Of a stretch of DNA of 64,000 nt, positions 1-64,000 are shown piece after piece. This DNA is from Octopus bimaculoides (Eukaryota): contig NC_068982.1 of NCBI RefSeq assembly GCF_001194135.2, forward strand, positions 162,105,882 through 162,169,881, given 5' to 3'. The notes beneath the pieces are model-generated. The model ran no database searches. It saw only the letters and a program-made list of their open reading frames with translations, and had not been told where the DNA came from. Position 1 is the stretch's first letter, and every line of letters begins with the position of its first letter. The translations under genes were made by a program, and so were the position numbers.

Positions 1-200
1 GGCCGTTTTCGTGCGGGTGACACGTAAAAGCACCCACTACACTCTCTGAGTGGTTGGCGTTAGGAAGGGCATCCAGCTGTAGAAACTCTGCCAAATTAGA
101 CTGGAGCCTGGTGTTGCCATCCGGTTTCACCAGTCCTCAGTCAAATCGTCCAACCCATGCTAGCATGGAAAGCGGACGTTAAACGATGATGATGATGATG
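1..200 (+). mobile_element. 3' end of a young RTE-clade LINE (or RTE-tailed SINE) with (GAT)n tail
   Basis: Reverse complement matches 22599-22776, which lies across an N-gap from RTE RT-coding sequence, with one mismatch over about 170 nt. Contains the CCATGCTAGCATGG palindrome before the (GAT)n tail. Confidence 0.85.
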
Positions 201-1222
201 ATTAAGTGAAGAATAATACTAATAATTAGACGAGCTCGGCAACAGTACTAGTAATTTCTTATGCAATTAAATCAAGAGAACATTTAAATAAGTAAATTAA
301 GAATAATAATCACTAAGTTAATTGATATCAATTAATAGACATTCCAGTCACTAAAATTACAACAGTAATAACAATAGTCATAGTAATATAGGTTGTAGAG
401 TGGCATAAAGAGTGTGGAAAAAGGCAGGGATGAGTAGCCTCAAGGAAAGAAAACAACAACTGTTATAGGATAATGAGAGAATATTAGGAGATAGAGTAGA
501 ACTGAGAAATATTTAATAGAATATTAATTTTTGAAGAAAAAATATATAGCAATGGTGGTGGGTTAGAAAATATGAGAAAGCAGAAGGAATAAGGTGTAGA
601 AGAGAAAATTATTGAAGTCTGTAAATATTTGTTGCTTAAAGAGCATTAGCAAATATGATAGGTAGATAGTTGATCACGGCTTCGTAAAATCAATAATAGA
701 TCATGGTTAGTGAAAAATTAACTGTTGGCTGTTCCACCAAACTACTCAATTATCAGGAAGTAGGTAAGATAGAAAAAAGGAAATGAGGAAGATCTCTCCC
801 CCCACACACACACACACATATCCTTTACATTCATTTTGGGGGAAACATTTTTGAGTATGCATATAAAAGCTCTTATCACCACATACACACCTCCCTCTGT
901 TTATAATTACCTTTCTTTTCTCTCTTTCCATTCTCTTCTACTCCTCCCCACTAAATACACAGAGAACTGCCCACATACCCCAATCAACTTTTTCATTGGT
1001 CAAAATTGATAAACAACCTTCAGTTATACATTCACTGCTTCCAATGTTAATGTCATATCGCCTGAGGAAATTAACACATGAATATAATCTATCTGATGTC
1101 CATGGATACTACAGACTGTATTGTAATCCTCCCATGAGTATGGACTATGATCATAAGAAACATGCAATTTGTGGAAAAATGCACATAGCGATGCATTAAA
1201 TCCATTCATGGATAATTGTTAT

Positions 1223-1268
<46 letters not shown>

Positions 1269-1269
<1 letters not shown>

Positions 1270-1437
1270 CAAGCGTAAGAGTGGCTGTGTAGTAAGTAGC
1301 TTGCTTACCAACCACATGGTTCCGGGTTCAGTCCCACTGCGTAGCACCTTGGGCAAGTGTCTTCTACTATAGCCTCAGGCCGACCAAAGCCTTGTGAGTG
1401 GATTTGGTAGACAGAAACTGAAAGAAGCCCATCGTAT
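1269..1437 (+). mobile_element. tRNA-headed SINE (family A), 5' portion
   Basis: A-box-like TGGCTGTGTAG, B-box-like GGTTCAGTCC and CORE-like CCTTGGGCAAGT; homologous to 46918-47351 and 32503-32899. Confidence 0.85.
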
Positions 1438-2059
1438 ATATGAAAGCCTTTTAGCTGTGAAATTACATGTGATGCAAAAGCAAGTAAAAGGAAAATGTAT
1501 GTGCATATATCTATCATCATTAAGGCAATGAGGTGGCAGAGTTATTTGCACACCAGACAAAATGCTTAGCATCATTTCAGCCATCTTTATATTCTGTGTT
1601 CAAATTCTGCTGAATTTTACCTTTCATACTTTTGGGGTCGATGTTATCGACTAGCTCCTTCTTGCAAAATTTCACTCCCTATACCTAGAGTAGAAAGGAT
1701 AATGATCATTCTGTATTCATACATCTGCCACTTACAAAGTCTTTGTTCACAATGGCAGTGGAGTCCTGACTTCTTTCATACCTTTTAGAAGCCTCTTGAT
1801 ACTGGGTTTTGTTTCCACATAAAAGATTTCTTCTTCATGTCTTCCACAAACTCTGTTTTACAGACTAGATCATCTGCCTATTGGTTCATTCTCACTGCAT
1901 AGCAGCTAGGGCAGGTGTCTACTACAATAGTATTGGGCTGATCAAAGCCTTGAGATTTGATAAATGAAAAGTGGATGAAACCTGTCATATATATGTGTGT
2001 GTGTGTGTATTACTGTCTCCTTGCCTTGACATCATGTAGTTGAGAAAAGGTTAGCTGAC

Positions 2060-3019
2060 ATGGAGGACTGAGAGCCATCTGAATAGTGGAAGAGAGTTGA
2101 CCTGTATCATGATGATTTGCACTGAGTATCAAAATGCTGACACCATGACTACCACTCAATGCTCTGAGAACACTGTAAAGGCTGTAAGACATGATAGAGT
2201 CACAACAGGCATTCTGACTGCGTCTACATGCTGGAGTTCGTCCATCTGCAGGCCAAGATAATGGAAGATCTAAGCAAGGGAATCTGGGCTTTGGTAAGAG
2301 AGATGGGTGTTGGAATTGCCACCATGAAGCTGGCCTTGAATGAGGACCTTTGCTACCACTTCTACATGAGGTGCAAGAGACAAATTCTGAGAGCCAAGGG
2401 GAAACTACTTGACAAAAGTAAAGAAGCTCCTGAGGCATTCTGCTGAGCTGGGGATGATCTGGTTCTTCTCAGATTAAAAGAAATTCTGCCAGGATCAGTT
2501 TCACAACATCCAGAACAAGTGGCTTGCATACAATCCATATGATAACCCACATATGAAAACTGTGATGGCCATCAGGTATGTGAGGTTGACATTATGCCAT
2601 ACTTCATTTTTGAACAGGGCTTTAGGGTCAATTCAGACACTATGTGTCTGAATTGAAGCTGCTGGAGACTGTAGTCAAACCCTGGCTGGAGCAGGTTGCT
2701 GCTGAAAGACAGGTTTGACAGTAGGATTTGTCTCCTTGCCATGCTTCCAGGAAAAGTCAGAAGTGGTTGCTGAAGAATTTGTACAACTTCACCAGCCCCA
2801 ATTTCTAGCCTTCTAATTTCCCTGATTGTAATCCCATGGCTTACTATATGTGGAGCACTGTTGAGAAAGATGCCTACCTACAATACCAAGGCCAAGCTGG
2901 TGACCAAGATCAAGGTGGTGTCCAAAGATTTTCCCAGGGACACAGCGAGAAATGCATGTACCAGGTTTTAGAGCTGCCTTAAAGCCATGGTAGAAGCTGA
3001 GGGTGGCTACTTTGAGTAA
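2060..3019 (+). pseudogene. Decayed mariner-like transposase, maT/DD37D type
   Basis: Translated remnants FFSD*KKF (first D at 2472-2474), DLSPCHASRKSQKWL...PDCNPM(A)YY and KAMVEAEGGYFE*. There are 37 residues between the second D (2725) and the third catalytic position (2839, now GCT). Multiple stops and frameshifts. Confidence 0.85.
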
Positions 3020-3373
3020 GCTGTTGTTTCCCAGCCATAATTTAGTTGATATTTTTGATTTTTTTTTTTTAAAGTTGGTTTTATTTTGGGATGGGATACT
3101 GTGTGTTTTCTTTTTGTTTTATGCAAACTGTTGAGTTTAGCCCCAACACCCTATATTGTATCTATATTAATCATCATCATCATGTTTACTTTTTCATTCT
3201 TATACGGGTTGTTGAAACTTGTTGAAGTAGATTTTTTTTCTCCAGCTGAATGCTCTTCCTGTCACCTACTCTCACTGTTTCCAAGTTAATATAGTAGACC
3301 TGTGGCTGAATGTGCTGTCATTGAGGATTATAAACTCGCTCTCTCTCATACTTTCACATACACAACACATCAC

Positions 3374-3427
<54 letters not shown>

Positions 3428-4499
3428 CATTTGCAATAACTGACAAAACAGTTCCTGGAAAACTTTGCAGGCCTTTTTATCAGAAATGTGGAACAAGTGA
3501 ACCAGTAGACAATTTTTGGTGATTAACATCACAATTAAATATGCAGATAAATAAAAGATAATAAAATTACTGGGATAAATTTTGGTCAGTTTACAAATTA
3601 CCAACCACATTACCATGAGTTTAAACTTTTCCATAGCATCTGTTATGAAAGCAATGTTTAACAAAGTTTGAGTCACCAATGCACTACAACCAATAGGGTC
3701 AAGAGATGTAATATCTTACATCACTTTTTCCATTACTACAGTGGCTGATATCCATGAATAATAGTTCTTAATTTACCATGTTAGGTAATCATGAAGTTCT
3801 TGAAACCTTCTTCAACTTCACTAAGGGATTCATTAGTTTGGTATTGCACTCTAAAGTATCTTATAACTCTATCTATGCTACCAATAGATTATGTTATTTG
3901 TCTGCATTCATCTCTTTAAATGTTGATTTATTCCAATATTTCTTTTTTCTTTCTTTTTCACTATGGTCCATTCTCTTGGTACCCTTTTTCCTGTAATTTC
4001 TTTGTTGCACTGCATCCATATTGAATTTTTGCACTTTATTTTTCTTGCTTGTCTATCTCCATTTCTGTATGTTTTTATATATCTAGGATTGTTCCATGGA
4101 TAGGGATTATTCTTTGGTTCTGTGTGGGCTTCTTTTCTTTAACTGCATTTAGTACATACCTCTGTATTCCTTTCACAATTTAAAGATTGAAAAGGATTGT
4201 ATCTAAAACTGTGTGACAGTTTGTCTGTGTTTGATGCACATCTATATCATCATCATTTAATATTTGTATGCCAGTATTTTTACGTAACTTAAAATATATA
4301 CTAAGCAAAAATTGTATATATAGATATGCATATATGAGTGTGTGCATGTATGTCTCTGTGTATATGTGTATGTATATATAGATATGTATACATGTATACA
4401 ATCTTCACTGCTGCTCACACCAAATTTCATAACATCTGTTGAATTTACTTTTGCAATGCTGCGATATCACTGCATGTGTCTGTGCAATATGCCTTCCCT

Positions 4500-5600
4500 G
4501 GTTTTTTAGTTTTATTTATCTATTTTGCAAAAGTGATGAGCTCATTCTACTGCACGAGTTTCTGCCACTTTTCCAATTCAGCATTATTGCAGAACAGTAG
4601 AAAATTTCCAGTATTATTCCCCATATTCAAATTACTGTCAAGTCAGTCTCACAAGCTGTATGGCCAAATTGATGGAGTCTTGCATTCTGAGTCAAAGAGA
4701 GGTAGTTTCAATACTAGGATAATAATCTGCACCTTATGTGATGGCATCTAGTGTGCCACAGGGATCTACCTTTGATTCCCTGTTATTTGTTGCATACATT
4801 AATGAAATAGATGCCAACTTCAAGCACGTTATGCAGATGACATTAAGCTGTACCTTGAGATAAAAAGAACTAATCTTATATGCTTCCTTACAATCTGATC
4901 TGGGCATGAAATGGCAGTGGATTGCTGACTGGTATCTCAAGTTAGCTATAGACAAGTGTACCACTAAATTGTTAAGAAGGAAAAATCTGGAATTTATTTA
5001 CTCCCTTCACAACCCCAACCTTAAGAAGTTTGCTGGTGAATATAACCTAGACATTATTGTCAACAATGATCTGCATTGGAGGGACCACATTTCTAAAATT
5101 AACAAAATGGCCAAAGGTGTCTTAACATCACTCAGTAAGATCTTCGCCTGCAATTCATCAGCTATCTGTTTAAACCTTATATGGCTGTGATATGTCCAGT
5201 CATCTCCAGTCTGGAACCACCATCTTGTTGAGAATGTGAATCTACTGGAAGCTGTCCAGAGATGTGCAACTAGATAAAACTCTCTATCAGTTACCATAGC
5301 TTGAATGTCTTTCTTCTCTGGATATCAATGCACTAAAGTTTCATCATTAACAGCTTTGTAGAAACCTGCAAGATTATCCAACATCTCCCAGAATTTAACA
5401 CCTTTTTTGAATTTGGTACTTTACCATCCTTGGACATGCTTAAAAATCCGAATACAGCACACTTCCCATGACTTTTTGGAAACATTTTTTATACTCAGAG
5501 TTGTCAAAGTATGGAATAAACTCCCTCATCAGTTGTTAGCTGTCAAGACACTACATTTTTCTAAAATTCACCAACACTACTCTTGACATGCCTGCATTAC
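4500..5600 (+). mobile_element. Degenerate CR1/L2-type LINE reverse-transcriptase fragment
   Basis: SSVPQGST..LLFVAYINEID, YADD at 4830-4841, LQSDL..WQW, WRDHISKINKMA, LEAVQRCAT and terminal KHFFILRVVKVWNKLP motifs, with frameshifts. Confidence 0.85.
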
Positions 5601-5828
5601 TTTCCTTAATGTGACTCTCTTAATGTTCATTTTTCTCTCTTTGTATTTTTCATTCAGTGTACTGTGTGAATACTTCTACCTTTCATTGTTGTCTTTGTTT
5701 ACTTGACTTGTCTGTCTGCTTTGTGACTGTCTTTTAATCCTTTCCAATAAGTTGTAGTGTCCTTGAGCACTACATACAAGAAACTCATTATTATCATCAT
5801 CATCATCATCATCATCATTATTATTATT

Positions 5829-6470
5829 AAGGTAGCGAGCTGGCAGAATCGTTGGCACGTCAGGCAAAATGCTTAGTAGTATTTCTCCTGTTGCTACATT
5901 CTGAGTTCAAGATCTGCCGAGGTCATCTTTGCCTTTCATCCTTTCAGGGTTGATAAATCAAGTACCCATTGAGTACTGGGGTTAATGTAATCGACTTAAC
6001 CACTCCCCCCAAATTTCAGGCCTTGTGCCTATAGTAGAAAGGATTATTATTATTATTAAAGCAGTAAGCTGGCAAAATCATTAGTATGCCAGGCGAAATA
6101 CTTAAGCAGTATTTCATCTGTCTTCATATTTCTGAATTCAAATTTCACCAAGGTCAGTTTTACCTTTCATCCTTTTGGAGTCGATAAAACAAGTACCAGT
6201 TGAGTACTATGGTTGATGTAATCAACTAATCCTCTCCCCCAAATTTCAGGCCTTGTGCCTATTGTAGAAAGGATTGTTATTATTATTATTCAAGCAGTGA
6301 GCTGGCAGAATTGTTAGCATGCTGGGCAAAATGCTTAGTTCAAATTCCACAAGCTCGATAAAATAGGTACAAGTTGAACACTGGGATCAATGTAATCAAC
6401 TTAGCTCCTTCCCCTAACTTGCTGGCCTTGTGCCAAAATTTGAAACCATTATTATTATTATTATTAATAA
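5829..6470 (+). mobile_element. Three head-to-tail copies of (ATT)n-tailed SINE family B
   Basis: Units at about 5829-6057, 6058-6290 and 6292-6470 (third internally deleted), each starting AGCTGGCAGAAT-like and ending GGCCTTGTGCC...(ATT)n. Confidence 0.85.
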
Positions 6471-6471
6471 T

Positions 6472-6777
6472 GAGGGCATATGGCCTAGTGGTTAGGATGT
6501 TGCACTCACAACTGTGAGATCATGGTTTCGATTTCTAGACTGGTTGGTATGTTGTGTTCTTGAGCAAAACACTTCATCTCACATTGCTCTGCAATCACTT
6601 TAACACCTGATGGTACACCATGCACCTGTTCGGGCAATTTTGATTTGATGAAGAGAGTGAGCTGATGTGCAGCACAAATATTTGATCCCTATAAACAAAT
6701 CACTTGTGCAGGTCATTTGGCAAAAGCTGAACACTCATATGTCGTTTTCAGCGGGAGAGTCCATCATCATCATCATA
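6472..6777 (+). mobile_element. tRNA-headed SINE (family C) with (CAT)n tail
   Basis: A-box TGGCCTAGTGG, B-box-like GGTTTCGATT and TTCTTGAGCAAAACAC core; related head at 24538-24860. Confidence 0.75.
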
Positions 6778-8229
6778 TATTTATGTTTACGTAGATATAA
6801 ACACACACATACATGTACTTATTCAGATATGTGTATATGTGTGTGTGTATGTAGCATAGTAGCACACACATGCACAAATGACACACATTTATACATCTAT
6901 GTTTGTATGTATGTGTGTATCCATGAGTGGGTTTGTGTTTCCCCATTTTTTGCACTCTGCATAGACAGTGTCCCTGGTGTCAAATGGTGTCATTGTTTAC
7001 AGTTTTGGCCATTGATCTGTTTGTTGTTCAAAAGACGGAGAAATAGTACTTTACTGGGAAATAAGTGTTGACTAATGATAGGAAGGGTATCTGGTTGTAG
7101 AGAAGTTGCCTCAATAATTCTCATTTAATCCATGAAGAGGTTGCTGTTAAAAGGACGGTTAATGTGTGTGTGTGTACACATGAACATGCACACACATGCT
7201 CGCACACTCACATATGCATATATAGCTTATCATCCTCATCATTCCTAAACAGACTGGAGGACCACATCTTGCTCAAATGTTTTGCAGTTTGACATGGTTT
7301 CTGTGGCTGGATGCCCTTCCTAACACCAACCATCTTAGTGAGTGTACTTTTCATGGCATTAGCTCTAGACAGATTGTTTTGTCCTCAGCAAGGCAAGTCT
7401 AAGGATTGTCTTGAATCTGTATTGCTTTCACTTAGTTTGCCAACCATTTTATAGAGTGTGCTGGATTGCATTGTATTGTGGCACCAGCATTAGTGAGTTC
7501 AACTATCTTACCAACTGTACATTGTCTATGTTTATATGGGACAATCTGACTAATAATGTGGGTACAAGAGATGGCAATTCTTGAAGGACTAAAATGAAAG
7601 GTCAAAAGAAGTGAAAATGTGAAATGGGAATCAAGCTGATTGGGGTTAAATTGTAGTAGAGGAGGGAGAAAAGAGAGAGACAGCACTAAAAGTAGTAAGA
7701 GAATTTATTTTGCATTTCACACACATACTCTCATCTCTCACCACATGTTGTCACTCTCTTACCAATATTTGATACCGTCTTCTCATCCTGATGCCTGATT
7801 AATTGCAGGTCGCAGCAGATCTTTTGGTACCTGATACACACCACAAGCTTTCTCTCTCTTGCTGGAAAAATATGTAGTTTTGTCATTCCTCTATCACAAT
7901 ACCTGGAAATTCTGTCTCCCAGCCTTCCATGAATAGTAGGGTAGTAATGAGATAGTAATGGTAGAATGTAATGAGGCAAGAATAGTAGGGGTAATGTGAG
8001 AAGAGAGAACAAGTAAAGGATGGTTGTGCAATGGTTGGAAGTAAGAGTGTGAGGGAAGTTGGTTATAATCAAAGTAAGGAAGGAGGAGTGGAGTCTCACA
8101 GTATAGAAGGTTAATGTTAACTTATAAGACAGACACAAGTGATGATTGGTTGAGACAGAGATTGTAAGAAAGTGATGGATAGGTACTTATTTTGTATTGT
8201 TAGTGGTAGTACAGAAGTCTTTTTGTCAG

Positions 8230-8890
8230 TATCTGAAGGTGGAGGTAAAAGGAAATCCACAACATTCAGACTCTTCTGAAATGTGCACAAACGGAAGCTC
8301 TCTTTGCTTGTAGACAGTTGTGATGTTGGTGGGTGAAATAAGAATGGGAGTCAGAAAAGTTAGTTTCAAGAAAGCATCTAGTTTCAGTTGTTTGTCATCA
8401 TCATCATCATCATCATCATGAACTGTTGAAAATATTCAGTGTAAAAGACAGTCTTGAGCTCAAGATATATAATGAATGGCAATGTCCCTGAGATTGGTTA
8501 TCCTGGTGGAACTTCGTCTTTGTCAACGTCCTCCTTTTCTCCTGCCTTCTATGTAAAATTTCATCCACAATTTCTTATTCAGTGAGCACTTGATAGTCAG
8601 GATCACCATCATCTACTTCAAACTATTCCTGAACATGTTCAGTTGTTTCCTATTTTCCAGCTTTTACGAAAGTGTGCTGAAAATTATTTACATCAAATCT
8701 TTCAAAATTCAAATCAGGTTCAATATTATTCAACAACTTTTTCCAACCATTTTCCAAAATCAAAGTCTTCAATTGCTTCCAAGATTCTGCAAAATTAAAA
8801 TTGACAGACTTAATGTTGTAGGCTCCTAGATTTTGAAATGCCCACTCTGCTACTTTTTGCATCATTTTCTTCATCTTCCAACCCAACCAT
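8230..8890 (-). pseudogene. Decayed pogo/Tigger-type transposase C-terminal half
   Basis: Minus-strand NIKSVNFNFAESWKQLKTLILENGWKKLL, then FEVDDGDPDYQVLTE*EIVDEIL and KQLKLDAFLK, which are typical Tigger/Jerky-like C-terminal motifs. Interrupted by stops and an (ATG)n tract. Confidence 0.7.
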
Positions 8891-11431
8891 TGTTTGTATA
8901 ATGTACTAATAGGTTGTTTAAACTGACAAATATATAGGTATCAATAATAGTCTAATAAATTTCACATTTGTCATTAGTCATTTAAAAATTATCATAATTT
9001 ATAAACTGCATATTGTATACACATCATTAGATGCAGTTTCTAGTGTCCATAAATTTTTACTTATTTTGCTCTTTGTTTTGTTCAGTAATTCAAATTTCCT
9101 CAACCACCAAATTCTTTTTATCTAACCTAAATATCTACTCTTTGTTAGGTTCCTTTTATGGTGGTGTTAATTTAATGATATTATTTTAACATTTTATTTA
9201 TTAGACATTCTTTTTCACCACCACTACCAACACCAGTTTTTTTAAAAGCATATTGTGTATTTTCCTTGCACAAAAACTTCATAAAAGATAATAGTGAAAC
9301 TGTCACTTGCTACATTGCATTTATTTTCAATTCATCTCAGTAATTCACCATGGTAATATTTGTAGGATACATAAATATTTATGTTGTGAAGAGGAAAACT
9401 AAAATACTTCTAGAATTGTATAGTTTTCTTAAAGCAATAGTGACTAAAAGAAATTTAATACATCTCTGGGGGACTTTTGTAAACTCAAAAGTGGATTTCA
9501 GGAATCACAAATGAATAAACTCTCTAGATTGTATTTGGAATTCTTTCTCAGAATATGTTTTCACTGAATTATGTATTATTTCTCATTTTCATTTTATTGT
9601 TGCTATGAAAGAAAGCTTTATTATATCTAATATTAAATGTTTTGTTGATTGTATAAACTTATAATTGCACATTAGAGATACTGGTATTCTCATAACTGAA
9701 ACTTGTTCATCTGCTTACAAAGTAATGACCTCTTTGAGGATATATGAATTATATAGTACTTACTTAGCAAAGTTAGGTAAATTGTTTTTAATGCCTACTA
9801 ACATAACAAAGATTGCATACTTACATACATGCCATACATATAGGTGTATATATAAATATATTGAAATAAATACAAATAAATAATAAAATAGATGGCATTA
9901 AAAAAAGTAGGTTAAGAAAAAGTGTATTAAATATTATTAAATAACTAGCTTAGATTCTGTAACAACTTTACAAAGATGGGTAATTTTAGTACAATTTATT
10001 TGAAGTAAATGTATAGTTATAGGTAATTATATATTTAGATAAATTAAAGAAATAATGTGTGGATGTATATTAGTCATATTTTAACTATGTTAAAAGTACA
10101 TGTTTAGGATTTTGTGTTTTTAAGGCCACACTCAGTACCTCAATTTATTCAAATACATAAAAATAGAGGAACCAATAACAAAGACTTTTCATGGTTGCTT
10201 TACTGATTGTATAAGAGGCATATTAAAGCTAGATACAGACTGCATGAGGGTTATTGCAGCTTAAAATTTGATAAATACTCAAGAGTTAAGGTAGCTTTGT
10301 TGTATTGCAAAGCTTATATAAATGTAAAGATGATAAAAACAATTTAAGATCTTTTTTGTTTTGTTTGTTTTCTCACTCCACTAAAGATAATCAATTCTGC
10401 TTCTCATGCTTAAGATATGCGTTTAACTCTAGGTCAATTCTGATTGACCGACCTGTGATTTCAGTCATGCCAATCCTAACCAGACCATTTTCTCAGATAT
10501 AATATACACCAACCTACTGGTGTTCTTTGTTTAAAGTAGTTGAGTGTTATCTGAAGATTTCACTGTTATTTCTACTAGGCCAAGTGATCATGTAGAACCT
10601 CCCTTGTTTGACTGAATGTATGTATAAAAATTTGTTCTCCATTCAACCTTCAAGGAAAAAGATCAAGAGTATTGTTTTGGTTATCAACTTAATTGATAAA
10701 GCATCTTTTTCAACAACACCACCAAGTGTGTTTTATCCATTGTTCATTATTATTACACTTACTATAACACCAACAAACTGTGTAGTATTGAGAGTGTGTG
10801 TATGTACGTTACACAACCACAACATAGCTTATAATATTTGTTTTCTTGTGCAACCCTACAGCAGTATCAGTCTATGTATGTTACTTTAATACCAACTTAT
10901 AATACTGTGTGTATCTTTGTGCACACATATTTGTGTATGTGCTATCCCAGCATCTCACTACCACTATGTGTGTGTGTGTGTGTTATCCAACAACAACATG
11001 CAACTGTTTGTTGTCCTTAATCCATTTGACCCATCAGAAGTGAAACTACCTTTTAACTTGTTAGATAATTTTATTTCCATCATGTCCTTCATCTCGAGGA
11101 ACTCTGCTTGTTTTTAGCATATGCTTTTTATTTCCTGTTTAAAATTATACATAGCTGAATTAAAGATACATATACTGCTACTTCTTCTACACAGGTGTGC
11201 TGGACGCTTTTTATGTGGTGTCAGCATGGGTGCTTTTTATGTGCCACCAGCATCCATTCGGTTGCCAAGTAACTTGCAAGACAAGGACATCTCAGCTGAT
11301 ACAGGGAGAGGAACTGAGAGAAGTGGCCATGCACCAGGCATGAGGTTGGAGTATGATAGAGGGGCAGAGATATCTTGTTTACTACAGAGGAGATACTTGA
11401 TCACCCCAGTAGGGCAGGGAAGCAGAGGGAG

Positions 11432-11478
<47 letters not shown>

Positions 11479-13318
11479 CCTACCCACAGAGAGCAGTATG
11501 GAGGTATAAGTAGTGCAGAGGAGATTGAGGAGATTTTGTGTAAGAGTGTGAGGTGAGATATTTAGAGATAGCAAGTGATGGTGGAAGGAACTAGAAGGGC
11601 CTGCAGTAGGTGGTGGGGATTGTGGGAGTTGTGGGTGAGTTTTGCCAGAGGTCAGAATTATGTAGGGGTGAGGGCTAACATCTCTAGCTAATTTAAAATA
11701 ATAGCCACAGTAAATCATTCCACTTTCTCAATAGAACATTTGGTAATGAAAAGAGGTGTATGTTGTCATTATAACATTAGGTTCAATTGTAGACATGCTT
11801 CAATCAGTATCAGACTTAAGAAAATAAATGAGAATTATTTCTAAACAAAGTAGGATTGTATTTGACTTTCCCAACAAATATATAGAAATATAGTTGAAAG
11901 CTGGAATTGTGAATATCCCTTATTGAAAACCCAATTTATATTTGAATCCTTAAACTATAGTTACATATGGAGTACAGCTTTACATCCCCTGGTTACATGA
12001 AAGCTGATGCAGACATATGTGTAAGGTACATAAGTTATGCTTATTGAGTGATCTTATTCCCACAAATAAGTAGTATACCACTCACATAATTACTGAAATC
12101 TTGTATATTTCCTTTTTTTTTACTAACATCAACAACCTGAACATTATTCTCATCATAACTGCAAGAGCTTCAGTAGCTATTTTAAACTCTAGTTATATAT
12201 TTCAACGAACTGATATTCATGGAAAATTCACTGGTAATAAATGTAATGTTCAGTTTCTTAGCTAATTACTTGTGGCAAAGTGTATTTGAAGGCATGAATT
12301 GAATGAAATACATGTACAGTTGTGTGTGTTTGTGATCATTGTTTATTGTCTGTCCTTCATGTTGACATGAGTAAGGATGGTTTGACAGGACCTGATGAGA
12401 CAGAGAATTATGTCAGGCTTCAATGTCTACTTTAGCATGGTTTCTACAGCTGGATGCTCTTCCCAATCCCAACCACTTTACAGGGTATACTGTGTGCCTT
12501 TTTCATGGCACTAGCACTAATGAGGTAGCCATGTAATATGTAACTCAAAAGATTAAAGCACCCACCCCAGATGAGAGTGAGCTAGCTTTATACTAGGAGT
12601 TTAAAAGGCAAAGGGACGGTGTCTTCTTTGACTACCCAACATCATATAAGGGCAGTTGAGACTAATTGAGGTGAAGCTGGTGACATGGTATCAGAGTATA
12701 CCCTCAAGGTACAAGATGAGTAGGAAGCTCAGGAATTGTAGGTGGATAAAGGTTGAAAGCATGTGGTTGAGTGTGAGCACTTGTCATGATAGGGATGGGA
12801 GTGGTCAGAGGCACTCAGAGGTGAATGTAGTGGATGGTTGATGTGAGATAGTATTAAGAATGAGATATGGGTGTTGATAGGAAGTGGTCTTAGGTAGAGG
12901 AAGAAATAACTGGTAGTACAAAAAGGGTGATCAATGGAAAATAGGAACGGAGAGGAATGATGTTAAGATCAAGGGATGGATATCAAAAGGAAGTGATTCT
13001 AGAGAAAAGGAAAGATAATTTGTTACTCAGGAAGTGGTGAGACATGTAATTGCTACAGTATCAAACTGGTCCCTCACATGTCCAGATGGTCTGCTTTTAG
13101 TATATTTTTGTTGTGTTCATGGTCTTTGGATGTGGTTTCTGTGCATCTAGTGTTGATGCAGACAGTACTACTGCTGTTTAGACCTAGAGCATTTCTCCTA
13201 TCACAAAATTTTGGTGAAAGGTTTTCCAGGTATTAACAACCTGGTTCTCTTCCCCACCACCATATATAGTAAATCTGGGATTGCATTATTATTTATTTCC
13301 TATCCTAAGAAGTTACGG

Positions 13319-13761
13319 CAGTGTTTCTCAACCTTTTTACCCTTGTGTAATGCTTAAAATAAATTACATGTCTCAAGGAACCCCTGAACAAAAAAAATTA
13401 TATACCATATTTTTCTCATACTTTTTCATTGTAGTTCACATGGTAAACATCATATATATATATATATATANNNNNNNNNNNNNNNNNNNNNNNNNNNNNN
13501 NNNNNNNNNNNNNNNNNNNNNNNNNNNNNNNNNNNNNNNNNNNNNNNNNNNNNNNNNNNNNNNNNNNNNNNNNNNNNNNNNNNNNNNNNNNNNNNNNNNN
13601 NNNNATAACATAATAGGGATGATGTCTATATTACTAAATTACAATAACCAATAATATATTGTGCTTGTATAGTAATATTACAATCATGAAATTAACATTA
13701 TCTTATCTCACTCTTTCTTGTGGAACCCTAGGGATCCAGGAACCCTGGTTGAGAAATTCTG
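13319..13761. mobile_element. hAT-type MITE (Charlie-like TIRs)
   Basis: TIRs CAGTGTTTCTCAACC / GGTTGAGAAATTCTG; flanking 8-mers AGTTACGG / AGTTAAGA (6/8 match) consistent with an 8-bp TSD. Contains an assembly gap. Confidence 0.7.
13471..13604. other. Assembly gap (N run)
   Basis: N run next to an (AT)n tract. Confidence 1.
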
Positions 13762-14802
13762 AGTTAAGATGTTCTGCCTGTTATTGCTAGTAATTTGAAT
13801 AACTGTATAGAAGATGGCAAAGGATTATATATTGCCATGGTGTTGGCTGGGGTCTAACTAGATACACTAAGAATACACTAATGTGTGGTTTGTAGCAAGG
13901 TGTTTGAGGATTCAACTGTTGTGACAACATAGAGATGTATTGCAGTATGTACAGTGGTGCAGCAGAACAGTTACAGTGATAGTGTTGTTACCATATAGCT
14001 CTAGTGGTACTCCAGTTGTACAGTTACAGTGATGGTATAGATGTAGTGGTATACAAGTAGTATAATTATAGTGGTAGTGCAGAGTTGTATTGCTATGGTG
14101 GGATTACAAGTGTGTGGTTATGATGTTATAATAATATGAAAGAAAAGTGATGGTGTCTTTCTAGACTACCCAACATTATATAAGGGCAGTTGAGACTAAT
14201 TGAGGTGAAGCTGGTGACATGTATAAGAGGAGCATTCAGCTGTAGAAACTTTGCCGGATCGGATTGGAGAATGGTGCAGCCTTCTGGCTTGCCAGCCCTC
14301 AGTCAGACTGTCCAACCCATGCCAGCATGGAAAGTGGACGTTAAACGACGATGATGATGATGACGATGCTGAACAGACTTGTGAAGGGATTTGGTATAGG
14401 GAAACTGAAAAAGGAGCCTATACTTTAAACATATGTACGTTTACACATGTGTATTACTGTCTCCCTGACTTTGTGTGATAGTTGTAAATGAATGTCACCA
14501 TCATGTAAGCAGTATACTTTGTTTTCAGTCTTCCATAAAAACGTGTTTGGTTATGGGGAGATATTATCTTACCTGGAAACAGGTGCAGGTTGGTGACAGG
14601 CCATAGAAAATCTGCCTCAGTAAAATTCCATCTGACCCTTGCAAACATGGAAAAATGGATATTAAACCAATAAGGATTATGATGATGTTAACACAGACTT
14701 GTGGTGCAATGGATAACACTCATGCTTACAATTGAGGAAATTCTAGATTCAATTCCTGGCAAGCTCAAATTATCTAAGATTTATAAAATGAGTTTTATAA
14801 TG

Positions 14803-15180
14803 TTCAGGCATGTCTGTGTGGTTAAGAAATTTTCCTTGCAAGCATGTGGTTTCAAGTTCAGTCCCACTGCTTGGTGTCTTCTGTTATAGCCCCAGGCCTG
14901 TTAATGCCTTGTGAATGAATTTGGTAGATGAAAACTGTGGAACTCTGTCATACATGTGTTTGTTTGTGGGTTTTTGAACCACACGTGCACAACATCAACT
15001 GACAACCATTGCTGGTTTGTTTACATCCCTGTAACTTAGTTGTCTGACAAAAGAAACCAATAGAATAAGTACCAGGTTTAAAAAGTAAACATTGGGGTAC
15101 AATTGTTCAACTTAACCATTCAAGGCATTGCCCCAGCATGACCACAGCCCAATGACTAAAACAACTAAAAGATTAAAGAT
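14803..15180 (+). mobile_element. Diverged SINE family A copy
   Basis: GGTTCAAGTTCAGTCCCACTGC head and GATAGAATAAGTACC...CCAGCATGACCACAG...ACTAAAAGA tail shared with 46918-47351. Confidence 0.7.
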
Positions 15181-15816
15181 ATAGTATTCTTAGAATCTTC
15201 AGTCAAAACAATGTAATGTTCTGAATGAGGTGAAATAACAAACATCTGTTCCAGAAATTACATCAGGACAAGTTACAGCAAAGTTTCAAAACTTAATGGT
15301 GAATTACTTCTTGTTCCCCCAATTGACAGCCTCACTTCTTATTTAATTGTGTTGAAGTCGTCCATTATGTATGTAGCTACAGTATTTAGTTTGCTGGGAG
15401 TTTTGTGTAATTCTATCCATAGTTTTCATATTTGAACAGAAATTGAAGACATTTTTGTCAGGTAAAACTTTTCAATGGTATATAGTTAAACAGGATGTTT
15501 AGTATCTGAGCAAATGGTGGGTTTGGCAGATCCGGGGTGAAGAAATAGGCTATGACACAGATGGGGGAGACCTACAGGAAGACACACTGGAAAAATAGTA
15601 GCGGTGGCAGTGTAATAATTTCACTTCAACATTCCAGGAATTTCACTGACCTTGTTTGTTTGCAGTAAAATTCAGATAATTAGCTCAAAATTCCGTGACT
15701 CTTTATATCATACTATATAATATCATAAGCTAGTATTGAGTTCTTTTTTCCAACTCTGCAGTTATGTGTTCAATGAAAATACTCACTTTCATCTCTCTCT
15801 CTCTCTCTCTCTCTAT

Positions 15817-16230
15817 NNNNNNNNNNNNNNNNNNNNNNNNNNNNNNNNNNNNNNNNNNNNNNNNNNNNNNNNNNNNNNNNNNNNNNNNNNNNNNNNNNNN
15901 NNNNNNNNNNNNNNNNNNNNNNNNNNNNNNNNNNNNNNNNNNNNNNNNNNNNNNNNNNNNNNNNNNNNNNNNNNNNNNNNNNNNNNNNNNNNNNNNNNNN
16001 NNNNNNNNNNNNNNNNNNNNNNNNNNNNNNNNNNNNNNNNNNNNNNNNNNNNNNNNNNNNNNNNNNNNNNNNNNNNNNNNNNNNNNNNNNNNNNNNNNNN
16101 NNNNNNNNNNNNNNNNNNNNNNNNNNNNNNNNNNNNNNNNNNNNNNNNNNNNNNNNNNNNNNNNNNNNNNNNNNNNNNNNNNNNNNNNNNNNNNNNNNNN
16201 NNNNNNNNNNNNNNNNNNNNNNNNNNNNNN
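15817..16230. other. Assembly gap flanked by (CT)n
   Basis: N run. Confidence 1.
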
Positions 16231-16231
16231 N

Positions 16232-16265
<34 letters not shown>

Positions 16266-16268
16266 GCA

Positions 16269-16309
<41 letters not shown>

Positions 16310-19300
16310 GCACTCTCTCTCTCTCATACACAATATGCAAGATGAAAAATATAATTCTCTCACTCGTGTGCATGCATGCACTTAAACACACACACACACA
16401 CACACAAACAAACAAAATCGCCTCTGCATATATGTATCTACATATATCAAAATATATTTTGACTTGTGAAATTATCTCAATGAAACATGCAATAATTCCT
16501 ATTTCATTGGTTTGGTGTAAATTGAGGCAACATATATGTTATCGTGTTAATTATCTGTACTGTAATTAAAGTACATTTCACTAATTAACTGAACTGAAAT
16601 TCTAATACACCAGAAAAAATATTATTTCATTTATTTACTTAATTTGTACATATATTTATGGTTTAACCGAAGGCAGAACAACATTGTCCATGACTTTTGC
16701 AGGACCTTAGATAATGGTACAGGAAATGGAAGGACGAAATTGACACCTTGGGTTTCTGTTAAATGCTGCCTGAATCTTTGTAAACAGCTTAGTTGGGAAT
16801 CTGTGATACAGATGTGCTACAAGCAAATGAGGGAAGCCTTATGAAGCAGCAGAATGAGGTGGGAGTGTGAGGATTGGGAGGGGGCCTACAAATTACCACA
16901 TTTAATAAAGAAAGATGGTTTCTTTCCAAATTTTTAAACATATCAATCGCTATGGTGAAGATAGAGGAATTATAGAGATGCAAAATATATTTTGTCTTCA
17001 TTAATACAGAGTGGGAAAGGTGCCAAAAAATTTCGCTATCTTTTGATGGGGAGGACTCTCGTTAATCTGATAACACTGCTTGAAGAAACAATATTTTTAT
17101 CATCATACTAACAGAAACACCACCCTATGGGCAGTTTTCTACTGGAATATGTCATGTTTGCTTGTAGGAATATGTTGTGTAGATTTCTGCATACATATAT
17201 ATGTGTGTGTGTGTGTGTATATATATATATGTGTGTGTATATGTGTGTGTATACTTACACACTTTTTGTAATCATTTATTTTTTTATGAAAACAATTGAG
17301 TAGGGAGAGAGAGATGTGTATGCTGCAATGAATAAAAATTAGTTTTCTGATTAGCATGTAGTTGAAATCTTCAATAATGAAAGAATTTTGAAAACTTCAT
17401 CTCAATAAAAATTTATTAAAATTGGAATTTATAAGAATTTTGTTGGCTTTGATAATTGCCTTCTTTTAGGTTAAGTTACATAATTCTAATTAATAAGCAA
17501 CTCCCTTTATTAAGGTGTGTGTGTGTATACATACATACATACATACATACATTGTGTATGTGAATGTATTCATTTAGAAACCAGAGAGATTCCTTGTAAT
17601 TATGTCTTAAGATTGTGTGGTTAAAAAGTTAATCTTGTAACTATGTAGTTTAGGGTTTCGTTTTATTCCATAACACTTATAGCAAAATATATTTGACCTG
17701 AGATAGAAGAATCTTGTCAATCGGACATTTCTTGTTTTGGGGTAATATACTTTATCACGTGGCTCTTGAGTGCCTTTAGAAGTCTACACTGTCTTACAAG
17801 CATTCAGGCCAGGTGTCTTGTCTGAAGATATCTTTCTCCATTCCAGTCTCTGATGTCACTAAACCATTAAAAACAAAATGTTCTGTGTTCCACTCCTGCC
17901 ATGGTTGGTATTGCCTTTTGTCTTTCCAAAGTAAATACAATTAGTAACAGTAATAGACAAGGAGTAGGATCAGTTGACTTTTGTAACCAATGTAGGAAAT
18001 CATAATTTCATTTTAATCTTCAATGCTTTCATTATATCATAGAGGCTAATGAGTAATCCTTTTGTGTTTACTGGTTTCAGCGGTTGGCTTTGGTTATTGT
18101 CATCATTTAAACCAACACATATGATACTGGACAATGCAGAATGAAAGTGTGTGTGTGTGTACATGCGCATGTGTGCGTGCTTGCATGTGCAATTCATATA
18201 GCTAATATCTCATGTGTATTTGTTTAAGCAAGGTTTGTCTCTGGCATGTTGACATATCCAAGATGATTTCAAAAGAACCCAGTATCTGTGTAACACTTGA
18301 ATCAATAAGACTTTGCAAATACTTTGTTACTGACTATTGTGGTCCAAATCTCAGAAAATATTTCCTTAGTGTTTCCTCTACAACTTCTTTATTTCAGGTA
18401 GTTGCCATCATCATCGTTATATAATGTCAGTTTTCTCCACAATGACCTGTATGAGTTACCAGTACAGCATATTCCCACTCAATCCTTCATCATCTCTATA
18501 TTCTACATATCTGACCTCATCATCAGTACTTTTCCTGTCTTCTTTAGTCAGTGTTAGTAATTAAGAGCAAGGTTCTATTCATGTCTAGGCTGAGGTGAGG
18601 TGTTCGAGTCAGCCTTTAATATGATTTTTCTTATATATGTTTCTCTGTCTCCTTTCTTTTACTGGTTTTAGTCATTCCATTGCAACCCCAATATATGTTC
18701 AGTTTGGTACTTATTATATGTCTTTATTTTATCAATTGGCTTAATTACCATTTTGACACACATTTTTATAATCATCTGTGCTGTGTTCAGCACAAAATAG
18801 CAGACAGGAATAGAAACATACCCCTGACCAAATTCAATGCACCAGTCATTGGACCACCTAAGTAGACTATAATAGAAGACACTTACCCAAAGTTTCATAC
18901 AGTGAGAATGTATCTAGAACCACAAAGCTTCCAACCAAAACTTTCTAAGTACTCAATCATACCTATGCATATCTCTCTCTTTCAGTAGTTTCCAGTGATA
19001 TATCTATAAATGCATGCATGATCTACACTTAAGATAGTTATCTAAAACAATGCTAACAGCATCAGCATCATTTTTGTTTTTCTCTTTCTTTCTAGTATGT
19101 TCTACCAAACTGATATGTCTTGAGTTTGCTCTATGGCTTCTCACCATTTTTTCTTTAATATGATCTTGCAATTTTCTTGTTTCATTTGGATGGAATTTTC
19201 TAATCTGATGCCCATTTATTGTGGTAGCAGCTCAAATCAGGTTGTCTTTCAAAACAACAGGCCATCTTTATTATGTACTGAGTTGTATTTCACATAGCTG

Positions 19301-20082
19301 TTCTCCTTGGCAAGATGTCTCCATTCCCATCAGTGACAGAAAAAATAACAAATCTCTTTTAGGTATGCATATAAGATGAAACAGAATAGGAATAAAGAGA
19401 AGGATGGTACTTGGATTTTGTGCAGGATTTGTGCCATAACTGCAGTGGAATAAAGGGGTATTAAAGCATGAGTTAACAAAGGGGTTTCTTCTTGGTCATA
19501 TAAATAGCAGCCAACTCTCTCAAATTACACTGTCTCAACTGAAAAAAAGGAAGATTATATTGGATAATATAGTTTTTAGATACATTATGGTTATGAAAAA
19601 ATGTATAACAATGACTAGAATATTTTTAATTGTAAGTGTGCTTACTCAGGGCTAAAAAGCTGGAGCTAAACAACAGGAAGGATAGCTATGAAAAGGTAGA
19701 TAGAGTGATGGCAAGACATTAGACTCAACATAGTCATGGTGATGTGGAGTTTTAAGCAAGTAACTTACAAATTTATAAGACATGAAACATATCTTCAACA
19801 TAGCCAAAACCTTTTTATAAAGACAGGCTGCTCCCTTCAGAGCTAGAAAATGTTTCAGTCCTCAACAACTACTAATTCTCTATAAAACAAATGCAGGTAA
19901 GGCCCGCAATGGATTGCTGCTCCAACATTTGTGACAGACTTACTGCTACACACACATCCTAGACCATGCCCCCACACATACACACACACTCTAGACTATG
20001 TCTATGGAAAGGCCACTTTGATTGAGTGACATGAAGTCGCTCATTAAGACAATGCAATTTTTAGTTCAGAGACCTGCTGACT

Positions 20083-20119
<37 letters not shown>

Positions 20120-20489
20120 ATTACTATAATGGCCTCTGCTCCTTAGAGGCTGGTCTCATCTCACCTCCATTCTGGAACTCTTGACTCAGTTATCTCTACT
20201 CCTCTCATCATTTTTGATCTTGTGCTTCCTTTGCCAAATCCTTTCTCCTTCAAACATTGGCTCTTTGCAAGTATTTTTTTGTAGCTGTCAGCTTGCAACT
20301 GTTCATCAAGAATGTTAACTATGTTGATCTGTAACCACCAATAATAATAATAATAATAACCATTTTTGTGTACACGCACTCACACACATCTGCACATGTG
20401 TGTATATATGTATAATATCCTTATGTTTACCTAACCATCATCATCACCATCAAAGTCTGTGTCCTACTGAAGTAAGAACCATCTGATAA

Positions 20490-20551
20490 ATGTTTCTATT
20501 GCAAGAATTCATGTTGGTGAGAAATTATTATTTTGCCGATAATTCTTTACG
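20490..20551 (+). CDS. trio: Candidate alternative (first) coding exon of Trio: MFLLQEFMLVRNYYFADNSL(R)
   Basis: CG|GTATGT donor 80 nt upstream of the next exon. Phase 2 matches, giving NSLR-KWL (vertebrate Trio has NTLRKWL). In-frame ATGs at 20490 and 20511 follow an in-frame TAA. No transcript evidence. Confidence 0.45.
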
Positions 20552-20631
20552 GTATGTTTTTTGTTTAACCAATTTGTGTTCCTAAATTCTTCTGTAGCTG
20601 TCTATTGACAATATTGTGTTTAAATTTGTAG

Positions 20632-20773
20632 GAAATGGTTGATAGATCCAGTTCGTAAATTAAGTCACAGCAAAATAGAGAAAGGTGGTCTGGAGAAACA
20701 CACAGTACCACCATTTGAACTGAAAGCTGACAGAATACAGAAGAAAACTGTTGCTAACCTCTCCGCTATGAAG
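20632..20773 (+). CDS. trio: Trio exon A (phase 2 to 0): KWLIDPVRKLSHSKIEK...NLSAMK
   Basis: TTGAC branch-like site, TTTGTAG acceptor and AAG|GTAAGT donor; matches the Trio/Kalirin KWLxxPVRxLS motif that follows SH3-1. Confidence 0.9.
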
Positions 20774-20980
20774 GTAAGTTTTATTTTTCCTTAAGCTTCT
20801 GTTTTTACTAGTTTTAACATTGTAGAATGACAAAGTTATATTAATTGATGTTCTAAGTACAAATCCTTTAGCAGTTGACATTGGTCAAGTACTGCTCTAA
20901 ATATATAACAGTATTTAGTTGCATTCTTTTTTTCTTTAATGGATTAGTTAAGAAGAAAGTCAATGCCAATAATCTTTTGC

Positions 20981-21015
<35 letters not shown>

Positions 21016-22499
21016 TGTGACTCGTGAGGGAGAGGAGGGATGGGAGTATGATTCAAGAGTTCATGCAATAAGAATCAGCATATCAGGTAGTATCCTGGTT
21101 TGAATGTTTGTAACAAAATGGAATCTGTTAAAGGCATCCACTTGGTCAGGGATAGTGTTCACCTTGGCAACATGTTAAGTCTAAATCTTATCAGAGTTAA
21201 TAAAACTGCAGGTGGTGGTTGTAGCAATGAGGATAAACACTTGCTGTTATTTGAGACTTATGAAGGTTGTGTCTCCATTATGAAGTCTACTCTCTGTACG
21301 TGGAAGGGATCTTCTGCAGTGCTTTCAAGACTGGTAGGGTAAAAGATATCCTTCGACATTACAAATATTCCTTTCTCTGCTTAAGTAAAAATAATTATTA
21401 CTATAAGTAGACATCCTTGATAAGTAAATCAGCTAATTATTTATTTACTTTGTAATTAATTTTAATTATTAATATTCAAAGAGATGGTTGAAACAAAAAG
21501 TAAGTTTCCAGATTAGATTATTTGCAGTACTAGGTAATGAGGTGTTCATATCTTATCAGAATCAACTTCAGCTTTCTTCACAATGAAATCAGTATTTTAC
21601 TGGGGTCAAATGAATGCAATGTACTCTAACCCTAATCCTAACTCTTCACTCCTTTAAAAATGGTTTTGTTTTAAATTTGATTTTACAAAATTAAATGTGG
21701 TGTTTAGTTCAGTTATGTTCTGAGTTTAAATTCTGAAATCACCTTGGGTTGTCAAAAAAATACCAGCTTTATAAGTTAATTTAATCATCTATTTTTTTCT
21801 TGGAAATTCAAGACTTTTATATCTATTAGAAATCATTATTAATTAGAGAATTAACACACATAATCGTTACTGTTATACTGACCTGATCTAGATCCCTCAT
21901 CATCATCATTTTACATCTACTTTGCATGCTGGCATGGGTTGGAGTGTTGAACAGGATTTGGTAAGTCATAGGGCCCTGTCTTGCTCCACCTCAGTTTTGG
22001 TAAGGTTTCTTCAGTTGGATGCCCTTCCTAACACTTACCTTTACAGTGTGCAGTGGGTGCATTTTTCATGGCTCCAGCATTATAGTGGTGTCTTACTCTC
22101 AGCAAGACTAATGTTCAGTCTAGATAACTTGTCCCTTCTTTGTTTTCCAACCACTTCACAAAGTGTACTGGGTGCCTTTTCTGTGGCACCAGAACTCATG
22201 GAGTCACCTCATAATTAACAAGACCAAAGAGTTCGCATGACTGAAAGAGGCAGAGGAATAGTGCTGTGTGTGTGTGTGTGTGAGTGAGTGGTGATTTTAG
22301 GCAAAGTATTGAGAAAAGTTAAATGTGTGATAGAAAGAACAGATTTATTGTTGTAAGAAGCTGATAGTAAGGAAAGTAATAGGAAACAGTGTTGCAAGAG
22401 AGAATAGAAAGGCTAGGGAAAGGGGGGAAGAGAAAGCATAGTGTTGTGGGTTAGTGAGAGACGGGGACAGAGGAGTGAGGATAAGTTGTTGTGTGTGTG

Positions 22500-23560
22500 G
22501 TTGGGGAGCAGGCACACTTAAACGGCTTCTCTTATGGAAGGATTATCCTGAGGTTGGGCATCGTACATTGTGGCTCAGTTTTGCTATGAGAAACAGTCAT
22601 CATCATCATCGTTTAACGTCCGCTTTCCATGCTAGCATGGGTTGGACGATTTGACTGAGGACTGGTGAAACCGGATGGCAACACCAGGCTCCAGTCTGAT
22701 TTGGCAGAGTTTCTACAGCTGGATGCCCTTCCTAACGCCAACCACTCAGAGAGTGTAGTGGGTGCTTTTACGTGTCNNNNNNNNNNNNNNNNNNNNNNNN
22801 NNNNNNNNNNNNNNNNNNNNNNNNNNNNNNNNNNNNNNNNNNNNNNNNNNNNNNNNNNNNNNNNNNNNNNNNNNNNNNNNNNNNNNNNNNNNNNNNNNNN
22901 NNNNNNNNNNNNNNNNNNNNNNNNNNNNNNNNNNNNNNNNNNNNNNNNNNNNNNNNNNNNNNNNNNNNNNNNNNNNNNNNNNNNNNNNNNNNNNNNNNNN
23001 NNNNNNNNNNNNNNNNNNNNNNNNNNNNNNNNNNNNNNNNNNNNNNNNNNNNNNNNNNNNNNNNNNNNNNNNNNNNNNNNNNNNNNNNNNNNNNNNNNNN
23101 NNNNNNNNNNNNNNNNNNNNNNNNNNNNNTCCTGAGCCTACCTCTTCCACGGGTTCCCTCAACTGTTAGGGTGTGGCACTTTTTCACGCAGCTATCCTCA
23201 TCCATTCTCACCACATGTCCATACCAGCGCAATCGTCTCTCTTGCACGCCACAACTGATGCTTCTAATGTTCAGCTTTTCTCTCAAGATACTTACACTCT
23301 GACGGGTATTCACATTGACATTACACATCCAACGGAGCATACTGGCTTCATTCCTTGCGAGCTTACGTATGTCCTCAGCAGTTACAGCCCATGTTTCACT
23401 GCCATGTAGCATGGTTGTTCGTCTGCTGTCTAAACTAACTAAGATACCTGCTGGCGTTAGTGAGCGCTCCATGAGACTTCATATTTCTCTTGCAGAAAAT
23501 CCCTATACCTCCTTATTAAATGCATATGCACCAGCTCTGCCTTCTGATAGTCACAATGCA
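22500..23560 (+). mobile_element. Old BovB-like RTE endonuclease fragment, split by a younger RTE insertion
   Basis: LWKDYPEVGHR...FAMRNS (to 22598) joins LLSKLTKIPAGVSERSMRLHISLAENPYTSLLNAYAP (from 23423). Confidence 0.7.
22599..23420 (-). mobile_element. 5'-truncated young RTE LINE (RT C-terminus, 3' UTR, (GAT)n tail)
   Basis: RTTMLHGSETWAV...RRLRWYGHVVRM...EGTRGRGR is open without stops; GTC microhomology/TSD at 22596-22598 and 23421-23423; internal N gap at 22777-23129. Confidence 0.9.
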
Positions 23561-23599
23561 GATCAGGCACTAAGACATTGTTGTTACTGCTGTTATTGT

Positions 23600-23842
23600 T
23601 GCTGCAGCAGCAGCAGTGAGCTCGCAGAATCATTAGCATGCTGGACAAAATACTGAGTGACACTTCATCCATCTTAATGTTCTTAGTTCAAATTCCACCG
23701 AAGTCATCTTCACTTTTCATCTTTTTGGGGTAGATGAAATAATTACAAGTTATGCAGTGGGGTCGAAGTAATTGACTGGCTTCTCCCCCAAAATGTTAGG
23801 TCTTGTGCCTATAGTAGAAAGGATTATTATTATTATTATTAT
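23600..23842 (+). mobile_element. SINE family B copy
   Basis: GAGCTCGCAGAATCATTAGCATGCTGGACAAAAT head and GTCTTGTGCCTATAGTAGAAAGG(ATT)n tail. Confidence 0.8.
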
Positions 23843-24537
23843 TTAATTCCAGCAACTACTGGTGCATGAAATGTTATACATAGTTATCCAAATATTTTAC
23901 AGCTGACTGACCTCTAAATGATGACTACCAGCTGCTCCTCTAGTTTTTAATATCTACTCCCAAAAAATTAGGCATCTTTGATTATCAGAAGTGTATGTAG
24001 GTTTACATTCCAGCTGTTAATTGTTATTATTATTACTTGAGAACCTTCTCAATTAATAACATATTTAGCCTACTATAAATGTAGTGGTGTAGTTGTTATA
24101 CACAAATATATCAATGTTTGAAACGTTGGCTCAGATATTGAATTGGTTATATGTTTTAGGATTTTGTAAATTTCTCATTGCAACATGAACTGTTAATGTT
24201 GCTTTTCTGAATCACATATACTTTATAATATTTATGGTGGCATATAAGTAGATAAAGCCAGCTTAGGCTTTGTCAGTTGCTTTTATATACATACATAGAG
24301 AGAGGCAATTAAATATAACAGCTTGGGTTTTGCTTTACATAATATCAAACCAAAGCTGTTATATTTAATTTGTTTATCCTCATAATTGCCTCCATATCTG
24401 CTCTCCTGGATTCTTCTTATAAACACTCTTTACCCCATGGAATTGGTCCCTCTTAAAGACACCAGAGTCTAAGTTTGAATCATTTGAGCACTTCTAAGTG
24501 TTTTCTATACCAAGAGTCTCTGGATTTCGTCCTTTAG

Positions 24538-24860
24538 TGAAGGTGCATGGTTCAGTGGTTAGAGCATTGGGCTCACAACCACGAGGTAGTGAGTTTTGAT
24601 TCCCAAACCAGGCTGTCTGTTGTGTTCTTGAGCAAGACACTTTATTTAACATTACTCCAGTTCACTCTACTCTAGAAATGAGTTATCATCCTTTGCCTTT
24701 CCCTTCGATAACATTGGTGGCGTGGAGAGGGGAAACTATTATGCACAGGTGACTGTTGGTTTTCCATAAACAGCCTTGCCCGGACTTGTGCCTCAGAGGG
24801 GAACTTTCTAGTTGCAATCCCATGGTCTTTCATGACTGAAGCGGGGTCTTTCACCCTATA
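24538..24860 (+). mobile_element. tRNA-headed SINE (family C-like head, different body)
   Basis: A-box TGGTTCAGTGG and TTCTTGAGCAAGACAC core. Confidence 0.65.
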
Positions 24861-24959
24861 GAAAAGTTACCTCTTTACTTAGTTGTTACTACACTATCAC
24901 CATGATGTATGTGTGTTGTTTTCCATAACTCAAGCACACACCTGTTTTTTAATGCAGTA

Positions 24960-25199
24960 CTATTCAAGCGTGGCTGATGCCAGTGCTGCCTGACTGGCTC
25001 CTGTGCTGGTGGCATGTAAAAAGCACCCATTACACTTTTGGAATGGTTTGCATTAGGAAGGGCATCCAGCTGTAGAAACCTTGCCAAATCAGATTGGAGC
25101 CTGGTGCAGCCTCCTGGCCTATCAGTTCTCAGTGAAACTGTCCAGCTCATGCCAGCATGGAAAGCAGATGTTAAACGACAATAATGATGATGATGATGA
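24960..25199 (+). mobile_element. RTE-type 3' end, older copy
   Basis: Homologous to 1-200 but more diverged; (GAT)n tail. Confidence 0.8.
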
Positions 25200-27803
25200 A
25201 CACGTTTTCGATACATTTTAATACCTCAAACCAGTTTTTTAAAACACATTTAACCATGAGATTGCTTCTGTTAGGTTGTACCAAATATAAAAGTTTGACA
25301 TAAATCACTCTCTTTCTCCCCCATACATACAGCCATCCATCTCACACACATGCATGCACTCATAGATACACAGACAATTGCACTCTCTTTCTATCTCTCT
25401 TTTTCTCTATGACTGGTCTCAGTACATAGCATTAAGTTCATACTAACATTTGGCACAGCTATAAACAAGCAGAAGTAGATGGATGATTGGCTGAGGGAGC
25501 AGAAGATACATTGGACTGGGATTTCCTTGTGCTTTCCCTCAGCTCATAAGACATTTTAAGTCCAGCCCTACAGTTTAATAAAATACTTGTTTATGGTTAT
25601 ATCATAACAAATTGCTTCCAACCGTATCACTCTGAAGTTAAGCAACATCGTGATTGGTTGGTACTTAGAGGAATACTGTTTGGGAAATCTAAGTATCATA
25701 AGTATTTTATAGTCTGAGCAAACAAAAAAATTCCTGTATAGTTGCTTGACTTGCAAGTTGTAGCAGCCAAAATCTCCTCAAATTACACCCTACTATTTTA
25801 AAAAGATACACTGAATAATGTGATTCTCGATTTTTCACACCTCCTGTATAATATATAGTTATCTTCTGTTTCTAAATGTTCATTTAGCTATTCCTGTACC
25901 ATGAAGTTTCTTCAAACAGAGCTGTCTGAACCGAGAGATATTTAAGTCCTTTAGAGCTTTGTAGACTTTGCTTGTATAAGTTATTTTCTTGGTCTCTCTA
26001 CCTACTTCACTACATTAACTGCTATTTCCTCTGCAATATCTCACAAAATAATACAGGTTTATCATAGCCAATCTCTTCTTCATAACTAAAATCATATTGA
26101 TGTACAGCATTGAATTAAAAACTAGTTATATGCATTCATGTACAAATGCACACACATACATGAATGAGTGTACATGCACACTCATGTACAAATGTATGTT
26201 TTACTTAGCAGCTCATCCCTTGGTCACTCTCTACTTGCAGACGTTCCATAATAATATAAATCACTCATTTTTCCTTTCTTGTATTTAATGTGGTGTGGTT
26301 ATTCATTGACACATTCTGTTTATTACTTGATATATGTGTGTGAGGAGATGATAGATTTATCTGTTTTATTTCTTTTCTTTCTTTATTATTATTTAGTTAT
26401 TTCTCTTTTTCTATCCAACATTTACTGACCCAGCTAATGTAATTTTACACACAGGTAAAACACTTTTAATTGAACAAAAGCAATGATTAGAAACTGTTTG
26501 CGGTTTACATTTTCTTTAGCCATTGTGTTTGTTGTTGTTGCCCCTCCCCCTCACTCTCTTTGTATATGACTCACATTACTGCATTCAAGCAAAGAATATT
26601 CTCCTAAAACTATATCAGGTCAAATGTAAATAGCAGACAGACAGACAGACAACACACACACACATCACTCCTTAAACAACTGACTTGTCACTGGCAGCTA
26701 TTTTAGCATTAGCTAAGTCAATTTAAAGCACTGTTTCCTTTATATACTTAGTTATTTATTGAAATTTACTCCAGTATTGAAATACACCCAAACGAGTGAC
26801 ATATATTCAATTGTGATGTATGATACACATTATATAACCTCCACCTGATGTTTAAACTGGATCATACCTACATAGTGTCATATGCTTCAATGGCTCTAAA
26901 GCAGAATAAGTATGAGAAAACAAGTTCTCCGAAAATTTATTTTTTCAGTTATTGTTGTCCATTTTGTGGAATATATGACTTAATGGTAAACACTTCAGGT
27001 TTTTTTTGTTTTATTTTTTTTTTTCCCCTCTTGCAAAAAAAAAAAGAAAGGAGAAAAATGGTGATCGGGAACAATTTAAAAACTTCTATATATGTCCGGT
27101 ATATTTGTATATGTATATTCAATTTTGATTTTATATCTATAATGATGATGCTTATTATTTTGTTTTCTTGCTACTTCTAGTATTTTTTTACACTCTTAAC
27201 ATCTGTTGCATACATCAGATAGGTTCTGTATTTTCTCTTCAAGTATAAATCCTGAAATAATTCCCCAATTAACAATACCTATACTCCTCGTTTTTATAGT
27301 TATATGTAACTCTGCATTTACAGTAATTGTTTCTTTACTTGGGACTGCCTCAGCTTTCATGGTTCAAATTTCCTCTTTTAAAGTAATCTAAAGTAAAATC
27401 TTCCAAAATTTCATGTTTATGTTCCCAAACACCATCTTATTAATGATAGTTATTTTAATAATTTTTTTCATTTTTTAAATCAATTGAAGCAGAGGTGGTG
27501 TATTTTCAACAGAACGAAGGGGTTAATAACAATGTTTCCTTCTGGTATTTTCCCAAAAGATTTTATTAAATAAGTGGTTTATGTTCAAACTAATTATTGT
27601 TTATTGAAATGAGTTAAAGCATTCTAATCATAACTTTATCATCATCATCATCAGCATACATCCATTTTCCATGCTGGCATGGGTTGGACAGTTTGACAGG
27701 AGCTAGCAAGCCAGAGGGCTGCACCAGGTTCCTGTCGTCTGTTTTGACATGGCTAGATGCCCTTCCAAACACCAGCCATTTTACAGAGTGTACTGGGTAC
27801 TTT

Positions 27804-28035
27804 TTGTGCTTTCTACGTGACGCTGGCACGGGTGCTTTTTACATGGCACCAGCATGAGTGTTCTTTATGTGGCATCGTTATGGGTGCTTTTTATGCACTT
27901 TCATCATGGTTGCTTTCTACATGGTACCATCACAGGTGCTTTTTACATGGCTCTGGCACAGATGCCTTTCACATGGTGCCAGCATGAGTGCTTTCTACAT
28001 GGCACTGGCAAGGGTATTTTATATGTGGTGCCATG
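27804..28035. repeat. 26-nt minisatellite (about 9 units) within an RTE-tailed element
   Basis: Units start at 27804, 27830, 27856, 27882, 27908, 27934, 27960, 27986 and 28012; consensus approx. GGGTGCTTTTTACATGGCACCAGCAT. Confidence 0.9.
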
Positions 28036-28460
28036 AATTCACAAAAGCCAGTAAGTTTTGATACTACCAAAAGCAATAAAAGTATCTAATCATGTTTCTT
28101 CTTCAACTAATTTCTCTTCTTGAAACATTAAAGTTTTCTTTTTGCCTCATAACACTATTTTGTAAGCTTTATGAAACTGATTTTTCTTGACAGACACTGA
28201 CTTCATTAAACTTTGGTAGATTACTTTTGATATCAAGTTAAACAGCTGTATAATGTATGTTAGCCAATGAGAGAGTATATGCCTGAAATACCAGCCAAAT
28301 CTCCCTACAGTAATAAAAATGAAAGGACATGTTCATGTTCTGGACTGTCTGAAGGAAAAGTGGGATGATCATGCCTGGAATGTCTTAGATCATTCAGAGC
28401 TCACATGTGACTAAGCAGTAACAGCAACAATTAAACATGTAGCCTTATAAAATTCTTCAA

Positions 28461-28680
28461 CCCTTTTGTTACCATATTTCTGTTAACATATGCTGCCTTT
28501 ATTTCAGTTAATTTCTAAAGTAATGAAGAATTTAATAAAATAACTTTCTAATTATTATGCTGGGGCATGAAGCAGTTTAGCATAAAATTTTGATGGAAGA
28601 TTATAATTTAGACCACTTTAAAACAGTAAGTTTATGTCATAGAATCTGGGATAGTTTTAGGCAGGTTGGTATCAACAGAG
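28461..28680. mobile_element. Decayed piggyBac-type MITE
   Basis: (TCAA)CCCTTTTGTTACCA ... TGGTATCAACAGAG(TTAA); imperfect TIRs with TTAA-like flanks. Confidence 0.55.
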
Positions 28681-30035
28681 TTAAACACTACACACTATTC
28701 TCCTTTTTTGACGTAAAGGAAGAATCTATCAACATAGTGCTTTCCCCTCATTAAACTCTAATGTTTTACTTAGTCTATTAAATTCTCTGTTGTCCTATAA
28801 ACCATTCAAAACAAATAATAACTTTCTCAGACTATAGATATGAAGATTGTGATTTGCCTTCTCCCTTTTGGAGATCTTCAGGGATTTGTGGCATTGCCTT
28901 CCTCAGAGAAGAAACTATTTATCTTACAAGTTTGTCTGAGCTTTTAATTTTTTTTTTTTTTTTGCTATTATTCATTTATGCAATCAATATCTATGAGTGT
29001 ATCTACATTTATATTATTTCAATGTTGGTATGTCAGATGATCAGATGTACAGACATCTAATACAAACTGAATACCAAGTATATAAATCTTAGTATTCTGA
29101 GGCTTTCTCAGACTAAACTTTCTTCAACTCATCTAACTCCCTGACAACAAAAGGAGGACTGTTACTAAAACGTGAACTAATGATGGGTATGGGTATTATA
29201 ATACTCAAGGTGGTGAGCTTGTAGAATCATTTACACATTAGATAAAATGCTTATTGACATTTCATCTGGCCCTTTATATTCTAAGTTCAAACCCCATCGA
29301 GGCCAACTTTCATCCTCCTAGGATCAATGAAATGACATACCAGTCATGTACTGGTGTCAGTATAATTGACCTCTAAATTGCTGACCTTGAACCCTGCAAT
29401 GGGCCAGCTTCATTTTCAGGAAAATGTTGTATTCTCAGTCACTTATACACCATAGAAACAAGGTAACCAGCCTTGTGAGTCCAAGGGCTAAAGAAAAAAG
29501 TATTATATTAATAAAATGTAATAGTGAGAATATGACAGAAGAATTCAGTGGGCTAAAATCATCATAATTTGGTTTGACTTAGAACTGTTATTTTCAAGTT
29601 GGAAGGATTTATCTCTCTTCCCAAAGAAAATACATTGATACTGGATGAAACTATTCCTTGTGAGAAAAACTGTCCAGAAGCCAATTATGTGTGTGTGCAC
29701 ATGCATGCATCATCATCTATTAACATCTATCTCCCATGCTGGCTTGTGTTGAATGGTTTGAGAGAATATGGCAGGTCCAGTAACTCCAGTGTTCGCTTTG
29801 GCATGGCTTTTAACTTGCCAACCACTTTACAGGATGTATAGAGTAGGGTTCTCCCCATTCTTTGTGACACCAGCACAAATGAGGTCGTCATATAACTCAC
29901 AAAACTAAAATCCCCATCAGCTGAGTGGGGCTACAGTAGAGAGAGAGAGGGTGGCTTTATCCTAGGAGATGATAGATTAAAGTATGAAAGAAGAGGCCAA
30001 AACAGAACGATTTTCTTACTGTAGAGGAGCTAGAT

Positions 30036-30067
<32 letters not shown>

Positions 30068-30639
30068 GCATGCGTGTATATATATATATATATATGTATA
30101 TAAATGTGTGTGAGTGTGCATAGCATCATAATTTAAACACCCACTTTCCCATACTTGCATGGGTTAGATGGGATATGTTGAGGCAGATTTTCTACTGCCA
30201 GACACTATGGTGGGACTTTGTGTTTGTGCAGGCATGCACACGTGTGTATACACACACACCCATGGCACAGGCAAATCCCAACACACCCAGGCATACATGT
30301 GAAAATGAATGTTAGAATAATGATGGTACACACCCAAATATATATATATATGTATATTGTATTAGTTTGACAGTATATTTTGTCTGACTGATTATACATT
30401 GAATGTTTGCTCAGACTTATCTTTGAGTCCTTTATTGTAAGTGACTAGGTACAACTTCTTTCAACTTGTCATCCCTAGTATATCTTTTACTTGTTTCAAT
30501 CATTTGCCTAGACAAAGATTATACCATCTGATAACAAGGTTCTTTAAAAGGGATTTAGTCATACTCATGGCCAAATTCTGGAAGAGACTGATTAATTTTA
30601 GTGCCTTGGTGCTACCTTCACTACCACAGGGCTGGATTA

Positions 30640-30970
30640 AGATGTGATAAATATTCACATCATTAGCTTAAAAACTGGCTTCAGTCTAGATCAAAAATTG
30701 ATGTAGCTACAAAAATTTACATCTACCAAATACTTGTTCACACTATGTTGATATAGGACTGTGAAACATTGGTCAGTAAGAATGGCAGACTTACATCAGC
30801 TGGAAGTATTTGATCACTTTTGTGTTCACTGAATCCTCCATTTTTGCAATTGAATTTTGTGTCAGGCTCTGAAGTTTGTTATTGTTGGCAGATTAATTTC
30901 CTTCAACAACAAAACCTGTAACCAGACTAACAGATTTTGATTTGGTCACAGATTCTATTGTCTTACAATA
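30640..30970 (+). mobile_element. Highly degenerate RTE RT C-terminal remnant
   Basis: ATKIYIYQILVHTML..CET..VRMADLHQLEVFDHFC resembles the RTE TK..Y...V...LLYGCETW..LE.F motif. Confidence 0.55.
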
Positions 30971-31439
30971 TATTATAAACAGTGAGGTTGGCAGCTGAAA
31001 ACATGGATTAGAATGAGCTAGATAGATCTTGAACAAATATCTACTCCTTGTATATATGGTATCTATGTTGGAAATGCAACTGGTAAATGACCTTTGTTAG
31101 GTTGTCTCTGTGACTGCCAGTCAAGCTTGGCTTTTGTACTCAGTACTATAGCTTTGCTGGTTGGAGCTGGCTCACTTCAACCTATATGAATGTCAACACA
31201 TATAATCATGAAAGAAATGATTGTCATTTGTTAGGTATTGATATTGAATTCTGCCCTGTCAACTTCCTCCTGCCAATCACATTTGATCCCCTTACATCCA
31301 AAAGACACTGGTGACGATACTATATAAAAAGCACTGGTGATGGTGTCACACAAATAGCACTGGTGATGGTGCCATGTAAAAACGCATACACACATGCACA
31401 CACAAGATTAAAATATATATTTACCAACATATATACCAA

Positions 31440-31868
31440 GGCACAGGTGTGATTGTGCAATTAGAAGTTTGCTTCCCAACCACATGGTTCCAAGTTCAGT
31501 CCCATTGCATGTCCCCTTGGTCAGATTCTATTGTAGCTCTGGGCTAACCAAAGTCATGTGAGTGGATTTGGTAGATGGAAGCTGAAAGAAGCCCTCATTT
31601 GAATATGTGTGTGTTTGTATCTCCTTGTCTTGACATCACATGATAGTTGTGAGTATCACAGTCATACAAGCAGTGTCATTCATTTCCAGTATACTGCAAA
31701 GGTATGTTTGGCCATAGGGAGATATCTCCTAGCTTGGAAACAAGTGAGGGTTAGTGACAGGAAGGGCACCAGCCATAGAAAAAATTTGCCTCAAATAAAC
31801 TCTGTCCAACCCATGCAAGCATGGAAAAGTAGATCTTAAGAAGATCTTCTTGATGACGATGATGACAC
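31440..31868 (+). mobile_element. SINE with family-A tRNA head and RTE-derived 3' tail
   Basis: Head matches 46918 onward; ends in CCAACCCATGCAAGCATGGAAAAG...(GAT)n like the RTE copies; similar copy at 58062-58430. Confidence 0.8.
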
Positions 31869-32468
31869 TGTTACCAAGGAGGAGCTCTTCCTCCATTACC
31901 ACATTATTGGGCACTTCAATGTTTCAACCCACCACACACATACAACCTCACACATGCAATGAATTTCATGATCTCTGAAACTCTTCAAGAACTATCTCAC
32001 TTCTCACTTGTCAACTTCCTGAGTAACTAGCCTAATTCTTGCAGAAGCACTCGGTTTATATTTAAATAGTTATTCAATATTGAAGTGTTTCTATACTTTT
32101 TGAAGAATTAGTTTGTACTCTTTGAAAAGTTCTGCTCCTGCGTTCATTTATTTAGTAATCACTTGGTCGAGAATAGTCAGTGACTAAAAACATACCAGTC
32201 ACTATCATGCCAAATAAGATTCATCATCTTAAAGAACCCTTCAGAATAATGGATGGTACCACTATGACATCATCACTTAGGTTGCAGACATTCATTTTTA
32301 TAAATTCCTCCTATCACTTCAATGTCAAGTGAGAAAAGTTCAGTCAAGAGTTCAATGAGAATATTCTGGTATATTAAGAGAAGTATAAACATTTCTCAAC
32401 GAAAGTTACAAGTTCTCATTAAAATTAAATCTCTCTCTCTCTCTCTCTCTGCCCTATGATTAATAATG

Positions 32469-32502
<34 letters not shown>

Positions 32503-32503
<1 letters not shown>

Positions 32504-32899
32504 CACAGGAGTGGCTGTATGGTAAGAAGCTTGCTTCTCAACCACATTGTTCCGGGTTCAGTCCCACTGCGTGGCACTTTGGGCAAGTGTCTTCTACTAT
32601 AGCCTTGAGCTGACCAAAGCCTTGTGAGTGGGTTTGCTAGACGGAAACTGAAAGAAGCCCATCGAATATGTATATGTATGTGTGTATGTTTATGTATGTA
32701 TTTGTGTGTCTGTTTGTCCCCCGCACCATTGCTTGACAGCCGGTGTTGGTATGTTTATATACCTATAACTTAGCAGTTCAGCAAAAGAGACTGATAGAAT
32801 AAGTACTAGACTTACAAAGAATAAGTTCTGGTGTTGATTAGTTCGGCTAAAGGCGTTGCTCCAGCATGGCCACAGTCTAATGACTGAAACAAGTAAAAG
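32503..32899 (+). mobile_element. Full-length SINE family A
   Basis: Colinear with 46918-47351, including the internal TA/TG microsatellite and GAAACAAGTAAAAG end. Confidence 0.9.
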
Positions 32900-32900
32900 G

Positions 32901-32944
<44 letters not shown>

Positions 32945-33103
32945 GGTGCAGCCTTCTGGCTTGCCAGTCCTCAGTCAAACTGTCCAACTCATACTAGCAT
33001 GGAAACCAGACAATAAAGTTTATATATATATATATATATAGGTTTGACGGTGCAAACAGGATAAATAGAACCCAAAACATGATTATTTATCTACTTTTTA
33101 TTA

Positions 33104-33240
33104 ATATTTAGCAGAAGCAACAGTGTGACTAAAGACTGAGAGTTTCAGGTGTTAGCACATACCAAACTTATCAAAGTTTGGTAAATGTTAATGCATGAAA
33201 CTCTCAGCCCTTGAGTCACTCTGTTGCTTCTGCTAAATAT
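33104..33240. repeat. 137-nt fold-back palindrome
   Basis: Arms 33104-33147 and 33196-33240 are near-perfect reverse complements; the inner segment also pairs (TACCAAACT / AGTTTGGTA). Confidence 0.9.
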
Positions 33241-33456
33241 ATCATCATCATCATCATCATCATCATCGTTTAACGTCCGCTTTCTATGCTAGCATGGGTT
33301 GGACGACTTGACTGAGGACTGGTGAAACCGGATGGCAACACCAGGCTCTAATCTAAATTTGGCAGAGTTTCTACAGCTGGATGCCCTTCCTAACGCCAAC
33401 CACTCAGAGAGTGTAGTAGGTGCTTTTACGTGTCACCTGCACGAAGGCCAGTCAGG

Positions 33457-33458
<2 letters not shown>
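33241..33458 (-). mobile_element. Young RTE 3'-end copy
   Basis: About 6 differences from 1-200; (ATC)n tail on the + strand. Confidence 0.9.
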
Positions 33459-33497
<39 letters not shown>

Positions 33498-33579
33498 AAT
33501 ATGGTAAAAATTCGATATTATTTAATATCAATTTAATGCCAGGAAACTAGCACATTAAAAGAATCAGAAGGTTCAGGAA

Positions 33580-34156
33580 NNNNNNNNNNNNNNNNNNNNN
33601 NNNNNNNNNNNNNNNNNNNNNNNNNNNNNNNNNNNNNNNNNNNNNNNNNNNNNNNNNNNNNNNNNNNNNNNNNNNNNNNNNNNNNNNNNNNNNNNNNNNN
33701 NNNNNNNNNNNNNNNNNNNNNNNNNNNNNNNNNNNNNNNNNNNNNNNNNNNNNNNNNNNNNNNNNNNNNNNNNNNNNNNNNNNNNNNNNNNNNNNNNNNN
33801 NNNNNNNNNNNNNNNNNNNNNNNNNNNNNNNNNNNNNNNNNNNNNNNNNNNNNNNNNNNNNNNNNNNNNNNNNNNNNNNNNNNNNNNNNNNNNNNNNNNN
33901 NNNNNNNNNNNNNNNNNNNNNNNNNNNNNNNNNNNNNNNNNNNNNNNNNNNNNNNNNNNNNNNNNNNNNNNNNNNNNNNNNNNNNNNNNNNNNNNNNNNN
34001 NNNNNNNNNNNNNNNNNNNNNNNNNNNNNNNNNNNNNNNNNNNNNNNNNNNNNNNNNNNNNNNNNNNNNNNNNNNNNNNNNNNNNNNNNNNNNNNNNNNN
34101 NNNNNNNNNNNNNNNNNNNNNNNNNNNNNNNNNNNNNNNNNNNNNNNNNNNNNNNN
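33580..34156. other. Assembly gap
   Basis: N run. Confidence 1.
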
Positions 34157-34197
<41 letters not shown>

Positions 34198-34367
34198 TGA
34201 TGTTAAATAAGAATCTTTGTGAAAATCATATATCTTCTATCTGAAATGATATGTATAAACACTACATATTTAGCCAAGATCGTTTCATTGGACACTAAGT
34301 TTGCAAACACTTTGATTGTTTATTTAATTACCATCTATCATTATTCATTTATTTATTTATTCCACAG

Positions 34368-34559
34368 GAGGCCTCTGATAGCACAGAACTAATCCAACCT
34401 CAAATCGCCATGGTTACCCAGAAGTCTGCTCTTGAAGTTACAAGTGAAGAGGATCCAGAATCAGCATATGATATTGAAATGCCACCTCCAATGGCAATCC
34501 AAGAGCACACATTTGCTGCAACCCAGCCTTCAACATCAGATGAAAGCCACACAAAGCTA
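34368..34559 (+). CDS. trio: Trio exon B (phase 0-0, 64 aa): EASDST...IEMPPPMAIQEHT...HTKL
   Basis: TTCCACAG acceptor and CTA|GTAAGT donor; PPPMAIQ motif matches Trio/Kalirin PLPPPMAIQQH. Confidence 0.92.
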
Positions 34560-36291
34560 GTAAGTATCAATAAATTAGTTGTATTTATTTGGAATTATAA
34601 ATCCTCGTCCCCCAAGTTACTAGTATAGTATAATTTCTACTCTTCTCCATCTTGTATATGTGTGTTCTCTCCCCTGTGTGTCTCTGGCTATGTGTCTTGA
34701 CTTTTATTTCAGGTTTGAAATTTTGTTTTCTTTTTAGAACAAGTTAACTGGAGGCTTACCAGCAGTACTTGGTAAATTGAGGTTTAATAGCAATATGATA
34801 AGAGAAACATGAGATCTTGAATGTAATCTGAGACATTAACTAGCTTATGCACAGTGCACACATACACACACGGATTGTACTTCAATCTTCTCAGTTTTAT
34901 CATGCAAATAACTACCCTATGCATATCTTAACAGACTCACAACTTCATATATAAACATGAAAAACTGATAACTCCTAGAAGCTTTTTTTCCAAGGTGTGT
35001 TTATGTAAAATTAAAAATTTCTCCACACTTGTTTCCTTGTTTCTCTCATACCCTGTTAATCACTACCACAAAACCCTTTACAGTTATCACTTTGTCAGAT
35101 GATCCAGTGTTTAAACAAATTTCTATGTGGTTGTTTGTTCTGCTAGAAATAACAACCAAATCTCTCAAATTACATCCTGTTTTAAAAAATGGAAGACTAT
35201 AATGTCTGAAAGAGTAGGATGGTCATGGTTGGAATGCCTTTCATTATAGGCCTTCTCCATCATAGCTGAACTTGAACTAAACAGATTACCCCAATCCTAT
35301 CATTTAATCAGATGCTGAAAAGACAATTATAAAGGTTCTTTTCTCAACAAAATAAACATAATTTTCATTTCCTGATTCTGTTTGCATTTCTATTTTGACA
35401 TGGATCTGTCTTGTACTCTATATAGATCAATGAATCTGACCCTGGGTTACCAAAGGATCTAGTGTGAATTAAACATGTCTAGAGATTTTGGATAAATACA
35501 TTACTTCTTGTAGTTGTTTTATACTGGAATGTCTTTCACCATACAAGTTTCTCTCTCTCTCTCTCTCTCTCCCCTTCCTTCTCTCTCTTTACTTGTGTAT
35601 ATAATTTTATCTGACCTTTTGGGTTTTAGAAATTTCTAAAGAAAACATTCCCTCTTGTTACAGCTCTTCTTTCTCCTCTTCCTTCTCTGTATTATTTGAG
35701 GAACTGCTGTGTATCTGTTTTCTGTCTGTTTCTGACCCTGTAATTGCAAAATCTTATCATTCTCTCTACTCCTACGCATTCTGTCCATCATCTGTGAATT
35801 GTCAGCCTTCCCAATCATCATAGAGTTGTCTTATCTCATTCAACAGTACGCCATAACCCTTTCAGAACCATTGTCCACAGACTTGGTCATTCAATATCGA
35901 TCTGAGAAAACAGATGTGGCTGTGAAAACTCCACCTCCCAGAGAGTAATCATGTTGAGCTGTTTATAGATCATGAAACAAACAAAAATATGGGTGTGCTT
36001 ACTTTGCCAGCTTGTTGATCATCTGACTAAAATTACACATGATAGTGTCACTGTAACTAGAGTGTTAATGATACAATATAGGAGGACTATACAGTGTCCA
36101 CCATCAAAATGTTTATCTACCAAGAACTCATTATATTTCAGTGAAAAGATCAATACATTTTAAATGTCTAAATTGCAGAGAAGCTATTGTTCATAGGATC
36201 ATAACCTCATTTACAAACCGTATATTTGCATTCTAAACTACATTTCTTTTCGTTTTGTCTCCAGTCATCATGTGACATTTTATTCCTAGAT

Positions 36292-36339
<48 letters not shown>

Positions 36340-36358
36340 CCAAACTGGATTTGAACTA

Positions 36359-37601
36359 CAGTATTTCCCAATTGAATTTGTCCCTTTCTCAAATGAATTC
36401 ATCCCTTCAATATCAAAACCAATTTAGATCTTAAATATTTAAAAATTAGACACCTATAAGTTTAAACAAGCACACAAAATAGTATCTTAGCATGAGAATA
36501 GTGAGAATAAACAAAAAACTAAACTTAAAATGATTTAAACTTATTTTGAAACTCTTGTAATCATAAATATTTCACAAATCCTTCATATTCAATGCTTGCG
36601 GGATGAAAAATGTTTGATGTCGATTATATCTTGCACAATTTACAGCAAATATTGAGTCCATTGCAAGATACATTGCTGTTTTTAAAATATTCATTCTATG
36701 AATCATCATGGGCAAATTTTCTGGTCTGTTTTAGAGATCATTTTTATGACTCTGTGAAACTGCTTCACAAAAGATTTCAATTCATTGAACATTTCCTCAA
36801 TGGGATTAAACATTGGGGAATAAGGAGGTAGATATTTAACCGTATGTTGTGGTGTGAGATCAATTTCATCGACACGTTTATGGATGCATGCATTGTCCAT
36901 AATAAATATGACAAAAAGCTGTTAAATTCAGAAGCTGTGATCTTCTTAAATGTTTCGAATTGGACAAGACCTGACATATCCATAGTGGCAATAATGTTTA
37001 AATTTGCCCCTTTAGTAGAAGAACGATCAGTAATTGCCTGAACTCCATGGTAAGCTCTGCCCATTGACCTTCAAAAAAATAGATCGTAAAAATATTTCAT
37101 AAACAAAAATTTCATACAAGTATTTAGCAAATATAATAATCATTTACCTTGAAATCCAAATGTTGTAATTTGTTTCATCAATATATACACAGCGAATGGC
37201 CAATCCATTATCTTGAAGCCATTCTGTGTAATAACATCGCTCCTTTTTTGTGTTTTCATTATTTCATTCTTGGGGGCAAATTATTAGTATTTTCAGAGTG
37301 TATCCAAGGCCGTCAAAATAGTGATAAGTAGTTGATAATGAAACAGTCAGATCAAATTTCTCTTGTAAAAGTTCTCTCATTCTTTTCAAAGTCAAATTTA
37401 AGTCAAATTTTTGCTCTTTCTGGAAGCAAACAATATTATTTTTTTATCCTGCTCAGATACTTTCTTGTATGTCTTGTTTGGCATGTTAAAAATGTCTAAA
37501 CTATTATGTTTTAAATCAGACTTTAATACTAAAGGGATGAATTCATTTGAGAAAGGGACAAATTTATTTGAGAAAAGGATGAATTCAATCAGGAAATACT
37601 G
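36359..37601 (-). mobile_element. Complete IS630/Tc1-mariner-superfamily (IS630-like, DDE_3) DNA transposon, 1243 bp, TA TSD
   Basis: TA|CAGTATTTCC...GGAAATACTG|TA ends; TIRs 36359-36407 and 37532-37601; transposase remnant inside. Confidence 0.92.
36572..37484 (-). pseudogene. IS630-like transposase pseudogene with predicted intron 37147-37069
   Basis: MPNKTYKKVSEQDKK...NLTLKRMRELLQEKFDLTVSLST...LGYTLK...CVYIDETNYNIWISR|SMGRAYHG...VIFIMDNACIH...LPPYSPMFNPIEEMF...NCARYNRHQTFFIPQAL*. Lesions: an 11-nt duplication (about 37390-37411), a TGA probably from CGA, and frameshifts. Confidence 0.88.
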
Positions 37602-50185: not shown

Positions 50186-51605
50186 TAAGTTTTTAAGGGC
50201 TTTGTTCTTTCTTTTAGTATTACTTCTTTTTTTTTTTAATTTCATTTCCACTGTTGTACCCTTTGGGTGGGGTTAACCTGCAAACCTCTATACTAAACTT
50301 TTTCTTAAGTTTTAGCAGATTTACAACTGTCACACCTGTTTTCTACATCTAGTTACCCTGCTTTATTAATGTAGCCCCTTACTAATTGTTGCATTACACT
50401 CTGTTTCATTACTATTATCAGCAGTAAGGTTATTTTGTTTTAATGTGACCAGATTCTACCACTGAATATTCTTATCAACTCTACATAGAATATGTACTAA
50501 GTTCTACATTTTATGACTATTGCTTAGTGTAAATGGCCAGTTAAGACTTATTTGAAAACCTTACTATCTGCAGATTTCTGAATATCCGTTACCTCTTTAG
50601 AAAATATGATTATATATAATATGAATATTTATCTTTGTTATAATTACTACCCACATATATTTTTACAGCTTTCAGTCACCCTGTACAACAGTCCCCATGT
50701 TACTACCATGTATCTACAACTGTTTGTTCCGCTATTTGTATTACTAAATATGTATCACATTCTATAAATAATACAACTTGCTTTCACCTTGCACATACAC
50801 ACACTCTGTTTACTTTTCTTACATATATCCTACCTGCACATGCAACCAGCAGTTATATTGTGCAAACCATTGTGTATTCAATCAACTGCAGTTATTGCCC
50901 TGTACAGATTACAATGTATTTACCACGTCAACTAGTGCAAGCTGTTACATTGTACAAATCTCTGCACATCTATTATAGCTACTAACTGCAGTCACATATT
51001 ACTCTGAAAATATTGTACATTGATGTAACAACTGGTGGTTTGGTTCCTTGAACAGGGCACTATGTTAGAAAGTGGCAGTTATGACTGTATAAGAAGGGAA
51101 AGGCGATGTAACTGTGTGGGCACCCAATTCAGTGTAATTCCCATCCCTCTCATTTGCGCGCACACACACACACACACACACACATGAATATATTTTTTTT
51201 ATTATTCAATAGATTGCTGCAGTTGTGAAGATTAAGCATCGATTAAACAGTGAAGGTAGTTCCCCAGTGCAACTACCAGTTCCTTACCTTAATGCTACCA
51301 TCAGTTACATAGCCCCCTTATACTGCCATCAATTAGATTACCCACTCCTATACTATCATCAATCTATGTTCAGTAATAATAGTTGGTTACAAAATCAAGT
51401 CAGTCTTTATATGAACACCTGATCTAGATTTATCACCACCTTGCTAACAAATAAACTACAAAAGGATACCTAGAGGTCTTGTAAAATACACAGGACATCT
51501 ATATATTGTTTTGTATTTTATATACACATGTAGTGGGGTGGGTTTTTCATAATGTATTCCTTAGAAAGAAAATGTGTTTCTTCTGATGTTCATCACCTAT
51601 ATATA

Positions 51606-51647
<42 letters not shown>

Positions 51648-51657
51648 NNNNNNNNNN

Positions 51658-51700
<43 letters not shown>

Positions 51701-52016
51701 TAGAATTAGAAATAGTACAGTATTATATACTTGATACAGTATCATATATTTGAAGAAATGAATAAGAATGGCTTTTTGGATAATTTTTCTACTTTAATAA
51801 TTAGATGTTATAAATCATTAAGTGTTTATTCAAAACAGTCATAATTTGTAAATACCTAATGATTTATAAACATCTAATTATTAAAGTGGAAAAAATATCA
51901 GAAAAGTCATTCCTATTCATTTCTTCAATGTGTGTGTACGCACACACATCCATTCCTTGCAAGCAGCCTGCAACTAGTGAGATCAACCCTGTGGATCAAG
52001 GAGTAGATTGTTTGGT

Positions 52017-52072
52017 TTAAAAGCATAACTCCTTCCATACACCTTAGTGTATGGAGGGAGTTGTGCTTTTAA
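52017..52072. repeat. 56-nt hairpin, 26-bp stem, 4-nt loop
   Basis: TTAAAAGCATAACTCCTTCCATACAC-CTTA-GTGTATGGAGGGAGTTGTGCTTTTAA; the only two non-Watson-Crick pairs are G:U. Confidence 0.9.
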
Positions 52073-53878
52073 TGTATACTTTTTTATATATATATATATA
52101 AATAATAAAAAAAACAAAGAACAAGCACAAGAAAAAAAACAACGCGAGTATTAGCAGATGCTCAGGGAAGGAAAGAAAGGTGGTTTATATATATATATAT
52201 ATATAAATTCAGTCAAACTAAAGAATACCACAATTTTAATAAAATAAACAATTGACTTATATGTGTGCAAAATGGCACACATTATCTGATTTCTGTGTTG
52301 TTGTTGTCATTGTGTGTGCATGCAGCTTTTCAGACACCTTAATTTTTTATTTTTTTTTTGTAGAACTGGCATAATTCTTTATGTGTAGTTTCTAATTTAG
52401 GGGAAATATAATTGTATATTATCGTTAAGGAAATCATTGTTATTGTTGTATGAATTAGAATTGGTAATGCTGGTTAAAATACCTTGGGATGCTTTGATTT
52501 ATGTCCTTTTACTGACTGGGTTGAAGTTAACTTTTCATCTTTCCTGGGTCAATAGAGTAAAGTACCTGTTGAGAACTGGGGGTGATTAAATCGACTTCAC
52601 CTCTCCCTAAAACTGCAGCTCTATCTTAGTTAAAAGAAATCTTTATGAAAAAAAAATCATCATCATCATTATCATCGTCGTCGTCATTGCTGCTGCTATG
52701 ATTTCTGTGTATGTAAGAAATCAGATATGCCTGTATATGTGTATATCTGATTGCTTACTTAGGTAAATAAGTTTTTGATTCTGTGAGTGTAGCAACTTCA
52801 GTGACGGTGAAAATAGTAACGTAGCTCTTCTTGTGTTACTGAAACTAGAACTACATAGCTTTACTTCATTCCTTCACTGACGTCAATCAATGAAACACAG
52901 TATGTAATGAAATGGTGCTTTGAGAGGTTACACATTTATGATCAATGTTATTGACAGATCACCCATAGACAATATCAATGAATTATATGTTTTAACAGAT
53001 GGGTGCTCTTTTTACTACTAACCTCTTATCTATGAATTTGAAAACTTGCCTATTTTTTCATTTAGACAGACAGGTAGTGTAATGTGGATTTACTTGGCCT
53101 GGGACACAGCATCTAAATCTATATAATGATGAAAAATAATATAGTTATATAGTATTAACACATATGAGTGTTAATAGATTTAGATCGAACATAACTCTGT
53201 TAAATAAGAAGATATGAAAAATATGAGAAATCCTGTTAAATCCTTCAGAAGTTATGACTGACAGTTGCTAGTATTCTTGATTTTGTCAATACTCATATTT
53301 AATATTCTTATTTGTGGACTTTATCATCACATGTACAGTCTCCAACTGAAGACTATACTATCACATGAATGAACCATCCTTTCGTGTGAAGGACCGTCTC
53401 ATCACATGGGGGCCGTCCAGTAATGTGAGGACTATTGTCTTGGTAAGACTGTTCAGAGATCAGGAATCTACATTAATGTTGCTATTGTTATATAACTAAG
53501 AACATAATGCTTCACATAATAAGTTTAGTAGTCAGCTGATAAACTGACTTTGTCTCCAGAACTCAGTTATTTAAAAGAGCTGTTTAACAATTAAGAGAAT
53601 ATTATGCCATTTTCATATGTGCTTTTTGTGCTAGACTGTTGATGGTCAGTAGACTTAAATTAACTATAAGTCTAAGATGTGAACTGTTAGTGACCAATAA
53701 ATGTTGACCGCTAGTTGTCAGTAGACTAAATTAATTCTAGGTCTTAAATATAAACTGCTAATAGACAATAGACTAAATTATAGTAAAAAACCACAAATGT
53801 TAGACACCATTAAAGTACACATTGTCTTTATTGGTAACTTAAAATCTACCAATAAATCTGCTTTTCTAGTTGTCTTTA

Positions 53879-54090
53879 TTACTGCACAGTTTACAGTTCC
53901 TGCTACACAGGTTATGATAAAACTGCATATTTTATGTTTACTGCACAGTTAATGATGTTACAGCACAGTTTACAATTTTACTGCACCATTTGTGATGTTA
54001 CTGATCAGTTTAATTCCATTATTGCACAATTTGTGGTGTTACTGTTCAATTTACAATGTCACTGCACAGTTTATATATTGTTTATTGCTG
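53879..54090. repeat. Degenerate ~19-20-nt minisatellite
   Basis: Recurring TTACTGCACAGTT(T)A-like units. Confidence 0.6.
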
Positions 54091-54477
54091 TGATTTATGA
54101 TACTTCAGTTGTTTGCTCTTTGATCTGTAACAGTTACCCAGTATTGTGTGTGCGTGTGTGTAACATTTTATTTGTTTTCACTATTGAACTAATCGATGTT
54201 CAGTGATTTAAGACTTACACATTAACTTCAAGCAATGTTGTTTTGTTTTTCACTTGCTAGTTTGTTTCTATTTAAAATATATATATATTTTAGATATGTC
54301 CGTTCTCTATACACTGTGTTATCCTTGTTTTCATTCTGAGCATAATTTTCATTTGGTTGCATAGACTGCAAAATTGAAAGAGAGGCATATCAGCCATTAG
54401 ATCTTTTATGAATGTTTTTGTTCTATTTTTATCACTTAACTCCTCTACTCTTTAAGGACCTTGTGCTTATGCTGGGC

Positions 54478-54490
54478 ATCATCATCATCA

Positions 54491-54560
<70 letters not shown>

Positions 54561-54797
54561 GGCAGCAAGATTGCAGAATCATCAACACATCAGGCAAAAT
54601 ACTCTGAAACATTTTGTCTGTCTCTACATTCTGAGTTCAGGTTCTGCCAAGATGAACTTTGCCTTTCATCCTTTTGGGGTCAGTAAAATAAGTACCAGTT
54701 GAGCAATAGAGTCAGTGTAATTGACCCCACCCCCACCCCCAAATTCCAGGCCATGTGCCTGTAGTAGAAAAGATTATTATCATCATCATCATCATCA
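54478..54797 (+). mobile_element. Long (ATC)/(ATT)n microsatellite followed by a SINE family B copy
   Basis: About 80 nt of trinucleotide repeat (the poly-I ORF), then the AAGGCAGCAAGATTGCAGAAT head. Confidence 0.8.
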
Positions 54798-55231
54798 TTG
54801 GGAGTGTATTAGGCTGGAGAATCAAGGTAGCACCAGACAAAATACTTTGTATTATTTAGTTGTAGAGCTCTTTATGTTCTGAGTTCAAGTCTTGTTATGA
54901 CTGACTTTTTCTTTCTTTCCAGATCAAAAACATACCAGTTTTAGGATTACTCTAAATGGGAAATCTCCCTTTCTACAAATTTTTTCATCTTGTGCCTATC
55001 TTTGAAATCCTTATCACAATAATTTCAGAATATCTGGTTTATGAGCCTTCTACTCTGATGTATTTGTTGACTAACAAGACTTAGCCATTACCCATGTAAT
55101 ATACTGTTGAGATCTACTCAAGGTTATTTTGATAGCATTTAAGAAAACTGGCCTTTTCTTAGTATCATTTACTTCCAACAAAGTTTATTTCATCATTTTC
55201 ACTTTTATCAACTTTCTTTTCACTTTTATAG

Positions 55232-55446
55232 GAACAAACTGAGCCTGGTTCAACATCAGCTTCTTCATCATTAACTCAAGCTAATACCACTACTACTAAT
55301 ACTACAACTAGCACAACTGCTGGAAGTGGAGATCAATCAGAAACAACAGAAGAGCAGACAAAGGGTTCGAGTGGTGGTGGGGGAGGAGGAGGCAGCAGCA
55401 GCAGCGGAGATGTAGCAAATAAAGAAAAATATATTCTTAAAAGAAA
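55232..55446 (+). CDS. trio: Trio exon D (phase 0 to 2): T/S/G-rich linker ending KEKYILKR(N)
   Basis: CTTTTATAG acceptor and AA|GTAAGT donor; open frame that joins exon E as AA+T = Asn, giving KRNYVIKELVETE. Confidence 0.9.
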
Positions 55447-57439
55447 GTAAGTACTGTCAGTAAGAAAGCTTTCCATTAGTTTTTTATCTGCACAAATATT
55501 CCCAAATATGATATTGTTTGATACATAGACATTATAAATAACAATCTGAAAGGCCCACTGCCAGGTCTCAACCCATGTATCTATAATTTACTGAGCAATA
55601 CATATATAATTTACTGAGCAATAGATATATCTTGTCCAGAGACGTATGACATTTTTTTATCGCAAATTATTGCTTTATAATATCTAATATAATTTACATA
55701 AACATCTCAACAGTTGATACATCAGATTGTGTTTATATCTGGGACACAAGACTGGATTGTATAATTAAAGGGGATATAGTGTTAAGAAACCAAAGTAGGT
55801 ATGAATTATATATTTTTGCTATAGACCTGTGTTTGTGTAGCAAACTAGTTGTGTTTATGTTTCATATTAGTGAAAATAGAGATGCTTTATCCATTTGTCA
55901 GAAAGATACTGGTAATAAATGAAAACATGCCAAGGCCACATCCAAAGAGGGCAACCCAACTAATTGGTATGCAGTAATGTACCAACACCCTTCACCATCT
56001 AGCTCTTTGACATGGTATTACCTTGTTTTATCAAGGGTGAATTGGTAGAGTTATTGGAATATCTGAGAGAATGCCTAACAATATTTATCCTAACTTTCTT
56101 TGCTCTGAGTTCAAATCCCACCAAAGTCAACTTTATTTTTCATTCTTTCAGGGTTGATAAAAAATGTACTAGGCTAGATAGTTTACAGTATTTGCTCCAA
56201 CTCTGTGTTCTAAGTTGAAATTCCACTATGGCCTATTTGGCTGATAGACTTTTAATCTGTCATCTGGTTTAATACCACCACTGCCTTTACATTGTCCACT
56301 CTGTTGCAAGCACTTGGGCCAGGTCTCTGATTTGAGGATATCTCCNNNNNNNNNNCCTCCATATACTCACAGTTTCAGAAGCCCAAACATTGCCTTCCCT
56401 CCAGACTTATATATAAAATGTGTTTTATAATTATAACTCTTTAGAGCTGACTTGTATTTTATCCATGATCTTCTCAAGCCTCACATCAACTATTTTTTTT
56501 TTGTCTTCCACTGCAACACATCAGCCCCTTTGGAATTTTCTTCTTCTTCTTCATGTTTCTCCTACAATTGTAAACTGGGGGCTGTTCAAGAGGAACATTA
56601 ACAAATTCAGTCTCCTTGTTCTTGAAGGGCCTGCAAATGTCATTAGCAAAGCTCTTTCTTCAAGAACAAATCATTAAAAAAAATGTAAAGAGATTTGAAA
56701 CATAGTCAGTGGAACTGCTGTTGTTGATACTTAGTGATATCATGCTGTTTTAATCCAAGTCATACATGTTATCTCTCTACTTCTTAACTCCTCTTTAGCT
56801 CATCAGAAGAAATGAAGCCATAACTGGTCATTGTATTTAGGTCTATCTGACATGCAAGTGGATAGCCAAAGCTGTAAGGCTATTGATAACTGTGTTAGGT
56901 TTGAACTGGATTTAAATACCATTCTCAGATTAATTATTTAGTTCCACATCAACACATGGTTAAGTATAAGCAATTTCTGTTGTTTCTAATAAAATTTATC
57001 AGCTTAACCACCACTCTCACTACCACTACAACCACCATTATCATTACAATTATCATCAACCAGAACCACCACATCATTATCATAAAACAAACACCACAGC
57101 CATCACAAACATCACTGCAACCATCACCACCTTCAAAAACCTTCAGTTTGTTTTGGTGTGTAAGTCTGGACCCAACTCCATCTTTTGGTTTTATTTCCAG
57201 CAATGTGTATCTATATAAACTTGTAACATGTGGAATGTTGATTGAGTAGACCTGTGGTCAAAGGCTTTCTTGCCATAACCATCCAGTCTATTGTCTCAGA
57301 TTACATTATACCTACTTTCTCATTCCATTTCTTTTTCTTTGAAGACAAAGAGTATGTGTGATTTGAGAAAGATTTAACTGCTGTTCACTCATTCGTCATT
57401 GATATAGCCTTCAGTAACAATACTTGTTTCTCTTTTCAG

Positions 57440-57506
57440 TTATGTGATAAAAGAGTTGGTTGAAACTGAGAAGGATTATGTTAAAGACCTTGGTCTTATT
57501 ATTGAG
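57440..57506 (+). CDS. trio: Trio exon E (phase 2 to 0): start of DH2, YVIKELVETEKDYVKDLGLIIE
   Basis: CTTTTCAG acceptor and GAG|GTAAGT donor; canonical DH helix 1 motif ELVETExDYVxDL. Confidence 0.96.
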
Positions 57507-58471
57507 GTAAGTTCATATTAAACATTGAGAATGTATCTGTCAACTTTAATATAAAATGAACTCTACATGTACATGGGGAGATTGTGTATGTAACTGTCAT
57601 TTGAGATGGTAGCTATATACAATTAGTTAACATCCTGTGTTAAATAGATGCACATTTTTGACTGTAGAACATTCTGGTAGATATACGTTTGGGTAAAGCA
57701 ACTATAGGTATTGGAAAATTTGTCATTGTTATATCACTATGTCTGGCCTTAAGGTTGTTGTTGAGCACCAGGTCAATCCTGATGCAAGTCATTGTATTTA
57801 GGTCTATCTGACATGTAAGTGAATAGCCAAAGCAGAAGGGCTGTTGATAACTGTGTCAGGTTTGAACTGGATTTAAATACCATTCTTAGATTAATTACTT
57901 AGTTCCACACCAACACATGGTTAAGTGTAAACAATTTCTGTTGTTTCTAATAAAATTTACCAGCTTAACCATCACCCTCACTACCACTACAACCACTGAA
58001 ATAATTCTATTTGTGATAATCCCATTTTTTATTCTGATATAGTGCATCTTGGATTTGTGTATGTTGTGGTTAAGAAGCTTGCTTTCCAACCACGTGATTT
58101 TCGATTCAATCCCACTGCATGACACCTTGGACAATAGTCTTTTATTGAAGCCCTGTAGGTAGATTTGGTAAACAGGAGCTGAAGGAAGCCCGGTGTGCAT
58201 GTGTGTGTGTGTGTGTGTCTCTTTGACTTGACATTGTGCAGTAGTTGTAAGCAAGCTTCACCATCATACAAGCAGTGTTGTTCGTTTCCAGTTTTCTGTG
58301 AAAGCATGTCCAACTATAGGGAAATATTACCTTGCTTGGAAACAAGTGAGGGTTGGTGACTTGAAAGGCATCCAGCAATAAAAAATATGCCTCAACAAAT
58401 TCTATCTGAGCCATGCAAGCAACAAAAAATACACCACCTGTCTTCGTCTGTTGTATTTTCGTGAATTCTCC

Positions 58472-58523
<52 letters not shown>

Positions 58524-58689
58524 TCGTTTAACATCTGTTTTCCATGGATGGTTTGAAAGGAGCTGGAGAGCTGTCCAAGCTCCAATTGTCTGTTTTGGCA
58601 TGGTTTCTATGGCTAGATGCCCTTCCTAACGCCAACCACTTTACAGAGTGTGCTGGGTGCTTTTTATGTGTTACTGGCATGAGTGTGGT

Positions 58690-58725
<36 letters not shown>

Positions 58726-59035
58726 TAAATTATTGAAAATTGCCTTGGTGCTTACGGGTTTTCAGTTAGCTAGTCAAATAGTTTGTTGAGGAAGGTCTTG
58801 CTGCAACTTTATATGGTATCAATGACTTACATTTAGTTTGTCATTTAGTTTGTGACTCATCCTATATTGTTTATCTTTTGTTGTAAACTATTCAGTTTGT
58901 CAGATTTTCTGAACGTACTTTCATTGCATATTATTTCATCTGTATTGCTATCATTATTCTCATCGTTATCATCATAATCATCATGTTTGTATTCCGATAT
59001 GACAGTTTTATGTAATAAATTTCTGTTGTATTCAG

Positions 59036-59139
59036 GGCTACATGGGCTACCTAAAAGAGAATCCATTGAGAGACGGCATGGAAGGAAAGGATAAGATTAT
59101 ATTTGGTAATATTCATCAGATATATGATTGGCATCGAGA
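59036..59139 (+). CDS. trio: Trio exon F (phase 0 to 2): [34 protein letters not shown](E)
   Basis: TATTCAG acceptor and GA|GTAAGT donor; [17 protein letters not shown] is diagnostic of the Trio/Kalirin GEF2 (RhoA-type) DH domain. Confidence 0.97.
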
Positions 59140-60201
59140 GTAAGTATCAGGTTATCTTTAGATCCTCTCTCAAACTGATATTTAACTACACATACATGCA
59201 CATTCACACATTCATAGATTGATATACACACACATCCACACACATACCTACATTCACTTAATCACTCTCAAATTCATACTCACACTCATTCACATCCACA
59301 CACTTGCAAGTATATTCTTATACATACTTACATGTGTGTGTGTGTGTGTGTGTGTGTAAATTTACAAATAAAATGTACTCAGTATTGCACCAGAGTATAG
59401 TTATTTATGGAGTGTTGAAATTTGCAATTAGTTATGTAGGTAATGATCCTCCAATTCATATGACTCATTCATGTGAGCAAACTCTAAATTGCTTGCTAAT
59501 TCATTCTTTGGAAATAATTATTATATATCATATTGCAGCTGCAAATTTGTCAACAACTATTACTCGGTTTATTTGACAGTACCCGCCTCCTCTGCACATA
59601 TGCCATGGCTGCCCTTCATAGAGTGGGTTGACTGCATTTGACTGCCACAGTACTATTTTGGAGAAGGGAGTTGTCTGATGGCCACGTCTCTCTCTCTCAT
59701 ATATATATAGCCACTCACACACACATACACACATACATTGTTGTTAATGCGCCAGGATAGGGGTTGGATAATCCAGATGCCACCAAATATTCACATGCAA
59801 AATTAATGTTAATAAAGTGATTAAAATGTCAAGTAGTGTAAGATGAGGTGAAGTAGAATTCTTGTAGCAGATCTCTTCTCTAGAAAATAACAAAGAGTCA
59901 CTAACTGAAACAATAGAACTCTCAGTGAGAAGAAGTCTGTGTGGAGTTGCTTGACCTACTAGAAATAGCAGGCAAATCCTCAGATCACACTTTATTATCT
60001 TAGAAAAGTGAGAACACAATGGATAATGTGTGCTTGGGAAAAAGACAGAATGGTCAACATTTGGAATATCCTTGATTATATTTCTGCATGATCAAAGTTA
60101 CCTGTGGCTAAATAGCAACATACAATTTTCAGATCCTTGCAACACAATAAATATTCCTGCTTCTGAACTTTATTGAGCTGACATTTGCCAGTATAAACAC
60201 A

Positions 60202-60290
<89 letters not shown>

Positions 60291-60386
60291 CCCCCTCTGC
60301 TTTCTTTCATTAGTTTCATCAGTCTTTTTTTTTATATTGTTTATCCACTGTGTGTTATTTTTTTATTTATTTATTTTTCTTTTCAG

Positions 60387-60456
60387 AATATTTCAACCTG
60401 AATTAGAAAAATGTATAGAAGAACCTGATAAGTTAGGATCTGTGTTTGTAAGATAT
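60387..60456 (+). CDS. trio: Trio exon G (phase 2 to 0): IFQPELEKCIEEPDKLGSVFVRY
   Basis: Long polypyrimidine tract plus CAG acceptor and TAT|GTGAGT donor; matches FFLGELEKCLEDPEKLGSLFVKH. Confidence 0.95.
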
Positions 60457-60932
60457 GTGAGTATCTTTAACTCTTTGTTACTAATTCACAGTTACTAGTA
60501 ATTAATATGGTAATAAGTTATCTACATTTGAAGGATACTTTTTCTAGTTATCAACAGTGTTTCAGTAAACTTTATACTATTGTGCTAGTTTCTACCAACA
60601 GTACAGAAGTAAATATTACTGTATACCACAGTACTATCAGTCAACTTGGCATCAGTAAACATCACTACATAATTACTATTGCACTAGTCACTATCATCTC
60701 TAGAGAAGCAAAGAATACTACTGTACTAGTTTCTACAAGCAGTACAGGAATACTAGTTTCAACATATTAGTGTACTACTGACAGTGCAGAAATAACCTAC
60801 ATTATACTACTGTACTAGTTACTAGTTACTAGTTACAGTAGACAAGTAAACAATACTATACACTATTCTAATATCTATTAACAGTACATAGTAAACAATA
60901 CTGGATATTATTGAATTATACTTTTCCAAGTA

Positions 60933-61718
60933 CAAATTAAATACACTTAAAGCAAGTTTAATTAAGCTCAAAGTAAATTAAAATGGCACCATCAGACTTT
61001 TGATGTCTTTATCTAATGAGTAATAAATTACAGTTCAATTTTAAACCTTCGTAAGAATAATCTATTTTGGAAATACATAACACAGCTACTGTTATCATAA
61101 ATACAACTGTTTCAGTGAAATCATTCTTCAGTCAAGATGTCTTACTGTATAGATTGTTGAGATGCAGTCAGTCCTTACATTGAATGTAAATGTTAATTGT
61201 TGGCATTCATTTAAATCACTCGAGTGACTCAGTATTTTCATGTTCAATCTTCTGGACTTTGTTATGGACAGCTCTGCAATACAAATATGGTACACAGTCT
61301 CTACTTACCCAATTATATGCTATTGTCTTAAAACCATGTACAATAGCAATAGAGTCCCAGTCTTCTCATTCAGTAGCAGACAGTACATGCATACAAGTTT
61401 CAAGTGCAAGCTTCTTGTATGCCCCACACCCACTTGCTTCCCTGTTTGACACAGTACTTGTAACTTGAGATAAGCTATCTTGCTCTGAGACTGGCTTTCA
61501 TCAACTGTAAGTAAACACAGCATTGAAAACCTAAGTCAAATGATGAAATGAATTCAAGCTTGAAACAAAATAGCATAAGACCTAACAATTTAAGATATAG
61601 ACATCTGTTGTTTTATCTCATTATCTGCTATTTAATTTGCTCAGTGGTAATTTTAGTTTGCTTCAAGGTTATTCTAATTTGTTTCAAGATTAACATGCTT
61701 CGAGTTTATTTTAATTTG
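60933..61718 (-). mobile_element. Internally deleted IS630-like element (second family), TA TSD
   Basis: TA|CAAATTAAATACACTTAAAGCA ... TGCTTCGAGTTTATTTTAATTTG|TA; minus-strand remnants GAYKKLALETCMHVLSATE*EDWDSIAIVHGFKTIAYNWV and RHLD*RMISLKQL resemble an IS630-like N-terminal HTH region. Confidence 0.65.
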
Positions 61719-63382
61719 TACCTGCGGAGGTATACATTCATACATGTCAACATTACATAGTAAGCATCATTATATACTGCTGTATTCATTTCACAAGATA
61801 CATGATCACTTCAATAGGTAAGAAGAGTCTAATAAACTGGAACACTCTATTAAACTAAGAAGTATTGAGAGAACTGTTTAATTACGATTTTATATTGTAT
61901 CAAGTGTTTAGTTGTATCTATATATCTGGTATGTATTGTTTGATATTTCTAGAAGAATGCAGATGAGAGTAATGCAGTTATTAATCAGTTACAGTTGTTT
62001 TGCTATTTAGTGGAAATTTTACATCAATGAAAAAAGTTATGTAAACTCATATAATATTAAATGAAATTTTCCACCAACCATCTCTGTCATTCTTGGTGTA
62101 AATGTAATACTAACATATGTAGCTGATATTGGTTAAACAAATATGAGAAAACAAGCTGCTTATAAGATCATAGTAATGAATTAAATAGTAAGTTATTGCA
62201 CTATCAGGGAGACACTCAAATGGAGCAACTGTGAAGACAAAGTATCATCTTAGTTCCCATTCATTGGAGCTATTGTAAACTTCCATATTTAGGGAACTAA
62301 AAATTTATTGTATGCATGTATACTAGTGGAGAGATAAGTAGACTAAGAAAATATGATGGAGAAGTTGAAAGAGGTGAGAGTTTACTAATATATTCTAAAA
62401 AGTGCCATTAATAAGAGGAAGAAAAATATAAAGAGAAAATCAGGACAGATAAGATTTAAAGGATGAAAACAGCTAATTAGAATAACAGTACAGAATACAG
62501 TTGTAAGGCTACTACTAGAATTATGGTTTGATATTATTAGATGAATTAGATCTGAAATTAAATAAAATTATTAGTTAAAAAATAAAAAATTAGCTATTCA
62601 AGAAAAATTTTAAGTTGGAAATTAAGATGGTGAGAACATTTTATATGGAATCATTTGTGATAAGAACTGGAGTAACACAAAGAATAAGAATGTTATTTTT
62701 AATTCTTATTAAAACTAAGTGAGTTAGCTAAATGGAATTTCAATAAAGTTTTATTGAATTGGTGGGAACAACAGGTCAATAATTCAAAACCCTTATTAAT
62801 TAGAACTGCCCTACACCTGATAATTTTAAGTGCTTCCATAGAACATAAATTACAACTATACCCACTCCTTTTGTATGGAAATGCAGTATGTATAATTGAC
62901 TACAAAATTGAGTTAATATTTCTCTCTTTGAGATCCCAGATAAATTTATCTAGTGAGGTACTCAGGTCTTTCTTTTGTTACTAAAGCAATGTATATGTTT
63001 ATGTAAGTATATGTTTATGTGATCTAAATTCAAAACAGTTATACACTAAATACTTCTAAGACATTGTTTATTTAAAGGCATCTATTTTGATCCCTATAAT
63101 TACACATACTGTTAGGTGTATTATCTGAAGAGATATTGTATACTGCATTAGTATTATTGTTATAGCTGAAAGGGGACTCTAAAGTGCAAGTGTTATTTAT
63201 ACCAGATAGAGGTATATCATTCCCAAAGGATTGAGTATTGTACTTGCTATATGAAAGATTAACATCATGTTTTTCATTACTAATACTATTTAATTTCCTA
63301 TTGTTAATAGCTGCAATATTTTCAGCTAACTTAGGTGTGGTAAAATGTATGAACTTCCCAGTGTATCAAAGATTTTACTATA

Positions 63383-63587
63383 CAGTAATCCCTCGACTAT
63401 CGTGGGTGTTACGTTCCAAAACCTTCCACAGAAATAATTAAAATCTAAAAACATATAAATACCTATCGGCTGCAGAAACCCAGATATACTGAGGAGTCCG
63501 CGATATAAATTTACATATATTAGCCAGAAAAATCCATGATGTACCAAGTGTGCAATAGGTGAACCATGATATGGTGAGGGATTATTG
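63383..63587. mobile_element. Tigger/pogo-like MITE, 205 bp
   Basis: TA|CAGTAATCCCTCGACTATCGTGG ... CCATGATATGGTGAGGGATTATTG imperfect ~23-bp TIRs; right TSD degenerate. Confidence 0.7.
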
Positions 63588-64000
63588 ATGTTTAACCTTC
63601 CAAAGCCTTAAGATTCCAGAAATATCCAAAACTAAATTAATTCCAAAACAGATTTAAGCCATGTAATATTTCTCTTATATAATCTATTTTTGCCAATTTT
63701 ATTATTGTTTGAGTGATGTGCAGATTCTGCTCTCATGTGATACATATACACCTGAATTGTGCCATAGCTAGAAGAGTAGAGGGATGAGTGTTGGGAAGAT
63801 GAGGGGTGAGGAAACATTTGAAGGGGTGCAGGAGCAGGGCCCAGTAAGTATATAGAGATAAACAATGCTGTAGGATCTCATTTACATTGAGATGGATGTG
63901 TCTTCTCAAGCACAGCAACAGCAAATCCCCAATAGTCCTACTAATTTCTGTGTACAGTAAAAATCATCAACATCATGTTTATATATTAATTCAGTTACCA

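What the first reader, a model, noticed from the sequence alone, without database searches (positions are those of the whole stretch)
36359..37601. Complete IS630-like transposon whose DDE transposase is split by a spliceosomal intron
Seen: the motif carrying the first catalytic Asp (CVYIDETNYNIWIS) ends at AG|GTAAAT (37148/37147). A 79-nt AT-rich segment ends TTTTTTTGAAG|G (37069/37068), and splicing restores the frame as WIS-R-SMGRAYHG, the expected DETxFN...R..GR spacing of IS630-like enzymes. Removing one 11-nt tandem duplication also rejoins the N-terminus. TIRs and the TA TSD are intact. Known: some Tc1-family elements (C. elegans Tc1, Minos) carry introns. Inference: this is a eukaryote-adapted, intron-bearing lineage of a bacterial-like IS630 family that may be uncatalogued in cephalopods. 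The ORF track misses it. This copy itself is dead.
Basis: partly seen in the sequence, partly recalled or inferred. Interest (0 to 1): 0.8.

Follow-up and report, generated by a model that had tools for sequence, protein, structure and literature searches.

The report
Dead IS630-like transposon with probable intron
This is a decayed copy of an ordinary cut-and-paste "jumping gene" whose enzyme gene is interrupted by a 79-base piece that looks like a small intron, but one dead copy cannot show that it was ever spliced.

Summary
The sequence observations hold. Window 36359-37601 (minus strand) is a 1,243-bp element with a TA target-site duplication, terminal inverted repeats and an IS630-type DDE_3 transposase (Pfam 1e-15). 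A neighbouring palindrome supplies an "empty site" that confirms the ends.

Removing 37147-37069 (79 nt, GT...AG, 82% A+T) gives DETNYNIWISRSMGRAYHG. This aligns without a gap to intronless relatives that read DETNYNIWISRSIGRS. The segment also has a good donor site, a T7 tract and a branch-like TTTAC at -19. Only 2 of 122,764 random 79-mers from the window show a comparable signal set.

The copy is not "complete". It lacks about 55 residues of the DNA-binding domain and 12-16 residues before the second Asp. It also carries two stop codons and three frameshifts.

Every relative I could reach, including a tick gene, Logan contigs and 49 metagenome loci, is uninterrupted at this point. No sibling copy was available.

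The segment sits between 14-nt direct repeats (12/14 identical) that contain AGGT. An insertion there gets GT-AG ends automatically.

Verdict: probably a lineage-specific intron gained by insertion at a protosplice site (about 0.55). The rival is a never-spliced, copy-specific insertion (about 0.38). Intron-bearing Tc1-like elements are already known, for example TLEWI in bivalves, so interest is modest.

The parts
36357..36358 (.). TA target-site duplication, 3' side of the element in transposase orientation
   Evidence: Read directly. The paralogous arm of the host palindrome has a single TA at this position.
36359..36407 (-). 3' terminal inverted repeat, ending ...GGAAATACTG, with two 21-nt sub-repeats
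   Evidence: the repeat finder pairs I1 and I2; MAFFT alignment of the two ends.
36572..37068 (-). Exon 2 remnant, SMGRAYHG...KDL plus the TGA stop at 36574-36572. It holds the second catalytic Asp (GAC 36897-36895) and the Glu of PIE (GAG 36798-36796). It is broken by a deletion with frameshift near 36912-36900, a frameshift near 36770-36740 and an in-frame TAA at 36733-36731.
   Evidence: Three-frame translations; alignment to P0001-P0009; coordinates; tblastn segments.
37069..37147 (-). 79-nt putative phase-2 spliceosomal intron: GTAAAT...TTTAC (A at -19)...TTTTTTTGAAG. In-frame TAA at 37146-37144 if it is retained.
   Evidence: Removal gives a gap-free alignment with intronless homologues.
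37141..37154 (-). Upstream copy of the junction direct repeat, TTTCAAGGTAAATG
   Evidence: 12/14 identical to the downstream copy. Only 1 of 206 AGGT-AGGT pairs in the window reaches 12, and that is this pair.
37062..37075 (-). Downstream copy of the junction direct repeat, TTTGAAGGTCAATG
37148..37484 (-). Exon 1 remnant from ATG 37484-37482 to ...CVYIDETNYNIWIS(R). First catalytic Asp is GAT 37179-37177. In-frame TGA at 37266-37264 where homologues have Arg. About 55 residues of the helix-turn-helix region are missing.
37389..37410 (-). Tandem 11-nt duplication, AAATTTGACTT x2, at the junction of the N-terminal deletion. It causes a frameshift.
   Evidence: the repeat finder family D12; frame restored when one copy is removed.
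37532..37601 (-). 5' terminal inverted repeat, CAGTATTTCC..., with three 21-nt sub-repeats
   Evidence: the repeat finder family D1 and pairs I1/I2; alignment of the ends.
37602..37603 (.). TA target-site duplication, 5' side

Best explanation
The locus is a dead, internally deleted copy of a cut-and-paste DNA transposon. It belongs to an IS630-like clade of the IS630/Tc1/mariner group, with 32 residues between the second Asp and the Glu (DD32E), TA target duplication and TA|CAGT termini.

In the lineage that produced this copy, a roughly 65-nt A+T-rich piece was inserted at an AGGT protosplice site, nine codons after the first catalytic Asp. The insertion duplicated about 14 nt of target. That created a 79-nt unit bounded by AG|GT and AG|G, which the spliceosome could remove exactly, making it a phase-2 intron.

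Spliced mRNA would encode the full DDE transposase. Unspliced mRNA would stop at a TAA one codon into the intron and yield only the DNA-binding half.

Shown: the element's identity, its ends, the lesions, the exact colinear join, the splice-like signals and the flanking repeat. Inferred: that the segment was present in the active progenitor, that it was spliced, and any regulatory role for intron retention.
For: - Identity: DDE_3 and HTH_33. The IS630 model is passed by the closest relatives. TA duplication and TIRs are present, and an internal empty-site control confirms them.
- Exact join: DETNYNIWISR|SMGRAYHG aligns without a gap to DETNYNIWISRSIGRS and DETNYNIWVSRSFGRS. It is the only colinear GT-AG solution.
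- Signals: AAG|GTAAAT donor, TTTAC with its A at -19, T7 tract, AAG|G acceptor, 82% A+T, all in the sense orientation of the gene.
- Rarity: that signal combination occurs in 2 of 122,764 random 79-mers from the window.
- Flanking repeat: 12/14, empirical frequency about 1 in 206. This matches published intron-gain models of insertion or break repair at AGGT (PMC3443670).
- Donor change: relative to the downstream repeat copy, the donor copy differs by C to A at +3 (GTCAAT to GTAAAT). This is the direction that strengthens a donor site.
- No coding sequence was lost at the insertion, unlike the two deletion junctions elsewhere in the same copy.
Against: - Only one copy is available, and it is dead, so the segment could postdate inactivation.
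- All relatives found are uninterrupted here: the tick gene is 1,110 nt for 369 aa, the Logan contigs carry continuous reading frames, and so do 49 metagenome loci.
- No spliced or sibling sequence was found among 5.8 billion protein clusters or 1.84 billion representatives.
- Because the flanking repeat contains AGGT, GT-AG ends and frame restoration follow automatically from any target-duplicating insertion there. They are not independent evidence of splicing.
- The acceptor is AAG, which is less favoured than CAG or TAG (own knowledge).
Confidence: 0.55

Rival explanations
1. The segment is a copy-specific insertion that was never an intron. After this copy was inactivated, a roughly 65-nt A+T-rich filler was inserted during repair of a staggered break, or by a small insertion event, and duplicated 14 nt of target. 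The intron-like look comes from the AGGT in the duplicated target and from the A+T- and T-rich nature of the local DNA.
For: - The 14-nt direct repeat flanking the segment is the signature of an insertion event.
- The same copy shows other repair scars: an 11-nt tandem duplication at a deletion junction and two internal deletions.
- All relatives lack the segment.
- No sibling or transcript supports splicing.
- The two mismatches in the repeat are compatible with neutral decay of similar age to the copy's two nonsense mutations.
Against: - The target had to include AGGT.
- The insert also had to supply, in the sense orientation, a purine at +3, A at +4, a T7 tract just upstream of the acceptor and a branch-like motif at -19. 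My rough estimate is about 1e-3 for a neutral insertion. The random 79-mer rate for the signal set is 1.6e-5.
- The interior matches no repeat in the window.
- It is not a tandem copy of neighbouring exon sequence.
- It has no poly(A) end in the position expected for a retroposed fragment (read).
Confidence: 0.38
2. The intron is an old feature shared by the wider IS630-like animal clade, and its absence from database relatives reflects sampling of processed or intron-less derivatives.
For: Some database entries come from Logan assemblies of unknown library type. In principle these could be transcripts.
Against: - The tick genomic genes are continuous 1,110-nt reading frames in chromosome-scale records.
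- The 49 metagenome loci are genomic DNA and are continuous across the site.
- Relatives encode the junction Arg as CGT or CGA, so they have no AGGT protosplice site.
- Bacterial IS630 elements have no spliceosomal introns.
Confidence: 0.03
3. The segment is an assembly or sequencing artefact, with 79 nt wrongly joined into the element in a draft assembly.
For: The window is a gapped draft with several runs of N.
Against: There is no gap or repeat boundary at 37069-37147. The junctions share a clean 14-nt repeat, and the flanking coding sequence is exactly colinear.
Confidence: 0.02

Closest known systems
Bacterial IS630 family insertion sequences (NCBIfam NF033545) and the wider IS630/Tc1/mariner group
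   Same: TA target duplication, TIRs and a single transposase with N-terminal helix-turn-helix plus a DDE_3 catalytic domain. The closest full-length relatives score 123 bits against a cut-off of 100.
   Different: The host is eukaryotic, and relatives include tick, myxozoan and fungal genes. The termini are TA|CAGT, as in Tc1-like elements (own knowledge). The reading frame carries a putative spliceosomal intron. The window copy itself scores only 77.9 bits because it is truncated.
TLEWI, Tc1-like elements with spliceosomal introns in bivalve molluscs (Puzakov et al., bioRxiv 10.1101/656579; Mol Genet Genomics 2020)
   Same: An ITm transposase gene split by GT-AG introns in a mollusc-type genome. 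It is the precedent for intron acquisition by these elements.
   Different: TLEWI has a DD36E signature, 2-5 introns, usually no TIRs or target duplication, low copy number and a distribution restricted to Pteriomorphia. It was reported absent from cephalopods and gastropods. The element here has DD32E, one 79-nt segment, and clear TIRs and TA duplication.
Tc1, Tc3 and Minos, classical Tc1-family elements with one short intron (own knowledge, not verified here)
   Same: A short intron in an otherwise typical TIR-bounded, TA-inserting element.
   Different: These are the DD34E Tc1 family, and their introns lie elsewhere in the gene. The family profile here matches Sleeping Beauty only at E = 4e-5.
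Intron gain by insertion or break repair at an AGGT protosplice site, leaving short direct repeats (review PMC3443670; Daphnia cases cited there)
   Same: A segment bounded by duplicated sequence containing AGGT, which gives AG|GT...AG|G ends and exact restoration of the coding sequence.
   Different: Those cases were supported by population or orthologue comparisons and by transcripts. Here there is a single dead transposon copy and no expression data.

Membership tests
IS630/Tc1/mariner (ITm) DNA transposon | TA target-site duplication | tested here: met
   TA on both sides. The paralogous palindrome arm shows a single TA at the same site.
IS630/Tc1/mariner (ITm) DNA transposon | Terminal inverted repeats | tested here: met
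   A 49-70 nt core, 84-89% complementary, with 21-nt sub-repeats.
IS630/Tc1/mariner (ITm) DNA transposon | DDE catalytic domain with the three acidic residues in order | tested here: met
   Pfam DDE_3 at 1.1e-15. D (37179-37177), D (36897-36895) and E (36798-36796) align to invariant columns.
IS630/Tc1/mariner (ITm) DNA transposon | Complete N-terminal paired helix-turn-helix DNA-binding domain | tested here: not met
   About 55 residues present in all six closest homologues are missing. Only HTH_33 is detected, at 6e-6. This is a defect of this copy, not of the family.
IS630 family in the strict sense (NCBIfam NF033545) | Score above the curated cut-off of 100 bits | tested here: inconclusive
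   The window copy scores 77.9 bits because it is truncated. Relatives P0001 and P0002 score 123.7 and 123.2, and the tick protein 99.4.
Spliceosomal GT-AG intron | GT and AG termini, extended donor match, pyrimidine tract and branch-like site in the sense orientation | tested here: met
   AAG|GTAAAT ... TTTAC (A at -19) ... T7 ... AAG|G. The combination is rare in random 79-mers. Matching to the consensus rests on my own knowledge.
Spliceosomal GT-AG intron | Removal restores a reading frame colinear with intron-less homologues | tested here: met
Spliceosomal GT-AG intron | Segment and splice sites conserved in independent copies | not testable with these tools
   No sibling copy is in the window or in any searchable collection.
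Spliceosomal GT-AG intron | Spliced transcripts exist | not testable with these tools
   No host RNA data are reachable, and no protein containing the spliced junction was found.
TLEWI (Tc1-like elements with introns) | DD36E spacing | tested here: not met
   There are 32 residues between the second D and the E, both in the window copy and in P0001 (D253 to E286).
TLEWI (Tc1-like elements with introns) | No TIRs or target duplication, several introns, low copy number | tested here: not met
   TIRs and a TA duplication are present, and there is a single candidate intron.
Tc1 family (DD34E) | 34-residue D-to-E spacing and close similarity to Tc1 or Sleeping Beauty | tested here: not met
   The spacing is 32. 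The SB100X catalytic domain matches only at E = 4e-5, with a 2-residue gap.

The most novel reading that the evidence does not exclude
An animal lineage of IS630-like (DD32E) transposons acquired a working spliceosomal intron inside its catalytic domain. It did so through a small insertion that duplicated a 14-nt AGGT-containing target, and this fossil still shows the duplication. That would make it a readable record of how an intron was born in a mobile element. Retention of the intron would produce a truncated protein containing only the DNA-binding half, which could act as a regulator.
Probability: 0.3. Interest if true: 0.5.

Novelty: new member of a known kind. Interest (0 to 1): 0.3.

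Why it matters
If the segment is a true intron, it is a second, independent case in a mollusc-type genome of an ITm transposon tying its transposase expression to the host spliceosome. Unlike TLEWI, this element still has TIRs and a target duplication, so it would have been mobile.

The preserved flanking repeat would document the gain mechanism, namely insertion at a protosplice site. That is seldom visible.

Intron retention would truncate the protein right after the first catalytic Asp. This offers a testable route to self-regulation, by analogy with P-element intron retention (own knowledge).

If the segment is only a copy-specific insertion, the locus is an ordinary transposon fossil.

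Tried and rejected
- Other copies in the window: blastn of the element and tblastn of relatives found none.
- Closer relatives:
  - The word-indexed protein search gave 48% identity at best.
  - The full HMMER search of 1.84 billion representatives with a family profile gave 546 proteins at E <= 1e-30, none closer than 48%.
- Metagenome contigs: 49 related loci, all below about 50% identity and all continuous across the junction.
- Exact TIR pattern in bacterial/archaeal genome contigs and in viral contigs: only single chance matches, never an inverted pair.
- Host identity: a reverse-transcriptase-like ORF at 22768-23472 hit only unnamed ENA/JGI proteins, and Rfam found nothing. The cephalopod assignment stays unverified.
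- Origin of the 79 nt by tandem duplication of adjacent exon sequence: the interior is not similar to either flank (p = 0.38-0.98). Rejected.
- The 79 nt as a member of a repeat or introner family: no significant match in the window.
- Retroposed fragment: no A-rich tail at the end where it would be expected (read). Rejected.
- Truncated database proteins ending near the junction (P0078, P0071, P0163, P0186, P0189): these turned out to be internal deletions or tandem duplications, not intron-split genes.
- My recollection that TRT elements have intron-containing forms was wrong. The paper never uses the word.
- TIRs around the tick genes: the locus is a complex palindrome and was not informative.
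- A literature search for "DD32E" found nothing relevant.

Full report
**1. What is there**

On the minus strand, window 36359-37601 is a 1,243-bp element that reads TA|CAGTATTTCC ... GGAAATACTG|TA.
- The two ends are inverted repeats. A 49-nt right end matches a 70-nt left end except for one extra 21-nt sub-repeat. There are three tandem copies of an AAAGGGATGAATTCATTTGAGAAA-like unit on the left and two on the right.
- Weaker similarity between the ends runs to about 135 nt.
- The TIR pattern occurs only at these two places in the window.

An internal control for the ends turned up in the flanks.
- The element sits in the left arm of a roughly 80-bp palindrome.
- With the element and one TA removed, the left arm reads GGATTTGAACTAGTAAC...
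- It matches the reverse complement of the right arm, GGGTTTGAACTACTAAC..., at 32 of 37 positions.
- The right arm has a single TA where the left arm has TA-element-TA. So the boundaries and the TA duplication are real.

**2. The gene**

The three reading frames hold pieces of one transposase.
- A repaired translation matches Pfam DDE_3 (1.1e-15) and HTH_33 (6e-6).
- It matches NCBI's IS630 model at 77.9 bits, below the cut-off of 100.
- Its closest full-length relatives, P0001 and P0002, score 123.7 and 123.2 bits and so pass that cut-off.
- A family profile finds Sleeping Beauty and Mos1 only weakly, at 4e-5 and 1e-3.
- The acidic triad is D (37179-37177), D (36897-36895) and E (36798-36796).
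- There are 32 residues between the last two. This DD32E spacing is two residues shorter than Sleeping Beauty's in the alignment.

The family is large.
- 546 cluster representatives match at E <= 1e-30.
- Members include genes in the tick Dermacentor silvarum, a myxozoan and fungi.
- "IS630-like" is therefore well supported.

**3. State of the copy**

The copy is not complete. Against the six closest homologues it shows these defects:
- It lacks about 55 residues of the N-terminal helix-turn-helix region. The junction carries the tandem 11-nt duplication at 37410-37389. Removing one repeat restores the frame but not the missing domain.
- It lacks 12-16 residues, with a frameshift, between FNSFL and VIFIMDNA (about 36912-36900).
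- It has a further frameshift near 36770-36740.
- It has in-frame stops: TGA at 37266-37264, where homologues have Arg, and TAA at 36733-36731.

An intact progenitor would have been about 1.45 kb and would have encoded about 345 residues (inference).

**4. The 79-nt segment**

The first-Asp motif CVYIDETNYNIWIS is followed by AG|GTAAAT, and the segment 37147-37069 ends TTTTTTTGAAG|G.
- Removing it gives DETNYNIWISRSMGRAYHG. This aligns residue for residue with DETNYNIWISRSIGRS (P0001), DETNYNIWVSRSFGRS (P0002) and the other relatives.
- Among all GT...AG pairs in the region, only this one gives an open, gap-free join. A 91-nt alternative would delete four conserved residues.
- The segment is 82% A+T, against 70% for the element.
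- It has a donor matching MAG|GTRAGT at 8 of 9 positions, TTTAC with its A 19 nt from the acceptor, and a T7 tract. All of these are in the sense orientation (sequence; consensus from my own knowledge).
- Among 122,764 random 79-mers from the window, 0.35% have GT..AG ends. Only two combine AG|GTRA, a run of at least 7 pyrimidines near the 3' end, and AG.
- If the segment were retained, the frame would hit TAA at 37146-37144, one codon past the junction.

**5.

The two junctions are direct repeats: TTTCAAGGTAAATG (37154-37141) and TTTGAAGGTCAATG (37075-37062), 12 of 14 identical.
- Of 206 AGGT-AGGT pairs lying 40-200 nt apart in the window, this is the only one to reach 12.
- The simplest reading is that a roughly 65-nt piece was inserted into ...TGG ATT TCA AGG TCA ATG GGC... 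with duplication of 14 nt.

This cuts both ways.
- It fits published models in which an insertion or staggered-break repair at an AGGT protosplice site creates a precisely removable intron (PMC3443670).
- It also means that the GT-AG ends and the frame restoration follow automatically from the insertion. They are not independent proof of splicing.

The interior gave no clue to its source.
- It is not a copy of neighbouring exon sequence.
- It matches no repeat in the window.
- It has no A-tail where a retroposed fragment would carry one.

Relatives encode the junction Arg as CGT or CGA. The AGG TCA protosplice site is therefore specific to this lineage.

**6. Comparative evidence**

The decisive test is whether independent copies carry the segment. 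It could not be run.
- There is no second copy in the window.
- No protein more than 48% identical exists in either protein collection.
- TIR scans of the prokaryotic and viral collections gave only chance single hits.

Every relative that could be read is continuous through this codon.
- The tick genes are 1,110 nt for 369 residues.
- The two Logan contigs carry uninterrupted reading frames.
- All informative metagenome loci are continuous there.

So the segment is not an ancestral family feature. It is either a gain in the lineage leading to this copy or an event private to this copy.

**7. Weighing**

- For a neutral insertion, the target would have to include AGGT. The insert would also have to supply a purine at +3, the T-tract and the branch-like motif in the correct orientation. 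I estimate about 1e-3 for this.
- Against that, introns in ITm elements are rare, and this case was selected because it looked like an intron.
- I put a real, lineage-specific intron at about 0.55 and a never-spliced private insertion at about 0.38. Artefact and ancient shared intron take the remainder.

**8. Comparison with what is known**

- Tc1-like elements with spliceosomal introns are already described in molluscs as TLEWI (bioRxiv 10.1101/656579).
- TLEWI has DD36E, mostly lacks TIRs and target duplications, has 2-5 introns, and was reported only from pteriomorph bivalves and not from cephalopods.
- The element here fails those defining features, so it is not TLEWI.
- Tc1, Tc3 and Minos also carry single short introns (own knowledge).
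- The finding is therefore at most a new member of a known kind. Its mild points of interest are the IS630-like DD32E clade and the visible junction duplication.

**9. Verdict**

- Interest is 0.3.

Noticed in passing
window 36347-36358 plus 37604-37672 (+ strand): The transposon is inserted in the left arm of a roughly 80-bp palindromic, MITE-like hairpin. The arms are 32/37 identical once the element and one TA are removed. The hairpin is flanked by short direct repeats (AAACT, or CCCAAACTG overlapping the arm ends). The arm tips resemble a tRNA B-box (GTTCAAAyCC).
   Followed up: partly
window 22768-23472 (-): An ORF that looks like the C-terminal tail of a retrotransposon reverse transcriptase, cut short by an assembly gap. 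Its best matches are unnamed ENA proteins at up to 86% identity.
   Followed up: partly
window 21922-22218 (+), 22665-22780 (+), 24875-25216 (-): A repeated ORF motif (LQSDLAxFLQLDALPNANHSxSVxGAF) recurs on both strands, which suggests several copies of one short interspersed repeat.
   Followed up: no
window ~13450-13600, 15800-16250, 22780-23130, 38730-38900, 45930-46200: Runs of N (assembly gaps), mostly next to (CA)n, (GA)n or (TA)n microsatellites. The window comes from a gapped draft assembly with 34% G+C.
   Followed up: no
L001 1-27 and 1333-1359: The contig encoding the closest relative, P0001, begins with the reverse complement of its own end (CTTATAAATCGTCTTTTGCTAGAGCC). This is either a TIR overlapping the C-terminus and stop codon of the transposase, as in some bacterial IS630 elements, or an assembly hairpin.
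   Followed up: no
L003-L006 (Dermacentor silvarum, CM023479.1 and CM023480.1): Identical 369-residue intron-less transposase genes of this family occur as head-to-head inverted pairs about 700 bp apart on two chromosomes, inside long 98% palindromes. This suggests recent activity or segmental duplication in the tick.
   Followed up: partly
P0078 (649 aa): A database protein of the family consists of three tandem repeats of the N-terminal half, each ending at DETNFNIYCHRS. That is the same codon position as the 79-nt segment here. It looks like a tandem duplication or assembly artefact rather than an intron.
   Followed up: partly
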